64,000 nt of DNA from Spirochaetota bacterium (lineage in GTDB: Bacteria > Spirochaetota > UBA4802 > UBA5550). The position numbers and the translations under genes are program-made. The stretch lies in contig CAXXHB010000003.1 of NCBI GenBank assembly GCA_963664815.2, positions 3,104,001-3,168,000 on the forward strand, given 5' to 3'. Numbering within the stretch: position 1 is the stretch's first letter; every line of letters begins with the position of its first letter. Of the stretch, positions 1 through 64,000 are shown one piece after another. The notes under the pieces are model-generated. The model was not told where the DNA came from. It saw nothing but the letters and a program-made list of their open reading frames with translations, and made no database searches.

Positions 1-239
1 TTTGGATGTCCGTAATAAGCAACTACATGATTTTCTTCAAAAATTGTCGGTGAAAGGAACATACCGTTTAAAAGTTTACTGTGTATTTCCGCTGCATATT
101 TACTCTGACCGGAGAGTCTTCCTGTTATTGCTATTGCCCTTTTTATGAAGGAACGTGAATAATCCGAGGTCAAAATATTTCCTGGTATAATCACAGATAT
201 AAAAATGATTATAGTTATAATAAACCTGTTTCTTTTCAT
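1..239 (-). CDS. Exported hypothetical protein, 5' part only (runs off the window start)
   Basis: Manual translation from ATG at 239: MKRNRFIITIIIFISVIIPGNILTS...HVVAYYGHP. Basic-then-hydrophobic signal-like N-terminus; GGAGAA SD at 245-250. Confidence 0.7.
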   Translation of the reverse strand, partial: MKRNRFIITIIIFISVIIPGNILTSDYSRSFIKRAIAITGRLSGQSKYAAEIHSKLLNGMFLSPTIFEENHVVAYYGHP

Positions 240-294
240 ATAATTCTCCCGGGATAATATTAATATCGGATTAATACCGGGTTTATTTAAAAAA

Positions 295-434
295 ACCGGA
301 CGTTTCTCTTTTAATCCGCCGCAGGAAAACTGTTTCCCGGGAGTACACCCGAAGTATTTTTCCCGACATAAATGCTCCGGTTTCACAACTGTAGTTCATC
401 AGCCTGAAAGATGATAAATCACAGGCTGTCCGGT
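295..434 (-). ncRNA. Candidate structured 5' leader or small RNA
   Basis: Starts just after a near-consensus promoter. 5' ACCGGAC pairs with 3' GUCCGGU followed by a U-run; internal stems AGCCUG/CAGGCU and CGGGA/UCCCG with a UUCG loop. Confidence 0.35.
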
Positions 435-439
435 CAAAC

Positions 440-469
440 ATTATAAACGAAAGAGTAAAAAAAAGTCAA
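440..469 (-). promoter_or_regulatory. Sigma70-type promoter
   Basis: Minus strand TTGACT-N18-TATAAT. Confidence 0.6.
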
Positions 470-478
470 ATACAGGCT

Positions 479-2701
479 TTAACCATTCAATATCTCATTA
501 ATACTACGGGAAAGTTCAACGGCAGTATAAGGTTTCTGTATAAAACCCGATGCACCCCTGGATATTGCCTCAGATACCCTTTCATCTTCTGAATATCCGG
601 AGCTGAATAATACTTTAACGGCACTATTAATTTTTTTAAGCTCATCAAAAACCTCAAATCCGGACATACCGGGCATGGATACATCCAGGAGTATGGCACC
701 TATTCTGTCGATATTTTTCTCATAAATTGAAATACCTTCAAGACCATTTGAAGCTTTCAATACGTTGTAACCGCAAAATGAAAGAATATTCTGCGCAACA
801 GACTGAATAAACACCTCGTCGTCAATAACCAGTATTGTTTTATTCCCCTTGACCAGTTGTTTATCACTGCCTGAGGCTACGATATCATTTATGTTTTGTG
901 ATAATTCCGGAAGATATATCCTGAAACAGGAACCTTTATTAATTTCAGATTCAAGTTCAATAAAACCTCCAAGATGTTGAATAAGATTATATGCCATAGA
1001 AAGACCAAGCCCTGTTCCGGATTCCCTTTTTTTCAGCGTAAAAAACGGTTCGAAAATACGATTCTGTGTAACCTCATCCATTCCTACTCCAGTGTCTGTA
1101 AACTCAATCCTGATATAACGCTCCTGCTCTATGCCATCTTCACTATTTAAAAATCCAGGTTTTAATGATTCTACCTGTGATATATGGATCAGAAGATTTC
1201 CACCCTCCTTTTCCCCTGGTTCTCTCATTATAGTCATAGCATGAGAGGCATTGACACAGAAATTCAGGAATATCTGTTCAATCAGGGCAGAGTCAGCCAT
1301 TACCATCATTGGCCCGGGCCCATACAACACATTCAGCGAAACGCTTTTAGGAAAACTGTTTCTGCAGATATCAATAACATTTCCCATGGAGATATTAATA
1401 TCAACCGGCATAAGTTTTATTTCCTGTCTTCGAGACAGGAGGAGAAGTTTCCGGATCGTGTCTGATGCCCTTTTCGATGAATCAACGGCTATCTGTATAT
1501 AACTGTCAGTTTTAACTCTTTCGGTTATAGTCTCATTTTTAAGGATGATATCCAGAAGGCTTATGCTGCCCATAATAGCACCAAGCATGTTGTTAAAGTC
1601 ATGAGCAATCCCGCTGGTAAGGGTTCCGATAGCCTCCATCTTCTGTGACTGAATAAGCTGCATCTGTATCCTTTCATTCTCCTCCAGCGCTTGTTTCCTC
1701 TCAGTCACATCATTTCCTACACAGAGGATCTCTACTAGGCGTCCATCCTTGCCCCTGATAGATTTATTCGCCCATGTTATCCATACTCTTTTACCGTCAC
1801 GGGTCATATTTTCATTTTCATTGAACCTGAAATCGTCCGGGTTTTTTAAAATATTCTTTATCATGACGCCGAGATTACTCCCCGAACTGTCAGATTCCGG
1901 CACTATCGTACCCACGACATTCTTTCCTCTGATCTCATCAAATTTATATCCGAAAAAACGTTCTGCAAACTCATTTATAAAGGTAATTTCTCCCTCGGTG
2001 TTCATTCTCATTATGATACTGTTGGCGCTTTGAACCAGTTCACGGTAATTTTTCTCGCTGTTGCGCAGCTCCTCTTCCACTGCTTTTCTTTCGTTTACCT
2101 CCTGGCGCGTCAGGTCAATTGCACGCCTGTACTGTAAAATAAGGAAACGTACCAGAAGAGATATAGACAGGATAGAGGCGATGGTTATTATCATTCTGTT
2201 CATAAAAGCTGTTTCAGAAGTACGCAGCGGTTTCAGATAACCAAGGTAATAAGCCTCTCCTATTGAAAAGTATGAAATCAGCGAAACAGTCAGCACAACA
2301 TACATACCCCTGACCCCTCTCAATACAGCCATCATAAGAATTGCCAGGACATAAAGCAGCATTGCAGGAACATCAGTTCCACCGATAAAGTTCCCATATA
2401 TAGCAGCCAGCAATATAATCAGAGAAGGGATCAGGCTGCTTATACGCCAGAACCCTATATTGGCAAGCCACCACCCTGTCATGAACAGTATACTCATACA
2501 GAAAAGTATAATCACAGTGTCAGCGGGGATAATTCCGTAAAACCAGGCGATAACAGAAATAAGCGAAAAAGGTATTGCTATAAGGGAAATAGTAATAAGT
2601 GTCATTTTTGCCATGTATTCCATGAGCCTCGAATCAGCATCTTCGGAACGGGGAATCGTAAACATGTCCAGCAATGGCGAAAAACGCTCCTTCAATCTCA
2701 T
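479..2701 (-). CDS. Membrane-bound hybrid sensor histidine kinase (multi-TM, PAS, HisKA, HATPase, REC)
   Basis: Several hydrophobic helices, PAS, H-box GIAHDFNNML, G-boxes DTGVGM and GTGLGL, C-terminal receiver ILVIDDE...LLDVSMP...FIQKPY. Confidence 0.93.
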   Translation of the reverse strand: MRLKERFSPLLDMFTIPRSEDADSRLMEYMAKMTLITISLIAIPFSLISVIAWFYGIIPADTVIILFCMSILFMTGWWLANIGFWRISSLIPSLIILLAAIYGNFIGGTDVPAMLLYVLAILMMAVLRGVRGMYVVLTVSLISYFSIGEAYYLGYLKPLRTSETAFMNRMIITIASILSISLLVRFLILQYRRAIDLTRQEVNERKAVEEELRNSEKNYRELVQSANSIIMRMNTEGEITFINEFAERFFGYKFDEIRGKNVVGTIVPESDSSGSNLGVMIKNILKNPDDFRFNENENMTRDGKRVWITWANKSIRGKDGRLVEILCVGNDVTERKQALEENERIQMQLIQSQKMEAIGTLTSGIAHDFNNMLGAIMGSISLLDIILKNETITERVKTDSYIQIAVDSSKRASDTIRKLLLLSRRQEIKLMPVDINISMGNVIDICRNSFPKSVSLNVLYGPGPMMVMADSALIEQIFLNFCVNASHAMTIMREPGEKEGGNLLIHISQVESLKPGFLNSEDGIEQERYIRIEFTDTGVGMDEVTQNRIFEPFFTLKKRESGTGLGLSMAYNLIQHLGGFIELESEINKGSCFRIYLPELSQNINDIVASGSDKQLVKGNKTILVIDDEVFIQSVAQNILSFCGYNVLKASNGLEGISIYEKNIDRIGAILLDVSMPGMSGFEVFDELKKINSAVKVLFSSGYSEDERVSEAISRGASGFIQKPYTAVELSRSINEILNG

Positions 2702-2770
2702 AACTTTTCCTTAATTTACTAATCCGGAAATCCGGGACACAGGAGAATACTAAAAGAAAACATGTATGGA

Positions 2771-4900
2771 TTAATTATCAATACCTTTTTTTACACTTAA
2801 AAGAACTGTAAAAATCTCTTCCATAACAAACGGCTTCATTATAAAACCGTTCATTCCACATTTAACCGATTTTTTCCTTGATTCCTCAAAAATATCTGCA
2901 GAAATTGCATAGATCGGGGTATTTTTACAGTGTCCGTCCCCCGATCTTATCATTTCCGTGGCTTCCATCCCATTATAGACCGGCATCTGAAAATCCATAA
3001 GTATAAGATCATATTTTTCAGCAGCGGCCATTTCTACAGCCTGCTCTCCAGTATATGAAACTTTAAAACTGCATCCTGCTTTCTTCAGTATATTCTCAAG
3101 CACACGGACATTTATTTGGTTATCATCAGCGATGAGAATATTAAGCCCGATCTCTTTAACAGTTCTCAAAACCGGTTTAAGAATTTCACCCATGCGGCAC
3201 TTCAAACTCATCCTGACTGTAAACACACTCCCGCTGCCCGGAGTACTTTTCACCTCCAGTGAACCGTTCATTAATTCAATCAGGCTTTTTGTAATGGCAA
3301 GACCGAGCCCTGTACCTCCGGTAAATGCAGCAGGATCATGAACCTGTTCGTATTTTTCGAAAATACGGCCCAGCTGTTCTTCTGTCATTCCTACACCGGA
3401 ATCCTTAACTTCAAAGGCAAACTCCGTTACATCTCCGGCAATGGTTTTCGATGTAGCCGTAAAAGTAATTTCCCCTTTTATAGTGTACTTAACGGCATTA
3501 CCACCGATATTGAGGAGAATCTGTTTCAGCCTTTTCTCGTCACCTTCGGCTATAACATCTTTTTCTATCCTGTTATCGAGAACAATGTTCAACCCTTTAT
3601 CCATGGCAAAACCTTTAAGAACAAGAATTACATCTTCAATCATTGCATTGATACTGAACGGCCTGCCGGTTAATTCAAATTTTCCCGATTCTATCTTTGA
3701 CAGATCGAGTATATCATTAATTATATTCAATACTGACCTTGATGACTTCACCAACCCGTCTGCAAGACACCTCTGTTCAGAGTCAAGGCTGGTTTCAATG
3801 AGCATATCGGCAAACCCCATTACTCCGGTCATTGGTGTGCGGATTTCATGACTCATGTTTGCCAGAAACTCACTCTTCGTTTTTGTAGTCTGTTCCGCTA
3901 TTGCTTTCTGTATTTCAGTCTCTTTAATTACTTCTCCGAGTTTTGCTTCAACATTCTTATTAAGCGTTATCATTTCCATAATTCTTCTAAACTCGAAAGA
4001 AGTGTATTTGTTATAAACGGAAGAGGGAGTATAATCAGCCGTATAGAGCGCCCTGTACAGTTCCTTCACGGGATAGACCACACTCCGGAAGAATGCCGTT
4101 GTCAGAATTATAAAAAATATAATATATATGTATAAATAATATTCAAAAGCCCTGTCGGCATTTTTTATCTCTCGTATAAAATGCATATCCACCAATACTG
4201 TCAGGTATGCTGCTGTGATCCCGTTTATATCGACAAGAGGCGCATTCAAAGTAATAGCATCATCTATTAAATATGAATCCCGTTTCTGTAAATTAATCCA
4301 CGCCGCTTTTATGTGTGATGAACCGGATTTTACCTGAGATATAAAATTATTATCACAGGGGACTGCCGTGATAATAAAACCGGCAGGTTTTGTCTTTTTC
4401 ACTCTGTCGCTGCCGGAATGTATGGATATAGCCGTCATAAAATAAGCGATATGATTATCAAGAAAATAAAAGGTAAAGAATCTCTCCGATTCAAATTTAT
4501 TTTTTAAAGATGGAATAATACTCTCCATATTCTCTACACTGTTTGAAAAATTTCTGTTTTTAAAATGATATATATTCTTAAAACCTGGATCATAAATCCA
4601 GATCTCCCCTATATTATATAATTCACCACTCAGATCAATTTTATCAGCAAGAAAATCGCTTTTCCGGTTTTTTATAAAATCTACAGTTTCATTCCATAAA
4701 GAAATATCCTGTAAATATTTTGAAACCGGGAGGCTCAACTGAACAAGATACCTTTCAAGAATTTCGAGATCCTTTTTTTCAAGCTCGCTGATGAATAGCC
4801 GTGTTTCCTTCTTTTCCCTGTATTCATACAAAACAATAAAAATGCTGAAAATAAGGGCAAAAACCGCAACAAGAATCAATCCCCTTGTTATTAATCGCAT
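2771..4900 (-). CDS. Hybrid sensor histidine kinase with CHASE4-like extracytoplasmic domain (BarA-type core)
   Basis: Two TM segments flanking DISLWNETVDFI (CHASE4-like); H-box FLANMSHEIRTPM; GTGLGL; receiver ILIADDN...LMDFQMP. Confidence 0.9.
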   Translation of the reverse strand: MRLITRGLILVAVFALIFSIFIVLYEYREKKETRLFISELEKKDLEILERYLVQLSLPVSKYLQDISLWNETVDFIKNRKSDFLADKIDLSGELYNIGEIWIYDPGFKNIYHFKNRNFSNSVENMESIIPSLKNKFESERFFTFYFLDNHIAYFMTAISIHSGSDRVKKTKPAGFIITAVPCDNNFISQVKSGSSHIKAAWINLQKRDSYLIDDAITLNAPLVDINGITAAYLTVLVDMHFIREIKNADRAFEYYLYIYIIFFIILTTAFFRSVVYPVKELYRALYTADYTPSSVYNKYTSFEFRRIMEMITLNKNVEAKLGEVIKETEIQKAIAEQTTKTKSEFLANMSHEIRTPMTGVMGFADMLIETSLDSEQRCLADGLVKSSRSVLNIINDILDLSKIESGKFELTGRPFSINAMIEDVILVLKGFAMDKGLNIVLDNRIEKDVIAEGDEKRLKQILLNIGGNAVKYTIKGEITFTATSKTIAGDVTEFAFEVKDSGVGMTEEQLGRIFEKYEQVHDPAAFTGGTGLGLAITKSLIELMNGSLEVKSTPGSGSVFTVRMSLKCRMGEILKPVLRTVKEIGLNILIADDNQINVRVLENILKKAGCSFKVSYTGEQAVEMAAAEKYDLILMDFQMPVYNGMEATEMIRSGDGHCKNTPIYAISADIFEESRKKSVKCGMNGFIMKPFVMEEIFTVLLSVKKGIDN

Positions 4901-5161
4901 TAATCCACCTTCGTAAAATTAAAAATACATTTATTCTATCAGATGTCAGTAAATTAGTCAATCATGTAAACCCTGTTAAAGGGGATTATAACTTATCAAA
5001 GAGCTGCACTATGTGATTTAAATTTACATCTTTACTTCAGACTGTTGTAAACCTCAAGGAAAACAGCAAAGTTTTCAATAAAAACCTCAGGAAGTACGTA
5101 TCGAATATAATTACGGAATTATCCTTTATGCAGTCAAAGGTCCTGTTCATTCCATTCAGAT

Positions 5162-5536
5162 TTATTCTTTTTTCTCCCTGCCTTCAGCTGCCGCCTTCAG
5201 TTCCTTCAGGTGAATTGCCGGTTTTCTTACAATGCAGTTATTATCTACACCGGATGCCCGGAGTTCATCAGTTATACTGAAGTCGATCGATCCTGTATAT
5301 ATAACAAACCTTGTCTCAGGCCTCAGCCTGTGAGCCGCTGTGATAAAATCAACTCCCGTCATACCCGGCAGGCGCATATCTACGATTACACACTCTGCAC
5401 TTTTACTCTTCAGGTGTTCAAGCGCCTCTTCGGCAGTACTGTAAACATCAACATCCCATCCGCAGTCTTCAAAATAATCCTTTATCGGGAGACGGATAAA
5501 TTCCTCATCATCAACAATTATCAGCCTTGTCTGCAC
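5162..5536 (-). CDS. Single-domain response regulator
   Basis: IIVDDE...IVDMRLPG...RKP receiver motifs; GTG start overlaps the stop of the upstream kinase. Confidence 0.9.
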   Translation of the reverse strand: MQTRLIIVDDEEFIRLPIKDYFEDCGWDVDVYSTAEEALEHLKSKSAECVIVDMRLPGMTGVDFITAAHRLRPETRFVIYTGSIDFSITDELRASGVDNNCIVRKPAIHLKELKAAAEGREKKE

Positions 5537-8500
5537 TAAATCCTCCTTCCGGCAGGCAACGTAATTATAAAATTCGTGCCGGCTCCCGGCGATGATTCAA
5601 CCGAAATAGTACCCCCATGACCGTCAACTATTATATAATACGAAACAGACAGCCCGAGTCCCGTTCCTACTCCCGGTTCCTTTGTTGAAAAAAAAGGTTC
5701 AAAAATCCTTCTTCTTGTCAGTTCATCCATACCGGGGCCGTTATCTCCTATTTCTATTCTGACACCGCCGTCAGTTTTCAATGTTTTTATTGATATCTCG
5801 TGTTCACGTGAGCGGTTATGCCCGGACGAATCCATAGCCTGAGCCGAGTTTTTGAACAGGTTAAGGAAAACCTGCTCAACGGGCGTCTCCGCACACTGAA
5901 TTTCCGGAAGATCACCAAAGTCTTTTATTATTCGAATATTCCTGAAATCATATTTCCTCCGGAGATCGTAATCGTTTGACGCAAGATCAAGCGCTTTTTC
6001 AATAAGCGTGTTTATGTTAATATATGCAAATTTTGACTCTGTACCACGGCTGAACTGCAGCATATTGCCCACAATCCTTGCTGCCCTTTCACCTGCTTCT
6101 CTGATTGAATCGAGGTACCTGTCTATTCTGCGCGATTTCACATATTCCCTTATATCAGACAATGCTGTTCCTGCTGCATAAGCGGCATTGAGATTACCAG
6201 GAATGTCATCCATCAGGCGGTGAATAGCATTTTCGGCATTCTGCATTATTATTCCCAGAGGATTGTTTATCTCATGTGCCATTCCCGCGGCGAGCCCCGC
6301 TACAGTTATCATTTTTTCAGACTGTATAAGCATCTCCTGCGTTTTAATTCTTTCCGTAACATCATCCATCAGACATTCAATATATTCGGGAGTTCCGTCA
6401 GACTTCGCGACCATCCTCAGGTTGAGACCTCCCGTAAATTCCGTACCATCGCGCCTTTTAAGCTGAACAATACAGTTATGCGGATTTTCCCCGGAAAACA
6501 TACTTTCCCTTACTGCAAACCAGTCGCTTTTTGAAACATAAACATTCGACGTGTTATTCGAGAGAGCCGATTTGGCTTCTTCCTCTGTACTATAACCGAA
6601 TATCCGCAGGCAGGCAGGATTGATATCAATGAAACGTCCATCTATACCGGAACGCATATAACCTATGGTCATATTATTAAATATATTCCTGAATTTTTCC
6701 TCACTTTCCCTCAAAGCTTCAACGGCAAGCTTTCTTTCAGTTATATCTTCAATAATCAAAACAACATTGCTCACTTCACCGCTGTTGCTCCTGAGCGGAT
6801 ATGCCCTCCCGGTAAGCCAGAACATATCAACCCTGTGTCCGGCAGATGGCGGGTTATAGCGTTGTTCCGGGAAGTCAACCGGATTCCCCTTAAATGCCAT
6901 TTTAATCAGATCAGTGACAACCGCTACCTGCCGGTCCATAAAAATGTTATATTTACCAATAGCCTTTTTCTTATCGACGCCCCACATTCTCACCCATGCC
7001 TCATTGGCGTCAGCCATATATCCGCTGTTGTCAAGTATAACCATTGGAAGCGTTGACTGTTCCATTACAGCTTTGAATTTAAGTTCGCTTTCACGAAGTG
7101 CCTTTTCAGCACGATTCAATTCTGTCACATCATTAAATGTCGCACAAAATCCCGCAGAGTAGTCTGCAGGATCGACCGGCGTGAGACTGAGAAGGCAGTT
7201 TAATATCTCACCGGACTTAGTCAATACAGTTCCTGTTGCAATCCCGTGCCCCTCTCTGAACATCATGCCGTAAAGTTCACGTCCCACGCGTTCGTTCTCC
7301 TGATCACTGATATAGAGAATCCCTGTAGGACAGCCAATAAGTTCATATTCTTCATAGCCAAGAAGGTTACACAGATACTTGTTTACCTTTGTAAACCTGC
7401 GGTCAACTATCATACCCACACCCACAAGAAGAGCATTAAAAAGACTTTTCAGTTCCGATTCATTCTTACGGAGAGCCTCTTCTGCCTCTTTGAGTTCGGT
7501 TATCTCCGTAATTATTGTCAGAGTACACTCTTCATCATTGATAATTATTGGATATATCGACGCCAGTTCGTGTAAAATCTTACCATGGCTGCCTTTTAAT
7601 CTGAAATGAAACCGGTCAACATACCCATCTCGTTCAAATTCCTCCTTAATAAGCGATATGTCCTGCGGATCAACCAGCTCTGAAAAATCTGAATGTGTGT
7701 GATTTATCACATTCTCTTTTTTCAAACCACTTTTTTCCAGATACTTCCTGTTAACATCAACGAATTTACCGTCACTGTTTCTGTTTATAGAGATTGAATA
7801 CGGTGAATTCTCAAAAATAGTACGGAATTTTTCCTCCCTTTCATGAATCTCCCTGTCAGCTTTTTTTCTCTCAGAAATGTCTCTGACAATACCCAGCGCA
7901 GCAGTATAGCTGCCACCGGCATCTTTTATAAGAAAAGACCTCATTTCTACCGGTATTAAAACACCATCTTTCCTTATATACTCCTTTTCATAAACATCGG
8001 AATAACCCCTTACCAGAAGCTGTTCCATCAGGACTGATTCCTCATCTTCTATCCATTTTTCGGGAGAGATATCCCTGTATGTAAATATTTTTAACTCATC
8101 CCCGGTATAACCAAGAAGCTCCTGATATGCACGGTTTGAATCAATGATATATCCCTGCATATTGACAACAACAACCGCATCCATAATGCTTTCATAAAGT
8201 CCCCTGTATTTACTTTCGCTTTCAATAAGGCTTTTTTGCGTTTCAAAAAGCTCCTGATTTATTGCCTCCATTTCCTCAAAGGCTGCCTGCATCTCTTCAT
8301 TGACAGATTCAAGCTCCTGCTTCTGCCTGTTGATGTTGATATTTGCTTCATAAAGCCTGAAGGCCATCTTTATCGCTGTTATGAGAACCGTTTCACCTGT
8401 GCTTTTTACTACAAACCCATAGGAAACAACCCTTTCAATTTTCTTCAGAATATCCTTTTCAGTATGAACTGACAGAAAAACAACAGGAATATCTCTGCGG

Positions 8501-8727
8501 CGAAGAATCGCATCTGCAGTTTCAACTCCATCCATTATGCCGTTAAGAGTTATATCAGTAAGCACAAGATCAATAGAATCATTACTTATAACTATCTCCA
8601 GTGCATCCTCCCCATTAACGGTTAAAAGTACATTATATCCGTTCTTCTCAAGAATCTCTCTCTCAAGCTTAGCAGTTATCTCTTCATCCTCGATCAGAAG
8701 TATTGTTTTATTTCCTTGGTTTTTCAT
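5536..8727 (-). CDS. Cytoplasmic histidine kinase: N-terminal REC, about 5 PAS, HisKA, HATPase
   Basis: REC ILLIEDE...LTDITL; repeated PAS ending in DI(T/S)E.K; H-box GMAHEINNPLG; DNGPGM; GTGLGL. Confidence 0.93.
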   Translation of the reverse strand: MKNQGNKTILLIEDEEITAKLEREILEKNGYNVLLTVNGEDALEIVISNDSIDLVLTDITLNGIMDGVETADAILRRRDIPVVFLSVHTEKDILKKIERVVSYGFVVKSTGETVLITAIKMAFRLYEANININRQKQELESVNEEMQAAFEEMEAINQELFETQKSLIESESKYRGLYESIMDAVVVVNMQGYIIDSNRAYQELLGYTGDELKIFTYRDISPEKWIEDEESVLMEQLLVRGYSDVYEKEYIRKDGVLIPVEMRSFLIKDAGGSYTAALGIVRDISERKKADREIHEREEKFRTIFENSPYSISINRNSDGKFVDVNRKYLEKSGLKKENVINHTHSDFSELVDPQDISLIKEEFERDGYVDRFHFRLKGSHGKILHELASIYPIIINDEECTLTIITEITELKEAEEALRKNESELKSLFNALLVGVGMIVDRRFTKVNKYLCNLLGYEEYELIGCPTGILYISDQENERVGRELYGMMFREGHGIATGTVLTKSGEILNCLLSLTPVDPADYSAGFCATFNDVTELNRAEKALRESELKFKAVMEQSTLPMVILDNSGYMADANEAWVRMWGVDKKKAIGKYNIFMDRQVAVVTDLIKMAFKGNPVDFPEQRYNPPSAGHRVDMFWLTGRAYPLRSNSGEVSNVVLIIEDITERKLAVEALRESEEKFRNIFNNMTIGYMRSGIDGRFIDINPACLRIFGYSTEEEAKSALSNNTSNVYVSKSDWFAVRESMFSGENPHNCIVQLKRRDGTEFTGGLNLRMVAKSDGTPEYIECLMDDVTERIKTQEMLIQSEKMITVAGLAAGMAHEINNPLGIIMQNAENAIHRLMDDIPGNLNAAYAAGTALSDIREYVKSRRIDRYLDSIREAGERAARIVGNMLQFSRGTESKFAYININTLIEKALDLASNDYDLRRKYDFRNIRIIKDFGDLPEIQCAETPVEQVFLNLFKNSAQAMDSSGHNRSREHEISIKTLKTDGGVRIEIGDNGPGMDELTRRRIFEPFFSTKEPGVGTGLGLSVSYYIIVDGHGGTISVESSPGAGTNFIITLPAGRRI

Positions 8728-8906
8728 AAATATTTATGTAAGTAATTTTTTTTTAATATACATATCTTTCAGACGCTTTTCGTCGAAAATTCTCCGGAAA
8801 AGTTGAAAAAACAGCTTAAAATTGAATAAATTGCTAAAAAATCCTTATCAGAAATTTATAACGCTCCGACAATGTAGCAAAGAGACTGAACAAGGAGGTT
8901 CTGGTC

Positions 8907-9194
8907 ATGAATATCAACATCAACTCCAATTACAATACCAATGAAATGATAAATATCAGGTTATCGCCTGATAAAGTTAAAAGCGGGGAAGTTACCCTCT
9001 CTATGTCCAGTTCCGGTACTATAGCTGACGAAACTTCGCGTTATGAAAAAGAAAAAATCCGAGAACAAATACAGCAGGCTGCAACTATGGATGTATCAGA
9101 AGTAAAAGATTTCCTCTTTATGCTTATCGGAGCTGAAGTAAAAGTAAAACCTGAAAACGACAAGTCAGGGTTATTGATTAACAGGCTTGTATAA
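8907..9194 (+). CDS. Hypothetical protein (95 aa)
   Basis: Strong AGGAGG SD upstream of ATG; divergent from the kinase; natural-looking sequence. Confidence 0.75.
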   Translation: MNININSNYNTNEMINIRLSPDKVKSGEVTLSMSSSGTIADETSRYEKEKIREQIQQAATMDVSEVKDFLFMLIGAEVKVKPENDKSGLLINRLV

Positions 9195-9510
9195 GTCCGT
9201 TAATCAATTCTATTATAGAACAATTCCCATTCATTCTTTTTTTTCTTCACGCATAAAAATTTATTGACCTTTCAGATAAAATTTGTACATTTTTATAAAA
9301 TAACGGTTCCATATCCATTTTAAATTATATATAAATTTATTTTTCTTATATCCAGTTTATAAAATTATTAAATAATATTATAAACTGATGACGAGTATTA
9401 TATATATGGTTAGTCTTTTTATCTGTTGAGGTTTATTTTAAATTATAACGGGAATTCAGGTATAATTTAACAGGTGAATAACTACAAATTTTTTACAGGA
9501 ATAATTGAGT

Positions 9511-9633
9511 ATGAGTAAAGAACTTCAGGAAAAAGCTGATAAAATAGTTCAGGAACTTCAGGAAGCGCTTATCCCGATCAGAAAAGAAATTAATACTATA
9601 AACAGCAGAAATAGCGGCGGAAGAAGAATTTAA
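9511..9633 (+). CDS. Small hypothetical protein (40 aa, helical)
   Basis: Manual translation MSKELQEKADKIVQELQEALIPIRKEINTINSRNSGGRRI; less AT-rich than its flanks; weak SD. Confidence 0.5.
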   Translation: MSKELQEKADKIVQELQEALIPIRKEINTINSRNSGGRRI

Positions 9634-9706
9634 TCATTATCATTTATCCCACCGAATATCCTTAATATTTCTGGCACGTATATACATATACAATGAGGTA
9701 ATTTCT

Positions 9707-10324
9707 ATGCCACCAAAAGGTGAAAAACGCAAACAGCAGATCATAGACATAGCAAAAGACATGTTCATAACCAGAGGATTCCAAAGCACTCATATCGGAC
9801 AGGTATGTGAAGAGCTTGATATTGCCAGGGGAACTGTTTACCAGTATTTCAGCAATAAAAAAGAAATTCTTTACGCCATTCTTGAAACAGTAGCTGAAAC
9901 CATTGAAGATATTCTCGATCCCGATGACCTGAAGGAGTTCCTCAGAATTAAACCTGATCACGCTACAATCATCAAGTTTGTCGATAACAGAATTTCCTCA
10001 TGTCTCTCTGTTTTTGCAAGTGAACCAATAGTAATAAGACTTATATACAGAGACATAGCCGGCATTGATGAAGAGGTCTCAGTAAAGGTTGCTATTTTCC
10101 TGGAAAAAATAAGTTCAATTATATCGAAGGAAATTGAAGTACTCCGTAATAACAATATTTTTAAAAGCGAAATAGAACCTGACATTGCCGCTTCAATGCT
10201 TGTTGGCGGGATCATGATGATTGTATATAAATACAGTGTGAAAAACAAGGATTACCAGAATAAAGTCGTTACAAAGGCTATGTCAGTTCTTTATCTTCAT
10301 GGAGTTTATGAAAATTTTGCGTGA
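9707..10324 (+). CDS. TetR/AcrR family transcriptional regulator
   Basis: HTH GFQSTHIGQVCEELDIARGTVYQYFSNKKEIL; GAGG SD. Confidence 0.93.
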   Translation: MPPKGEKRKQQIIDIAKDMFITRGFQSTHIGQVCEELDIARGTVYQYFSNKKEILYAILETVAETIEDILDPDDLKEFLRIKPDHATIIKFVDNRISSCLSVFASEPIVIRLIYRDIAGIDEEVSVKVAIFLEKISSIISKEIEVLRNNNIFKSEIEPDIAASMLVGGIMMIVYKYSVKNKDYQNKVVTKAMSVLYLHGVYENFA

Positions 10325-11646
10325 TTGAATTCAGAAAAATCTCCATAATAATTGTATCTTTTCTTTTACTTTTCCTTTTTGACGGTTTACCGGCGGAACT
10401 CATTAAGGACAAAGATATTGTTTCCGCCGTTTTAGACGGTGATGCACCTGAATTTCAGAATGCTGTTGAATATATTAAACTGAACCATCCCGCCGCTATC
10501 CCTGCAAAACTGAAGGAAGAGTATCTGGATGACGACGATAAAGAGATAAGAACAAGAATTATTACCGCTCTCAGGGAGTACCCTTTTCAGGATCAGTCTG
10601 CGCTATGGACTGAAATGCTCCGGTCTGCAAAGGATAAGGATTCCGAAATTGAACTTATTGATTTGCTGGCCGGTACAAAATCCGTTGCTTTTACAGTGCC
10701 TATTGCAGAAAAGCTTCTTGTTCCAAGAGCAGAGGTAAGGGAAAAAGCCGCTATGTCTCTCAAAAAGAACGGAGACGACAGGGTATTCCCAGTTATTCTT
10801 TCTTTAATGCAGAGTAAAAATCCCATAGACAGGATATATTTTCTAGAAGCACTTAATTACCTCTACGATGTCAGATTTCAGAAAATAGCAATCTCGATGC
10901 TTGAAGATGCAAACAAATCTGTAAGAATATATGCCATCAAATGTGTAAACAACAACGCCGTTAAAGAAGCACTCCCCGCACTGAGAAAGCTTGTTTTGAA
11001 AGACGACAACAACGAAACAAGGAAAATGGGAATAGCATCTCTTGTATCATTTAAAGATACACAGTCATCTCCGATGCTGACCGGTATCCTGAAAGATCAG
11101 AATGCAGAAGTAAGACTCGAAGCAGTAAGGGCACTTGGTGAACTGAAATACTATACAGCAGCGGGTTCATTATCCGAGATGCTCATGAAAGACGAAAAAC
11201 CTGAAATAAAAGATGCGGTTCTTGATACGCTTATTTCATTTAAAAAAGCTGGTAACATAAGAGGATTGAAATATATAATCAACAACGACCCGGATCCGGG
11301 GATGAGAATCAAGGCTGTCTACGCCATTGGCGAGATAAACGAAGAGAGTGCATCTCTTGGAATTCTGAAAGAGGCAATACTCGATGAAAACTACAAGGTA
11401 CGCGGGGAGGCTTGCAGCGCTCTGAAATCAATAAAAAAAGGTGCAGTCTCAGAGATACTTATAAACCAGATTAAAACAGACAAATCAAGATACGTCAGAA
11501 GCGCGGCTCTTTACTCACTTGTAAAAATCAATGATTCAAAGAATGTAATTAAATTTTTTGACCTATACTCAACCGAAGAGGAACCTTTATTTAAAGAGAT
11601 ACTTCGTGAAACAGTCAAAAACAGTCTTAAAAAGTTTATCCGGTAG
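10321..11646 (+). CDS. Exported HEAT-repeat protein
   Basis: Signal-like N-terminus; repeats such as VREKAAMSL, VRLEAVRALGEL, VRGEACSAL, VRSAALYSL; GTGA overlap with the tetR stop. Confidence 0.85.
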   Translation: MIEFRKISIIIVSFLLLFLFDGLPAELIKDKDIVSAVLDGDAPEFQNAVEYIKLNHPAAIPAKLKEEYLDDDDKEIRTRIITALREYPFQDQSALWTEMLRSAKDKDSEIELIDLLAGTKSVAFTVPIAEKLLVPRAEVREKAAMSLKKNGDDRVFPVILSLMQSKNPIDRIYFLEALNYLYDVRFQKIAISMLEDANKSVRIYAIKCVNNNAVKEALPALRKLVLKDDNNETRKMGIASLVSFKDTQSSPMLTGILKDQNAEVRLEAVRALGELKYYTAAGSLSEMLMKDEKPEIKDAVLDTLISFKKAGNIRGLKYIINNDPDPGMRIKAVYAIGEINEESASLGILKEAILDENYKVRGEACSALKSIKKGAVSEILINQIKTDKSRYVRSAALYSLVKINDSKNVIKFFDLYSTEEEPLFKEILRETVKNSLKKFIR

Positions 11647-13504
11647 CCCCCCAGATTTTCCGTCTCAGCCCGCTCATCCTCTTCGCCGGAGTCAGAATCA
11701 TATCTTTTAAAACATCTTCTCCTGATGCTATAATAACTCCACAGCGCGCCCTTGTTACCGCGGTATAAAGCAGCTCCCTTGTCATGATCATGTTCCATTT
11801 ATCAGGCATTACGACAAGAACATTGTCAAATTCAGATCCCTGGCTTTTATGAATAGTCATGGCAAATGCCGTCTCATGCTCAGGCAGCCTTGACGGGTTT
11901 ATACTCCTCGTTTTACCCTCCCCGTCAGAGAAAACCACATCTGCATGGTTATTTCCTGAAACTATACCGATGTCGCCATTAAACAGCGAAAGCGGATAAT
12001 CGTTACGCGAAATCATAACAGGACGGCCCGGATAGAACTTTCCAGCCGGTTCAATAACTCCCATATTATAAAGCACATTCTCCGCCATTGCATTCATCCC
12101 CTCAATTCCTGACCAGCCTCTCCTTAATGCTGTTAATATTGAAATTCCGTTTATCAGTTTTGAAATCTTTTCTTCAATCGGAACACCGGAATAGTCCAAT
12201 ACAGAAATAAAGCTCCGGGCTATATTCCTGTAGCTGTTGGACACAGCTTCTATTGAAATTCCATCAGTCATATACACGTCGGGGTAACTTTCATCATGCA
12301 GAATATCTACCGCTCCATCTGCATCCCCGTTTTTAACAAGTTCTGCAAGAATTCCAATACCGGTTTTCCCTCCAAATCTCCAGCTTTTCTTCAGAACAAC
12401 CTGAGCGTCATTCATCGGTCCCGGTTCAGCATTTTCCGCCTCCGGGACAGATATGTTAATTCCTAGATGACTCCTTCCGCGATCAAGGAATCTTTTTGTA
12501 TACACATCATCCATTAAACCGCATAAATCGCCGAAAACCGCCCCCCCTTCAACAGAAGAAAGCTGGTTCCTGTCGCCAAGAAGTATAACCTGCGCGCCCG
12601 GTTTTAACGCATCTAACAGTCTGCACATAAGCGCCATATCCCCCATGGAACACTCGTCAACTACAATAACGTCGTGCGGAAGAGGATTATTCTTATTGTG
12701 CCTGAATTCATGAGAATCCTTTAAAGATCCCAGTAGTCTGTGTATGGTAAATGTTTCTGAAGGTATACTCATTTTTATATCATCTCCGACAGGGAGACCG
12801 GAAAGGACAGAACTCACCGCATCCTTTAAGCGTGCAGCAGCCTTCCCGGTTGGCGCTGCCAGTGAAATTGAAACATCTCTTCCGCTTTTTATTCCAGATT
12901 CCACAATCAGCGCAAGTATCTTTACAACTGTAGATGTTTTGCCGGTACCGGGTCCTCCTGAAATTACAGTTATACCACCTGAAAGCGCGGAATAAGCTGC
13001 CACTCCCTGCCAGTCTGTTTCACCATCTGCAGATGGGAAAAGAATGGAAAATGTGTTTTTTATGTCTGAAATATCCCCGGCATCTGATTTATTCACGGCC
13101 AGTCGTTTTATGTTTTCTGCGAGGAGGTTCTCAAATGAATTATACTTATGGAAATAGAGATTATTACCATCTTCAAGTATCAGCGGAAGATAGTCTCCCT
13201 CAACCCCCACTGCTTTACTTTTATCCAGAACACTGAGTATCTCCTTTTTGGAAGGTATTAATATATCCCTGTAATTATTTTCATCATCACTATCTTCCCC
13301 GAAAAAATATGAAAGTGGTTTTTCAGCAACATCATCAAGTGATAGGCATACATCACCGCTGTTCAACCTGCTGCTGAGCATCATCACTGTGAGTTTAAAC
13401 AGCGGTGATTCTTCACCACCGGCAGCTGACAGAAATTCCGACAGATGAATATCTATATCGCTGAAGAATCCGCTTTTTTTCAGATCCGCTGCTGTAAACT
13501 TCAT
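11636..13504 (-). CDS. recD: Exodeoxyribonuclease V alpha subunit
   Basis: ISGGPGTGKTS, AAPTGKAAARL, TIHRLLG, VVDECSM, TIHKSQGSEF, ELLYTAVTRAR. Confidence 0.95.
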   Translation of the reverse strand: MKFTAADLKKSGFFSDIDIHLSEFLSAAGGEESPLFKLTVMMLSSRLNSGDVCLSLDDVAEKPLSYFFGEDSDDENNYRDILIPSKKEILSVLDKSKAVGVEGDYLPLILEDGNNLYFHKYNSFENLLAENIKRLAVNKSDAGDISDIKNTFSILFPSADGETDWQGVAAYSALSGGITVISGGPGTGKTSTVVKILALIVESGIKSGRDVSISLAAPTGKAAARLKDAVSSVLSGLPVGDDIKMSIPSETFTIHRLLGSLKDSHEFRHNKNNPLPHDVIVVDECSMGDMALMCRLLDALKPGAQVILLGDRNQLSSVEGGAVFGDLCGLMDDVYTKRFLDRGRSHLGINISVPEAENAEPGPMNDAQVVLKKSWRFGGKTGIGILAELVKNGDADGAVDILHDESYPDVYMTDGISIEAVSNSYRNIARSFISVLDYSGVPIEEKISKLINGISILTALRRGWSGIEGMNAMAENVLYNMGVIEPAGKFYPGRPVMISRNDYPLSLFNGDIGIVSGNNHADVVFSDGEGKTRSINPSRLPEHETAFAMTIHKSQGSEFDNVLVVMPDKWNMIMTRELLYTAVTRARCGVIIASGEDVLKDMILTPAKRMSGLRRKIWGATG

Positions 13505-16500
13505 TTAAATAACCCCGTTGAAATATGCATCCATTTTATTTATTACACCGATCTCAGGCTTGTCGCGAAAAATTCCTGTGCTGCCCGGGCTATCCGGATT
13601 CATCCCCCTGACAAAAAAGTAATACACGCCGCCAAATTGTTCTTCATAGCTATATCCGGGAAGCCTCAGTTTCAGATACCTGTTCAGCGCAACGGTATAT
13701 ATATAGTATTGAAGAAAATAATTATGCCTCTCCATTTCTGCACCGATTTGCTCCTGCGAGTATTCTGCATATGAATTGCCAAGATGGTTGGACTTCCAGT
13801 CGGCTATATAGAATTTATTGCTATGCTGAAAGACAAGGTCAATAAAACCTTTCATCATTCCCCCCGGTTCGGACCGGTTATCAGCCAGATTGCGATAAAT
13901 CTTATCACAGTATCCCCCTCCACCCCGGAAGATCTCCCTGAACCTTCCGGAGTCAAAAGACTCCACGGGGAAATTAAACTCCAGCTCGCTAAGCCTTGAA
14001 ATGCTGTTTATGCCGGAAAGTTTAAGTCCCGAGTTTTCATCCAGAGTACAGTTTACAACATTGAAAAACATGTCTGAAATATGAACCTTCGATGAAACAT
14101 CAAACCTGTACTTATCAAGAACCATGCCGCATATATCATCAACATCTTCACGCCCTTTAACAGTAAAATCAGATTTTTCAAAAACTTCATGTATGCATAA
14201 ACCGGCCCTTGCCCCCGTTTCAAAACCAAAAATACCTGTTCCTTTCCCCTTACGCGCATGATACTCTGACTGGAAATCCTTCTCGTCTGATACTTCACTC
14301 ATAGCAGAAGATGCACCGGCTGCTATTGCACTGTAACTATGCGTTTTCCAGACACCCTTTACATCACCAGAGAACTCTCTGGCGGCAATTACATCAGCAG
14401 GATACTGTTCTGATATATATTGTTTCCCCTGTAAAACAACACCCCGGGTAAAGCTTATTTTTCCGTCAGAATCTGAGGAAAGAGCAGAAAGAGCTTTAAC
14501 AAGATTCTCTCTATCCTTACCGGTCGCATACCCCGAATCCTTTACAAAAATGTGATACGCCGCCGAACCGGTAAATAATTTATTAGGGGCAAACATTACA
14601 CGACACGCCGATCTCGCCCTTGTAAGTGCGACATACAGCAGCCTTACGTTTTCAGCAAGATCCTCTTTCTTTCTGGTATTTCTGACATCTTCAGGAACAT
14701 TTTTATCGATGTAAATAACCGGTCTGTATTCCTCTTTTTCATCGTGATATATTATATAATTATCACTATTGTCACCGCTACGACCAAGAAACGGGCAATA
14801 TACTATCGGAAACTCAAGCCCCTTACATGCATGCATTGTGATGATATTAACAGCATCATCATCACGTTCAAGACGCATGGAATATTTATCATCATCCGGT
14901 GGTGAAGCAATTGTATTTGCAAACCAGCCTACGAGTTCCTTCGGGATTAATCCCCTTTCATGTTCCTCCTGTTGCAGAATCTCTGCCATCTGATTTATAT
15001 TCGCAATCATTCTTTCCCCTCCTTTAAAAGAGAAAAGTCTGGAAGGTACAGACTCTCCTTCCATAAAAGCAGTTATCATGCTCAGGAATCCACCGTTAAT
15101 CCATATCTCCCTGTATGTATAAAATCTCGAAGCAAGAGTATCAAGCTCGTCAGTATCCTCAGAATGTTTTATAAAGCAGAACAGAGATTCAGCATTTCCC
15201 CCCATAACATCAGTTGAGGCTGCGGCCCTGACAAGCGCAGAAACCGAAGGTTCAGCAATTGCGGCAGAAATAAAATAAAGAGAGCGCGCCTCTTCTGTAT
15301 TGAGAACATTATCCATACCACGCGATACAGAGGGGATGGAATACCTGGAAAACGAATCCCTGACCTCTGCTGCCTGTCTGCCGGTTCTTACAAGAACAGC
15401 AATATTACCGGGGTTGATGCTTTTTTCACCAAGTTTATAGGGATTATCTCTCCCCCTGTTAATCATAAGCGATATCTCTGCAGCAAGCTGTTCCATCAGG
15501 TCTCTCCCTGCGTCAGGATTATCATCAGCAAGCCATATGTCAAGTGGAGTCGCAGGTTTTCCGCTTTTCAGGAGAATTTCCCCCTGGTTATCATCTCCGG
15601 GCCTCACCGGATGGAATTCGATCCTTTCGAATACGAAAGGGTTTGTGCATTTTTCAAACACCGAATTGATGCAAGCAATAAGCTCCCTTCTGGAACGCCA
15701 GTTGCTAGCAAGACTGTACCTGTTTTTCACATGATCAGCAGCCCTCAGGTATGAGAAAATGTCGGCCCCGCGGAATCTGTATATGGCCTGCTTTGGATCA
15801 CCGATGAGGAAAAGAATTGTATTTTCATTATTAAAAAGACGGTTGAATATATAGAACTGGAGATCATCGGTATCCTGAAATTCATCAATAAGGGCAGCCC
15901 TGTATCGTGAAGCAACTTTAGCAGCAAGAAGCTTTCCGGAAGGACTGTCCAGACCGTTCTTTGCATCTTTAATCAGGTCATCAAAAGACCTGCTACACTT
16001 TACATTTCTCTTTTCGCGTATAATATTGTCTATTTTCTCAAAAAGTCTTTTTTTCACCTGCACGAGGATTGATCTTCCCTTTTCATAATAATTATCATAC
16101 TCATTATATAATTCCTGACATATATCAAAAACTTCAGATTCCTGATACTCACGCCCTTTGAGAAGCGAATTCCTTATTTTATCCGATGTATAATTCTGAA
16201 ATTTATCAAATATTGCAAAGGGATTTTCACCTGCAACATATTCATCCATACTTTCAACAAGTGCATCCTTAGATTCATCTTTGTAGATATTACCCTTCAA
16301 AAAATTTTCCCTGAAGATTATTTCAACGACCTCTGTTTTGCATCTCTTCCATGCATCTGACAGTTTACTATAAAGTGAGAAAATAATTTTATAACTACTC
16401 TCAAGGTGTTTTATGTCTGCACCCTGTGTATCCGGTTCGATCCGCAGATCATCAGAAAGAGGCCTTTTCCTGTAGAGCTTAACAAGTTCATCAGGTGAGC

Positions 16501-17020
16501 AGTTATCCATAAAAAAAGATACAAATGCCGGCGATGAATTATAAAGCTCAGTTCTACAGAAATCAATTACACCGAGTTCAACCAGTTCATCATCATTAAC
16601 AATCTCCGACGTAAAGAGAGATCCGCTCTCGAAGGCGTTGTCAATAAGCATCTGCCGGCAGAATGAATGAATAGTGTACACTGAAGCCTGATCAAAGTTT
16701 TTAACAGCGGTCAAAACCCTCTGCTTCATAACAGCATTTCCGATATATTGCTTCATAAGCAGTGTAACAGATTTATCCCCGATTTCAATTCCTTCAATTA
16801 CATTCACAGCATCCTTCAGCCTTTCTCTTATCCTGAGACGAAGTTCCATTGTTGCGGGAATGGTAAATGTCACTACAAGAATATCCTCAATCCCAAAGTT
16901 TTTTTCAACGATAAGCCTCAGGAAAATTATCGAAATGGCGTATGTCTTGCCTGTACCGGCACTTGCTTCGATAAGATTTGTCTCTTCAATTGGTGATTTA
17001 ATTACATCAAATTCATTCAT
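13505..17020 (-). CDS. recB: Exodeoxyribonuclease V beta subunit
   Basis: IEASAGTGKT, LIDEFQDTD, GDPKQAIYRFRGAD, LYVALTRA, nuclease motif GFIDLVF...IADWKSN. Confidence 0.96.
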   Translation of the reverse strand: MNEFDVIKSPIEETNLIEASAGTGKTYAISIIFLRLIVEKNFGIEDILVVTFTIPATMELRLRIRERLKDAVNVIEGIEIGDKSVTLLMKQYIGNAVMKQRVLTAVKNFDQASVYTIHSFCRQMLIDNAFESGSLFTSEIVNDDELVELGVIDFCRTELYNSSPAFVSFFMDNCSPDELVKLYRKRPLSDDLRIEPDTQGADIKHLESSYKIIFSLYSKLSDAWKRCKTEVVEIIFRENFLKGNIYKDESKDALVESMDEYVAGENPFAIFDKFQNYTSDKIRNSLLKGREYQESEVFDICQELYNEYDNYYEKGRSILVQVKKRLFEKIDNIIREKRNVKCSRSFDDLIKDAKNGLDSPSGKLLAAKVASRYRAALIDEFQDTDDLQFYIFNRLFNNENTILFLIGDPKQAIYRFRGADIFSYLRAADHVKNRYSLASNWRSRRELIACINSVFEKCTNPFVFERIEFHPVRPGDDNQGEILLKSGKPATPLDIWLADDNPDAGRDLMEQLAAEISLMINRGRDNPYKLGEKSINPGNIAVLVRTGRQAAEVRDSFSRYSIPSVSRGMDNVLNTEEARSLYFISAAIAEPSVSALVRAAASTDVMGGNAESLFCFIKHSEDTDELDTLASRFYTYREIWINGGFLSMITAFMEGESVPSRLFSFKGGERMIANINQMAEILQQEEHERGLIPKELVGWFANTIASPPDDDKYSMRLERDDDAVNIITMHACKGLEFPIVYCPFLGRSGDNSDNYIIYHDEKEEYRPVIYIDKNVPEDVRNTRKKEDLAENVRLLYVALTRARSACRVMFAPNKLFTGSAAYHIFVKDSGYATGKDRENLVKALSALSSDSDGKISFTRGVVLQGKQYISEQYPADVIAAREFSGDVKGVWKTHSYSAIAAGASSAMSEVSDEKDFQSEYHARKGKGTGIFGFETGARAGLCIHEVFEKSDFTVKGREDVDDICGMVLDKYRFDVSSKVHISDMFFNVVNCTLDENSGLKLSGINSISRLSELEFNFPVESFDSGRFREIFRGGGGYCDKIYRNLADNRSEPGGMMKGFIDLVFQHSNKFYIADWKSNHLGNSYAEYSQEQIGAEMERHNYFLQYYIYTVALNRYLKLRLPGYSYEEQFGGVYYFFVRGMNPDSPGSTGIFRDKPEIGVINKMDAYFNGVI

Positions 17021-20000
17021 AATTCCACCCTTTCTTCATATTCTCAAATACAGGGGAATAAACCTTCAGTGCAAGATTGCAGAATTTACTTGTAATTGTA
17101 TATGTGTTGCCAAAGAGTTTACTTATATAGGGATCGTTCAGATCATTCCCTCCATACCTGCCATTAAAAACATTACCGGCTTTTTTTATAGCCCTTCCAC
17201 CGGGGTCACCCTTGCCGGGGCTGAAATATGTTTCAGCATATACCAGAGAACTCTTCGGGAACAACGGGATCGGCCTGATCATACCCTCTTTATAAATATC
17301 CAGAAGATCAGAAAGAATTTTTTCCGGGTTCGGGATTGTTTCCCACGACTGAATTCCTGTTTTGGAAATAAGATATGTGTCGCCGCTGAAACTCCCGGCA
17401 GTACACAATGCCAGGTGAGTAATCCACGCATAAAAAATATCCATCCCTTTCGCCATGGCATAGCGGAAGAAAATATTTTTCTTTCCGTAAATATTATCCG
17501 CAGAGCCGGTAAGGGTGAAATCTTTAATACCAAGATTGAGATTAATCTTTTCCGCCTTACCTTCAAGAACCGGGCTAAAGCTCCTGTAAAAGTTGTCAAC
17601 TTCAAAATAACACCTGTCATAAACGACCAAACCCGGCGTACCATGCGGAAGAACCCCTGATGCTTTTACAATATCAAAATAGCTCTCCTTATCATTGCAG
17701 TTAAGCAGAGATTCCATAATCCTGCCGTTCAATTTATACATTTCCAGTGTATCGGGAATAAATGGTTCCCCGTCTGTAAACTCATTGTTCTTAAGCTCAA
17801 GATAAAGACCAAGGCGTTTATTCAAAAGCGCTCTGGAGGGATTGTTCAGAAAAGCCGCAAGATCGGAGATGCTTATCGTTTTTTCATCATCTGAAAGAGG
17901 GGGGAGAGGCTTATCATTCATGAAAATATAATCGTGCTTTTCACCCGAAGCATATGACTGAGCACCCTCAACACGGCTCATCCGGTATGTAAAAAAACCG
18001 CTTTCATCTATAAAGTAAACAGGATTAAACGGCTGGATGCGATGCTCTTTAACAACATATTCCGATACTTTTTTACCGGTAGTTTCAACAAAGTAATTCT
18101 GATCTATATATTCCAGGAGTTCATTTACCACAACAGATGGATTAAGCCGGTTGTTGCCATTCATGCTCCGCCCGATATAGCTTATGAAGAGTCTTTCCCT
18201 TGCAGAAACCAGCGTTTCAAGAAAAAGATACCTGTCCTCATCCCTCACTGACCTGTCCCCACGCCTGGGGTTGCCTGAGGTAAGGTCAAAACTCAGAGAT
18301 CTTGATTTACGCGGGAATGCGGAGTCGTTCATGCCGAGAATGCATATAACCCTGCAAGGTATGCTTCTCATTGGAAGCATTTCACAGAAGGTAAGGCTGC
18401 CGCTTACAAAATTCATTCCGGAAGGGGCCTCTGAAAGTATTCTGTCAAAATACTCTATGATTACCTTCACAGATACTTTTTCAGCAAAACCCGACTCACA
18501 CTGCATCGATTTAAATTTATCCGCTGCCGCCACAATGGAACTGAATCCGGAAGGAATATCTCCTGCAATAAAAAGTGTGTTCAGGATAAAGATGATAATA
18601 CCGCTCCATTCTGCAAGAGTGTAGCTGTTCTTAATCATGTAATAGATATCTCTGAGCGAATTAAATAATGAAATAAACCTGCCGAGCACCTGCAGATCAC
18701 CCCCTTCAATCTCATGGTATGGCAGAATTCCAAGTGAGGTTTTCTCTCCCGGACCCATTATTCCCCCCATAAGCATTCTGCAGAAACCAAAACTCCATGT
18801 GTTTTCAGCAACTCCCGGGAGTCCCAATTCCTCTTTATACGATGCATCTATTCCCCAGAAGACGCGTGCTTCACGCACCCAGCGCGCCGCCAAATTTACA
18901 TCTTCGCGGCTTAAATCAAATTTTTTTCTTATTTCTTCACACTCTGCAATACTGAGTACATGAGAGGCGGTAAACCTCCCGTCACCCAGGGCAAGTATCT
19001 TAAAAAAAGTTTCGATACTAACGCTGGAATTCTTAAGCTTCCTGTCAACAATGCGGAAAGGTATATGCGGGATATCCCCTCCGCTGTTTCCGAATATTCC
19101 CTGGATAGAACCTGTATACTCTTCGATGTCCGGCGACATCACCAGAATATCACCCGGTGCGAGTGTTTTATCTTTACTCAGAAGGTCGAGTATATAGTCG
19201 TGAAGAACCTCCGTCTCTCTCATCGGGCTATGACATGAATTTATGGTGATGGAAGCGTCTTTTATAATCTGATCTTCGGTAAAAACATGGATTAAACCTT
19301 TTTGCAAGACTTCATTCATAGTATAGATATCATTTTGAATCATAGTAAGAAGAGATTTTCTCTCCGGCTCAGCAAAGAACCCTTCGGTATCAAGATCAGA
19401 CATTAGTATATTAAACAGGAAATCTCTCCCCACTCGTCCAAGAGATGCAAGAAGCGTATTCCCCTGATCTGTGTGAAGATACTCCTCCGGATCACCGGGT
19501 ATTATCGGGGAAGTTGAAATAATTCTCCGTTTCTCCTTCTCTGTGAGAATATTCCCCCAGTATTCCGGTGAAGGATTCAGGATAAAAAGATTGACATCTG
19601 AATACAATGAGGCCGCTCTCAGAATATTAAGGTGATATACGGGAAGATAGGATATACCGAAAACTGAAATCCTATCCGGGAGGTTCACAGGAGTAAATTT
19701 ATCTTCACCTCCCAACAGACTGTAGATTTTATAGAGAAGTGCCGGTGGATGCTCCCCCGCCATACCTTTAGTCAGCATACGCCATATTTCAGCCTGCCAC
19801 TCTTCTTTCATCGCGCCATTGTCCCAGTCGATAATCATTTCCGGCCTGAACGTCAGATATTGATCGAAGAGGTCAATAATCTTTGATGCAATCTGATAGA
19901 GTTTTATTCCTGTTGTGTCGTTTTTTATATAAACTGAAAGATCACTGAACAGCGGATTATTCCTCTCCTCCAGAATAATACCCGCGCACCTGAATGTCAT

Positions 20001-20273
20001 TATATCCCTGTCAAAATACCTTTCATCTCCGCTTCCAGGAAGAAAAGAGTTAAGTATTTTCCCCGCCATTTTATTCGGAAAATAATATTCATAGTTGGAC
20101 CATAATCCAAGCCGTCTGCTCATCTCGACTGTAAGCCACTTCATCATCCCCATACTCTGGAGAACAATCGTCTCCTTTGTAAAAACAGACAATGGTGCCG
20201 AAGAAACTATTTCAGCAAATTTATCCGTAAGTATTTCAAGTCTGTTTCCTGAGTAAAGTGTTAGTCCCGGCAT
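17013..20273 (-). CDS. recC: Exodeoxyribonuclease V gamma subunit
   Basis: LYSGNRLEIL, LFDQYLTFRP, LNPSPEYWG, CHSPMRETEVLHD, LPMRSIP, DRYLFLETLVSAR. Confidence 0.95.
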   Translation of the reverse strand: MPGLTLYSGNRLEILTDKFAEIVSSAPLSVFTKETIVLQSMGMMKWLTVEMSRRLGLWSNYEYYFPNKMAGKILNSFLPGSGDERYFDRDIMTFRCAGIILEERNNPLFSDLSVYIKNDTTGIKLYQIASKIIDLFDQYLTFRPEMIIDWDNGAMKEEWQAEIWRMLTKGMAGEHPPALLYKIYSLLGGEDKFTPVNLPDRISVFGISYLPVYHLNILRAASLYSDVNLFILNPSPEYWGNILTEKEKRRIISTSPIIPGDPEEYLHTDQGNTLLASLGRVGRDFLFNILMSDLDTEGFFAEPERKSLLTMIQNDIYTMNEVLQKGLIHVFTEDQIIKDASITINSCHSPMRETEVLHDYILDLLSKDKTLAPGDILVMSPDIEEYTGSIQGIFGNSGGDIPHIPFRIVDRKLKNSSVSIETFFKILALGDGRFTASHVLSIAECEEIRKKFDLSREDVNLAARWVREARVFWGIDASYKEELGLPGVAENTWSFGFCRMLMGGIMGPGEKTSLGILPYHEIEGGDLQVLGRFISLFNSLRDIYYMIKNSYTLAEWSGIIIFILNTLFIAGDIPSGFSSIVAAADKFKSMQCESGFAEKVSVKVIIEYFDRILSEAPSGMNFVSGSLTFCEMLPMRSIPCRVICILGMNDSAFPRKSRSLSFDLTSGNPRRGDRSVRDEDRYLFLETLVSARERLFISYIGRSMNGNNRLNPSVVVNELLEYIDQNYFVETTGKKVSEYVVKEHRIQPFNPVYFIDESGFFTYRMSRVEGAQSYASGEKHDYIFMNDKPLPPLSDDEKTISISDLAAFLNNPSRALLNKRLGLYLELKNNEFTDGEPFIPDTLEMYKLNGRIMESLLNCNDKESYFDIVKASGVLPHGTPGLVVYDRCYFEVDNFYRSFSPVLEGKAEKINLNLGIKDFTLTGSADNIYGKKNIFFRYAMAKGMDIFYAWITHLALCTAGSFSGDTYLISKTGIQSWETIPNPEKILSDLLDIYKEGMIRPIPLFPKSSLVYAETYFSPGKGDPGGRAIKKAGNVFNGRYGGNDLNDPYISKLFGNTYTITSKFCNLALKVYSPVFENMKKGWNYE

Positions 20274-20811
20274 TTGACCTCATACCCCTTCCCTGATCTC
20301 CCTATAGAGATATGGAAATTTAAGATAATTATTTAAATCAAGAAAAGCTATAGTTTACATTAGTAATAATGAATATACATGAATTATCTAAAAGTTGCAG
20401 AAAGGTTTGATAATTCTGTGTTATAAATCAGATGCATAACCATATATAACATTATCACCTTTAATTTTTATAGAGAAACATTACTGTTTATATGCACAGG
20501 TTTTAAGTCCATTACTCACTCCTGTAATACTCTATTCAGATATACTACACAAATACACAGCAATTAAAAGTAACAGTCAAGAATTTTATCTCAATGGACC
20601 TGATTAGAGTTTAAGCTGTAACAGTTGCAATGCATTTGAATTGCCTATGACAATACATAGATTAAAATGATAAAACCGACCGAAAAATCGCCTCATAAAA
20701 TAAATTTTAAGATCCGTCGTAATTTAAAAAAATTATTATTATATTAACGCATTACATTACAAAATAGTGTTTTGATCATTTCACTATTTAAAATCAGAAA
20801 ACATTGTATAA

Positions 20812-20844
20812 ATATAAGTAAAGTGATATACACTTTACTTATAT
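20812..20844. repeat. Perfect 14-bp inverted repeat with 5-nt spacer
   Basis: ATATAAGTAAAGTG-atata-CACTTTACTTATAT. Confidence 0.85.
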
Positions 20845-20943
20845 AAACCTTAAATATCAAAATTGCATGATTATTGTTTTAATGATAAAGTCGCTCCGGA
20901 AACTTATACTATAACTGTTAACGATTGAATCAGTCCATTTTTC

Positions 20944-20995
20944 GTCATTCCCGCGAAGGCGGGAATCCCATAGAATAAGTATTTTGAGATTCCCG
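20944..20995. repeat. REP/dRS3-like palindromic element with truncated partner
   Basis: GTCATTCCCGCGAAGGCGGGAATCC (ATTCCC-N8-GGGAAT core), then a partial inverted copy GAGATTCCCG at 20986-20995. Confidence 0.7.
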
Positions 20996-21133
20996 GCTGA
21001 ATATTGATAAGTATTCAGCCGTTTTAAACAACAGTATTTATTATTGCAATACTTGATAATGAGTTTGCCGTAAAGAGTTTGAACGGGTGCAGAACCATAT
21101 GATGAAAGACTTTTAACACTACCGAGGTGGATT

Positions 21134-21316
21134 ATTAAAAATATAATCTTCGATTATGCCTGTTTAAAATGCGGACGAAAATTAACAGGAGCACAGGTGG
21201 GTCCTATTGAAGGCCGGATCCGCTATCATTGTAGTAATTGCAGCCATACAATAATAGTAGATCCGGGATTAACCGAACACGCAAATTCAATAGAAAAATA
21301 CAAAGCTGCCAAATAA
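21134..21316 (+). CDS. Small zinc-ribbon protein (60 aa), probable ATT start
   Basis: IKNIIFDYACLKCGRKLTGAQVGPIEGRIRYHCSNCSHTIIVDPGLTEHANSIEKYKAAK; two CxxC motifs; GAGGTG SD at 21124-21129; no in-frame ATG/TTG. Confidence 0.55.
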   Translation: MKNIIFDYACLKCGRKLTGAQVGPIEGRIRYHCSNCSHTIIVDPGLTEHANSIEKYKAAK

Positions 21317-21571
21317 TCTTCATCCCATTTATAAATCAGAACTCCACTCGGGATGCGTGCGTCTGCAGAAAAAGATCAGACTCTTTTATCCGACACCTTC
21401 TGAAGTGAAGATATTTTCGTAACAACATAAATTTCAGCATTATCAGGAACTTTTGTAAAGTCTTATTCCGGTCAGACCTTAGAAGCCTGGGAGGGCACAA
21501 AGTATAAAACTATGACTAAATTAATATAACACATTGCAGCAGAAGATTTTCAGATAGAGTCTGTTGTGAGT

Positions 21572-24217
21572 TTACTTGCTTTCCCCTCCATTCAACAGCC
21601 TTACCAGCTGCTCCTGGCGGTATGGTTTACTTATACTGCCGTTAAATCCAAAATCCTCAGGTCTGGATATAACCGGGTCTTCAGAAAAACCACTTGATGC
21701 GTAAACCGGCATCGACGGGTATTTCTTTCTTATCTCGACAAGGGTATCTTTCCCACCCATACCACCGGGGATGGTAAGATCAAGAATTGCACCATCAAAG
21801 GGCTCACCCTTTTCAGCGGCGCTTTCAATCAGTTTTAAAGCCTCTTCACCGTTGCTCGCATCAATAGTAGTGTAACCTGCCAAAGCAAGCATCTCACCAG
21901 ATATTTCCCTTATAAACTCTTCATCATCCATAATGAGTATTTTTCCAGGAACTCTCTGTGAATATATTGCTGGTTTCTGATTCTCAGAAATTTCCCCGGA
22001 TGAAGCCGGGAGATATATATGAAAAACAGAACCTCTGCCTGGAACCGACTCTGCCTCAATAAGCCCATCATGTTTCTTTATAATTGAATAACAGGTGGCA
22101 AGACCAAGCCCGTTACCCTGCTGTCTGGTCGTAAAGAATGGATCAAATATTCTCTTCAGGTGATCAGGATGTATGCCAGTTCCCGTATCAGATATAGATA
22201 ATTTTACATAATCACCTTTTTTAAGCAGAGGATTGGCGTTATGATTAAAATTGACATTTTCACCCTTAATAGTTATTTTCCCTCCTGCAGGCATAGCCTG
22301 TATTGCATTTACAATTATATTATCAATTACCTGTGCTATCTGGTTTTTGTCATAATCGCACTGACTGAGATTCTTTTCAATAAAGAATTCGCAGGATATA
22401 TCTGAACCTGAAAGGGCAAGTGCAGCGATGTCATTGACAAGCATTCCAATGTTTCCGGTTTTGCGAACAGGCACTCCCCCTTTTGAAAATGTAAGAAGCT
22501 GCTGTGTAAGCTCCCTACCCCGGTTGAATATATCAAATGCCTTGTCTAGATACTGCAATACCTTTTCATCACTTGAACATTTCAATCTTGCAATTTCAAT
22601 ATAACCGAATATTCCGCTTAAAAGATTATTGAAGTCATGAGCTATACCACCGGCAAGAACACCAAGAGAATTAAGTCTGTCGGTCTGTTGTACCGCGTCA
22701 AGTAATTTTATCTTTTCGGTCATATCTCTGAAAACTATAACAGCTCCGATAACGTTGTTATTATTGTCCCTGATCTGCGCCCCGTTATGCGAAATTACCC
22801 TTTCCGTTCCATTCTTTGAAAGAAGTATTGTATGGTTTTCAGCCTCGGTAGATATTCCGTTTTTAATAACCTTAAAAGCAGGGTTTTCACACTGCATTCG
22901 GGTTGATTCATCTATAATATTGAATACAGTATTGAATGGTATACCATCTACATCATTCACACTCCACCCGGTAAGTTCCTCCGCCACGCGGTTCATAATT
23001 ACTATACTGCACTTGTCATCTGTTGTAATTACTCCGTCCCCTATGCTGCGTAGTGTTACAGAAAGTCTTTCCCTTTCGGCAGCAAGATTATCCTCATAAA
23101 GTTTACGTTCCGAAATATCACGAATAAATGCCTGATACGTACCATCAGGCATCATCTTTGTATTCATCCCTATAAAAATTACCGAACCATCTTTTTTTAC
23201 AAGATAGCGTTCGTTATATACTGTTAAACCCTGCTTAAGCAGATCATATCTGAGAGGTACTCTTATACTTTCTTCTTCAGAAAAAAGAAATTTTATATTT
23301 TTCCCTGCAAATTCATCCCGGGCATATCCTGTAAGTTCGCATGCGCGTTCATTAACACCTGTTACAATTCCCTCTGAAGTACCAAACAATATGGCATCCG
23401 GAGCAAGTTCTATGATAGATTTAAACCGCGCTTCACTCTCGATATGGTTTTTCTCAAACCGTTTCCTTTTTGAAATGTCTCGCACTGAGGCGAGGATTCT
23501 GTCCACCCCTTCAATTTTAACGCTGCTTAGAAATATTTCCGCCCAGAATGTGTCTCCATTTTTTCTCCTGGCTATCATCTCACAGGATTTTTTCCCCGAT
23601 TCAAAATATGTCTGAATCAGGCTTTCCCCGCTTTCCTGTATATTATCCTTGTCAACAACCCAGAGATCTTTGTTTTTTCCGTTGAGAAGTTCGTTCTTAT
23701 CTTTATAACCATACATATTCAGCATTTTTTTATTTACGTCAAGAATCGCGCCATTTAACATGTCATGAATAAAGAGAGCATCGCTTGATGAATCAAAAAT
23801 TTCATGGTAGTTTTTTTCGTTTATTTTCGCTCTATCAGAGGCTTTAAAAAGTTCAAATGCCATATCGATGGAAGATTTAAGAACAAAGTCCTTCGAGCTT
23901 TTAATAACATAGCCATAATGAATAATTCCCTGTACTCTCTCCACCATCTGCTGCCCCTCATGGGCTGTAAGAAAAATTACCGGTATATTTCTGTATTTCT
24001 GAATCTCTTTTGCAGTCTCCGCTCCACCGATACCTTCACCAAGATCAATATCCATGAGTATAAGACTTACAGCTTCATTTTCAGAACAGATCTTAATAGC
24101 CCCTTCCCCTGAGTTAACAGAAACAGCAGTATATCCGAATTTAATCAGGGACTGCATCAACTTTGACGAAATAAAAGCTTCATCCTCTACAAGCAAAATA
24201 GTTTTATCCCTGTTCAA
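21572..24217 (-). CDS. Hybrid histidine kinase: REC, 3 PAS, HisKA, HATPase, REC
   Basis: N-terminal REC ILLVEDE...LMDIDL; H-box GGIAHDFNNLL; GNGLGL; C-terminal REC ILIMDDE...ILDLTIP. Confidence 0.93.
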   Translation of the reverse strand: MNRDKTILLVEDEAFISSKLMQSLIKFGYTAVSVNSGEGAIKICSENEAVSLILMDIDLGEGIGGAETAKEIQKYRNIPVIFLTAHEGQQMVERVQGIIHYGYVIKSSKDFVLKSSIDMAFELFKASDRAKINEKNYHEIFDSSSDALFIHDMLNGAILDVNKKMLNMYGYKDKNELLNGKNKDLWVVDKDNIQESGESLIQTYFESGKKSCEMIARRKNGDTFWAEIFLSSVKIEGVDRILASVRDISKRKRFEKNHIESEARFKSIIELAPDAILFGTSEGIVTGVNERACELTGYARDEFAGKNIKFLFSEEESIRVPLRYDLLKQGLTVYNERYLVKKDGSVIFIGMNTKMMPDGTYQAFIRDISERKLYEDNLAAERERLSVTLRSIGDGVITTDDKCSIVIMNRVAEELTGWSVNDVDGIPFNTVFNIIDESTRMQCENPAFKVIKNGISTEAENHTILLSKNGTERVISHNGAQIRDNNNNVIGAVIVFRDMTEKIKLLDAVQQTDRLNSLGVLAGGIAHDFNNLLSGIFGYIEIARLKCSSDEKVLQYLDKAFDIFNRGRELTQQLLTFSKGGVPVRKTGNIGMLVNDIAALALSGSDISCEFFIEKNLSQCDYDKNQIAQVIDNIIVNAIQAMPAGGKITIKGENVNFNHNANPLLKKGDYVKLSISDTGTGIHPDHLKRIFDPFFTTRQQGNGLGLATCYSIIKKHDGLIEAESVPGRGSVFHIYLPASSGEISENQKPAIYSQRVPGKILIMDDEEFIREISGEMLALAGYTTIDASNGEEALKLIESAAEKGEPFDGAILDLTIPGGMGGKDTLVEIRKKYPSMPVYASSGFSEDPVISRPEDFGFNGSISKPYRQEQLVRLLNGGESK

Positions 24218-24416
24218 ATTCTTCTCCGAAAAACAGATTTTAAATATTAAAGAAGGGAATAATCAGTATTATCCATTTGGAAAAAATGTAGTAAATTACT
24301 TAAGCCATTTCATCAAAAAAAAGCATTTTTTTAATATTTTGGAGGGATACTTCTATATATACCTTCCCTCCCCCCTATCCACTTTCAGCGAGATTGTACA
24401 GGAGGGGGTGAGATAT

Positions 24417-25070
24417 CTACTCAAACGGTTTATCGAACTTTTTGTCCATTGCATTATTATGATTAAGCATTCCATCCCAGAGGAAGCTGTTTACCATGGG
24501 TATCACCTGTTTCAGGTTTTCAGCGGTGAGATGCTCCGGGTGCGCCAGTTTTTTCATAATTTCAGAATTAAATTTTCCGGTTTCCCCGAAATCCTTCCCT
24601 AACCTGTAGAAACCTGCAAATAGCTTCTCTACCAGAAACGGCGGCTGCACAGTCAACCCCTCGCAGCCCCCCTTGCAGATTGTCCCGATGTATATGCATC
24701 CAAGGCGTCTGGCCAGTTTTTCAAGGTATCTTTCCACAAACCTGTTGTGACAGGTTTCAGGAAATCCGTTCTGCACCAGAAACATCAGTTTAAGATCAGG
24801 ACGTTTACCCTTCATCTCTTCGAGAGACTCGATAAACTCCTTTACTGATCCGGGCATGGCGTCAACATACAGAGGGAAAGCAATCATCAGCATCTCTGCA
24901 CCAATAAAAATTTTTTTAAGGTTTTCAAAAGAGGGCCTCTCCTTTATCAGGTAGAATACTTCTACATCGTTCCCCGGGGTTTCGGTAAACCCCTGAGTAA
25001 AATGTTCAAGCAGCTTACCGGTATTACCCGAAACGCCGCGTGGTGATCCATTAATTATTGATAATTTCAT
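24417..25070 (-). CDS. Flavodoxin-like NAD(P)H-dependent oxidoreductase
   Basis: IINGSPRG...GNT, IAFPLYVDAMP, QNGFPE. Confidence 0.85.
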   Translation of the reverse strand: MKLSIINGSPRGVSGNTGKLLEHFTQGFTETPGNDVEVFYLIKERPSFENLKKIFIGAEMLMIAFPLYVDAMPGSVKEFIESLEEMKGKRPDLKLMFLVQNGFPETCHNRFVERYLEKLARRLGCIYIGTICKGGCEGLTVQPPFLVEKLFAGFYRLGKDFGETGKFNSEIMKKLAHPEHLTAENLKQVIPMVNSFLWDGMLNHNNAMDKKFDKPFE

Positions 25071-25596
25071 CAGCTAACTCCTCCGGGGATGTTGTTGTTG
25101 AAGTTACAAATCCAAGTCTGCTCTGAAGATTGATTGCAGCACGTTCGAATATCATTTTTATTATTGAAATATCCTCTTCATCAGTTTCTCCGCTCCGTTC
25201 AAGATACAAACCAAGTACCGGGTACTTTTCATATCTCTTCATGTGATGAACTTCACCGTTTATATCCTCTAGGTAAGGGTGTATCAGAGGGATTATACGA
25301 TCGAGGGCATTCTTAAGCATTGCCGAGGGATATCCCATGATTACAGGAGAAGCCAGAAGCACAAAGTCGGAATGCAGTACCTTGCGGCACAATATATCAC
25401 CATCGTCCCTGAAAACACAAAGTCCTGGAGTTTTTACCCAGCAGTTGAAACAACCCCTGCAAGGAGAATATTTCATGTCACGCAGAATTAACTCATCGGC
25501 ATCTACACCTTTTTCTGACAGTGTGGAAATCAGTCTCCGGAGAGTGCTGTTAACACCTGAATCGATGCTGAAACTGTTTAGTACCAGTACTTTCAT
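25051..25596 (-). CDS. Flavodoxin family / iron-sulfur flavoprotein-like protein
   Basis: CRGCFNCWVKTPGLC cysteine cluster; ASPVIMG; DRIIPLIHPY. Start moved to ATG 25596 because of the GGGGAGGA SD. Confidence 0.85.
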   Translation of the reverse strand: MKVLVLNSFSIDSGVNSTLRRLISTLSEKGVDADELILRDMKYSPCRGCFNCWVKTPGLCVFRDDGDILCRKVLHSDFVLLASPVIMGYPSAMLKNALDRIIPLIHPYLEDINGEVHHMKRYEKYPVLGLYLERSGETDEEDISIIKMIFERAAINLQSRLGFVTSTTTSPEELADEIINN

Positions 25597-25610
25597 GATT
25601 TCCTCCCCAT

Positions 25611-25655
25611 GTATGCAATATGTTGCATATGACAATCCTAAATACAATTTGTCAA
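25611..25655 (-). promoter_or_regulatory. Promoter (-35 TTGACA) with an overlapping palindromic operator resembling a PadR/AphA box
   Basis: Minus strand ATATGCA-ACATAT-TGCATAC at 25630-25611; TTGACA at 25655-25650. Confidence 0.55.
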
Positions 25656-25805
25656 GAAATATATCACTTAATGAAGCAGGGGTTCTGCCATTTCGGGTTT
25701 AATAATCAGAACGTATCATAAACATCTGTGAGCATATAATGTATTTCCTGCAAACCGGCACCCGCAATAAGACTGAAGTATATCCGTAATATATTTTATC
25801 ACATT

Positions 25806-28800
25806 TTAATGTTTTTTATCCAGAATCTCCCGGACCTTGACTGACAATTCATGCGAGGTGAAAGGTTTGCTTATAAAATTAATTCCCTTCTCAAGGACTC
25901 CCTGTTTGTCTATAACCTCTGCCGTATAACCTGAATTATACAATATCTTTATATCTCCCCGTAATGCCAAAATTTTCTCTGCTGTTGAACGTCCATTAAT
26001 ACCCGGTAAAATAATATCTGTCATCAGCATATGGATCTTATCTTTATAATTCTGCACAACAGATAAAGCCTCTTCTCCACTTTCTGCTGTAAGAACATTA
26101 TATCCTGACTGGATTAAAACATCCCTGCAGAATTCAAGCACTTCGGCTTTATCCTCAACAACCAGAATAGTCTCTGAACCCACAGGCGAAGCTGATTGTA
26201 CACGGGTCTGCGGTGATTCCGCTTTAATCTGAGAAGATACCGGAAAATATACTTTAAATACAGTACCGCAGTCTATTTCGGAGTAAACCTCAATTGTCCC
26301 TCCGTTTTGCTTTACAATTCCATATACTGTAGCAAGACCCAGCCCTGTCCCCCGCTCCTTCTCTTTTGTTGTAAAAAACGGTTCAAAGGCATGGTCAAGT
26401 ATATCTTTGTTCATGCCAGTTCCCGTATCGGATACAGCCATCATTACATAATCGCCGGCGATTACACCGGGATGAATCTGTGAATAATTATCATCAAGGT
26501 AAACACCGGATGTCTCGATTGTAAGTATACCTCCGCCGGGCATGGCGTCACGGGCATTGGCTACAAGATTGATTATTATCTGTTCCACCTGCCCCGGATC
26601 GGCTTTTATTTGAGACACTTTTTCTCCCGGGATTACACTCAGTTTTATATTCTCGCCGATAAGCGTAAGTATCACCTTATACACATGTTCTATCAAATCA
26701 TTCAGGTTTACAACCTTGGGTTCAATGATCTGCTTACGCGAAAACGCTAAAAGCTGTCTTGTAAGATTAGCAGCCCCTTCTGCTGCATTTTTTATAACGG
26801 TGAGCCTCGAATAAGGTTTCCCTTCAGGGTCCAGCTGCCTCATAGCCATTTCAGTGTTTCCCATTATTGCAGTCAGCAGGTTGTTAAAATCGTGAGCAAT
26901 CCCGCCGGCAAGCCGGCCAAGTGATTCGATTTTTTGAGAATGTAAAAGCATCTCTTCAAGCCGTGATTTTTCTGCTTCTATTCTTTTTCTTTCGGTAATA
27001 TCTAAAGCTGTAAAAGTAAGTCCCGCAGATATATCTTCAGGGTCAAAGGGACTCAGGCACAAGATTACATCTATAATAATCCCGTCTTTTCGTTTAAGAC
27101 GGGATTCGATTATTCCAAGTCCTGTCTTCTCCATCTGTGAGTTTAATTCGGCATCTGCCCTCATATATTCATTTTCATTTATATAAAGCATCAGTGTATT
27201 CTTTCCAATAAGTTCCTCCTCCGTATAACCGACAATTTTACACAACGAATTGTTTACCTTTATATGAACGCGGTTAATAAGCAGACTAACACCTATTGGT
27301 GTTGCATCAAGCAGGCTTTTCAGCATAGCTTCATTTTTTTTCAGGTCTTCCTCTGCCCGCTTGCGTTCTGTTATATCAAGAGCGGTAACTACAACTCCTT
27401 TTGCTATATCTTCTGTATCCAGACGGCTCATAGAGAGTAAAATATTGATAATAGACCCGTCTTTGCGTCTGACGCGTGTTTCTGTTATTCCCATACCTCC
27501 ATTTTCTGTTTGAGGATATATATCACGTCCTACCCGATTGAACTCTTCATCATCAGGATAAAAAAGACGGGCTGATTTTCCCAACAGCTCCTCTTCAGAA
27601 TAGCCTGCCATTTTACACATAAAGCTGTTTACTTTTACAAACATGCGATCAATAAGCAGTACAATCCCTATCGGGCTTACATCAAATATCTTTCTTAGGA
27701 AGGTTTCACTGTCTTTTAAAGCTTCTTCAGCATGTTTCAGTCCTGTTATGTCAAGGGTTATCGCTACATCGCCGGCCTTTTCATCGTTGGGATTAACACG
27801 GTTTAGGCAGATTAATGCGTTCATTACCGAACCGTCTTTTCGTCTTAAGAAAGTCTCTATCATGGAAAGTCCTTCGCTGGTCCTGTTGTAATATATTTCC
27901 CCCACACGATTGTATTCTTCATCGCTGAAATAGAGTTGCCGTGTTGATTTTCCCACAATCTCTTCTTCTGAATACCCGGTAATTCTGCAGAAAGAATTGT
28001 TGACTTTTACCGGTATTCTGCCATGAATCAGCAATATTCCAGCCGGACTCGCTTCAAATATACTACTGAAAAGTGCTTCGCTTTTTCTCAGTGCTTCCTC
28101 TGCTTTTTTACGTTCGGTTATATCACTGAAAACACCTTCAATTCCGGATATATTCCCTTCTTTGTCATAATAAAACTGACTGTTGGTTGAAACAATAACT
28201 GGCTCACAGTTATCCATACGCTTTAACGTTACTTCGTAATGTGTTATTTTACCATGTTCGTGAAGATTTTTAAGCAGTTTTTCACGTTCCCCGGTATAAT
28301 AATAAAATTTTTTACTTAAATTCATCCCGATAATTGCTTCAGGAGAAGTGCATCCGAGCATCCGCACAGCTGATGGCGACGCAAAAACAAGATTACCGTT
28401 TAAATCACAGCGATAAGCCGCATCCTGCATATTTTCGACAAGAGAGCGATACTTTTCTTCACTTTCCATTAAAGACTGCTCTGTCTTTTTAAGCACTGTT
28501 ACATCAAGCACCGTTGCAATAACTCCATATTTCAGATCTCCCGGATTCACAGGACTGAGGCATATAAGGACATTTATTACGGATCCATCTTTCCTCCTCA
28601 AACGCGCCTCCGCCATTCCCAGACCGTCACGTTCCATCTCTTTGTAGGTTTGGCCTACGCGGTTGTACTCATCATCATTTAAATAAAGGTGTTGCGTTGT
28701 TTTCCCAAGCAGTTCTTCTTCTGAATAACCTGTGATCCTGCATAGTGAATGATTTAGTTTAATAATTGTCCTGTCAATTTTGTGCAGCGAGATACCCGAT

Positions 28801-29996
28801 GGGCTTGCTTCAAATATGCTTCGCAGCAGAGCCTCGCTGTTTCGAAGGGCTTCTTCTGCCTGTTTGCGTTCTGTAATATCGATCAATATTATTACAACAC
28901 CTGCCGAAGGGCTGTTAACGTCAATTGCCCTTACACACAATAGTGCCTGATAAGCAGAACCGTCTTTGCGTCTGTAGCGCGTTTCAATCAAACTATAACC
29001 CTTTTCCTTAACTTCAGAATAAACCTGATTCGAAACGCGGTCGGAATCTTCTTTTGTACAATACATCATTTCAGTGCTGTGCCCGATTATTTCCTCCGGA
29101 GCATATCCTGTTATTTCACAGAGTGTGTTGTTTATTTTTATATGAATGCGGTTTACAAGAAGCGCTATGCCTACAGGAGCAGCGTCAAAAAGAGATGTAA
29201 GAATTGCCTCGTTTTTACGAAGCTCTTCTTCCACATGCTTCCTTGAAGTAATGTCTTTAAAATCCCACACGCGACCGAATTTAACACCTTCACTTATTAA
29301 CGGCGAAGAATACCTTTCAAATGTTCTGCCATCCCGGAATCTTATTTCATCAAAACTCTCCAGGTCTGTGTTGTATAAATACTCAACCTTTTCAATGAAA
29401 CCTGATGGATCCTCAACCAGATCGATAACATAATTAATCAGGTTTTTGTCATCTCCGGAATCAAGAATATGCTTTGGCACTTTCCACATCTCAATTAACT
29501 GCCTGTTTATCTGACTTATTTTATTGTCTTTGTCTACCAGAAGAATTCCGTCTGCTGTTGTATTTAGTGTTGTCCTTAAAAGTTCTTCTTTGCGCTTTAA
29601 TTCTTTTTCAACATCTTTGCAACCGGTAATTTTTCTGAATGTTGCTGCAAGATTGATCCGACCGTTATAATACATGGGGGATGCAGCAATATCCGCATAA
29701 AATAATTTTTTCTCTCTTGTTAAAACAGGAACATCTTTTATCAGTTCTATATCTTTATTTAATAACTTTTGGAATGATTCTTTCACTTGCTGCAGTATTT
29801 CTTTGGGGTGTATATCATATATGCTGATATTTACAAGCTCATCTTGTGTATAACCGAGCATCATACATATTGCACGGTTGCTGAGAACTGGTTTTTCAGT
29901 TTCAGCATCTATCAGTACTATACCGTCAATTATATTGTTGAAGATATATTCAAATGTTTTATCTTTCTCAGATGTCGGGTTGTCTTTTTGATCCAT
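25806..29996 (-). CDS. Cytoplasmic hybrid histidine kinase with 8 PAS domains (CckA-like core)
   Basis: Eight PAS units; H-box GGIAHDFNNLLT; NARDAMP; GTGLGL; REC ILVVED...MTDIILP. Confidence 0.94.
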   Translation of the reverse strand: MDQKDNPTSEKDKTFEYIFNNIIDGIVLIDAETEKPVLSNRAICMMLGYTQDELVNISIYDIHPKEILQQVKESFQKLLNKDIELIKDVPVLTREKKLFYADIAASPMYYNGRINLAATFRKITGCKDVEKELKRKEELLRTTLNTTADGILLVDKDNKISQINRQLIEMWKVPKHILDSGDDKNLINYVIDLVEDPSGFIEKVEYLYNTDLESFDEIRFRDGRTFERYSSPLISEGVKFGRVWDFKDITSRKHVEEELRKNEAILTSLFDAAPVGIALLVNRIHIKINNTLCEITGYAPEEIIGHSTEMMYCTKEDSDRVSNQVYSEVKEKGYSLIETRYRRKDGSAYQALLCVRAIDVNSPSAGVVIILIDITERKQAEEALRNSEALLRSIFEASPSGISLHKIDRTIIKLNHSLCRITGYSEEELLGKTTQHLYLNDDEYNRVGQTYKEMERDGLGMAEARLRRKDGSVINVLICLSPVNPGDLKYGVIATVLDVTVLKKTEQSLMESEEKYRSLVENMQDAAYRCDLNGNLVFASPSAVRMLGCTSPEAIIGMNLSKKFYYYTGEREKLLKNLHEHGKITHYEVTLKRMDNCEPVIVSTNSQFYYDKEGNISGIEGVFSDITERKKAEEALRKSEALFSSIFEASPAGILLIHGRIPVKVNNSFCRITGYSEEEIVGKSTRQLYFSDEEYNRVGEIYYNRTSEGLSMIETFLRRKDGSVMNALICLNRVNPNDEKAGDVAITLDITGLKHAEEALKDSETFLRKIFDVSPIGIVLLIDRMFVKVNSFMCKMAGYSEEELLGKSARLFYPDDEEFNRVGRDIYPQTENGGMGITETRVRRKDGSIINILLSMSRLDTEDIAKGVVVTALDITERKRAEEDLKKNEAMLKSLLDATPIGVSLLINRVHIKVNNSLCKIVGYTEEELIGKNTLMLYINENEYMRADAELNSQMEKTGLGIIESRLKRKDGIIIDVILCLSPFDPEDISAGLTFTALDITERKRIEAEKSRLEEMLLHSQKIESLGRLAGGIAHDFNNLLTAIMGNTEMAMRQLDPEGKPYSRLTVIKNAAEGAANLTRQLLAFSRKQIIEPKVVNLNDLIEHVYKVILTLIGENIKLSVIPGEKVSQIKADPGQVEQIIINLVANARDAMPGGGILTIETSGVYLDDNYSQIHPGVIAGDYVMMAVSDTGTGMNKDILDHAFEPFFTTKEKERGTGLGLATVYGIVKQNGGTIEVYSEIDCGTVFKVYFPVSSQIKAESPQTRVQSASPVGSETILVVEDKAEVLEFCRDVLIQSGYNVLTAESGEEALSVVQNYKDKIHMLMTDIILPGINGRSTAEKILALRGDIKILYNSGYTAEVIDKQGVLEKGINFISKPFTSHELSVKVREILDKKH

Positions 29997-30349
29997 TAGT
30001 TTTCTCCGTTGATTTAACCTCTACCTGACTTAAACGAGAACATACCTTAACTATAGTCCCATTTATATTGAATGTAAATAAGAATTTTATTGATTATCAA
30101 ATTAAAAATCACTAATTTATCTAAATGTTAATTCCTTAAGATAGATTTTAATTTAAAATAAACTATTATAATGTATAATGGTGTGAATTAAGAATTTTCT
30201 GTAATAAAAAAGTTAAGGAATAATTATTAAATTTATTTATAATAAAAATGCCTGGATAGATGCGTTTTTCTCCCAGTAGAAAATGACATTAAATGCGTAA
30301 ATATATACGTTTCGGTATTGTAATAAATAAAAATCACGGAGAATAAACA

Positions 30350-30766
30350 ATGAAACAGATAATTCCGTTTCTATTCTTCATAATCTTTCTTGCAGTACTC
30401 CCGGGTATATTGAGTTCCGAAAATGGTAATATATTAAAAGATTACGAACTCCCGGACTCCGAAAGAATAGAATGGAACAGCTTTAAAGATGAATGGATGA
30501 AAAGCCGCTACTATTACTGTCTTAAGAAGTTTAATCTCAGAATGTCATGTAACGGCTGCGTCTATATATACATCAAGGGGAATATTACAATAGACAACAG
30601 CGGAAGAATTACCCGGTTCAATGAAACCGTGAGTAATATCTGCGGTAAAAAGATATCCCCATCTCTTAAAAAATGTTTTATTGAGCCGCTAACGGAAAAA
30701 CATCTACCTCCCGTGCTCAATGAAAAAGAATTTGAAACAATGCTTGGGACGGGATTGAAGTGCTGA
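30350..30766 (+). CDS. Secreted cysteine-rich hypothetical protein
   Basis: GGAGA SD, signal peptide, six Cys including CxxC and a C-terminal Cys. Confidence 0.75.
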   Translation: MKQIIPFLFFIIFLAVLPGILSSENGNILKDYELPDSERIEWNSFKDEWMKSRYYYCLKKFNLRMSCNGCVYIYIKGNITIDNSGRITRFNETVSNICGKKISPSLKKCFIEPLTEKHLPPVLNEKEFETMLGTGLKC

Positions 30767-30839
30767 ATTAGTCACCGCTATGGCAATTGAATAAATGCCC
30801 TCATCCGACCGTCATGGATGTTAAAAGTTCCTGATCAAA

Positions 30840-32060
30840 TCATAACATATCGCTTCCTGAGGGATTCTGGAATAGTCTAAGCCCGAATTCCGGAATTACG
30901 GCTATTAGATGTTCAAATATCTCTGCAACAGTTACCTCGTATTCCACAACATCAATAATATTTGTGAACACATATATCTGAAGCGGAATTCCGTTTGCTG
31001 TCGGTTCTAAAAGCTTCGCCATCAGTTTCTTTTCACTGTTAATCCCGGTATGACTTACAAGATAAAGTTCAACATATTTTCTGAAGATTCCTATGTTAGT
31101 AATACCGCTTTTATTAATCCTCTCATCCCTGCCGTATTTTACCGTCATTGCAAGTTCTTCCAGTTCATCACTCCCCTTAAGTATGGCAAGTTTCTGAATC
31201 CTCTTTAAAATCTTTTCATCCGGAAGGGTTATGCTGTTTATATCAATGTATATCACCCGTTTAATTCTTCTCCCGCCCGATTCTTTTACACCATGCCAGT
31301 TTTTGAAAGTTTCAGAGATGAGAGAATAGGCGGGGATCATACTGATAGTATTATCCCAGTTCTTTACTTTTACTGTACTCAGGGATATGTCGATTACTTC
31401 TCCGTTTACTCCATACTTTTCCATTTCGATTGAATCACCTATCACTACAAGGTTATTTGCATTGATCTGGATACTTGCTACAAGCCCAAGTATCCAGTCA
31501 CGGAAAATCAATATTATCAGAGCGGTCATTGCGCCGAATCCGCTCAATATTCCCCATGGTGACTTGTTGAAAAGCACAGATACAATCACTATTGCTACGG
31601 TGATAGCAAGAAAAATCTTAAGCATCTGCAGATATCCCTTTATCGGGTTCTTTCTCGAAACTTCAAATTCCTGATAATAATGATCCAGGGCATCAAGAAA
31701 CGCATTTACAGTAAAAAGTCCCATGGCTGCCAGTGTTGAAAATAGAATTCTTTCCAGTATCGTTCCGAATCTCGGGGTATCGGAAAATATAAACTCTGTT
31801 GTGAAATACAAAACCACAAACGGAAACATCCTGTTAAGCTTCCTGTATACATCTTTTTTTAGAAGAGACCTGTTAAACGGGATAATATCATTTTCTGCGG
31901 ACCTCACCGCGATTCTGTTTACAATCCATCCGGCGGCTTTCCCGAGAGTAAAGCTTACAACAAGGGCGATAACCAGTCTTATACATACATCCCCCATAAC
32001 TATAAGCTTTCTGTGCCAATCAACAGAATATAACCATATTGTCAGTATTTCGTTCATCAA
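30840..32060 (-). CDS. Mechanosensitive channel, MscS family (YbdG/MscM-like)
   Basis: PIKGYLQMLKI, LIFRDWILGLVASIQI, VKVKNWDNTI, FKNW...ESGGRRIKR, FGLRLFQNPSG. Confidence 0.9.
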   Translation of the reverse strand: MMNEILTIWLYSVDWHRKLIVMGDVCIRLVIALVVSFTLGKAAGWIVNRIAVRSAENDIIPFNRSLLKKDVYRKLNRMFPFVVLYFTTEFIFSDTPRFGTILERILFSTLAAMGLFTVNAFLDALDHYYQEFEVSRKNPIKGYLQMLKIFLAITVAIVIVSVLFNKSPWGILSGFGAMTALIILIFRDWILGLVASIQINANNLVVIGDSIEMEKYGVNGEVIDISLSTVKVKNWDNTISMIPAYSLISETFKNWHGVKESGGRRIKRVIYIDINSITLPDEKILKRIQKLAILKGSDELEELAMTVKYGRDERINKSGITNIGIFRKYVELYLVSHTGINSEKKLMAKLLEPTANGIPLQIYVFTNIIDVVEYEVTVAEIFEHLIAVIPEFGLRLFQNPSGSDML

Positions 32061-32091
32061 CTATTCTCCATTGTTATCAGATTTGCAAATA

Positions 32092-33858
32092 TCAAATATT
32101 CAGCTGGTTTCCTGTAATCTGTTTTAAAAGTTCCATTGCCGCTTCTTCCGGGCCGTTCATTTCATAACCCGAAATTCCAAGCCTCGTTCTGATCTGTCCG
32201 ACAAAAACATCTCCGGCAAAAAATGCATCAAAGAATCTCACAGCAAGTTTATCGTGAAGATCCCTGTACTGCGGTGGCCCGAATATATTCGCAAAGTATG
32301 AATGAACTATCCCGGTTGAAGTGGTTGTCCCCTTGCTCATAACCATCCCTTCCCTGAAAACATGGAAAGCATGATCAACTGATGTAAACCTTTCGATTAT
32401 CGGATGATATTCATCAACCTGTTCGTAATTGTTTGCATAGAGAACCATATCAATTTTATATCCTTTTATCACAGCAGCATATGTTGTGACCGGGAGTATT
32501 ATCCTCGCATTTACTTTCGTGGCACTCATGAGAATCGATCTGTCTATCTGTCCAAAGGCGTATCCCGGTTTGAGATCGTCAATACGCAGGAATGCGCCTA
32601 TTTCAGTTCCGCAGGCAACTACATCTCCGTTTTCCTTAAGTTCGAGGGAACCCATATCATCGGCAACTACAATCATATCCCGCATGTACTCACGTCCGGC
32701 ATTACGGAATGCTTCAAGTGTTTCAGACTTCCCCGCACCCGTATCGCCCATAAGAAGAATTGTGGATTCTTTATCACCCTTCAGCAGTACTTTGACAAGC
32801 GCTCCATGAAACGGAAGTCTCCCTCTTTTCATCATAATAGCATTATGAAGAGTCAATACCATCTTTTTCAGATATCCGAAATAACCGAACATATCACGGT
32901 TGGGACATGCTCCGACCATAATTCCCTCTTTTTCATCATCAAAGAATACAACCGGAATTTCATCAAATCTGTCAAGTTTATCACCCGGCACACCAAAAAG
33001 GAAAATAGCATCCGGTTTAATCGAAAGATCGGCATCATCAGCAAGTTCAAAAAGATTACACAGGGAAAAGCCCAGTTCATAGAATGATTCATGAAAGTAT
33101 ATATTTACCACGAGTTCCCCAACTTTCGCAGGGTAGCATATCCACTCAATACTGTTTATCCCAATCAGGTCGAGCGGATTCTCTTCTATTTTAATAAAGC
33201 TCCCGGATCTCTTATTACTCCTTGGTTCAAGAATCACAGGAGGATTAAGAAGTATCTGCCGTATAATCCTTATATCTGAAAGCTTTTCAAAGGAACCTTC
33301 AGGGTATGGTACCTTCCAGGGAATCCCTATAGCGGCAATACCGGCACCAGCGGATAACTGTCTGTATATCCGGGGATGAGTACCGGTAATATTCTCCTGT
33401 ATGTCACGGTATGCACCCATTACAAGATCATTAAGTTTTTCAACAGTCTGGTTGAATGTCCGGTATGGTCTCCTGTCAAGATTATCCCCTTCAGAATCGC
33501 ATATCACATAACGTTCAAAGCTCCTCCAGTAATTATAAAGATTTTCTATAAAATCATTCAGCAGCTGTATATCCCGGAGGAACATGGCCGATTCGGGAAT
33601 TATTTTCGGGATATAGCTTCCATCAAGCCTTATAAGGTTCTTCAGGGTTATATGCAGTATATGTATCTTTTCTTCAGTAATTTCCCCTTCAAAGATATTC
33701 AGAAATCTCGACTGATGTCCATCAAGCTCTTTAATAAACCTGTTGAGTATCCTTACAAAAAGTTCACTCTGCAGCAACTCTTCTCTTGTCTCGCACAAGC
33801 GTCCCTTTGTATGGATAATAATCTTGTTTTCTATTTCCCTGTAACTTGTTATAGCCAT
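32092..33858 (-). CDS. PEP-carboxykinase-like protein (PEPCK/HprK P-loop superfamily)
   Basis: YFGYLKKM, LPFHGA, P-loop GDTGAGKSET, VADDMG, NARI; AAGGAG SD. Confidence 0.75.
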   Translation of the reverse strand: MAITSYREIENKIIIHTKGRLCETREELLQSELFVRILNRFIKELDGHQSRFLNIFEGEITEEKIHILHITLKNLIRLDGSYIPKIIPESAMFLRDIQLLNDFIENLYNYWRSFERYVICDSEGDNLDRRPYRTFNQTVEKLNDLVMGAYRDIQENITGTHPRIYRQLSAGAGIAAIGIPWKVPYPEGSFEKLSDIRIIRQILLNPPVILEPRSNKRSGSFIKIEENPLDLIGINSIEWICYPAKVGELVVNIYFHESFYELGFSLCNLFELADDADLSIKPDAIFLFGVPGDKLDRFDEIPVVFFDDEKEGIMVGACPNRDMFGYFGYLKKMVLTLHNAIMMKRGRLPFHGALVKVLLKGDKESTILLMGDTGAGKSETLEAFRNAGREYMRDMIVVADDMGSLELKENGDVVACGTEIGAFLRIDDLKPGYAFGQIDRSILMSATKVNARIILPVTTYAAVIKGYKIDMVLYANNYEQVDEYHPIIERFTSVDHAFHVFREGMVMSKGTTTSTGIVHSYFANIFGPPQYRDLHDKLAVRFFDAFFAGDVFVGQIRTRLGISGYEMNGPEEAAMELLKQITGNQLNI

Positions 33859-33923
33859 TTTTATCTCTCCTTTAAAAACAGGGTTGCCGGGAATTCCAAC
33901 CGGTACGATGTTTTTTATTCCCG

Positions 33924-34050
33924 AAAAAACGAAAAAAGCCGGCGCTTATGCAACCCGCTTCATTACTCCGTGTATTCATTACACCGGATAACAGAAAAAG
34001 AAGGCAACATAAAAGCCGGCTTACCATCAACTGCCCCGAGGGCCTTTGAT
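33924..34050 (-). ncRNA. Candidate cis-regulatory leader RNA (hairpin plus long intrinsic terminator, attenuator-like)
   Basis: AUCAA-AG-GCCC-UCG-GGGC-AG-UUGAU hairpin, then AAGCCGGC...GCCGGCUU long interrupted stem followed by U6-CG-U6, ending about 65 nt before the start codon. Confidence 0.65.
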
Positions 34051-34083
34051 AAATCTTCCGTGTTTAATTTTTAATTAAGAGCG

Positions 34084-34111
34084 ATAAAAACACCATCACT
34101 AAAACGGTCAA
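34084..34111 (-). promoter_or_regulatory. Possible sigma70 promoter for the leader and PEPCK-like gene
   Basis: TTGACC-N16-TTTTAT with a TG extension. Confidence 0.35.
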
Positions 34112-34166
34112 CCATTTTTTTAGTTCACCCGGATTTTTTAAAATTAACTTGTTTCTTCGGACTTTA

Positions 34167-34541
34167 TTATTTTTTACATTTATCTTCAAAATTCTGCTCA
34201 AGCGTAAAAAGAATAATCCGTTCATCTGCTTCAGTGCTCAAATCAGTATAAAGGCTTTTCACTTTAAGCCCGGTAATATCAAAAATAATCGCTTCAAGCA
34301 AAGGCTTTGCATTTTCAAGAAGCATAATACGAACCTGCTTTATCAGCGAATGCCCTTCGTCATTTTTTGTAAGCTGCTCCTCTGCTTTTGTCAGAACACC
34401 CTTTAATCTGACGACAATCATGTCATCAATGATGTATGATTTAGTCTCCACGGGACCACGCCCCATGTACTCCTTTTCAAATCTAATCATTGCTGCACAA
34501 ATCTCGGCCTCAATCATACCCTTTGTTTTTACCTGTATCAT
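34167..34541 (-). CDS. DUF2294 / MpsC-family protein
   Basis: GRGPVETKSYIIDDMIVVRLKGVLTKAEEQL...LIKQVR...ITGLKVKSLYTDLS...ERIILFTL matches the family pattern as I recall it. Confidence 0.85.
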   Translation of the reverse strand: MIQVKTKGMIEAEICAAMIRFEKEYMGRGPVETKSYIIDDMIVVRLKGVLTKAEEQLTKNDEGHSLIKQVRIMLLENAKPLLEAIIFDITGLKVKSLYTDLSTEADERIILFTLEQNFEDKCKK

Positions 34542-34691
34542 TAAAACAGTTCTCTCTTATTTATCATTAATTTCTGCAAATTACGCGAACTCCGGTTCTG
34601 TCGGCATGGTGTCTCATATTGAATCAATAATGGGGTTGAAGGTCAAATCTCCAGCAAACCCTGATCATCACCCACATAGTGTACGCAGGAA

Positions 34692-35624
34692 TCACAAAGC
34701 GGTCATCATATCATAACTCCTGAAAATGTTTTTAAGCATCGGATCTGTCACTACCGCAAGTACTACGCTCTTTTCCAAGTCATCCATGAAAACCTTTTCT
34801 CCGGCAAAGTATTCGACAGCCTTCACCGGATCTGGGAGATCCCTCACCATATTCACAAGGAATGACAGTCTCTGCATGTCCCTCTTCTCAAAAGGCAAAC
34901 CTTTCTCCCTGTTAAAATCTGTTCTTTCCCTGTACTGTTTAAGTATATCGCTGAGTTTACCGAACTGCTGAAGATCAAGCCTGTACTTTTCAATGAAATC
35001 CATCGTAAGAGCCTCGCCGGTATCAACTTCCGCCATCATAAGAATAATATACTGAAAGAGATGATAGTTTCTTGATATAATAGATCTTAAGATTTCATCC
35101 GGAAGTTTGATGAATGAGCCGATAAATGATTTCATACCTTTTATCTTCAGGAAATATGTATTCAGCATCTCATTATCAAACTTTGTAAGTATCATAAACA
35201 GCAAAAGTTTATCATTGTTTATATAAGTCGAATTAAGCGCAAGATCAAGAAGTCTCTTATTATCAAGGAAAAAAAGTATTTCATCAAGTACCCTGTCAAT
35301 GGAATTATCATACATCATGCAGTATCCGAATACAAACATTATCAGCCGTTCAAGTTTATCGAGTGTAAATTTTTCGGAATTAATATACTTTTGAAGATGT
35401 TCCATGTCGCGGAACAGCATAAGAAAATATATAAACTGCTGGTTCACCTCATAATCATCAGAAGCAAACACATTATCCACAAGCTCCAGAAATTCATCGA
35501 GTGTTATATTTTCAAAAATCGGTTTGACCTTGTTGATCTGCGGAAAAGATGAATCACTCATGATCGCTTCAATATAAAAAAGCTGATATCTGCTAACCTC
35601 GCCTTCTCTGACTTCTGTATCCAT
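34692..35624 (-). CDS. Hypothetical helical protein
   Basis: 310-aa ORF, co-oriented and closely spaced with the upstream ORF; no recognisable motif. Confidence 0.75.
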   Translation of the reverse strand: MDTEVREGEVSRYQLFYIEAIMSDSSFPQINKVKPIFENITLDEFLELVDNVFASDDYEVNQQFIYFLMLFRDMEHLQKYINSEKFTLDKLERLIMFVFGYCMMYDNSIDRVLDEILFFLDNKRLLDLALNSTYINNDKLLLFMILTKFDNEMLNTYFLKIKGMKSFIGSFIKLPDEILRSIISRNYHLFQYIILMMAEVDTGEALTMDFIEKYRLDLQQFGKLSDILKQYRERTDFNREKGLPFEKRDMQRLSFLVNMVRDLPDPVKAVEYFAGEKVFMDDLEKSVVLAVVTDPMLKNIFRSYDMMTAL

Positions 35625-35638
35625 CCGGTTTTACACTC

Positions 35639-36202
35639 TCATTTAATCTTTTGAAGTTTATCAACAGCAAGCCAGAAATTCCGGTTATCTATGCCGTTTT
35701 TCAGATAAGCTGTAATAAGGTTCCTGATATCGGGAGAAAAGGCATCCCAGTATATTCGGGCCCATCCTTCAGGTAGTTGTGCCTGGTCTTTTTTTGACAT
35801 CGTTCCGGTACTGTAACTAATAAACTGTACAATCATGCTTTTAAGAATTTCAGGGGGAATTATTTTGGATATATTCTTCTTTTTTTCAGGAACCATCTGT
35901 TTTATTATAGCAGCTAGTTCTTTCTGTGTTATATCAGGCTTATACTGATACGCAAGCTGCACTACAAGGTCCTTTGCCATCTTCTTGATGTTAATATCCG
36001 CCATTCCAAGTTGTTCATTTATCTGCCGTGACATGTTCCTGGCGAGCTTGTTGACATCCATATTAAATCCGCCTGTTTTAAAATCTTCCATACACACTTT
36101 CTGCCGCGATTTAAGCAGGTCATTTAACTCTCTTCTCTCTTCGGGAGTGGCGTTCTTTAAATAATCTTCCAGGATTTGTCTTTTTTTATCATCAAAGCTC
36201 AT
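35639..36202 (-). CDS. Hypothetical protein
   Basis: 187-aa ORF with GGGGA SD; no recognisable motif. Confidence 0.75.
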   Translation of the reverse strand: MSFDDKKRQILEDYLKNATPEERRELNDLLKSRQKVCMEDFKTGGFNMDVNKLARNMSRQINEQLGMADINIKKMAKDLVVQLAYQYKPDITQKELAAIIKQMVPEKKKNISKIIPPEILKSMIVQFISYSTGTMSKKDQAQLPEGWARIYWDAFSPDIRNLITAYLKNGIDNRNFWLAVDKLQKIK

Positions 36203-36538
36203 AATAAACTATCCCCAATAGTTAAGCATTCTTCACCCATCATTTTCTGCGAATTAAAACGCCAGAATACCATTGATCCCTTTTTCACTGCGCCTGTGAC
36301 AATGTAAAATTTCCTTAAAAGATTTTTTAAGTAATTAAAAGTATAGTAATTATTCGTTATACAAAAGCAATTATTTTTTATTAAAGAGCGACGAATCGGC
36401 CGGAATTGTTCAGATGGTTCGATCAGAGATGGACAGCATTTTCTCTACTCCGGTTTAAAATCCGGTAATTTTCGGAACATTTATCCCGATATTCCCACTG
36501 GTGATTACATTATATCGTATCTATAACAACTGAAGCTG

Positions 36539-36979
36539 TTAAAAAAATGTGTTCCATCCTCCAAGTATTCCACCCATTATTGTAAAAGACAATGTAGCGT
36601 AACCGCAATCAATAAAGTAGAGTGCCGCAGGCCTTCGTTCGAAAGTGTATATTATTGATATAAACATGCTGACCCAGAAAAATCCTGTTCCAAATCCCGA
36701 AATAAGTCCATGGGTAAATGTCGGCTGCGCGGTAATGAACATTCCCAGGAGAAATGCTGCAATAAAATTCATCAGTATTGTAACAATATAAACTGCATAA
36801 GTATTTCTCTTCCTGAGTAACCTTCCGGTAAGATGGCTATCCTTTGTCCATCTTTCGCCGAATAAAAATGGTGAATACCATAATGCCATAAAAAAATATG
36901 ATACAACAGTTGCGGTAATAACAGATCTTAAACTCAATGATTGAAACGCTGCAACAAATTCCATATAGTCCTCTCTCAT
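36539..36979 (-). CDS. DUF1761-like membrane protein
   Basis: ALWYSPFLFGERW, YTFERRP..LYFIDCGY, four TM helices. Confidence 0.8.
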   Translation of the reverse strand: MREDYMEFVAAFQSLSLRSVITATVVSYFFMALWYSPFLFGERWTKDSHLTGRLLRKRNTYAVYIVTILMNFIAAFLLGMFITAQPTFTHGLISGFGTGFFWVSMFISIIYTFERRPAALYFIDCGYATLSFTIMGGILGGWNTFF

Positions 36980-37134
36980 GCCGCAGTCATTTCACAAATC
37001 AATACCACGGCAATTGTTTTATAATTATAGTATACCGCTTTTAAGAGAAACTATCTATAATTATTTTTAATACTTAAATTTAGGAACTGTCGGCATTATT
37101 TTGAAAATGAATGGAAGAACTATATTCTGTTTTG

Positions 37135-37174
37135 TTTTCACTCCTCCGGAATTTGAACCGGAATGGAGTGAAAA
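37135..37174. terminator. Stem-loop, probable terminator
   Basis: TTTTCACTCC-TCCGG...CCGGA-AT-GGAGTGAAAA, downstream of the small basic ORF. Confidence 0.55.
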
Positions 37175-37216
37175 CTTTATCAGACAGTATTACCTGAAGC
37201 AGTAAATGCGCTAAAA

Positions 37217-37324
37217 TTATTCTTTTTTAGCTTTCTTTTCCTTTTTCTCTAACCGCTTTTCCTTAATGGACTTTTCCGGTTTTTTCTTCTCTTCGGTTTT
37301 TGTCTTGTCTTTGCCTTTTCCCAT
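37217..37324 (-). CDS. Small lysine-rich protein (35 aa)
   Basis: Manual translation MGKGKDKTKTEEKKKPEKSIKEKRLEKKEKKAKKE; GGGGG SD; downstream stem-loop. Confidence 0.65.
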   Translation of the reverse strand: MGKGKDKTKTEEKKKPEKSIKEKRLEKKEKKAKKE

Positions 37325-37571
37325 TACAGACCCCCTGTCCGATTATATTAAATTATAAAAATATTAAATATAAACTGTTCATTCTATGATAATCAAATCG
37401 TAAAATTTGTCCAGAATATTAATTCATTTTTTTAAAAAGCTTAATGCTCCGCCAGCAGGATATACTGCAATATGAAAAAATTTTTTAACACATCTGATCT
37501 TTATAATAGCCATTATACTCAATAACAGATCAGGATCTGATGTTTCTATAATATTCTCACTTCATAATAAT

Positions 37572-40500
37572 TTGTTGATTTATTCTACAATTGTTTTACC
37601 TTTAATACATGATTCTTTCAGAATCATGGGAGAAATCTTTGTGACAGGGATCATTTCAGGACTGACTTCAACATTTTTTTTAACCCAGCTCTCCGTCGGT
37701 TCAATTATACTGACAGTATTTGGACTTTCGGCTGCGGTTTTTTTTCTGCGTCCCGGCAATAAAACACCAGCAACATCGCATTTGGGCCTTGCATTTCTGT
37801 TTTTTGCTGTATTTCATTTTGCCTATTTTTTTGCCTTCAGTTTTTATCATCCATTTACTGCATTTCACAGGTGGCTTACCGTAACATTTGTGCTGCTTAA
37901 CGAGATACACATGACTCGTTACATTTTATGCTTCCCCGATGACAGAAACAGCAAACTGGCCAATATTGTATTACTTATACAATATATAATATCAATCCCG
38001 ATAATACTGTTTTTTTTCATGTCCACATACTCCGCATATCCTGTATTCCGTTTTGATGGTCACTATTGGGATTTCAATGCCGGTTTTTCTAGCAGCCTTG
38101 TCGGTCTTCTCATAGTTCTCAACAATATTACCTATATCATCTTTTTTGCATTCAGACTTATTCAGCTGAAAAAAAAAGAATTCAACTGGATGCTTTTTAC
38201 GGGAGCAGTTTTCATTATCGGTTCAATTATACCCGCTTTTTTAAACACAATGAATCTTCACGGTTATATCATGAGGGAGTCTTTTCAGACCATTACCAAT
38301 ATGTCACATCTTTTCATGTTTACCCTCCTGGCTTTAGCACATCTCAGCATGACTAAAGACCGTTTTACTTTTATGGGTAAAATCGCAGGGATCACCACCG
38401 TGACCTTTTTCACAATTTTCATAGTAAATGCACATTTTACTTTCATCGAGATGGAGAATACTTTCACAAAATTAAAATACTACGACTTAAAGATTGGTCT
38501 TCACGATGAAACGAACAAAGGGAATTTGATGTTTTTAAACTGCTACTCATTCAGGACTAACAACTTTCTCAATTGTGACAGCATTTTTAAAAACAGGGAT
38601 AAATCATTATCACCGGATTTCTACAGCAGATCTGAATACTTCAACACTGCCGTCTACGAAAAGATAAAAAACCTTCCGGATAATAACTTCGATGAAAATC
38701 TTAACTCAATAATGTCGAAGGGTGACGAATATTTTTCATGCTATAAAAGATTTATACTCTCAGTCAATAAATCACTGCCTGAAAATATCAAAAACAGGGG
38801 CGGTATAATATGCCGCAGGATAGACTCTATACAGGGCTACCTGCAGTACAACTACAACCATATACGCCATCTTCCTGAAAACGGTTTCCGCAGAGCCCTC
38901 CTGCTTCACCTGAAAAAAACATCGCCGGATTTCAGCGATTTCAGCAGCACAATCATTTCATATATTGAAACCTCCCCTGTTACAGATAATGAAAGCCTGA
39001 GGCATAATGTTCTCCATTTTATTGAAAATATGCAGCCTTCCGGTTCACAAAGGTTCAGAGAAATCCAGAACGAGACACATCTTGTATCCTCATTCTTTTA
39101 CGATGCACAATCAGGTTTAGTTTATGAAGGCATGTTCAGCTACCTGTCATACAGAGAATTCATGCATGGACCAGCACTCAGGATGATTCTGCTGATGATC
39201 GGAGTCATGCTCTTCATTGTTCTTGTATATCCATTCTTCTTTTTATGGTCGGTTTATATCCCGCTTAATGCTCTTCTCGGAGGAGTAAAAAAAGTTATTG
39301 ATGACGATCTCGATTTTACTGCCCCGGTATATTCCGAAGATGAAATAGGTTTTATAACCGGATCATTCAACAACATGGTTACCAGATTGAAGGAGAACAG
39401 AGATACAATTTCCAGATCCGAGACTAGGTTCAGGGAACTCAATGATCTCCTACCTGACATTATTTACGAAACAGACATGAACCTTAATATAATTTACATG
39501 AATAAAGCAGGATTTAACCGGACTGGATACACTGATGACGACATATCAAACGGGCTTTCATTCCGTCAGCTGCTTAATAAAGATGAAATAAACCTGCTTG
39601 AACAATTCATAAATAATAATTCAGTCCAATGTACAGGGATATTCAGCCGCACACATGATCTTTTAACTAAAAACGGCAACATTTTCAAGGGAGAAACCCG
39701 CGCGGTATTTATCTGCAATAACACAATACCATCGGGGCTTCGCGGTATAATCCGTGATGTTACAGACAAGCTCAGAACCGAAGACGCGCTGCTGCAGCTT
39801 CAGAAAATGGAAACGATCGGAACACTGATTGCCGGGCTCACTCATGATTTCAACAATATTCTTGGCGGGATAACCGGGCCACTGTCTCTCCTTATGTTTT
39901 CAATTCAGAAAAAAGGAGCAGTTTCTTCCGAGAAGCTTGATATGCACCTGAATACAATGAATGAATCGGTTAAAAGGGCCACAGAACTTGTACAGCAGCT
40001 TGTCTTCCTTTCCAGGAAGGAAGATACCAATCTTACACCTGTAGATATAAAATCGTCTATAGAACATATTACACGAATCTGTTCAAGCGCATTTGACAAG
40101 AATATTGAAATAATTAAACATATCCCGGATGAAGAGATTACCGTCAGGGCAGACCCTACACAGATTGAGCAAATGCTTCTTAATATCTGTATAAACGCAA
40201 GTCATGCAATGACTATCATGCGCGGATCAGATGAACAGTATGGCGGCAAGCTGATTATATCTCTTGACAGAATCAATGCCGATGAACATTTCAGGGTAAC
40301 ACATCCTGATGCCGCAGATGAACTCTACTGGAAAATATCTATAACAGATACCGGTGTCGGTATGGACAGCAATACTATATCAAAAATCTTTATTCCTTTC
40401 TATACTACAAAAGAAAGAGGAACCGGTACAGGTCTGGGACTTGCCATGGCTTATAACATAGTCAGGCATCACCGCGGATTTATTGATGTGTACTCCGAAC

Positions 40501-40967
40501 CCGGATCAGGAACAACCTTTAACATCTATCTCCCGATCCAGTCCGGTGGAAACCGTATGTCATCAGCGGGAGTTGAAACATTTATACCACGTGGTGAAGG
40601 TAAAATCCTTATCGCTGATGATGAAGAATCAATACTGCTTACCTCAAGATTAATGCTCGAACGATGCGGTTATACTGTCCTGAGTGCCTGTGACGGCGCC
40701 GAGGCTTTAAAAATTTACAGTGAAAATTCTGATGAAATAAAAGCAGTTGTACTTGATTTTGTAATGCCGAAAATGTCCGGCGAACAGGTTTACCGGAAAT
40801 TGATAAAAATCAATCCCGATGTCAAAGTATTACTGGCATCGGGAATGTTGAACGATGACAGAATTGAAAGGCTGTCAATCAGCCGCGGATGTCTTTTTAT
40901 TCAGAAGCCTTACACTTTTGAAAATCTGGCCGTGGCAATATTTAAGTTACTCAACAATATCTGCTGA
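37572..40967 (+). CDS. Membrane hybrid histidine kinase (multi-TM sensor, extracytoplasmic domain, HAMP, PAS, HisKA, HATPase, REC)
   Basis: HAMP PLNALL...DEIGFITGSFNNM; H-box GLTHDFNNILG; GTGLGL; REC ILIADDE...VLDFVMP. The real start is probably GTG 37641 (GGAGA SD). Confidence 0.92.
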   Translation: MLIYSTIVLPLIHDSFRIMGEIFVTGIISGLTSTFFLTQLSVGSIILTVFGLSAAVFFLRPGNKTPATSHLGLAFLFFAVFHFAYFFAFSFYHPFTAFHRWLTVTFVLLNEIHMTRYILCFPDDRNSKLANIVLLIQYIISIPIILFFFMSTYSAYPVFRFDGHYWDFNAGFSSSLVGLLIVLNNITYIIFFAFRLIQLKKKEFNWMLFTGAVFIIGSIIPAFLNTMNLHGYIMRESFQTITNMSHLFMFTLLALAHLSMTKDRFTFMGKIAGITTVTFFTIFIVNAHFTFIEMENTFTKLKYYDLKIGLHDETNKGNLMFLNCYSFRTNNFLNCDSIFKNRDKSLSPDFYSRSEYFNTAVYEKIKNLPDNNFDENLNSIMSKGDEYFSCYKRFILSVNKSLPENIKNRGGIICRRIDSIQGYLQYNYNHIRHLPENGFRRALLLHLKKTSPDFSDFSSTIISYIETSPVTDNESLRHNVLHFIENMQPSGSQRFREIQNETHLVSSFFYDAQSGLVYEGMFSYLSYREFMHGPALRMILLMIGVMLFIVLVYPFFFLWSVYIPLNALLGGVKKVIDDDLDFTAPVYSEDEIGFITGSFNNMVTRLKENRDTISRSETRFRELNDLLPDIIYETDMNLNIIYMNKAGFNRTGYTDDDISNGLSFRQLLNKDEINLLEQFINNNSVQCTGIFSRTHDLLTKNGNIFKGETRAVFICNNTIPSGLRGIIRDVTDKLRTEDALLQLQKMETIGTLIAGLTHDFNNILGGITGPLSLLMFSIQKKGAVSSEKLDMHLNTMNESVKRATELVQQLVFLSRKEDTNLTPVDIKSSIEHITRICSSAFDKNIEIIKHIPDEEITVRADPTQIEQMLLNICINASHAMTIMRGSDEQYGGKLIISLDRINADEHFRVTHPDAADELYWKISITDTGVGMDSNTISKIFIPFYTTKERGTGTGLGLAMAYNIVRHHRGFIDVYSEPGSGTTFNIYLPIQSGGNRMSSAGVETFIPRGEGKILIADDEESILLTSRLMLERCGYTVLSACDGAEALKIYSENSDEIKAVVLDFVMPKMSGEQVYRKLIKINPDVKVLLASGMLNDDRIERLSISRGCLFIQKPYTFENLAVAIFKLLNNIC

Positions 40968-41061
40968 AAAAAATTAATTCTCCGGTTGAAATCGCTTTCA
41001 GCTTATCATAAAATGAATCTGCCAGGAACTGTAACTGCCACCTCATCCTGAAGCTCATATT

Positions 41062-41874
41062 TTAAAAACTGCTTTTTTTCAAAACATCAATATCCCGTTC
41101 AATCTTCGCAAGGTGAGCTGTCAGTTTATCAAGCGCTTTTTCAACTCTGTCTTTTTCTGACTCAAGGTATGACAATCGGCTGGTAAACTCCGCCCTGGGA
41201 TTAATTTCAGCCTTTATCATATCAGGACTTCTCTGATCCATGAACGCCTCCTGAACCCCATGCCTCAAACCTTCATCTTTAATACGGGCCACGGTTTTCA
41301 TATTTTCATACCCTATCTCCGGTTTTATATCCAGAGTATATGTTTTCATTATCGTCCTGGCTTCGTTTCGATGAAGACAGAGAACCCTGTCAACGTAATC
41401 TTCAAAGCTTGCGTGGTACCTCTGACAAAGTTCCCGTGCTTTAAGCAGCAGACTGCCGAACTCTTTCATCAAATGACCGTTTCGTGACATATACTCTTCA
41501 CGAAGCCTGGCAGTCAGATCTTTAAACTCGTCGTTAATCTCAAAGATATTATTATATATACCAAGATCTTCAGCACGAAAAAGCAAAGTATGAAAAATAT
41601 TCCAGAAGTCTGATGAATGCGCCCTCGCTGTTACAGGGACAGAGGTTTGTGTAAATTGCACATGATGAGCAAACTCATGAATAGCTGTATACATCAGCTG
41701 GTTATCATCAACAAAATTCTGATTATGAATAATTATTTCCCGTTTATCCGGGTAATAAAGTCCGTCAACCTTCTTACTGTTTTTACCGGAAAATGTCACC
41801 ATAAAATCTGTTTTAACCTGTTCCAGCTGCAGCAGTCTCTCTTTAACCTGATCCTGATTCATTTTATAATCCAT
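41062..41874 (-). CDS. Hypothetical protein with HExxH zinc-metallopeptidase (SprT-like) motif and coiled-coil C-terminus
   Basis: VDGLY...TAIHEFAHH...AHSSDFW. Confidence 0.75.
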   Translation of the reverse strand: MDYKMNQDQVKERLLQLEQVKTDFMVTFSGKNSKKVDGLYYPDKREIIIHNQNFVDDNQLMYTAIHEFAHHVQFTQTSVPVTARAHSSDFWNIFHTLLFRAEDLGIYNNIFEINDEFKDLTARLREEYMSRNGHLMKEFGSLLLKARELCQRYHASFEDYVDRVLCLHRNEARTIMKTYTLDIKPEIGYENMKTVARIKDEGLRHGVQEAFMDQRSPDMIKAEINPRAEFTSRLSYLESEKDRVEKALDKLTAHLAKIERDIDVLKKSSF

Positions 41875-42445
41875 TTAAATATTCTATCATATCATCGGGC
41901 GATAATACAAGACCCGCACCACCGCGAACTATAGCTTCCCTGTTCATCCCGAAAACTACAGATGAATCCTTATCCTGAGCAATAGTCAGAAAACCTTTGC
42001 CCCGCATTTCAACCATGGAAGATACTCCGTCATCACACATGCCAGTAAGAATGATTGCAATTATTCGTTCAGGATCGTGGCTTAACGCTGAGGAAAAAAG
42101 CACATCAATAGAAGGCCTGAACCTGTTAACCGGCGGTTCGGAGGTAATGGTCAGAAGCGGATTTACATGTTCACTGAGATACATATGCCTGTTACCGGGT
42201 GCTATATAGGCATTACCATGTTTAACCAGTTCGCCATCAATACCCTCTTTAACAGTAAATGGAGTGTTACTGTCGAGTCTTTGAGCCCACATCCCGGTAA
42301 AACCTTCCGGCATATGCTGTGCTATAAGTATCGCATACTTATTTTTATCAACACCCGTTAAAAGCGATTCAATTACAGGGAGTCCTCCGGTTGATGAACC
42401 GATTAGTAGAATTTTAAATTTTAAATTTATTGATTCTATCATCAC
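41864..42445 (-). CDS. cheB: Stand-alone CheB methylesterase domain (no receiver)
   Basis: GSSTGG, QHMPEGFT, RPSIDVLF, LTGMCDDG; only 193 aa. Confidence 0.88.
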   Translation of the reverse strand: MMIESINLKFKILLIGSSTGGLPVIESLLTGVDKNKYAILIAQHMPEGFTGMWAQRLDSNTPFTVKEGIDGELVKHGNAYIAPGNRHMYLSEHVNPLLTITSEPPVNRFRPSIDVLFSSALSHDPERIIAIILTGMCDDGVSSMVEMRGKGFLTIAQDKDSSVVFGMNREAIVRGGAGLVLSPDDMIEYLNGL

Positions 42446-42463
42446 TCAACCGGGTTTAAACTT

Positions 42464-42955
42464 TCAGTTCATTCTCCCCATTGCACTTTCCATATTAATC
42501 ACGGAGTAAGGTATAGCGCTTGCCATGACTGTGCTGTCCTTTTCCCCTTTTACTGTTTCAAAATTAACCAGCATAAAATCATACTGCCAGAACCCCTTAT
42601 TCTTTCTGAGAGAAAGACTATTTACAATAGTATACATCTGGTTTCTTTTCTCTCCATCGAATTGTTCATTATTCAGTATAAATCTGTCAAGAGCATCTTT
42701 TCTCTCGTCACCCTCTTTAAAATATGAAAAATTCCATGCTATCGCGGCAAAATAAAGCATCATCCTGAACTGAAGTGTATTGGAAGCATCAACATTGGCA
42801 ATTAAAGGAGATGCAAACTCGAGGAATATATTTGAAACTCTCCTTCCCTGAAATTCATGAATAATCAGATTTTCCGGAAATACATCGTAAGGGAGAAGGT
42901 CAACTCTCTGACTATCAATTTCCCTTCGTCTTTTTCTAAAATTACCCTTTGTCAT
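42464..42955 (-). CDS. Hypothetical protein
   Basis: 163-aa ORF, 18 nt upstream of the orphan cheB. Confidence 0.7.
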   Translation of the reverse strand: MTKGNFRKRRREIDSQRVDLLPYDVFPENLIIHEFQGRRVSNIFLEFASPLIANVDASNTLQFRMMLYFAAIAWNFSYFKEGDERKDALDRFILNNEQFDGEKRNQMYTIVNSLSLRKNKGFWQYDFMLVNFETVKGEKDSTVMASAIPYSVINMESAMGRMN

Positions 42956-43079
42956 AAATTCAACCTGTATCTAAATTTTATATTTCTCATGCCGGATAGC
43001 CTGAACCGGCATATATCAGAAACACCCATTTTTTAAACATAACTCCCTTTTGTAAAGCATTATAGCACCATCGCCCCCA

Positions 43080-43111
43080 TGTCTTTATTTTAATATATTA
43101 AAATAAAGACA
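43080..43111. repeat. Perfect 32-bp palindrome (no spacer)
   Basis: TGTCTTTATTTTAATA|TATTAAAATAAAGACA. Confidence 0.9.
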
Positions 43112-43347
43112 AAATATAAATATTAAATTTACTGCTTATTTTAAAAAATGAATTGAATCATTTTTCCAGGCTGCTGAAATATCATTGTACTATAGGTAAT
43201 ATTATATCTGAACAGAGAAAAAACCACAAATATAAAATAAATTTATTCACAATAATTCCTTAACATATATTTTATTATAAAAAAAACGAATATCTCTCTC
43301 CGCCGCCAAAGGCGGCGAAGAATATAGAACATTTTAAGCTATAATAA

Positions 43348-43394
43348 ATTACAGTAATTATTATTGAAATTTATTATATAATAATTACTGTAAT
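43348..43394. repeat. Perfect 17-bp inverted repeat with 13-nt spacer
   Basis: ATTACAGTAATTATTAT-N13-ATAATAATTACTGTAAT. Confidence 0.85.
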
Positions 43395-43454
43395 ATCCGT
43401 TTCTTATTACCTTATTATTAATTCTTAAATCATCAGACATTATGGAGAAATTTA

Positions 43455-44135
43455 ATGAAAGCAGTTCTGTTCGACATAGATGGAACCATATTAAACTGCA
43501 ACAGCGCCGGCAGAGCGGCCCTTCTCAAAGCTACACTTGAAATTTTCGGAACAACCGGAAAAATGGAAAAAATCGATTTTCAGGGGAAAACAGATCCTCT
43601 CATCCTGAAAGAGTCCCTGTTTATGATGGGATTTTCAGAAAAAGACATTGAAGATAAATCCGATTTACTTAAAGAAAAATATTTCATCTATCTTCGTGAG
43701 AAAATTAAAACTCATGACGTTACAATATATCCAGGCATAAGGGATATTCTTCTAACTCTTTCAGAAAGAAAAGACATTATCCTCGGCTTGCTGACCGGAA
43801 ATTTTACTGAAAGCGCTAAAATCAAACTTGAAAGTCAAGATCTTAACAAATACTTTAAATTCGGCGTTTTCGGTGACGATGCACCGATAAGAAACCTTCT
43901 TCCCGCAAAGGCCCGGGAAAAAATGATAGAACTTTTTGGATTACAGATAGATTTTAAGGATACAATCATCATTGGCGATACAATATATGATGTGAGATGT
44001 GCCAAGTATTCCGGGGCCGTTTCAATAGCAGTGGGAACAGGATGGAGTACAAGGGATATACTTGAAAATGAAAATCCGGATTTTTACTTCGACGATCTCG
44101 GAAATATTACTGAATTCATGAAAATAATATCTTAA
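43455..44135 (+). CDS. HAD-superfamily hydrolase (phosphoglycolate phosphatase-like)
   Basis: LFDIDGT, LLTGN, IIGDTIYDV. Confidence 0.92.
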   Translation: MKAVLFDIDGTILNCNSAGRAALLKATLEIFGTTGKMEKIDFQGKTDPLILKESLFMMGFSEKDIEDKSDLLKEKYFIYLREKIKTHDVTIYPGIRDILLTLSERKDIILGLLTGNFTESAKIKLESQDLNKYFKFGVFGDDAPIRNLLPAKAREKMIELFGLQIDFKDTIIIGDTIYDVRCAKYSGAVSIAVGTGWSTRDILENENPDFYFDDLGNITEFMKIIS

Positions 44136-45682
44136 GCAAGTCTGCTCTTAATCTTTCCTGCTAAATAGATAATCTCCTCAGAACGGAGTATGTAACACAT
44201 AACAAAATAGACAACTGATCCGGTAAAAACAATTACTGTCAGAAAAATACATTTAGTCAGCATTGAACCATGCTGCCAGTCGGCGAATGAACCTATCCAG
44301 AGAATCAGCGCTGTCATTACTAATGACGCAGTAGTAAACTTTATCAGTGATTTAATAATTCTATTCATTTCTATACCACCGGCTTTTTTATTCAGCAGTG
44401 CGAGGAGAATTCCCATCTGAACAATTGCCGAGATAGTATTTGCCAGAGTCAGACCCGCATGCTTCAGCGGTGTATGCATCAATGTATATCCCGCAATAAC
44501 ATTAACTACAAATGAAACTGCTGCTGATATAACCGGAGATTTTGTGTCTTTCATCGCATAAAATGCCGGAGTAGTAATCCTCAGCACCGCAATAAAAATA
44601 ATACCTGAACTTGCCGATACCAGTGAATAGTATGTCAGCACAACATCATTATAGTCGAATCTGCCATGCATAAATATTACTGATATAATCGGTATACCGG
44701 CAGCGATGAGTGCAGCAGTAGCCGGAACTGCAAGAAATAAAGCCGACGAGACTGAATCGGAAAATAACTTATTGAATTTCTTTCTGTCATCAAGAGCGTT
44801 GAGCCTCGACATCTCCGGAAGAATAACATTTCCAATAGAAACAATAAAAATGCCAAGTACAAGTTCAGTAAGCCTGTTTGTGTAATATATATATGACACA
44901 CTACCTTCGTGAATCATTGTGGCAAGCATATAGCTGACAAGCGTATTTATCTGGTAAATAGCAATCCCGAATAATGCGGGTGTCAGCATTTTAAATATTT
45001 TCTTTATTCCCGGATGTCTGAAATCAACAGAGATCTTAAAAACAAATCCTTCCTTAATCATATAAGGAATCTGGATAATGAGCTGAAGCAATCCTCCGAT
45101 CAATACGCCGGCAGCAACACCATAAATCGGATCTTTAAAAAAACGGCCGATGTAATATATACCTGAAATCATTCCTATATTCAGAAGAACAGGTGCAATG
45201 GCAGGAGAAAAAAAACGTCTGTGAGAATTAAGATATCCCATGGCAAAAGCTACAAAGCCGGCGAAAAAAAGATAAGGAAACATTATCTGTGTAAGATTGA
45301 CAGAAAGCAAAAATATTGCGGCAGAATCATTTCTTCCGAAAAACAATTTCATAAACTGCGGTGAAAAGAGTACACCAACAGATATAATTACCAGCATCAC
45401 AACCGCCTGCACAGACATAACTTTCTGGGCAAGCTTCATTGATTCATCTTTCCCGTCATTGATCAATGTCTCAGTGTAAACAGGTATAAATGATATTGTC
45501 AGTGCTCCTTCGGCGACAAGACGTCTGAAAAGATTCGGTATCATAAACGACACATAAAAAACATCAGCCGTTCTCGCTGCTCCGAAATATGCAGCCATAA
45601 GCACATCCCTTATAAGTCCGAGTATCCTGCTGCAAAAAGTTGAAAAAGCGACAATCCCGAAAGACCGCATAATAGAAGACAT
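44132..45682 (-). CDS. murJ: Lipid II flippase MurJ
   Basis: SRILGLIRD, IPNLFRRLVAEGAL, YYTNRLTEL, FYAMKDTKSP. Start moved to ATG 45682 (GGAG SD). Confidence 0.93.
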   Translation of the reverse strand: MSSIMRSFGIVAFSTFCSRILGLIRDVLMAAYFGAARTADVFYVSFMIPNLFRRLVAEGALTISFIPVYTETLINDGKDESMKLAQKVMSVQAVVMLVIISVGVLFSPQFMKLFFGRNDSAAIFLLSVNLTQIMFPYLFFAGFVAFAMGYLNSHRRFFSPAIAPVLLNIGMISGIYYIGRFFKDPIYGVAAGVLIGGLLQLIIQIPYMIKEGFVFKISVDFRHPGIKKIFKMLTPALFGIAIYQINTLVSYMLATMIHEGSVSYIYYTNRLTELVLGIFIVSIGNVILPEMSRLNALDDRKKFNKLFSDSVSSALFLAVPATAALIAAGIPIISVIFMHGRFDYNDVVLTYYSLVSASSGIIFIAVLRITTPAFYAMKDTKSPVISAAVSFVVNVIAGYTLMHTPLKHAGLTLANTISAIVQMGILLALLNKKAGGIEMNRIIKSLIKFTTASLVMTALILWIGSFADWQHGSMLTKCIFLTVIVFTGSVVYFVMCYILRSEEIIYLAGKIKSRLA

Positions 45683-45935
45683 TGGAATCTCCTGACAGTC
45701 AAATTGTTCTAAAGATATAATTCCCTTAATTATGTCAAATAATTCATAATTAATTGCTCCCGAATACAATTTTATTTATTAGTCTAAAATAAATATTGAC
45801 ACATACTTATTACTATCTTTATTGAAATAGAGTATCATCGTTTTTTTTCGATGAAATCCAGGATTATTTAATAACTGCTCATATTCCAATTGATACCGGA
45901 AGGCTCATCTCTCCCGGTGTCAAAATTTTTAACCA

Positions 45936-47438
45936 ATGAAAAAAGAAAGCCAAACATTAAATAAAATAACAAGCAACATCAAACTGTGTTCAATACTGCT
46001 TCTGTTGCCTATCTTCTTATATTCCGGATGTAAACTTTCATACAGTGATATTTCTTTCAGCGATATGGCAAACACATCCGGAGAACTTCAGGGTTTTTCT
46101 CAGGATAATTACGGATATCTTGTATATGATCTGGAAAATAAAAAAATTGTCAAAGGTCACAATATTAATAAAGAATTTATACCCTCATCTGTCACAAAAC
46201 TATTCACCACATTATTCGCTTCGGAAATACTCGGAAATGAATATGCCTTCTCCACAACTTTACTTTATAATGGGAATATTTCAGAAGGTATCCTTACTGG
46301 AAATCTTTACCTGAAAGGTTCCAGTGATCCCGAGCTATCCCTTGACGAACTTCTGACTCTTACTGAAGGCTTGAAATCAAAGGGTATAAAAGAAGTAAAG
46401 GGCAATTTCTTTTATGATGAATCACTCTTTGCTACACGAGATATGCTTGATCAGGAGATGCCTTCTGATGCATTTTACAATGCCGGGATCGGACCTCTTT
46501 CTTTTAACAGCAATACCATCTTTGTGCTTCAGAGAAGAGACAAAGATGGAAAAATTTCTTCCGCCGACCTTCTCCCGTCATTACCCGGTTTTGAATCACA
46601 TATTTATAATAATAATATATCCTATCCCTATATAAGATTCAAGTCATCCGGAAACAGGGAAATATGGGAATTCCCGGACAAATACCTGTGGGACAACAGA
46701 CAACAGCTCCCGGTTAAGCATCCAGGTCTATATACTTCACTGGTATTTCAGAAACTCTGTGCTATTCATGGCATAAAACTCACTCACCCTTCAAAGAGAA
46801 AAGCTGAATCGTCCATAAAAACTATTTGCATAGTTAAAAGCAAAACGCTCCCGGCAGTTATAAAAAATATGCTTTTTTCAAGCAACAATATAACCGCAGA
46901 GCTGATCTACAAAACAACCTCAACAGAATACCGGGGGAAAAATGATTTAAACACCGGAAGATTATCTGATATGGAAAATTTTTATAAAACCGGGTTCAAG
47001 GGGATAAACTGGAGTAATTTCAGAATTGTAAACGCATCCGGTTTAACACCGCTTAACAGGGCAACACCTGCTCAGACTGCAGCGGTTCTTCTTTTCATTG
47101 AAAAGAGCAACAAAACAGATTTCAGGCTTGAAAATATACTCCCTCTTTCAGGATGGGATGGGACAATGAAATCAAGACTTGATCAGCCCGAAGCTGCTTT
47201 CAGAGTTTACGGTAAAACCGGGAGCATATTTTATTCTGCAGGCCTGGCCGGAATCTTCTACGCAAAATCAGGAAAAAGATATATATACTCCATATTTATA
47301 AATGATATGGCAGAAAGAGAAGAATACGACAGGAAAAAAGTTAAAAGTTCGGATGATATAAATCGCGGTGGCTCCTGGTCGAAGAAAGCATCATCCGCAA
47401 TAGATAACTTTATAATTAAGCAGCTTAATGAGCTCTAA
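45936..47438 (+). CDS. dacB: D-Ala-D-Ala carboxypeptidase/endopeptidase PBP4 (peptidase S13), probable lipoprotein
   Basis: SxxK (SVTK), SxN (SNN), KTG, NASGL; lipobox-like FLYSGC. Confidence 0.9.
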   Translation: MKKESQTLNKITSNIKLCSILLLLPIFLYSGCKLSYSDISFSDMANTSGELQGFSQDNYGYLVYDLENKKIVKGHNINKEFIPSSVTKLFTTLFASEILGNEYAFSTTLLYNGNISEGILTGNLYLKGSSDPELSLDELLTLTEGLKSKGIKEVKGNFFYDESLFATRDMLDQEMPSDAFYNAGIGPLSFNSNTIFVLQRRDKDGKISSADLLPSLPGFESHIYNNNISYPYIRFKSSGNREIWEFPDKYLWDNRQQLPVKHPGLYTSLVFQKLCAIHGIKLTHPSKRKAESSIKTICIVKSKTLPAVIKNMLFSSNNITAELIYKTTSTEYRGKNDLNTGRLSDMENFYKTGFKGINWSNFRIVNASGLTPLNRATPAQTAAVLLFIEKSNKTDFRLENILPLSGWDGTMKSRLDQPEAAFRVYGKTGSIFYSAGLAGIFYAKSGKRYIYSIFINDMAEREEYDRKKVKSSDDINRGGSWSKKASSAIDNFIIKQLNEL

Positions 47439-47457
47439 ATTATTCAATCCAATATAC

Positions 47458-47485
47458 TTGACAAAAGTAAAAAAATTTTTATCAT
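47458..47485 (+). promoter_or_regulatory. Sigma70-type promoter
   Basis: TTGACA-N16-TATCAT; implies the next gene starts at 47511. Confidence 0.5.
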
Positions 47486-47510
47486 GTTAAAACCTAGAAA
47501 AGATTATATA

Positions 47511-49010
47511 ATGAAAAAAATACTACTGACAATTTTTATATCAATAACCGCATATTCAGCGTCTTTTGCTGCAAATTACCACGGCATGGGATGCAATGCC
47601 TATGCTCATCATAATTTTAATAAAGCTCGTGAATATTTTCTGCTGGATGTAAAAGATAACCCCAACAGAGGAGATTCTTATTATTTTCTCGGCGAAATTG
47701 AAAAAACTTTAAAGAACTATGATGAAGCCTTAAAATACTTTCAGATTGCAGTTACCAGAAGTACTACCAGAAAATATCTGGTAAACGCATACTGGAACCT
47801 TATTCTTCTTTACGAAGAAAAGGGCGATTATAACAATCTTGTTAAATACTGCAGGGAGATGTGGTTTCATACCGGAGACAGTTCAGCAAAAAGGAAGATT
47901 GAAACAATTGTGAACAAAATACTCTGGACAGATAATGAGCAGGCAATAGAAAAATTTAACCAGGCAAATGAACTATCCAGGAAAGGAGATAAAACAGCTG
48001 CTGCACAACTTTACAGGGAGTCATTGAACATTGACGGATCGTTCCTGGCACCAAGATTTGAACTTGGCATGATGGCATATAACTCCGGCAATGAAAATGA
48101 GGCTCTGACACAGCTAAATTATATAGGAGAGCGAATTCCATTCTACGCAGAAGTACACCTTATACTCGGTGGAATCAATTTCAATAAAAAAAATTACAAT
48201 GCAGCAGCAAACAATTTCTCATCTGTTATTAACTACGGTTTTATTGATAAAAGCACTGAATATAATACACATCTAAAAAGAGGAATATGCTTTTATCATA
48301 TGAACAACTTTGATGAAGCTGAAAAAGACATAGCTTCATCCCTTGATTATATTAAAAATGACAGCGAACCGATGATTATACTCTCTGCAATTTATATTAA
48401 AAAGAAAAACTACGACGATGCACTGAAAATTTTAAACAAGGCTGAATCAATCTCGAATAATGATCCTGTTATTCTTTTCCAGATCGGCAGTTTGTATTAT
48501 CACAGGAAAGACTTAAAATACATTTCATATTTTGACAGGCTTTATGATATAACAAAGTCTGCAAACGACGGAATCAGGCAATATCTCAGAGCGTTCATTC
48601 TGCTGCTAAACAGCCATTTTGAAAATAAGAATTATTCCCGATCGCTTGAAATAGCGGAATCGATAAATAAAATCCAAAGCGATTCTGATGTGATTGGTAT
48701 TGCGGCAAAATCGAGTTATTATCTTCAGCAATACGGAAAATCGATTGCACTGTTTGAAAAAATACCGCTTAATTCCGGTTCAAAGCTCATGCTCGCTACA
48801 GCTTATGCCCGTAACTCCAACAAAAATAAATCTGTCGAATTATTAAAAAATATTATTACTGACGAATCATTAAAAAAAGAAGCTATGAAAGATTCGCAGC
48901 TTAATTCCTACATCCAGGAAATTGAAAAAGAGAGAGCTGAAGAACTTAAAAAGAAACAGAATAATACTACAAATAACACTGTAAACAACTCAAGTAATTT
49001 AAAGAAATAA
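47511..49010 (+). CDS. Exported TPR-repeat protein
   Basis: Signal peptide MKKILL...ASFA; many TPR-like units such as YYFLGEIEKTLKNYDEALKYF. Confidence 0.85.
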   Translation: MKKILLTIFISITAYSASFAANYHGMGCNAYAHHNFNKAREYFLLDVKDNPNRGDSYYFLGEIEKTLKNYDEALKYFQIAVTRSTTRKYLVNAYWNLILLYEEKGDYNNLVKYCREMWFHTGDSSAKRKIETIVNKILWTDNEQAIEKFNQANELSRKGDKTAAAQLYRESLNIDGSFLAPRFELGMMAYNSGNENEALTQLNYIGERIPFYAEVHLILGGINFNKKNYNAAANNFSSVINYGFIDKSTEYNTHLKRGICFYHMNNFDEAEKDIASSLDYIKNDSEPMIILSAIYIKKKNYDDALKILNKAESISNNDPVILFQIGSLYYHRKDLKYISYFDRLYDITKSANDGIRQYLRAFILLLNSHFENKNYSRSLEIAESINKIQSDSDVIGIAAKSSYYLQQYGKSIALFEKIPLNSGSKLMLATAYARNSNKNKSVELLKNIITDESLKKEAMKDSQLNSYIQEIEKERAEELKKKQNNTTNNTVNNSSNLKK

Positions 49011-49086
49011 GCCGACCTTCCTGTGATTTAACAGGTTTCTCGCTCCAGCTAAAATCTATTTAAAATACAATAAAGGTATAAACCGG

Positions 49087-49863
49087 ATGTTATCAGTTAC
49101 CAATCTTACATTTAAAGTTCATAATAAAATAATATTTAACAACATATCCTCAATATTCAATAATGGTGAAATTATCGGTATTACCGGCGCTGCCGGTTCA
49201 GGCAAAAGAACCTTTATCAATTTACTATGCAGTAAAAAAAGGAAATACCAGGGCATTATATCAATTGATGATTGTAATATTGAAAATATTTCAAAAAGAA
49301 ATTATAATAAACTCGTTTCTCATTACTCATCATCACAGGAAACTATTAATCCTGAAGCAGTAGTGAAAGAATGGATTCTGGGCGGAAGGATTATTCACAA
49401 AAGAATACTGAGCCCATATACTGATCTTGACAGAGAAATCGCTTACAGGGAGATGATAAATTTTGGTCTGGAAGAATTCGCCGAAACAAGGCTCAAGATG
49501 ATTTCAGAAACATCAAGACAAATGGCTTCAATGGCAAGGGTTCATTCCGCCCAATCCGGAATTTTACTTCTTGAAAAACCTGAAGCCGGATTAAATATTA
49601 ATCAGAAAGTACTGCTCACCAATGCCTTAAAAAAGTATACATTATCCGGGAATAACATTGTAATACTGACATCTGCAGATTTAAATTTTCTATCTGCATC
49701 CTGTGACAGAATAATAATCCTTGCAGATAAAACAATTGCCGAATCCGGTTCTCACAGGATGATTACCAGTGATTTAATTAAGAAATATTTTAATACAGAG
49801 GCTATTGTTACTAAAAATATATACACTGGTCTTCCGGAGATTCAGATAATTGAAGAAAATTAA
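49087..49863 (+). CDS. ABC ATPase-like protein (FecE/HmuV-like) with degenerate catalytic motifs
   Basis: GAAGSGKRT, ISETSRQ, LLLEKPEAGLN, LTSADLN; family-like C-terminus CDRIIIL...LIKKYF. Confidence 0.8.
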   Translation: MLSVTNLTFKVHNKIIFNNISSIFNNGEIIGITGAAGSGKRTFINLLCSKKRKYQGIISIDDCNIENISKRNYNKLVSHYSSSQETINPEAVVKEWILGGRIIHKRILSPYTDLDREIAYREMINFGLEEFAETRLKMISETSRQMASMARVHSAQSGILLLEKPEAGLNINQKVLLTNALKKYTLSGNNIVILTSADLNFLSASCDRIIILADKTIAESGSHRMITSDLIKKYFNTEAIVTKNIYTGLPEIQIIEEN

Positions 49864-49864
49864 A

Positions 49865-50218
49865 TCAGGTATAAAACTCAATTTTCGTCTTTCCTTCTTC
49901 AGGACTGTCTGCAAAAATAAGATGACTGTAAAAATCTACAAACTCGATAAGATCCATCACATCTGCATCAGGACTCATCAGTATAATACGATGACCTTTC
50001 TCTCTCGCATAATAGGATACGTCAATAAGAGCGTTTAATCCTGAGGCAGTAATAAAATTAAGGTTCTTCATATCGATGATCAGGCTTCCTCTTTCCGTTA
50101 AATTATAAACTACAGAAATAAAAGCATCGGAGGTATGAATAGTAAGAGAGCCTGAAAGATTGAGAATGTTGAAACCATTAAAATCGCTCAGAGAATAGTT
50201 TAATCCTGAAGAAATCAC
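49865..50218 (-). CDS. STAS-domain protein (anti-sigma antagonist-like)
   Basis: LSGSL...LIIDMKNLNFITASGL. Confidence 0.82.
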   Translation of the reverse strand: MISSGLNYSLSDFNGFNILNLSGSLTIHTSDAFISVVYNLTERGSLIIDMKNLNFITASGLNALIDVSYYAREKGHRIILMSPDADVMDLIEFVDFYSHLIFADSPEEGKTKIEFYT

Positions 50219-50226
50219 AGCAAATC

Positions 50227-50679
50227 CTATTTATCCTTCCACAATTTTCCTATATATTTACCGCTTGCTCCATTATCCATTATTGCTATTAACTCTTTAT
50301 TTATAGGTGGAAATAATTTTATCTCAGTGATTTCATCCCTTTTAAAAAAATTAAAATCATGAAGCCTGCCTTCTGTACCAAGAATATATTCTCCACCGGA
50401 ATGTTTGCACAGGAAACATATATTTACGACATGTCTGTTCCCCGAAGGATCAATAGAATCTGAAATAAAAGCAAGATCACTGACTGTTATATCAATATTA
50501 AGCTCTTCAAAAAATTCACGAACAAGAGCTTCGCTTAATGATTCGCCGTAATCGACACCTCCCCCGGGTAAAAGCCAGTATACATCATCATTCTTTTTGT
50601 GAGCAATCAGCAGAACTCCGTCACCGTTTATTAATATTCCGGCAACTCTGACTCTGACGTCTCCTTCCTGCTCTGTCAA
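50227..50679 (-). CDS. NUDIX hydrolase
   Basis: Nudix box GGGVDYGESLSEALVREFFEELNI. Confidence 0.9.
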   Translation of the reverse strand: MTEQEGDVRVRVAGILINGDGVLLIAHKKNDDVYWLLPGGGVDYGESLSEALVREFFEELNIDITVSDLAFISDSIDPSGNRHVVNICFLCKHSGGEYILGTEGRLHDFNFFKRDEITEIKLFPPINKELIAIMDNGASGKYIGKLWKDK

Positions 50680-51437
50680 AATTCAGCCATTCCTTTATCA
50701 ATTTTTTTAAGTATATGTTCCGCCGCCGTCATTTCAGCTTTTCTTTTACTGCTCCCAGTTCCTCTGGAAACTTCAACTCCATTTATTATAAGCCGTACTA
50801 TGAATTCCTTCTTATGATCCGGGCCCTTCTCCTCCACAACTTCGTACACAGGTCTCTCTTTATATTTTTTCTGCACATATTCCTGAAGAGTTGTTTTAGG
50901 ATCTCTTAAATATGTCATTCTGTCAATTCTTTCAATATCTTTTTTAAGTAATGATAATATGAAATTTCTGCACTCCTTTAAACCCTGATCCAGATAAACA
51001 GCTCCAATAAGAGCTTCAAATGAATTCGCAAGAATTGAAGAGCGATCTCTCCCGCCGCTTAATTCCTCCCCTTTCCCCATTAATAAAAAATTTCCAAGCT
51101 TGATATCGCGCGCTACTTTTGCAAGTGTAGGTTCGGAAACAACTGCGGATTTTATCTTTGCAAGATCCCCTTCAGGATATTCCTCAAAACGTTTAAACAG
51201 GTATTCATTTACAATCAGGCCAAGAACAGAATCACCAAGATACTCCAGTCTTTCATTATCTTTTATCTTTCCAGTCGAGAATTCATTAACATACGACCTG
51301 TGAATGAGAGCTCTGTTTAAAAGATTTTTATCTTTAAATTTTACATTTATCAGATTTTGAACTATGCTAAGCTGCTTGAAACGTACCCTTTGACTGTCCG
51401 ATTCTGTTTTTTCCTGTTTCTTTTTATTGATATTCAT
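50676..51437 (-). CDS. rnc: Ribonuclease III
   Basis: NERLEYLGDSVLG, FEALIGAVYLDQG, dsRBD DPKTTLQE. Confidence 0.97.
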   Translation of the reverse strand: MNINKKKQEKTESDSQRVRFKQLSIVQNLINVKFKDKNLLNRALIHRSYVNEFSTGKIKDNERLEYLGDSVLGLIVNEYLFKRFEEYPEGDLAKIKSAVVSEPTLAKVARDIKLGNFLLMGKGEELSGGRDRSSILANSFEALIGAVYLDQGLKECRNFILSLLKKDIERIDRMTYLRDPKTTLQEYVQKKYKERPVYEVVEEKGPDHKKEFIVRLIINGVEVSRGTGSSKRKAEMTAAEHILKKIDKGMAEF

Positions 51438-51446
51438 ATAATAAAA

Positions 51447-51743
51447 TTATTTTACAATTCTGCTCTCAACATATGTATAAATATCCTTAAGGCTGAAAAG
51501 TTTTTCAGCATCCTCTTCAGATATTTCAATGTCAAATTCCACTTCAAAAGCTATTACAAGTTCAACAGTATCTATTGAGTCAGCTCCCAAATCTTTAAAA
51601 AGTGTCGCCTCATCAGTAAGCATATCCTCTTCAACTTCAAGTTGATTGGCAATTATGCGTTTTACCCTAGTTCTAATATCATTCATAAGTTTTAAATCCG
51701 GAAATAATATTTTTTTCTGATTAAAAGCTTTAATATACATCAT
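51447..51743 (-). CDS. acpP: Acyl carrier protein (start at 51743/51740 or 51686)
   Basis: DLGADSIDTVELVIAFEVEFDIEI; located between rpmF and rnc. Confidence 0.92.
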   Translation of the reverse strand: MMYIKAFNQKKILFPDLKLMNDIRTRVKRIIANQLEVEEDMLTDEATLFKDLGADSIDTVELVIAFEVEFDIEISEEDAEKLFSLKDIYTYVESRIVK

Positions 51744-51841
51744 CCTCCTGAGTATTAATTAAGGTGGATAGATGTATTCATTTCAATTATAAGATTATCA
51801 GTTCATTTATACTAAAAAAAACATACCTGTCAAGACTTAAT

Positions 51842-51876
51842 AAAAAAAGGGTTACCATCTGGAACCCTTTTTTTTT
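51842..51876. terminator. Intrinsic terminator after rpmF (bidirectional-looking)
   Basis: AAAAAAAGGGTT-ACCATCTGG-AACCCTTTTTTT. Confidence 0.75.
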
Positions 51877-51895
51877 AAAACTGATTTCAAAAAAA

Positions 51896-52087
51896 TCAAT
51901 CACTTATTTTTACTTTTTTTTCAACAACAAGTACATCTTTATAATATCCACACTCAGAACAAACTCTGTGTGGCATTACATACGCACGGCATTTCGGACA
52001 GGGTCTTAAATTTGGAACTCCTATCGCTTCATGAGCTCTTCTCATTCTCGATTTCGACTTTGATTTTCTTCGCTTTGGAACTGGCAC
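51896..52087 (-). CDS. rpmF: 50S ribosomal protein L32 (zinc-binding form)
   Basis: [18 protein letters not shown]...CPKC...[11 protein letters not shown]. Confidence 0.97.
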
Positions 52088-52235
52088 TTTAGTACTCCAT
52101 ATATTCTCAAATTTTAAACCCAGAATTTAACTTTAAATAAAGGGATATTTTATTCTAACAACTTTAGAATTCAGTATTATAAACTTAAATAAAACTATCG
52201 ACATTCATGTCAAGATATATTTCAAGCTAAAATAA

Positions 52236-52928
52236 TTATTTCACTACGGACAACAAAAGAAGCCTCTCTTTTGATCGTTCAGTATAAACAGAATCAGGAT
52301 ATTTTGAAATAACATTATTAAAATATTCCCTTGATTTAATCTGGTTGTTCTTCAAATAATAAAATCTTGCAAGATTATAATATATCTGATCAATGACAAT
52401 ATTTTCAGAATTTTCTTCCTCAAACTTACTTAAGAGTGTAATGGCCTCATCAATTTTACCCTGTTCTTCAAGGCATATTGCAGCTTTGTTTACAGCTATT
52501 GGAATGAAAACTTCATTATCTGATGATTTTTTAATAAATAACTCAAACATACTGTATGCTTCACTATACTTTTTTTCTGAATAATAAATATTCCCGAGGA
52601 AATAATGGCTCATTTCATGCGCAAATCCGAATTTTGTATCAGAAATCAGTTTAAGTAATTCAGAAACGGTCTTCTCTTTTGTCTCATTATTTGTTGGATC
52701 TGACTTATAATTATCAATAATTTGTTCAAACCGTATCATTTCTTTTTCAGAAGATCCCGTAAACACTATATGAGCAGCTAATAAAGCGGAAATTAACAAT
52801 AGTAGCAACAAAGACACCGTTACAACTTTCTTTCTGTTATTTTTTGTAAAATCCTTAACAGACATAAGAAATTTTTCTATAGGATTTCTTTCAATTTTAA
52901 TAACACTTTTTTTCTTAATATTAGCCAT
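52236..52928 (-). CDS. Membrane-anchored TPR protein (YfgM-like)
   Basis: One N-terminal TM followed by TPR helices. Confidence 0.75.
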   Translation of the reverse strand: MANIKKKSVIKIERNPIEKFLMSVKDFTKNNRKKVVTVSLLLLLLISALLAAHIVFTGSSEKEMIRFEQIIDNYKSDPTNNETKEKTVSELLKLISDTKFGFAHEMSHYFLGNIYYSEKKYSEAYSMFELFIKKSSDNEVFIPIAVNKAAICLEEQGKIDEAITLLSKFEEENSENIVIDQIYYNLARFYYLKNNQIKSREYFNNVISKYPDSVYTERSKERLLLLSVVK

Positions 52929-52930
52929 TA

Positions 52931-54604
52931 TTATTTTTTATCTCCAAGCTCAATGTTAATCATATCTCCCAACGTTACCCTGTTTGGGCTTGTCTGCTTC
53001 AATATCTTGGACACTTCCTCTTTTTCAGACATTATCTCATAATGCTTTATGCTGAGAGACAGTCTTTTTTTCTCAATATCTACATCAAGGACTACGGCCT
53101 CAACCGGATCACCCACCTTAAAATATTCATCAAGATTCTCTATTCTGTTTCTTGACACTTCAGATATATGAACTAATCCCTCCACATCGTCTTCAAGTTT
53201 TACAAAAATACCGAAAGCTGTTATACCTGAAATTTTCCCGCGAACCTTCGTTCTTGGGGGATATTTTTCCTTAACAGCCTCCCAAGGAGATTTCATCAGT
53301 TGTTTCATTCCGCAGGAAATTTTCATTTCCCTTTTATTGATATCAAGGATTTTTATTTCAACCTCCTGACCATTTTTAAAGTTTCTGGTAAGATCTTTTA
53401 CATTATCATCCCATGAAATATCAGAGATATGAACCAATCCATCAATACCATCTTCAAGTTCAACAAATAGTCCGAATTTGACAATTTTCTTGATTTTTTT
53501 CCTGTTAACTGCACCCACAGGGAATCTTTCATCAATAGTATCCCATGGATTAGGCATTAACTGTTTATAACCGAGATTTATCTTCTTATCTTCATGATTT
53601 ATATCAAGTATTCTGAAATCAGCTTCAGCGCCTTTTTCAAAATAATCTTTCACATTCGCATTATTCTTTATCCATGAAAGTTCTGAGTTACTGAGAAAAC
53701 CTTCAACATCTTCATCGATCTGTATAAAAGCTCCTACAGATGTAATTGTAACAACTTTCCCTTTTATTTTATCCCCGACATTGTATTTCTGAGCAATATC
53801 AAGCCATGGATCATTTTTAAGTTGTTTCAATCCCAGTGAGATTTTTCTGTCTTCTTTATTAATATTGAGAATGATAAAATCTCTGACCTCGCCCTGCCTT
53901 AAAAGTTTTCTCTGTTTAAAAACTTTCTTCCATGACATATCATTTCTATGCAGGAGAGCATCCAGTCCGCCAACTCTTATAAAAGCTCCGAACTCAACAA
54001 ATTTTAACACTTCACCCTGAACTATATCACCCTCTTTGTAATTTTGAATAAAATCATTCCAGTTCTTTTTATTCTGATCATCAAGGAAATCTTTTCTGGA
54101 AACTATTACTGATTTTTTTGAAAAATCAACCGTCTTAATTGTGAAAGTATATTCATCATCCGATTGTGAAATACCTTTCAAGTCTGCTGTCAGAGAATAA
54201 GGAAGAAACGTATTAACTCCCGAGCAGTTAACAATTTTACCTTTTGGACTAGCAGAGATAATTTTTCCTCTGATTTCACGTTTTCCGTCGTTATAAGATT
54301 GAATAAAATCCTTCCATCCCTTTTCCATCTCGGCTGCTTTTCTGGAAAAATGGTAAACGCCATCAACAAGTTTTTTATTCATGAGTTTAACATTAAAAAC
54401 CTCCCCCACTTTAGGGATGGTTTCAAACTCCTCAAGGGCAACCCGTCCATCTGATTTTGTTCCGACATTAACATAAGCAAATCCGGAATCAACTGTTACA
54501 ACTTCTCCTCTAACTATCATACCGGCTTCAAGCTCGTCAAGAGCGGAATCCGCAACCGATTCCATATCGATAGCATCGAAGTTATCATCTGTAATTGGGG
54601 TCAT
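52931..54604 (-). CDS. rpsA: 30S ribosomal protein S1
   Basis: Repeated S1 domains (FGAFI, DGLVHISDISW, EGLVHISEVS); follows cmk. Confidence 0.95.
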   Translation of the reverse strand: MTPITDDNFDAIDMESVADSALDELEAGMIVRGEVVTVDSGFAYVNVGTKSDGRVALEEFETIPKVGEVFNVKLMNKKLVDGVYHFSRKAAEMEKGWKDFIQSYNDGKREIRGKIISASPKGKIVNCSGVNTFLPYSLTADLKGISQSDDEYTFTIKTVDFSKKSVIVSRKDFLDDQNKKNWNDFIQNYKEGDIVQGEVLKFVEFGAFIRVGGLDALLHRNDMSWKKVFKQRKLLRQGEVRDFIILNINKEDRKISLGLKQLKNDPWLDIAQKYNVGDKIKGKVVTITSVGAFIQIDEDVEGFLSNSELSWIKNNANVKDYFEKGAEADFRILDINHEDKKINLGYKQLMPNPWDTIDERFPVGAVNRKKIKKIVKFGLFVELEDGIDGLVHISDISWDDNVKDLTRNFKNGQEVEIKILDINKREMKISCGMKQLMKSPWEAVKEKYPPRTKVRGKISGITAFGIFVKLEDDVEGLVHISEVSRNRIENLDEYFKVGDPVEAVVLDVDIEKKRLSLSIKHYEIMSEKEEVSKILKQTSPNRVTLGDMINIELGDKK

Positions 54605-54630
54605 ACTTGCACCTTACTTTTATATCATAT

Positions 54631-55326
54631 TCATTTAATTGACTTTATCAATTCTTTAAGCTTCACAATTACATCATCAAATGGCATATTTGAAGTATCT
54701 AAATAAACTGAATCCTCTGCCTTTTTTAAAGGTCCGAATTCCCTGCTTTCATCTTTAGAATCCCGCTGTATAATCTGATTTCTGATAGAATTTTCGTCAA
54801 CATTTTTTCCCATATCAATATATTCTTTAACCCTTCTTGCAGTTCTTACATCAACTGAAGCATCAAGATATATCTTCAAATCTGCATCCGGAAAAACAAC
54901 TGTACCGATATCCCTTCCATCCATTATTATTGAATTTTCACCCGCCCATTTCCTCAACAATGAACTCACATAATCCCTTACTTCTCTATTATCTGAAAAA
55001 ATACTTATATTCCCTGCAACTTTCTCCTCTCTTATTAACATGGAAATATCTTTTCCGTTTAATAAAGTCTTCACCTTACTGTTTGATTCAAAAACCTGTT
55101 CTATTACTACATTTTTCAATTCATTAACAGGATCAATTACCGACAGATTTTCACCATACTTATCCATAAAAAACCATGTTATAGCCCTGTAAATAGCTCC
55201 AGAATCGATATACTGTACTCCGGATTCAAGCGCTGTTTTCCGGCAGACACTGCTTTTTCCGGAACCGGCAGGCCCATCCACGGCTACTATTACTTTTCTG
55301 TTATTGTTCACTTTATTCACTATCAA
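54631..55326 (-). CDS. cmk: Cytidylate kinase (start probably a few codons downstream)
   Basis: VDGPAGSGKSS, DSGAIYRA, MDGRDIGTVVFPDA. Confidence 0.96.
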   Translation of the reverse strand: MIVNKVNNNRKVIVAVDGPAGSGKSSVCRKTALESGVQYIDSGAIYRAITWFFMDKYGENLSVIDPVNELKNVVIEQVFESNSKVKTLLNGKDISMLIREEKVAGNISIFSDNREVRDYVSSLLRKWAGENSIIMDGRDIGTVVFPDADLKIYLDASVDVRTARRVKEYIDMGKNVDENSIRNQIIQRDSKDESREFGPLKKAEDSVYLDTSNMPFDDVIVKLKELIKSIK

Positions 55327-55969
55327 TTGAAAATTCTTTTATTTCCGATAGCTTCGGAAGATCTGAAAGTTTATTAAGGCCGAAATATCGTAAAAATTCA
55401 TCAGTAGTACCATATGCAAGAGGTCTTCCCGGAAGATCTTTTCTTCCGACAGGCTTTACAAGATTGCGCTTCATAAGATTCGCAACCATCATTCTTGAAG
55501 AAGCGCCGCGTAATTCATCGACATCAGCTAGCACCAGAGGTTGTTTATAGGCGATTATCGCAAGGGTTTCGAGCATTCCCCTGGAAAGACTCTCTCTTCT
55601 TCTGAGACCAAGAGCATGCCTCAACTGCTCGGCAAACCTGGCATTAGTCACAAACTGATAACCATTGGAAAGTTCGGCAAGTCTTATCCCGCCATCTCTT
55701 TCTTCATACTCATCAACAAGCGAATCGATGATTATTTTAGCCTGAGTAGGATCTATCATAAAGTTTTTTACAAAAAAACTGATAGGTACAGGCTCATTGC
55801 TGAGGAAAAAAACCGCTTCAAAAAGACTTTTAAGATCATGTTCCCTGTCGATCTCATCTTCAACAATTTCATCTACATCATTTTCAGGTATTACTTCATT
55901 GTTGATCTGGCTGTTATTTTCTGATTCACCCATAATTAATCCGTTAGATTTATAATTATAGCTCTGCAC
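55313..55969 (-). CDS. scpB: SMC-Scp complex subunit ScpB (start possibly ATG 55933)
   Basis: LETLAIIAYKQP, GRPLAYGTTDEFLRYFGL. Confidence 0.95.
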   Translation of the reverse strand: MQSYNYKSNGLIMGESENNSQINNEVIPENDVDEIVEDEIDREHDLKSLFEAVFFLSNEPVPISFFVKNFMIDPTQAKIIIDSLVDEYEERDGGIRLAELSNGYQFVTNARFAEQLRHALGLRRRESLSRGMLETLAIIAYKQPLVLADVDELRGASSRMMVANLMKRNLVKPVGRKDLPGRPLAYGTTDEFLRYFGLNKLSDLPKLSEIKEFSIDSE

Positions 55970-56135
55970 TGAAAGACTGGTAATTTAATATGTTATTCAA
56001 TAGCCCCGAAGCCTGTTTTAATGATTTTAATATGTTTTTAATTAAAAAACATGAATACTGACACTGTTGAAGTTCATAATAGTATTGTATTAATCAATTT
56101 CAAACCGCATAATGAAATTATATACCAGTTATTAA

Positions 56136-56906
56136 TCAGCTATCAAGCCTTTCAAGAGAAAAATTACGAAGTATTCTTATATCTCCGAAAACTCTATGCT
56201 GCTGAACTTTTATCATACAGGTTTTTGACATTTCAAGAATTGCCAGAAATGAAGCTATAATTTCTGCTTTTGAAGGTTTTTTTGAAAAAATTTCATTAAA
56301 AATTATTGATTCATTTTCTTTTAATAATTCAGTAATAAACTCAATTCTGTCACTGACAAGTATTTCGTCAAATATTATTTCCTGTACATCTACAGCCGCT
56401 GTAGAGTTTAACACACTTGAGAAAGCTTTTAAAAGCTCATACAATGATACCTCAAGATATAGTTCCTCTTCACCAAGATCTTCACTTATATTATTTCTGA
56501 TAAATACATTATTCTGAACTTCATACATCTGTTTTAATTCATCAGAAACCTGTTGATATTTTTTATATTCAAGCAGTTTCTGGATAAGCTCAGGGGGAAG
56601 CGGCTGGGTAAAGTATTCATCTTCAACTTCACCTGTCGGCAACAGTACTCTGCTTTTATAATAAATAAGCTCTGAAGCCATGAGAATAAAATCAGAAGCA
56701 ACTTTTACATCCATTTCTTCCATCATTTTAAGAAAAGCGATATACTGTTCTGTAATTTGAGATATTGATATTTCAGTAATATCAATTTTTGATTTTTTTA
56801 TCAATTCCCATAAAACATCAAGAGGGCCGCTATATTTTTCAATGTTAACTATATAAGAGTTCTCCTTTTCGGATACATCAGGATTTATTATTTCATTCTC
56901 TGTCAT
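56136..56906 (-). CDS. scpA: Segregation and condensation protein ScpA
   Basis: YSGPLDVLWELI, ITEQYI, KSRVLLP, LLEYKKY, FLAILEM. Confidence 0.94.
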   Translation of the reverse strand: MTENEIINPDVSEKENSYIVNIEKYSGPLDVLWELIKKSKIDITEISISQITEQYIAFLKMMEEMDVKVASDFILMASELIYYKSRVLLPTGEVEDEYFTQPLPPELIQKLLEYKKYQQVSDELKQMYEVQNNVFIRNNISEDLGEEELYLEVSLYELLKAFSSVLNSTAAVDVQEIIFDEILVSDRIEFITELLKENESIIFNEIFSKKPSKAEIIASFLAILEMSKTCMIKVQQHRVFGDIRILRNFSLERLDS

Positions 56907-56941
56907 GATATTTTCTTGTTTTTTGTTAATTTGATAAAAAT

Positions 56942-56965
56942 AGCCCCTTAATAAATTAAGGGGTT
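56942..56965 (-). terminator. Intrinsic terminator after cheY
   Basis: CCCCTTAAT-AA-ATTAAGGGG stem with a U-rich tail on the minus strand. Confidence 0.65.
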
Positions 56966-57008
56966 TGAGGGTTCTCTAATGTAAGAGAAAAACAATTACT
57001 AAACGATA

Positions 57009-57371
57009 TTAAGATAAAGCCTTTTCTGCTGCTTTCTGGAGCCTTTCCGGTGGAAATGGTTTTACAACAAAATCTTTTACTCCCAGTTTAATCGCTTTAG
57101 TAAGAAGACTTTCCTGCCCAAGAGCAGTCACCATAATTATTCTCGCAGAAGAATCTGAAGAAAGAATCTCCCCTGCCGCTTCTATACCATCTTTCTCTCT
57201 CATGGTTATATCCATCGTCACGAGATCGGGCTTGAGTTTCTTATATAATTCAACTGCCTCATTTCCGTTTTCAGCTTCACCGACTATTTCATGTCCCGCA
57301 GGAACGAGAGCGTCTTTCACAAGGGTTCTCATAAATTTTGCATCATCTACAATCAAAACTCTTGCCATCAC
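57009..57371 (-). CDS. cheY: Chemotaxis response regulator CheY
   Basis: LIVDDAKFMR, VTMDITM, FVVKPF; at the end of the che operon. Confidence 0.93.
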   Translation of the reverse strand: MMARVLIVDDAKFMRTLVKDALVPAGHEIVGEAENGNEAVELYKKLKPDLVTMDITMREKDGIEAAGEILSSDSSARIIMVTALGQESLLTKAIKLGVKDFVVKPFPPERLQKAAEKALS

Positions 57372-57394
57372 AATACTCCATTCTATTTTATTTA

Positions 57395-57423
57395 AGTATA
57401 GATATTAATAATTATTATGTCAA
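57395..57423 (-). promoter_or_regulatory. Internal sigma70 promoter for cheY
   Basis: TTGACA-N17-TATACT. Confidence 0.65.
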
Positions 57424-57497
57424 TCTATTATAATAAAAAAATTCAATTCATAAAAACAAACATTATTTTCGCCTTTCAGGAAATCAATTACAAATTT

Positions 57498-58550
57498 TTA
57501 AATATTTTTAACAATTTTGTCCGTAATCTCTGACAGAGTAACAATTTCATTAACTGCACCTATTTCAACAGCCACCCTGTTCATTCCGTAAACAACTGAA
57601 GTTTCCTCATTCTGCGCTATTGTGTGCCCGCCCTTTTCCTTTATTTTCAGCAGACCCTCTGATCCATCCTTACCCATGCCGGTCATAATAACACCAACTG
57701 ACCTGTTCCCGGCATTTTCAGCAACCGATTTAAATAAAACATCAATTGAAGGCATATGACCAGAAACCTTTTCCCCCTTGAAAACCTTTAACTTATAATT
57801 ATCACCCTTTTTCACAACGCTCATATGAGAATGACCCGGGGCAACATATCCATGACCTGGCAGAACATCATCCCCATCTTCCGCTTCCTTGACTTCAAGA
57901 TTTGAACTGTCATTAAGCCTTTTTGAAAATGCAGTTGTGAATCCCTCAGGCATATGCTGTACAACCAGAACAGGGGAGGGGAATTTTTCAGGAAATTTTT
58001 TAAAAACATTTATTAAAGCTGAAGGTCCACCTGTTGATGTACCGATAGCCACTATTTTATCAGATACTGTTTTAAGCAGAGTCCTGGTATCTGATCCGGA
58101 AGCAGGAGATTTAACTTTTTCTTCTTCAATCCTGTTTATATTAAGCTTTGATCTGGATACAGATTTTACCTTTCTTACCAGTAATTCTCCAATCTCCTCA
58201 ACCGACATAGACATAAGAGTGGAAGGTTTTGGAATAAAATCAACAGCTCCCAGTTCAAGTGCTTTGAAAGTCGCCTCCGCGCCATGCTGAGTCAGCACGC
58301 TCATCATAATAACAGGTTTCGGCTTTGTTGACATTATCTGTTTAAGTGTTGCCAGTCCATCAAGTATAGGCATCTCAATGTCCATGGTTATTACATCAGG
58401 ATCCAGTTCCTGATTCTTAAAAAGCGCCGTTTTTCCGTTATTGGCAGTCCCGATAACTTTTATTTCAGGATCCTTTTCAAGAATATCAGTTACAATTTTC
58501 CTGACCAGCGAGGAATCGTCCACAACCAGAACCTTAATCTGCTCTGACAT
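57498..58550 (-). CDS. cheB: Chemotaxis methylesterase CheB (REC plus esterase)
   Basis: VVDDS...TMDIEMP; GTSTGGP, QHMP, MTGMGKDG. Confidence 0.96.
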   Translation of the reverse strand: MSEQIKVLVVDDSSLVRKIVTDILEKDPEIKVIGTANNGKTALFKNQELDPDVITMDIEMPILDGLATLKQIMSTKPKPVIMMSVLTQHGAEATFKALELGAVDFIPKPSTLMSMSVEEIGELLVRKVKSVSRSKLNINRIEEEKVKSPASGSDTRTLLKTVSDKIVAIGTSTGGPSALINVFKKFPEKFPSPVLVVQHMPEGFTTAFSKRLNDSSNLEVKEAEDGDDVLPGHGYVAPGHSHMSVVKKGDNYKLKVFKGEKVSGHMPSIDVLFKSVAENAGNRSVGVIMTGMGKDGSEGLLKIKEKGGHTIAQNEETSVVYGMNRVAVEIGAVNEIVTLSEITDKIVKNI

Positions 58551-61500
58551 TGCTTTTAAATCCTTTTACAAGTACTTTCAAAGAATGAGTTTCCGGAAGA
58601 AGCATCAGATTGCCCATAACCTGATCATTTTCAAAATAAAATGCCGTTTCCATTACTATTGCGTAATCGTGTTCAATATTATGCATGATGAGTACTGTAT
58701 CCATAACAGACTGCAGATAGTCATGCACAAAAACCGGAACATTAGGCTTGACCACCATATTTGATTTTTCAGCATATATGTTCAGTATAGAAGCACCTAT
58801 AATATTAGTTAACTCTTTCAATGCAGATACTCCATCCTCACTCAGTTCTTTTACCCCGCTTGAATCAGTTCCATAAAGCATATCAATAAGCTCAAATCCG
58901 ATCTTTTCCTCAAGCAAGAGCAGCAATGTACCATTTATTTCACCTTCAATTCCAAGCATAACACCCATATATGGTTCATTCAGATTGCCGAAAAAGTCCG
59001 GAATTTTTTCAACCGGCGTCAATTTAACTTCGGGGATAGAAAGATCTATTCTTTTGTTCAGTATTTTTGAGATAGACTCAGCTGCATTTGCCGCCCCCAT
59101 GTTGGACAGCAGATTGAATTCGTTCAATTCGTCTTTGCTTATATCCAGCTCGGCAGTTATGTGTGAATCAGGTATTCCGGAGCGTACAACATCACTTATA
59201 TTCTGTTTAAGTTCATCTCTGAATTCCGACAGAGCATCCTTTACCTTCGATTCCACATCATTATTATCTGCTGATGGTACTTCAACCTGTTTAATCTGAT
59301 CTTCATTTTTCTTTATTTCAGTTCCGTCAGATACAGGAACGGAAGAGATACTATCAGATACAACTGCTTTCACAGCGTCCTCTTTTATTACTACTGCCTC
59401 TGTCTCAGCAGCTTCTGTTTTTTCAGTTTCATTAACCTTTTTTGATTCGCCCTCACTTATCTCATCATCAAAGAGAAAAACATCAGATATATAATTGGGG
59501 CTCCCCTCCATTTCCGATGTCCCTCCAACACCTCTGTTCTTGCCGGGTGTTCCTATATCTGAAAAAACAACTTTATCCTCTTCTTCAAAAAAACCTGATG
59601 TTTTTGTTTCAGGCTCCACTTCTTCCTCGTCCAGGTCATCCGAATCAATCATGCGTGACTTCATGATATTAAGCCGCTCTTCCTGTGTAAGCTTATCCTG
59701 TCTGGAAATAACCTTATTTATCATTGTCTGAATATCAAGAATAAGACAGATACTTCCATCTCCAAGTATCGAAGCTCCTGCAAGACCCTCAACATTAGTG
59801 TAATTATGTTCAAGGGATTTAATTACAATCTCCATTTTCCCTTCAAGGAAATCAACGATAAGACCTATTTTTCTGTTACCGTAACCGACTACAACAACCG
59901 GTATTTTCTGGCTTCCGGACAACGCACTTCTCAACCCGACAAATTCATTCAGCCTCAGCAGTGAAAGTATTTCACCTCTGAGATTTATCACTTCATGTCC
60001 TTCAATTGTTGCAATATCTGATTGTGAAATTTTAATAGTTTCAATTACATCCGACAGCGGAATGGCATATACCTCTTTTCTGACCTTTACCATTATGGCG
60101 GGAATAATAGCCAGGGTAAGAGGAAAAGTCAGAACAAATCTGGTTCCCATACTTCTCTCTGTTTCAATACTCACATTGCCATTAAGCTCATTCACTGTCT
60201 CCTTGACAACATTCATCCCTACACCACGACCGGATATATCAGTAATTTTTTTAGCCGTTGAAAAACCGGGTATAAAAATATAATTATAAATATCAGCATC
60301 ATCCATATTGGCAAGTATTTCAGCTGTAGATATTTTTTTCTCAATCACCTTTTCTTTAATAGCCTCTAAATCAAGTCCTCTCCCGTCGTCACTGATCTCG
60401 ACAAAAATCTGGTTCCCCCCCTGGTAAGCATTAAGTGTTATAGTGGCCATTTCAGATTTACCGAGTTTAGCCCTCTCTTCAGGAGATTCAATACCATGAT
60501 CAACGGCATTCCTTATCAAATGAAGGAGAGGCTCACCTATTACATCTATAACCTTTTTATCAAGTTCGGTTTCCTCCCCCTTGATTATCAGCTCAAGATT
60601 TTTATTGTGTTCCTTGGCAAGATCACGAACAAGTCTGTTGAACCTTGAGAACACCTGCCCTACAGGAACCATTCTTGTTTTCATGATCCCGGTCTGAAGA
60701 TCTTTAGCAATCCTTGACATCTGCTCCATACGGTTTTTAAATTCACTGGAAATTGCCTTATTTCCGGCATATTTCCGGATCTCCTCATAAAGCCTGTAGA
60801 ATCCGGAGTTAGCAATAACAAGCTCACCGACATTATTAAGGAGAAGATCAAGCTTATCGACTGAAACTTTAACAGTCTTGAGCATTGGTGTCTTTCTCCT
60901 TTCCTGATCTACATGTTTTTCGCCTTTTCTTCTTTCAAATATATCTTCATCCGGTTCATCTGTATCAGATGTGAATTCTGATAAAAAATCACTGGTATAG
61001 GTTTTATCCTCAGTTTTTGCGTCTACGCTGCTTATGATTTTTTCATCTCTGGTTTCTGCTGTTTCATTTATCTGTTTATTGGTTTGAAGGGTTGACCCGA
61101 TTTTAAGTAAAAGTTTATCATCTTTCTTCACTGCGGTTATGCTTCTGATATCAATTTTTTCTATCTGATCAATATCGCAGCCCCTGTATATATGCTGCAG
61201 ATTTCCGGAGGTCAGCAGTATAATCTTTATTGTGGAAATTGTTTCATCACTGCTCATATCATCCAGCGATGGTATTGTTTTTACAATATGTCCATCTTTC
61301 TCAAGATTAGCAACAATAAGCTGCCCCTTTACCCACTTCATCTGTGCAGATTCTTCAATTACAATCGTTATTTCATAACAATCAAAACCGTCAGATAACG
61401 CTTTTTTAATCTCATTATTTTCAGAAGATGAAAAGGCAGTTTTTATAGAGGTAACAACACCGGTTTTGCCACCTTGCTCTTTTTTGCCGGCTGATGCAGC

Positions 61501-61902
61501 TTCACCTTTTATCTTTGAGTTGTCATTTACTGTATTGATTCTGTCAATCAGGGGACGCAGATTCTGGTGAGGTTCAACACCGGAAGAGACAAGATCGATC
61601 ACTTCATTTATAGTATCGAAGCACTTGAATACAACATCCACAACCTCGGGAGTAATTGCATTGGTTTTATCCCTGATTCCCTGCAGCAGATTCTCCATTC
61701 TGTGTGCAAGATCGCTTAAATCATTCAATCCTACAAACGCAGCCGAACTCTTCAGCGAATGAGCAGCCCTGAAAATGTTATTAATTATCTCTTCATCATC
61801 AGGATTCTTTTCCAGCTCTAAAAGATTCTTGTTAAGCTCCTGAAGCAATTCATCAGCTTCTTCTAAAAAAATATCCTGATATTCACCGAGGGAAAAGGAC
61901 AT
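58534..61902 (-). CDS. cheA: Chemotaxis kinase CheA with C-terminal CheC-like phosphatase domain
   Basis: Hpt FRAAHSLKS, P2, dimerisation, HATPase RNAVDHG and SGRGVGM, CheW domain, acidic linker, then CheC-like NMGAANAAESIS...SALKELTNIIG. Confidence 0.95.
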   Translation of the reverse strand: MSFSLGEYQDIFLEEADELLQELNKNLLELEKNPDDEEIINNIFRAAHSLKSSAAFVGLNDLSDLAHRMENLLQGIRDKTNAITPEVVDVVFKCFDTINEVIDLVSSGVEPHQNLRPLIDRINTVNDNSKIKGEAASAGKKEQGGKTGVVTSIKTAFSSSENNEIKKALSDGFDCYEITIVIEESAQMKWVKGQLIVANLEKDGHIVKTIPSLDDMSSDETISTIKIILLTSGNLQHIYRGCDIDQIEKIDIRSITAVKKDDKLLLKIGSTLQTNKQINETAETRDEKIISSVDAKTEDKTYTSDFLSEFTSDTDEPDEDIFERRKGEKHVDQERRKTPMLKTVKVSVDKLDLLLNNVGELVIANSGFYRLYEEIRKYAGNKAISSEFKNRMEQMSRIAKDLQTGIMKTRMVPVGQVFSRFNRLVRDLAKEHNKNLELIIKGEETELDKKVIDVIGEPLLHLIRNAVDHGIESPEERAKLGKSEMATITLNAYQGGNQIFVEISDDGRGLDLEAIKEKVIEKKISTAEILANMDDADIYNYIFIPGFSTAKKITDISGRGVGMNVVKETVNELNGNVSIETERSMGTRFVLTFPLTLAIIPAIMVKVRKEVYAIPLSDVIETIKISQSDIATIEGHEVINLRGEILSLLRLNEFVGLRSALSGSQKIPVVVVGYGNRKIGLIVDFLEGKMEIVIKSLEHNYTNVEGLAGASILGDGSICLILDIQTMINKVISRQDKLTQEERLNIMKSRMIDSDDLDEEEVEPETKTSGFFEEEDKVVFSDIGTPGKNRGVGGTSEMEGSPNYISDVFLFDDEISEGESKKVNETEKTEAAETEAVVIKEDAVKAVVSDSISSVPVSDGTEIKKNEDQIKQVEVPSADNNDVESKVKDALSEFRDELKQNISDVVRSGIPDSHITAELDISKDELNEFNLLSNMGAANAAESISKILNKRIDLSIPEVKLTPVEKIPDFFGNLNEPYMGVMLGIEGEINGTLLLLLEEKIGFELIDMLYGTDSSGVKELSEDGVSALKELTNIIGASILNIYAEKSNMVVKPNVPVFVHDYLQSVMDTVLIMHNIEHDYAIVMETAFYFENDQVMGNLMLLPETHSLKVLVKGFKSNVRAD

Positions 61903-61920
61903 AATAATCTACCCCAACAT

Positions 61921-62475
61921 TTATTGATTATCTGAAGAAAAGTAAGATTGATCTTTGTCTATCTCTTTTTCTTCAAGAAATATTATATGAGACATATTCA
62001 GCAACACAATAAGTCTGTCTTTAAGTCTTCCTATACCGGAAATAAACTCTTCAGAAACGCCTACCATAAGTTCTGACGGAGGGTCAACATTTACGACTGG
62101 AATTCTTACAACCTGGTAAACATTATCTACAAGCAAACCGACATGTTTACCACCTGTTTCAACTACAATTATCCTTGTCAGATCAGTAATCTTACCTTTG
62201 GGGAATCCGAATCGAATTCTAACATCAACTACAGGTATTACATTTCCCCTGAGATTAATAACTCCCTTTATAAAATTCGGAGTATTAGGTAGCCTCGTTA
62301 ATTCGGGATACCTGAGTATTTCATGAACAGCAAGAATATCAACACCATATTCTACTTCATCGAGCATAAAGCTGACAAGCTGTATCACTTCTCCATCTGC
62401 AACATCTTCCGTCACTGAATTGGCATTTGCCGCTTTTTCGCCTTTGGTTGACTGCAATAATTTATTAATATCCAT
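61921..62475 (-). CDS. cheW: Chemotaxis coupling protein CheW
   Basis: YGVDILAVHEI, GVINLRGNVIPVVD, GLLVD. Confidence 0.95.
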   Translation of the reverse strand: MDINKLLQSTKGEKAANANSVTEDVADGEVIQLVSFMLDEVEYGVDILAVHEILRYPELTRLPNTPNFIKGVINLRGNVIPVVDVRIRFGFPKGKITDLTRIIVVETGGKHVGLLVDNVYQVVRIPVVNVDPPSELMVGVSEEFISGIGRLKDRLIVLLNMSHIIFLEEKEIDKDQSYFSSDNQ

Positions 62476-62713
62476 TTAACTTACCTGCGAATCAAATCTA
62501 TTAAACTGCTTATCTGTAAAATCAAGTAATAAAATCATCTATAATAAGCCATATTAAATACATAATTAAATACATAATAATAATTCAATTAAAATAATTA
62601 CTATCAGTTACTTTTTATTAAAGATCAGGATGTCAAACATCGAGCCCAGGGAAATAAAAAACTCTATTTTAACAGATATATCCGTCAGATCCTCTTTAAA
62701 AAAAACAAAACAA

Positions 62714-63040
62714 TCAGGAATCAGACCTTAGCTCACCAGTACCAGGAAAAATATCACCTATCAACCCTTCCTCAAGAAGAGATATTATCTCCTTAGTCTT
62801 ATCTTCAATGGCTCCCTCAATTCCGTTACTGATTTTTTTAACCTGAAAATATTCATCAGCAATATTCAAAGAAGCAAGTATGGCAAGCTGAAGAGGATTC
62901 CCTCCGGGAACATTATTCCCTATCTCCTCAATTTTCTGATTTACATAATCGGCCAGCTGAATAATATACTCTGGAGAAGTATCTCCTTTTATATTGTATG
63001 TCTGCCCAAGAATGTTTACCTTTACTTTGCCTGTTTCCAT
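62714..63040 (-). CDS. zapA: Cell division protein ZapA
   Basis: VKVNILGQTYNI...LADYVNQKI...LAILASLNIADE. Confidence 0.9.
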   Translation of the reverse strand: METGKVKVNILGQTYNIKGDTSPEYIIQLADYVNQKIEEIGNNVPGGNPLQLAILASLNIADEYFQVKKISNGIEGAIEDKTKEIISLLEEGLIGDIFPGTGELRSDS

Positions 63041-63052
63041 GGTGCACCTGAA

Positions 63053-63790
63053 TTATTTTTCGTCATCTTCTATAATAATAATATCATCATCTTCGAATTC
63101 AGCTTTTTTTGAAGGTTTTTTTACATCATCATCAATAATAATATCGCTGCTGTCAACATCTTCAATGATAATTTCATCTTCATCATCAAGAAGAATTATT
63201 TCGTCATCATCCACTATTGATGTTTTTGCCTTTGTCTGTTTCTTCTCCAGAATTTCGTCTTCGTCATCAATTATTATTATATCATCATCCTCTTCAATGG
63301 CATGGCTCTCTGAAGGTTCAACAGACTCAACTTTTAATTCATCATCAATTGCATGAGCCGCCACCTTATCTTCAACTATAACAACATTTTCAGATTCAAC
63401 TATAAGATCTCTGTCATCCGGAGTAATGGATGGTGAGACTCCGGAAGGCTTCTCTGTTACGACTTCAGGTGATTTCGCTGATGTGGGCTGGACAGACACC
63501 CCACCCTGAAGAATATCGAGTTTGCCTAGAAGTCCTATTATTTTCTTTTCAAGTATCTCCTCTTTTTCTGTAAGCTCTTTGAGCTCAAGAGTTGTAGCAT
63601 CGAGTTCTTTTTTTATTTTTTCAATCTCCTGCTCTTTCTCCTCCAGTGTCAGCTTTACTTCTTCAACCTCTCCTTTCAGAGATTCATTCTCATTTTCAAG
63701 CTTGGAATTTTCAGTTCTTAAATCTCCAATAAGGTGTAACGCTTTTATTACCCGGCTTTCGAGTTCTTCAAGCTGCTGCATAGTAATCAT
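63053..63790 (-). CDS. ZapB-like coiled-coil protein with acidic low-complexity tail
   Basis: LEELESRVIKALHLIGDLRTENSKL coiled coil directly upstream of zapA; tail with repeated DDD(E/D)IIII motifs. Confidence 0.75.
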   Translation of the reverse strand: MITMQQLEELESRVIKALHLIGDLRTENSKLENENESLKGEVEEVKLTLEEKEQEIEKIKKELDATTLELKELTEKEEILEKKIIGLLGKLDILQGGVSVQPTSAKSPEVVTEKPSGVSPSITPDDRDLIVESENVVIVEDKVAAHAIDDELKVESVEPSESHAIEEDDDIIIIDDEDEILEKKQTKAKTSIVDDDEIILLDDEDEIIIEDVDSSDIIIDDDVKKPSKKAEFEDDDIIIIEDDEK

Positions 63791-64000
63791 ATATTACCTC
63801 CGGTTTTTTCCTTCAACAGACTAACACAAAACTTTTTTTATACAGTAATCGCTATATTATGTTATCGGAATAAATATTCAAACTCATTAATTCATAAGCA
63901 ATAATACTTTATGGCAGTCATAAAAACTCATTTTCAGTACAACAGTTATTCAGCGTTGTTGGGCTAAATACATCGCAACTGATCTTATAAAGAATTTACC

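Follow-up and report, generated by a model that had tools for sequence, protein, structure and literature searches.

In the hut operon of Bacillus subtilis, an intrinsic terminator separates the hutP gene from the regulated genes behind it, and termination is prevented when oligomeric HutP binds the RNA at a site consisting of spaced UAG triplets. Antiterminators of the BglG/SacY/LicT type act on a RAT hairpin with internal loops, the sequence of which extends into the 5' arm of a terminator; the hairpin wins only when it is clamped by the dimeric protein. In Staphylococcus aureus, the accessible text of one study places mpsC 3' of mpsAB, behind a weak terminator, and describes it as dispensable for MpsAB and as no functional part of it; a delta-mpsC strain showed no growth phenotype, growth being the only trait tested in that text (PMC6689103). 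The locus described here combines a DUF2294/MpsC-family protein with a hairpin-terminator RNA located before genes for PEP/oxaloacetate/CO2 steps, which points to an undescribed gene switch; no published description of a DUF2294-leader RNA system was found in the literature.

The window, that is, the whole stretch of 64,000 nucleotides that was analysed, contains one copy of a widespread module with two components, a DUF2294 protein and a leader RNA that acts in cis, and all parts lie on the minus strand. The DUF2294 gene (34167..34541), the product of which is the proposed trans-acting factor, is an open reading frame of 124 aa that matched PF10057 (MpsC/DUF2294) over the entire profile (1-111/111; E 4.7e-38, 130.1 bits vs. 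a cut-off of 23), and this was its sole Pfam match. About 100 nt past its stop codon lies the RNA element, matched as a whole by the covariance models R1 and R2 at 33928..34066 and comprising a rod hairpin (34017..34060) and an intrinsic terminator (33932..34022). The leader is followed by an open reading frame for a 588-aa P-loop protein with a PEPCK fold (PCKL; 32092..33858), proposed as the first regulated gene, and, 31 nt past it, by the gene for a 406-aa MscS-family channel (30840..32060), in which the MscS beta-domain PF00924 (MS_channel) was detected (E 7.6e-13, 48.8 bits vs. a cut-off of 20.2). This order, including the 31-nt gap, agrees in every part with the preliminary description of the locus. 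PCKL and mscS are probably co-transcribed, and their order is conserved at the same-genus loci L002-L005. The promoter-like sequence that had been noted between DUF2294 and the leader corresponds to a TTGACC-N17-TTTATC box (34083..34111), a possible promoter with a non-canonical -10 element. The box is equally placed in the same-genus loci L002-L005 and L012 and also in L019-L022, whereas a sigma-70 consensus scan of the leader listed nothing, this box included; its promoter-like character is confirmed only in part. The absence of MpsAB/DabAB genes, which had been noted for the window, extends to the genome in the case of DabA: a search for PF10070 detected no copy in the assembly (96.2% complete). 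Membership of the window's DUF2294 in an MpsABC/DabAB transporter system was rejected for this reason.

The 308-nt leader was predicted to fold at -91.8 kcal/mol (z = -3.77), and none of 100 shuffled sequences was as stable; together with a long hairpin followed by U6, this bears out the structured, terminator-containing leader proposed earlier. In the rod, the short helix P0 is formed by CGG (34060-34058) and CCG (34019-34017), a symmetric purine loop follows in which AAG (34057-34055) faces AAG (34022-34020), and the hairpin P1 spans 34054-34023 and contains the AUCAA...UUGAU stem of the motif AUCAA-AG-GCCC-N3-GGGC-AG-UUGAUGGUAAGCCGG, which had been picked out before and is present at 34050-34016. 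The terminator hairpin extends from 34022 to 33936, its 5' arm beginning with AAGCCGGC (34022-34015) and its 3' arm being GCCGGCUU (33943-33936), and the U run behind it ends at 33932. The base of the terminator overlaps the purine loop and P0, with UAAGCC... common to both structures; rod and terminator are therefore mutually exclusive, because the stretch that forms the loop and P0 on the 3' side of the rod is also where the 5' arm of the terminator starts. For an RNA truncated so as to lack the terminator's 3' arm, the minimum free energy structure was the rod with P0 (-17.1 kcal/mol), whereas the full-length leader folded as the terminator. The leader thus has a G+C-rich hairpin, a U run and a competing upstream rod, as is typical of an attenuator with predicted intrinsic termination. 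The match scored 112.4 bits with R1 (E 8.4e-24) and 94.6 bits with R2, and no second strong copy was found in the genome; other genomes likewise carried only one or two copies.

We consider it fairly probable (roughly 0.6) that DUF2294 clamps the rod hairpin, blocks the terminator and so allows readthrough, by analogy with the systems outlined above. The nascent leader would form the rod, composed of P0 (GG with CC), the AAG/AAG loop and P1. P0 alone would be too weak, so that the terminator would win and the default state would be OFF. A DUF2294 dimer would bind the rod at the purine loop, keep P0 closed and prevent the terminator from forming, and transcription would then proceed into the PEPCK-fold gene and mscS.

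The leader belongs to a conserved RNA element, which covaries strongly and to an extent beyond chance. In an alignment of 14 sequences, 96.2% of the cells were paired and 14 pairs had changed on both sides, and in one of 58 sequences from many phyla the corresponding values were 92.5% and 29 of 32 pairs, although the alignments were fitted to the model and therefore favour the modelled structure. No shuffle equalled either set (0/500 each), and slid controls reached 38-52% and 30-48%, respectively. P1 covaried in both alignments, and the base helix of the terminator was paired in 98.9% of the cells among the 55 distinct sequences, with five of its eight pairs changed on both sides. The P0 pairs G8-C121 (54/55) and G9-C120 (53/55) are invariant and for this reason cannot covary; the two outer P0 pairs were each kept in just 35 of the 55 sequences, and the purines of the AAG/AAG loop were nearly invariant. 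Nearly invariant unpaired purines beside a covarying stem that overlaps a terminator are equally typical of riboswitches, and the main rival explanation is a protein-independent riboswitch, in which a ligand (bicarbonate/CO2, PEP, oxaloacetate or a nucleotide) bound at the purine loop and P0 would stabilise the rod over the terminator, and DUF2294 would be a linked enzyme, chaperone or pathway sensor instead of the RNA partner. We regard this as unlikely, yet deserving of more weight than any other alternative. The element is a simple rod without a multi-helix junction, and the leader could be placed in no known riboswitch family: a cmscan of the whole window against Rfam 15 at gathering thresholds gave no match, and the region 33700-34750 gave chance-level matches only (E 0.39-8.4), far under the gathering scores.

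The distribution of the element across genomes argues for the protein-dependent reading, in which DUF2294 acts on the rod. The preliminary description asked whether the motif occurs near other DUF2294 genes, and this is the case: among 80 DUF2294 loci drawn from species genomes with at least 15 phylum labels, 60 had the element 11-241 nt past the stop codon. At the median spacing of ~48 nt, a promoter would hardly fit in between in most phyla. In two loci (L127 and L141), the match lay upstream of DUF2294. With default filters, 18 of the 80 loci had no match, nine of these showing only weak matches 3' of DUF2294 (12.8-19.7 bits, E 0.006-0.42). Co-occurrence was also found at the level of genomes. 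PF10057 was present in 21 of 101 relatives, and R2 matched at E < 1e-4 in 14 of these 21 and in none of the 80 negatives, related genomes in these counts not being independent samples. Scans with the filters off placed the motif directly 3' of DUF2294 in six further positives, and the only positive without it was a genome in which DUF2294 and PCKL are degraded (G031). Four of four further DUF2294 loci of the phylum sample carried the motif; for the sample drawn from the window's own phylum, it was present in 24 of the 25 genomes with DUF2294. A second sample, from another phylum, had PF10057 in three of 121 genomes, and R3 scored > 70 bits in the same three, 74-81 nt 3' of the gene, and in none of the 118 negatives. 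A borderline exception is locus L147 of the PF10057-negative genome G020 (38.4 bits), which has UGGAAG and a hairpin. Copies without an adjacent DUF2294 gene were found only where the genome encodes DUF2294 elsewhere; they precede PPDK (G079 and G026) and a PCKL paralogue (G007), with no DUF2294 gene within 1.5 kb. The PCKL genes of four PF10057-negative genomes (G004, G005, G017 and G018) lacked the motif. The RNA therefore tracks DUF2294 and not the target gene.

This pattern bears differently on the alternatives. Tandem copies are known in some riboswitch classes, and the tandem copies of the element in three loci (L077, L108 and L129) would fit a riboswitch; on the other hand, a riboswitch would have no reason to depend on a single upstream gene, yet strong matches were absent from all DUF2294-negative genomes of both samples, DUF2294 was the constant neighbour while the regulated gene varied, and in the 60 loci DUF2294 lies upstream of the element and outside its control. 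The short median spacing, together with the strong terminator at the end of the element, would also fit an element whose main role is to end the DUF2294 transcript, a conserved 3'-UTR structure with a terminator that stabilises or autoregulates the DUF2294 mRNA and affects downstream genes only through incidental leaky readthrough. This is highly improbable, given the copies before PPDK and the PCKL paralogue, the matches upstream of DUF2294, the promoter-like box that parts gene and leader in the window's genus and some others, and the non-random choice of downstream genes described below. It is likewise improbable, if slightly less so, that another factor, such as a general termination factor or a different RNA-binding protein, acts on the RNA, with DUF2294 as a signal-sensing or DNA-binding partner at another level. 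DUF2294 aside, no gene was constant beside the motif, and the neighbouring gene of the LBF_1199 family was conserved only within the window's genus.

The window's DUF2294 is 50-68% identical to ten orthologues of its own phylum and 56-88% identical to proteins at loci with other phylum labels. It had no PDB sequence match, and its single-sequence model (pLDDT 82) gave no Foldseek match in the PDB at E <= 0.001; HutP, TRAP, PyrR and CAT domains were not among the matches listed. The lack of a recognisable RNA-binding fold would be in keeping with a riboswitch. For the reading in which DUF2294 binds the rod, the homodimer model is of interest: it passed with a score of 0.53, against 0.00 for the best of three controls. 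The pass mark was reached by 20 of 30 proteins with a structure solved as a same-chain pair and by one of 23 solved as a single chain, counts that apply here only approximately because the model was run on our own alignment. The runs agreed in at least 96% of contacts, with a partner pLDDT of at least 84. DUF2294 would probably act as a dimer, and a two-fold dimer would suit the symmetric purine loop. The suggestion of the preliminary description that DUF2294 is a regulator and not a transporter subunit fits the dispensability of mpsC for MpsAB stated in the accessible S. aureus text (PMC6689103), and its overall interpretation is partly supported.

PCKL had been called PEPCK-like. Its fold agrees with this, but the support from sequence is weak. 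It had no Pfam match and no PDB sequence match, and it reached 20.5 bits against the NCBIfam PEPCK model NF006821, for which the cut-off is 369. In contrast, all 50 PDB matches listed by Foldseek for its AF2 model (pLDDT 79.6, pTM 0.81) were PEPCKs, the best among those listed being 2pc9_D (E 2.4e-13, 464 aligned columns, TM 0.43/0.49), and PCKL is ~15% identical to solved PEPCKs. Alignment with 12 GTP-PEPCKs by hhalign (probability 44.7%, E 2.2e-4, 173 columns) tentatively placed Y-x-G-x-x-K-K...H, the P-loop and the DD motif in register with bona fide GTP-PEPCKs; we take KK...H, the P-loop and DD to be the catalytic residues of PEPCK. Among 43 scanned downstream proteins, three PCKL relatives from other genomes reached PEPCK_ATP at E <= 1e-5 (best 5.2e-9). 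Canonical PEPCK_GTP and PEPCK_ATP (PF00821/PF01293) were not found in the window's genome, where PCKL was the only PEPCK-fold protein found.

Whether carbon-handling genes are enriched downstream of the element was another question of the preliminary description, and enzymes of the PEP/oxaloacetate/CO2 node were enriched. The 43 scanned downstream genes included 17 for GTP-PEPCK, eight for PCKL and two for DUF4914, PEPCK-fold enzymes thus making up 27 of the 43, as well as three for SAICAR synthase, three DUF2294 paralogues, two each for citrate synthase and GH18, and one each for PFOR, an aminotransferase, a NuoL-like protein, a hexapeptide protein and PMT; PPDK was also among the genes after the element. 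In one lineage (G431), DUF2294 and the motif are succeeded directly by two Proton_antipo_M genes and one for DabA, a DabB-DabB-DabA operon for inorganic-carbon transport. Such a metabolically coherent regulon would also be expected of a riboswitch. Under DUF2294-dependent antitermination, the signal probably has a link with the PEP/oxaloacetate/CO2 node, inorganic carbon being a plausible candidate. The regulon equally accommodates a C3/C4 metabolite or a gluconeogenic signal.

Antitermination by DUF2294 would give a function to a widespread orphan family, enlarge the short list of attenuation proteins by a new protein-RNA pair, and show control of the PEP-oxaloacetate-CO2 branch point, between gluconeogenesis and CO2-fixing fermentation, in many uncultured anaerobes. 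One small protein and an RNA of 45 nt would suffice for a direct test. The analysis also draws attention to the 588-aa family and to DUF4914, both unstudied, as enzyme families with a PEPCK fold or motifs. A bolder and doubtful version makes DUF2294 the founder of a novel class of antiterminators that bind RNA and act as sensors of CO2/bicarbonate or a tightly coupled metabolite; through one rod-and-terminator RNA, these would turn on PEP carboxykinases, PPDK, PFOR and Dab-type bicarbonate transporters in at least 15 phyla. If true, attenuation in response to CO2 would be seen here for the first time, the orphan "mpsC" would be explained, and the 588-aa family and DUF4914 would be unrecognised PEPCK-type carboxykinases.

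The module resembles hut in that the regulator gene lies directly 5' of the terminator, as in the 60 loci with the element behind DUF2294. DUF2294 differs from HutP in sequence and fold, as judged from the PDB sequence search and the Foldseek matches listed, and the RNA that it would bind is rod-shaped, with the symmetric AAG/AAG loop. In the window's genus, the regulator gene is set apart from the leader by the promoter-like box, and DUF2294 is therefore probably not co-transcribed with the leader, unlike hutP. The overlap of the rod with the terminator and the predicted DUF2294 dimer recall LicT and its RAT hairpin, whereas the RNA sequence and loop geometry are different, and the regulon belongs to central carbon metabolism and not to PTS sugars; a protein of the BglG/LicT type was ruled out, as PF10057 was the only Pfam match and CAT or PRD domains were absent. 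Like transcriptional ON riboswitches, the element is a 5'-leader structure in which conserved nucleotides and a covarying stem are in competition with an intrinsic terminator, but it belongs to no Rfam family, depends on one protein gene and has a one-hairpin architecture. With ATP- and GTP-PEPCKs, PCKL shares the overall fold of its model, and it fills the regulatory slot that GTP-PEPCK holds in other phyla, although it scores under every curated family threshold and its activity is putative. The window's genome differs from S. aureus in lacking DabA, and mpsC sits after mpsAB in the accessible account of that species (PMC6689103); MpsC and the window protein nevertheless both belong to PF10057, and the DUF2294-motif-DabB-DabB-DabA order of one lineage is of the MpsAB type.

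On the minus strand of the window, the gene encoding the 124-aa DUF2294/MpsC protein (34167-34541; PF10057, E 4.7e-38) is separated by a 308-nt gap from an ORF of 588 aa (32092-33858), and a gene of the MscS family (30840-32060; PF00924, E 7.6e-13) follows after 31 nt, as the preliminary description stated. Upstream of DUF2294 lies an LBF_1199-family gene (34692-35624, minus strand; NCBIfam E 1.3e-18, below the family cut-off), which occupied this position directly in four of four same-genus loci and not beyond the genus. The region is flanked by two large sensor proteins, one of 1396 aa (25806-29996, minus strand) whose translation, read by eye, shows numerous near-repeated modules and ends at the C-terminus in a kinase and receiver-like part, and one of 1131 aa (37572-40967, plus strand).

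The 308-nt gap folds at -91.8 kcal/mol (z = -3.77), and none of 100 shuffles was as good. The sequence string previously reported for the leader reads exactly at 34050-34016 and is followed by the reported terminator, a long hairpin with GCCGGCUU as its 3' arm and U6 directly behind it at 33937-33932. The promoter-like sequence also reported there stood only in part: a sigma-70 scan found none in the gap, whereas a TTGACC-N17-TTTATC box is present at 34111-34083 and at the same place in related genomes. A cmscan of the whole window gave no Rfam match at gathering thresholds and only chance-level matches around the leader, which is assigned to no known Rfam riboswitch family. The literature searched, mostly open-access and without supplements, yielded no account of the leader RNA and none of DUF2294 acting on RNA, and the accessible portions of PMC2700814 and PMC2836559 had no bearing on either.

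Five other loci of the genus retain the leader and show compensatory changes in its stem; the intergenic DNA flanking it was not conserved. A first covariance model (R1), built from these five sequences and that of the window, identified a single strong copy in the genome of the window and more distant copies in other genera. The latter stand before the same PEPCK-like gene, directly after a DUF2294 gene and before a DUF4914 gene, or before pyruvate phosphate dikinase, where a DUF2294 gene is absent within 1.5 kb. The genomes scanned carry one or two copies of the motif. In an alignment of 14 sequences, 96.2% of the cells are paired, and both partners differ in 14 pairs (0/500 shuffles reached this; slid controls, 38-52%); with 58 sequences the values were 92.5% and 29 of 32 pairs (0/500 shuffles; slid controls, 30-48%). 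These alignments were fitted to the model, and the related genomes in them are non-independent samples.

The consensus reads U-GG-AAG-AC(U), a P1 stem with a conserved CAA...UUG core, (A)GU-AAG-CC-RRC, and then the rest of the terminator. Pairs G8-C121 and G9-C120 occur in 54 and 53 of 55 distinct sequences, respectively, and two further pairs in 35 of 55 each. The G8/G9 pairs close a symmetric purine loop with AAG on either strand (G-A in 57/58, A-A in 49/58, and A-G in 47/58 sequences). The base of the terminator is built from these same AAGCC nucleotides and is paired in 98.9% of the cells. Window RNA truncated ahead of the terminator's 3' arm adopts the rod (-17.1 kcal/mol), and the full leader adopts the terminator fold. 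The leader probably works as a clamp-dependent switch between rod and terminator, in which the weak rod would beat the strong terminator only when clamped. Both the direction of control, with DUF2294 as the candidate antiterminator, and the effector are what we infer. An antiterminator made of RNA only, in which GGAAGA would pair with a downstream complement, was sought by eye and none was found; the full-length MFE structure pairs the 5' tail with the U run.

Among 101 relatives within the window's phylum, PF10057 was found in 21. The second covariance model (R2) at E < 1e-4 matched 14 of the 101 genomes, all of them PF10057-positive, and none of the 80 PF10057-negative genomes (12 of these have 25-30-bit matches), so the expected co-occurrence of motif and gene was borne out. 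Filter-off scans of the remaining DUF2294 loci added six genomes in which the motif comes directly behind DUF2294 (E 3.7e-8 to 3.1e-4). The same scan found no motif in genome G031, where DUF2294 and the PEPCK-like gene are both degraded fragments. PF10057 was present in 18 genomes of a 401-genome sample of the phylum, and all four new loci have the motif just 3' of the gene. The PEPCK-like genes of four PF10057-negative genomes (G004, G005, G017, and G018) had no motif, so the RNA follows DUF2294 and not the target. In G031 (loci L011 and L059, G031:C14:97369-98024), the truncated DUF2294, covering profile positions 2-60, adjoins three PEPCK-like gene fragments, one of which contains a stop codon; the DUF2294/PEPCK-like module is decaying in this genome.

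A DUF2294 alignment, used in a pattern scan of species genomes, gave 80 loci, whose DUF2294 proteins are 56-88% identical to that of the window. Their titles name Spirochaetota, Planctomycetota, Elusimicrobiota, Omnitrophota, Thermodesulfobacteriota, Nitrospirota, Hydrogenedentota, Aminicenantes, Aerophobetes, Latescibacterota, Firestonebacteria, Nitrospinota and others; two MAGs labelled 'Clostridia' trace to candidate phyla of small size (4 and 12 genomes). The motif is present near other DUF2294 genes under many phylum labels: R2 with default filters matched the coding strand of 60 of the 80 loci, 11-241 nt past the DUF2294 stop codon (median about 48 nt). One more locus matched 1.2 kb downstream, one upstream only, and 18 had no match. 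Nine of these 18 have only weak matches after DUF2294 (12.8-19.7 bits), and one runs into the contig end with GGAAGA...UAAGCC visible. Another six (L105, L119, L135, L138, L139, and L142), titled Desulfobulbaceae or Desulfobulbales, Deltaproteobacteria, and Pseudomonadota, share by eye a variant leader, ...CUGGAAUAAGAGGUCGA... plus terminator, 300-400 nt after DUF2294; it was barely detected by R2 or the third model (R3), and a TTGACA promoter-like box precedes several copies. A sample from a second phylum comprised 121 genomes, three of them with PF10057. R3 matches above 70 bits occurred in exactly those three, at 74-81 nt downstream of the gene; R3 matches of 34-39 bits in two further genomes resemble plain terminators. 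In one MAG that carries two DUF2294 genes, each gene is followed by a motif of its own. The family name MpsC comes from Firmicute members (Staphylococcus/Bacillus-type mpsC), and PF10057 also matches in the Bacillus subtilis control genome.

Several loci differ in arrangement. In L141 and L127, the model match lies upstream of DUF2294 and not downstream (E 1.2e-4 and 5.7e-3), and the gene after DUF2294 in L141 resembles by eye monomeric isocitrate dehydrogenase at its N-terminus. Tandem or double copies within one locus were seen at L077:1527-1769, L108:2922-3179, L129:2908-3127, and L062:4-108 and 1956-2077. The order DUF2294, motif, divergent DUF2294 paralogue occurs in L083, L114, L136, and G510:C2:70023-71835, and genome G007 (L060) carries a divergent paralogue, 20% identical, without a motif. 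Weak whole-genome R2/R3 matches (25-39 bits) in PF10057-negative genomes were rejected as motif copies, since the six inspected contain neither the CAA/UUG core of P1 nor the GUAAGCC junction and look like plain terminators. A borderline R3 match of 38.4 bits (L147; G020:C211:531-615, minus strand) in a PF10057-negative genome (99% complete, 6% contamination) contains UGGAAG, a hairpin, and ACAGGCCGG plus terminator; it could be a copy that has decayed or diverged, or a chance match.

For 43 loci, the first ORF downstream of the motif was scanned. GTP-PEPCK (PF00821 and PF17297) occupied this position in 17 loci and the 588-aa PEPCK-like family, whose members are 47-76% identical to one another, in eight, followed by SAICAR synthase and DUF2294 paralogues (three loci each), DUF4914, citrate synthase, and GH18 (two each), and PFOR, a class-I/II aminotransferase, a NuoL-like protein, a hexapeptide protein, and PMT (one each). 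Three proteins of the downstream set reach PEPCK_ATP at E <= 1e-5. In genome G025, a GH18-like gene (by eye) lies between the motif and the PEPCK-like gene. One Nitrospirota-labelled MAG has DUF2294, the motif, two Proton_antipo_M genes, and then DabA, a gene row that is an MpsAB/DabAB-type inorganic-carbon transporter operon. The suggestion that carboxylases or MpsAB would be enriched downstream is thus matched by a predominance of PEPCKs and one DabA operon, and the common theme of the regulon is the PEP/pyruvate/oxaloacetate node and CO2. Inorganic carbon as the signal has circumstantial backing: the regulon is dominated by PEPCKs and also includes one Dab operon, one hexapeptide (gamma-CA-like) gene, and one PFOR gene. 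The same genes also fit a signal tied to gluconeogenesis or to a C3/C4 metabolite.

The 588-aa protein had no Pfam match, scored 20.5 bits against the NCBIfam PEPCK model (cut-off 369), and gave only chance P-loop matches to PDB sequences with phmmer and a 20-sequence profile. Its family is large, with at least 4,327 proteins at E <= 0.001 (8,000 candidates scored); among the matches listed, members are 57-88% identical, the labels, where named, are Spirochaetota, Bacteroidota, Omnitrophota, and Desulfobacterota, and some are named 'phosphoenolpyruvate carboxykinase' by NCBI. An AF2 model from 20 homologues (pLDDT 79.6, pTM 0.81) retrieved PEPCKs in 50 of 50 Foldseek matches among those listed, the best being 2pc9_D (E 2.4e-13, 464 aligned columns, TM 0.43/0.49). 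The description 'PEPCK-like' therefore holds at the level of fold. A profile comparison with 12 bona fide GTP-PEPCKs from the loci aligned the KK...H segment, P-loop, and DD motif, with a modest probability of 44.7% (E 2.2e-4). Neither PEPCK_GTP (PF00821) nor PEPCK_ATP (PF01293) was found in the window's genome (96.2% complete), where the 588-aa protein is the only PEPCK-type gene found. Because it occupies the slot of GTP-PEPCK in other phyla, the modelled protein may be the working PEP carboxykinase of the organism. DUF4914 (PF16260), a motif target at L025:144-1418 and L134:3100-4992, has a GASGGGKSE P-loop, and its H/P-loop/ADDM region aligned with the 588-aa family (hhalign probability 76.8%); it may be a third PEPCK-related kinase family.

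The DUF2294 monomer model (pLDDT 82) had no Foldseek match in the PDB at E <= 0.001, and the best weak matches were designed proteins, H-NOX, YajQ, and ribosomal proteins (TM <= 0.45); a PDB search by sequence found nothing. The putative RNA binding of DUF2294 is thus drawn from genomic association. The homodimer model passed its controls (score 0.53; best of three controls, 0.00). Of proteins whose structures are pairs of one chain, 20 of 30 attained the mark, as did 1 of 23 solved as single chains; these figures apply only roughly here, since a custom alignment was used. Runs agreed in at least 96% of contacts, with a partner pLDDT of at least 84. The interface is symmetric (residues 36-43 and 95-113), and the conserved FEKEYMGRGP segment lies outside it. 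[quoted passage not shown] As far as that portion goes, these facts agree with the earlier proposal in removing the role of transporter subunit, and leave room for a regulator.

This protein family and this RNA would be new additions to protein-dependent attenuation, itself a known kind of regulation. In the RAT/LicT logic, a weak rod needs a clamp against a strong terminator, and the motif resembles it in setting a weak rod against a strong terminator. In the hutP arrangement, the regulator gene stands just before the terminator, as the DUF2294 gene does here.

Follow-up and report, generated by a model that had tools for sequence, protein, structure and literature searches.

The minus strand of the window, a stretch of 64,000 nucleotides from a Spirochaetota bacterium (contig CAXXHB010000003.1), carries a structured leader RNA between a gene of the DUF2294/MpsC family and a gene for a protein resembling PEP carboxykinase (PEPCK). 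We are highly confident that this element is a conserved cis-regulatory attenuator belonging to a family that is absent from Rfam 15. The reading that we prefer, with a probability of roughly 0.55, is a DUF2294-dependent antitermination that would control an inorganic-carbon regulon; leader and DUF2294 may together make up a new kind of protein-RNA switch that responds to inorganic carbon.

Carboxylations make most bacteria dependent on CO2 or bicarbonate and, to our knowledge, little is known of inorganic-carbon sensing outside the cyanobacteria. The element joins three things that were previously unconnected, namely an RNA motif without a match in Rfam 15, the DUF2294/MpsC family and a set of bicarbonate/CO2 genes. 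It provides DUF2294, the role of which has been unknown so far, with a candidate function as a regulator acting on RNA, and it likely represents a new antitermination system or riboswitch class occurring in several phyla. Furthermore, it flags the 588-aa family of the window, DUF4914 and DUF6671 (poorly known, PEPCK-like) as inorganic-carbon metabolism. In the main texts of the literature searched, neither a bicarbonate or CO2 riboswitch nor an RNA paper naming DUF2294, DUF4914 or DUF6671 was found. The accessible portions of a set of riboswitch-candidate papers and of one review on orphan riboswitches contain no occurrence of the term 'carboxykinase'.

The leader and its neighbouring genes

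The element extends on the minus strand from 34059 to approximately 33924. Hairpin 1 (34050-34026) is composed of AUCAA, AG, GCCC, a UCG loop, GGGC, AG and UUGAU. It is followed by a long interrupted stem, in which AAGCCGGC (34022-34015) pairs with GCCGGCUU (33943-33936), and by the tail U6-CG-U6, with the 3' limit near 33924. RNAfold recovers both hairpins in 33915-34080 at -54.2 kcal/mol; shuffles of the same segment have a mean of -39.3 (sd 3.85), corresponding to z = -3.87, and none of 200 is equally stable. Hairpin, stem and tail had been reported in a preliminary description and are borne out by this reading of the minus strand and by the folding score. The direct repeat that it noticed, GCCGGCUUUU at 34020-34011 and 33943-33934, is real too and arises because the base of the terminator has a palindromic GCCGGC core with U's after both arms. 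Its coordinates hold at the 3' end, while the 5' start has to be moved 9 nt further upstream, as the element includes the conserved GGAAGAUUU (34059-34051).

Within these limits several parts, all on the minus strand, can be distinguished. The 5' strand of a helix termed P0 (34051 to 34059) consists of GG (P0a), AAG (the 5' half of a 3x3 loop), AUU (P0b) and a bulged U; its GGAAGA is conserved in the family. The former hairpin 1 (34026 to 34050) comprises P1 (AUCAA/UUGAU), the 2x2 AG/AG loop and P1b (GCCC-UCG-GGGC). In the 3' strand of P0 (34018 to 34025), GG pairs with the UU of P0b and U with A6, AAG completes the loop on its 3' side, and CC is the partner of the 5' GG. As read from the folds, the AAGCC at 34022-34018 is also the 5' base of a long predicted intrinsic terminator (33924 to 34022), the interrupted stem of which runs from 34022 to 33936 and the basal pairs of which covary in the family. 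A G+C-rich stem with a U-tract directly after it is found here as the GCCGGC base followed by U6-CG-U6. A simple terminator scanner has no entry at the element because its rule permits only loops of 3-8 nt.

Upstream, the DUF2294/MpsC-family gene (34167 to 34541, minus strand) encodes a protein of 124 aa (Pfam PF10057, E 4.7e-38), the proposed trans-acting partner of the RNA, and its stop codon lies 107 nt from the start of the element. The intervening DNA contains a promoter-like site on the minus strand (34084 to 34111), made up of TTGACC (34111-34106), a 16-nt spacer and TTTTAT (34089-34084) with an A-tract upstream; the GTTGACC and the A-tract are invariant in five sequences of the same genus. 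A promoter scanner has no entry for this site, since its -10 hexamer fits at only 4 of 6 positions. Based on the usual spacing from the -10 hexamer, transcription is estimated to start near 34077, in good agreement with the start near 34075 supposed before.

Downstream, the presumed regulated gene (32092 to 33858, minus strand) has a strong Shine-Dalgarno sequence about 10 nt upstream of its start. The 588-aa protein that it encodes matches no Pfam family; in NCBIfam it weakly resembles the P-loop region of PEPCK (E 1.6e-4), and its relatives are named PEP carboxykinase in their source records. Its predicted structure (pLDDT 74.6) finds ATP- and GTP-dependent PEPCKs as best Foldseek matches (E ~1e-10); a profile of the 588-aa family, searched against the PDB, returned P-loop noise only, and the region in common with DUF4914 is confined to the surroundings of the kinase P-loop. 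A gene for an MscS-like channel (30840 to 32060, minus strand; Pfam MS_channel_2nd, E 7.6e-13) starts 31 nt after the PEPCK-like gene and, judging from this spacing alone, probably belongs to the same transcript.

A widespread RNA family

A BLAST search of 41 related genomes with the spacer recovered it in four genomes of the same genus, at 75-82% identity and in each case between the same two genes. The conserved block reads, from 5' to 3', A-tract, TTGACC, a 16-17-nt spacer, TTTTAT, CGGAAGAUU, the hairpin, GGUAAGCCGGC and the terminator base, and it begins upstream of the coordinates first given. At the apex of the terminator the sequence is free to vary and the pairing is always kept. In one of these species the U-tract lies about 20 nt from the Shine-Dalgarno sequence, so that there is no room for a separate promoter.

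A covariance model built on the five same-genus sequences (R1) detected more copies in two further genera, copies preceding members of the same family of genes in a GC-rich Spirochaete MAG and in a MAG titled Deltaproteobacteria, and copies in relatives in which 58-90 nt are inserted at the hairpin apex. This model was dropped on account of a wrong 5' end in nine marine members and of reverse-strand matches on symmetric terminators. Metagenome contigs were scanned with a pattern consisting of GGAAGAY, 24-40 nt, RTAAGCC, 28-58 nt and GGCTTTTTT, which matches at least 119 stretches and yielded 80 loci, many of these loci with two or three copies; about 20 of the 80, without a match to the model, are probably chance matches of the pattern. 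By construction, GGAAGAY, RTAAGCC and GGCTTTTTT are conserved in the metagenome subset, whereas loci reached via the DUF2294 protein are free of this selection and show natural variation.

The second model (R2) rests on a hand-checked alignment of 28 sequences from which the window was left out. It gave 77 matches in 92 sources and later 103 matches in 97 sources, distributed over Spirochaetota, the phylum of a Sporomusaceae MAG, MAGs titled Deltaproteobacteria and Planctomycetales, and metagenomes. The window itself reaches 48.7 bits (E 5.8e-7 in a search of the whole genome) and shows all that defines the family, that is, GGAAGAY, the purine-loop hairpin, RUAAGCC and the terminator, downstream of a DUF2294 gene. 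According to both this match and a BLAST search of the 5.2-Mb genome there is a single copy, which rules out a repeat or mobile element; the next R2 match (E 0.99) is an unrelated plain terminator.

The preliminary description could not assign the RNA to a known riboswitch class, and no family of Rfam 15 reaches its gathering score here. Between 33000 and 35000 of the window the best overlapping matches are SNORD125 (20.8 bits, gathering score 56) and freshwater-2 (21.4 bits, gathering score 49.9). One isolated element (L187) attains at best 24.3 bits against a gathering score of 70; nine marine metagenome loci have no match at E<=0.01, and eight loci of the second phylum none at E<=0.1. On a marine multi-copy contig (L231) the closest named relative of the PEPCK-GTP is from Omnitrophota, at 77% identity; an RNA search of five Omnitrophota MAGs, two Neomarinimicrobiota MAGs and one KSB1 MAG returned no match.

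Architecture and covariation

The common design places the 5' GGAAGAY strand opposite RUAAGCC (P0, with a purine-rich 3x3 loop) and is continued by P1, the AG/AG loop and P1b. When the stretch from GGAAGA to UAAGCC is folded alone, the same design with its GG/CC closure appears in 54 of 55 sequences, as read by eye. P0a is GG/CC, and is followed by a symmetric loop with AAG opposite AAG. P0b consists of A-U, then C-G, U-A or U-G, then U-A, and a small variable loop separates it from P1, which pairs (G)CAA with UUG(C). Above P1 there is a G.G mismatch in the family, which in the window takes the form of the 2x2 AG/AG loop; the P1b hairpin is variable.

Covariation was assessed for 27 modelled pairs (P0b, P1, P1b and 14 terminator pairs) in 103 sequences, a smaller earlier set being in agreement. 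Pairing is found in 88.4% of the modelled cells, compared to 71.9% in shuffles and 28-49% when the partners are slid. The homology search for covarying pairs that had been suggested shows changes on both sides in 24 of the 27 pairs, including all ten modelled pairs of P1 and P1b. P0b covaries, the A6-U pair being replaced five times by G-C and once by U-A. The G of UAAGCC changes in step with its partner in the terminator (GC 83, GU 8, AU 5 and UA 4 in the 103 rows; GC 82 in the 102 distinct rows). P0a itself never varies or covaries in this set; in five genomes of one genus the second letter of the GG is A, which weakens P0a. In two members (L313, L314) the purine loop has been swapped for Watson-Crick pairs. 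The predicted facing of the two P0 strands is supported. The original interpretation as an attenuator-type leader ahead of the PEPCK-like gene is supported, and the leader is both conserved and structured.

A proposed switch between P0 and the terminator

AAGCC forms the 3' end of P0 and, by pairing with GGCUU, also the 5' base of the terminator, so the two structures are mutually exclusive. The terminator is present in the minimum-energy fold of all 55 family members examined, with the same arrangement of stem and U-tract throughout, and imposing P0a on the fold carries a mean penalty of 7.8 kcal/mol (range 1.7-11.5). Taken together, these results indicate that the default state is to terminate; something would then have to keep P0 closed for read-through to occur. 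A different competitor had been put forward earlier, a pairing of GGUAA with UUGCC. It is possible in four of the five same-genus sequences (not in G001), and no equivalent was seen by eye in other genera. The conserved competitor of the terminator is P0, formed by GGAAGA with UAAGCC, the 5' strand of which fell outside the coordinates first reported.

Genes downstream of the element

The element is always on the same strand as a closely following ORF, and at many loci this ORF starts 4-40 nt after the U-tract, leaving no room for an intervening promoter. If targets are counted as the first ORF after the element, the largest group is concerned with PEP and oxaloacetate: the 588-aa PEPCK-like protein (about 14), PEPCK-GTP (10), DUF4914 (5), archaeal-type PEP carboxylase (3) and a PPDK-like protein (1). 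Purine carboxylation is represented by PurE (5), PurK (2) and PurC (1), and transport by SulP (5, one of them as second gene), SbtA-type bicarbonate (2), NuoL/MpsA-like (1) and DASS/citrate-type (1) proteins. Other targets are an aminotransferase (3), the gamma subunit of oxaloacetate decarboxylase (2), DUF6671 (2) and DUF2294 itself (4); an unknown 210-aa protein (3), a subunit of CO dehydrogenase (1) and further genes seen once each make up the remainder. The common denominator of the targets is the uptake or use of CO2 or bicarbonate.

Linkage with DUF2294

The preliminary description treated DUF2294 as a mere neighbour. However, this gene is the most informative feature of the system, and a cassette of DUF2294 and RNA recurs across phyla. 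The linkage was determined for 73 RNA hits at loci that had been reached through DNA similarity, through the PEPCK-like protein or through the metagenome pattern, and never through DUF2294, and all loci were searched with phmmer using the DUF2294 protein of the window. In most loci a DUF2294 ORF lies directly 5' of the RNA on the same strand. It ends at most 150 nt upstream in 35 of the 73 and lies 150-1500 nt upstream in another 11; seven copies were not assessable. Among the 66 assessable copies, 20 have no DUF2294 within at least 500 nt (range 500-1500 nt), and by reading about two thirds of these 20 are extra copies on multi-copy contigs.

At several loci the gap between the DUF2294 stop and GGAAGA is just 4-27 nt, and there the two must be co-transcribed. 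Co-transcription is not universal, as in the genus of the window a promoter-like site separates DUF2294 from the RNA, with extra hairpins in two species. At one locus (L171) the order is RNA, DUF2294, RNA, gene.

The association also holds genome by genome. The genome of the window has a single DUF2294 gene, which lies directly next to its single RNA. In the family to which it belongs DUF2294 occurs in 16 of 64 genomes, all 16 of which have the RNA, and whole-genome scanning with R1 found the RNA in none of the remaining 48; the PEPCK-like gene occurs in 25 of the 64, many of them without the RNA. In the rest of Spirochaetota, DUF2294 is present in 11 of 301 sampled genomes, and the RNA lies just downstream at six of seven new loci. 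In the phylum of the Sporomusaceae MAG, 89 of 301 genomes have DUF2294. Among the best 30 DUF2294 loci of this phylum the RNA was found at most 250 nt downstream in 16, some 400-440 nt downstream in three, weakly in four and elsewhere in five (four of them upstream of DUF2294), and was absent from two. A whole-genome RNA scan of 151 genomes of the same phylum gave nine positives, eight of which have DUF2294 (compared with 89 of 301 overall); the ninth (G515) has an RNA match with no DUF2294 detected in the genome. A DUF2294 gene is present in Bacillus subtilis as well. Four DUF2294 paralogues lacking the conserved GRGP motif have no RNA after them. No co-variation is visible between the residues of DUF2294 and the 5' motif in the one genus where this motif deviates.

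The DUF2294 protein

The AlphaFold model of DUF2294 (pLDDT 92.7) is an alpha+beta structure with two beta-hairpins and a long central helix. Compared with the PDB by Foldseek it gave nothing significant (best E 0.013) and no recognisable RNA-binding fold, the weak look-alikes being uL23, S6, Bet3 and the C-terminal half of H-NOX; a sequence search of the PDB gave one match at chance level (2gpi, E 0.99). The predicted homodimer has an ipSAE of 0.51, against 0.00 for the best control, a mark that 20 of 30 solved homo-pairs attained, as did 1 of 23 proteins with a single-chain structure. Contacts agree to 100% between runs, pLDDT is at least 83, and the interface is sheet-to-sheet. The modelling supports a dimer, which would match the two-fold symmetry of the AAG/AAG loop.

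Proposed mechanism and alternatives

It is possible to propose how leader and protein could act together. The nascent leader would first fold into P0a (GG/CC), the AAG/AAG loop, P0b, P1, a small purine loop and P1b. Left to itself the RNA would favour the terminator and the downstream gene would be off. A DUF2294 dimer would bind the hairpin and keep P0 closed while the polymerase crosses the U-tract, and with P0 held in this way the polymerase could read through into the PEPCK-like gene. The signal would most likely be the inorganic-carbon status of the cell, because the targets take up or use CO2 or bicarbonate, and read-through would most likely occur when inorganic carbon is short, because importers and PurK are among the targets; the genes would accordingly be on under scarcity. 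Signal and direction of regulation are both guessed from the kinds of target genes. Several observations speak against this mechanism: the DUF2294 model has no recognisable RNA-binding fold, deletion of mpsC in Staphylococcus aureus gave no growth phenotype in air, 20 RNA copies and the genome G515 lack a DUF2294 partner in the ranges searched, P0a never covaries and is weakened in one genus, and co-transcription is not universal.

The RNA may, more tentatively, be a self-sufficient riboswitch. P0-P1-P1b would then be a candidate aptamer for a small ligand that locks P0 and blocks termination, and DUF2294 a frequent member or neighbour of the regulon; bicarbonate with Mg2+, oxaloacetate, aspartate, or a purine intermediate such as AIR or CAIR that accumulates when CO2 is short, are candidate ligands. 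A conserved, covarying domain that overlaps the expression platform, as is generic for riboswitches, is present, ligand binding being a candidate property only. The conserved purine loops, the strong covariation and a terminator overlapping the hairpin, as in many ON riboswitches, fit this explanation. So do the tandem copies about 24 nt apart 5' of SulP genes (L168, L203, L232, L236, L181), an arrangement known for several riboswitch classes, the single metabolic theme among the downstream genes and the 20 copies without a nearby DUF2294. It leaves unexplained, however, why an unregulated DUF2294 gene stands on the same strand 5' of the RNA in several phyla and ahead of unrelated targets, and why RNA and DUF2294 co-occur genome by genome when the target gene does not follow the same pattern. 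With bicarbonate as ligand, moreover, importers and PurK would be turned up by an ON switch at times of ample bicarbonate, the opposite of the expected need. The recurrence of the DUF2294-RNA cassette across phyla makes a protein-dependent mechanism likelier than a classical riboswitch. It could also be imagined that the RNA, alone or in an obligate complex with the DUF2294 dimer, directly senses bicarbonate/CO2 and controls SbtA/SulP/MpsA-type uptake together with PEPCK, PEP carboxylase and PurK/PurE in at least four phyla. We regard this as quite unlikely; if true, it would be the first RNA-based sensor of inorganic carbon.

Two further explanations are very improbable. A plain, strong terminator could end the DUF2294 transcript, with a decorative hairpin, a promoter of its own for the downstream gene and no switching at all. 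The terminator is indeed strong and the default fold, and in two species of the same genus more than 200 nt separate the U-tract from the gene, which is room for a promoter. Yet the short distance of 4-40 nt in many loci, the 5' hairpin conserved and covarying across phyla, and the existence of tandem copies and of copies without DUF2294 upstream all speak against it, and in the genus of the window the conserved promoter-like site is situated upstream of the element, not downstream. That same site and the terminator bracket the element in this genus, as would befit an independent, trans-acting small RNA of about 140 nt made up of promoter, hairpin and terminator. It would be hard to reconcile a small RNA with the invariable position on the strand of a close ORF, with ORFs of one metabolic theme, or with the lack of a separate promoter where the gap to DUF2294 is 4-27 nt; furthermore, no conserved single-stranded seed is evident, the conserved letters being located in helices and internal loops.

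Comparison with known regulatory systems

In antitermination by LicT, SacY and BglG-type proteins, the RAT target is an imperfect hairpin with conserved internal loops, the last few bases of which, at the 3' end, also belong to the 5' base of a terminator. This hairpin is presumed to be kept closed by a dimeric protein, and the regulator gene is often found beside the target. The leader studied here is reminiscent of RAT in being an imperfect hairpin with conserved loops that overlaps the terminator base, in having a candidate regulator gene beside it and in its proposed dimeric partner. It differs in that DUF2294 is not a CAT-PRD protein (the upstream gene matches PF10057 only and thus has no CAT-PRD match of the BglG/LicT kind), in the sequence and loops of the RNA, and in having inorganic-carbon rather than sugar PTS targets; binding is, for DUF2294, only proposed. 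The hut operon of Bacillus subtilis has a small regulator gene, a terminator in the gap and then the structural genes, and ligand-activated HutP prevents termination. The order of a small regulator-like gene, a terminator and target genes is the same here. HutP, however, is of another fold and family than DUF2294, with no HutP found by Pfam (PF10057 only) or by fold search, and it recognises UAG repeats, not a closed hairpin.

PyrR attenuators (RF00515) lie before and after a regulator gene that is itself within the operon, and binding of a leader hairpin is coupled to the choice of the terminator. Locus L171, with the order given above, resembles this arrangement, but binding of PyrR favours termination and the protein family is another one. 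The Rfam PyrR model scores 16.6 bits on L187, versus a gathering score of 54, and has no match in the window. Among riboswitches, the Na+ class (DUF1646 motif) is similar in being an ON-type leader that controls a terminator and is sometimes in tandem, and it has a few gene types in common with the present family (oxaloacetate decarboxylase, an ATP synthase subunit). We know of no partner protein for it. The Rfam model of this class has no match in the regions scanned (the window, nine metagenome loci, L187 and eight loci of the second phylum). According to the accessible part of its published description, it comprises P1 and P2, and its conserved bases are found at the foot of P1 and within the P2 loop (PMC9337991). 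This architecture differs from ours, and the gene theme here is carbon, not sodium.

A link between DUF2294 and inorganic carbon also exists in Staphylococcus aureus, where MpsC, the founding DUF2294 protein, is encoded beside the bicarbonate/DIC transporter MpsAB (PMC6689103). The arrangement differs in that mpsC follows the mpsAB genes, and the accessible portions of that report describe no RNA element. These portions also state that deletion of mpsC is without a growth phenotype in air and that transcription of mpsA drops in 5% CO2 (PMC6689103).

Structural variants of the leader

The predicted attenuator leader occurs in several variant forms. In long leader variants (L053:2232-2383; L098:2791-2967, to which L144 is identical; L142:3279-3453), the apex of the P1b hairpin is expanded by a multi-stem insert of 58-90 nt, and the frame consisting of GGAAGA, RUAAGCC and the terminator is retained. 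The insert in L142 contains UCUUCC, the complement of the 5' GGAAGA. A different type of variation is found in five genomes of one genus of the window's family (L286, L288, L291, L297 and L300), where the 5' motif is GAAAGAC or GAAAAAC in place of GGAAGAC and UAAGCC is kept. Judging from the sequence, an A.C mismatch would be expected in P0a, the GG/CC part of P0, and no corresponding change was found in the DUF2294 proteins of these genomes.

Finally, five loci carry tandem leaders, that is, two complete copies spaced by about 24 nt, each with its own terminator. A SulP gene lies downstream at two of the five, directly at L203:1272-1524 and after a DUF3034 gene at L168:2627-2879. The pairs at L236:2949-3190 and L181:1549-1756 are followed by other genes, and the locus with the pair at L232:1639-1857 is cut by the contig end.

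Recurrent downstream genes

At three independent marine loci, the first gene 3' of the leader encodes a 210-aa protein (L182:2957-3589, L159:1019-1651 and L220:1260-1892), which has no match in Pfam or NCBIfam. DUF6671 (L195, L205) and DUF3034 (L168) recur as well. All three are candidates for roles in inorganic-carbon metabolism.

Additional hairpins near the leader

In two species of the window's genus, 200-230 nt of additional hairpin-rich sequence separates the terminator from the gene (L010:1670-1905; L012, about 1290-1460, minus strand), and the related genome G003 has two further G/C-rich hairpins after the DUF2294 stop. These extra sequences may be small inserted repeats.

In the window, the stretch from the U-tract to the Shine-Dalgarno sequence contains a small palindromic hairpin (CCGG ... 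GGAAUUCC ... CCGG region) at 33878-33902 (minus strand). The Rfam family 'freshwater-2' weakly matches 33856-33935, spanning this hairpin, in what looks like a chance match (21.4 bits versus 49.9, E 2.1).

DUF2294 paralogues and neighbouring genes

At four loci, a second DUF2294 paralogue is present a few genes 3' of the regulated PEPCK-GTP or PurC gene (L231:5751-6143, L221:3101-3493, L161:2477-2839 and L281:2562-2915). It lacks the conserved GRGP motif and is not followed by a leader.

The 588-aa protein encoded in the window (32092-33858, minus strand), with a predicted PEPCK-like fold, belongs to a family without a Pfam model. This family is very conserved: identity is 53-61% across MAGs whose titles name Bacteroidales, Omnitrophota, Chloroflexota, KSB1 and other groups. 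Of 8000 candidates, 4327 were scored as relatives. An MscS-like channel gene (30840-32060, minus strand) lies 31 nt 3' of the PEPCK-like gene, and the upstream neighbour (34692-35624, minus strand) encodes an LBF_1199-family protein, weakly matched in NCBIfam (67 bits, where the cut-off is 200).
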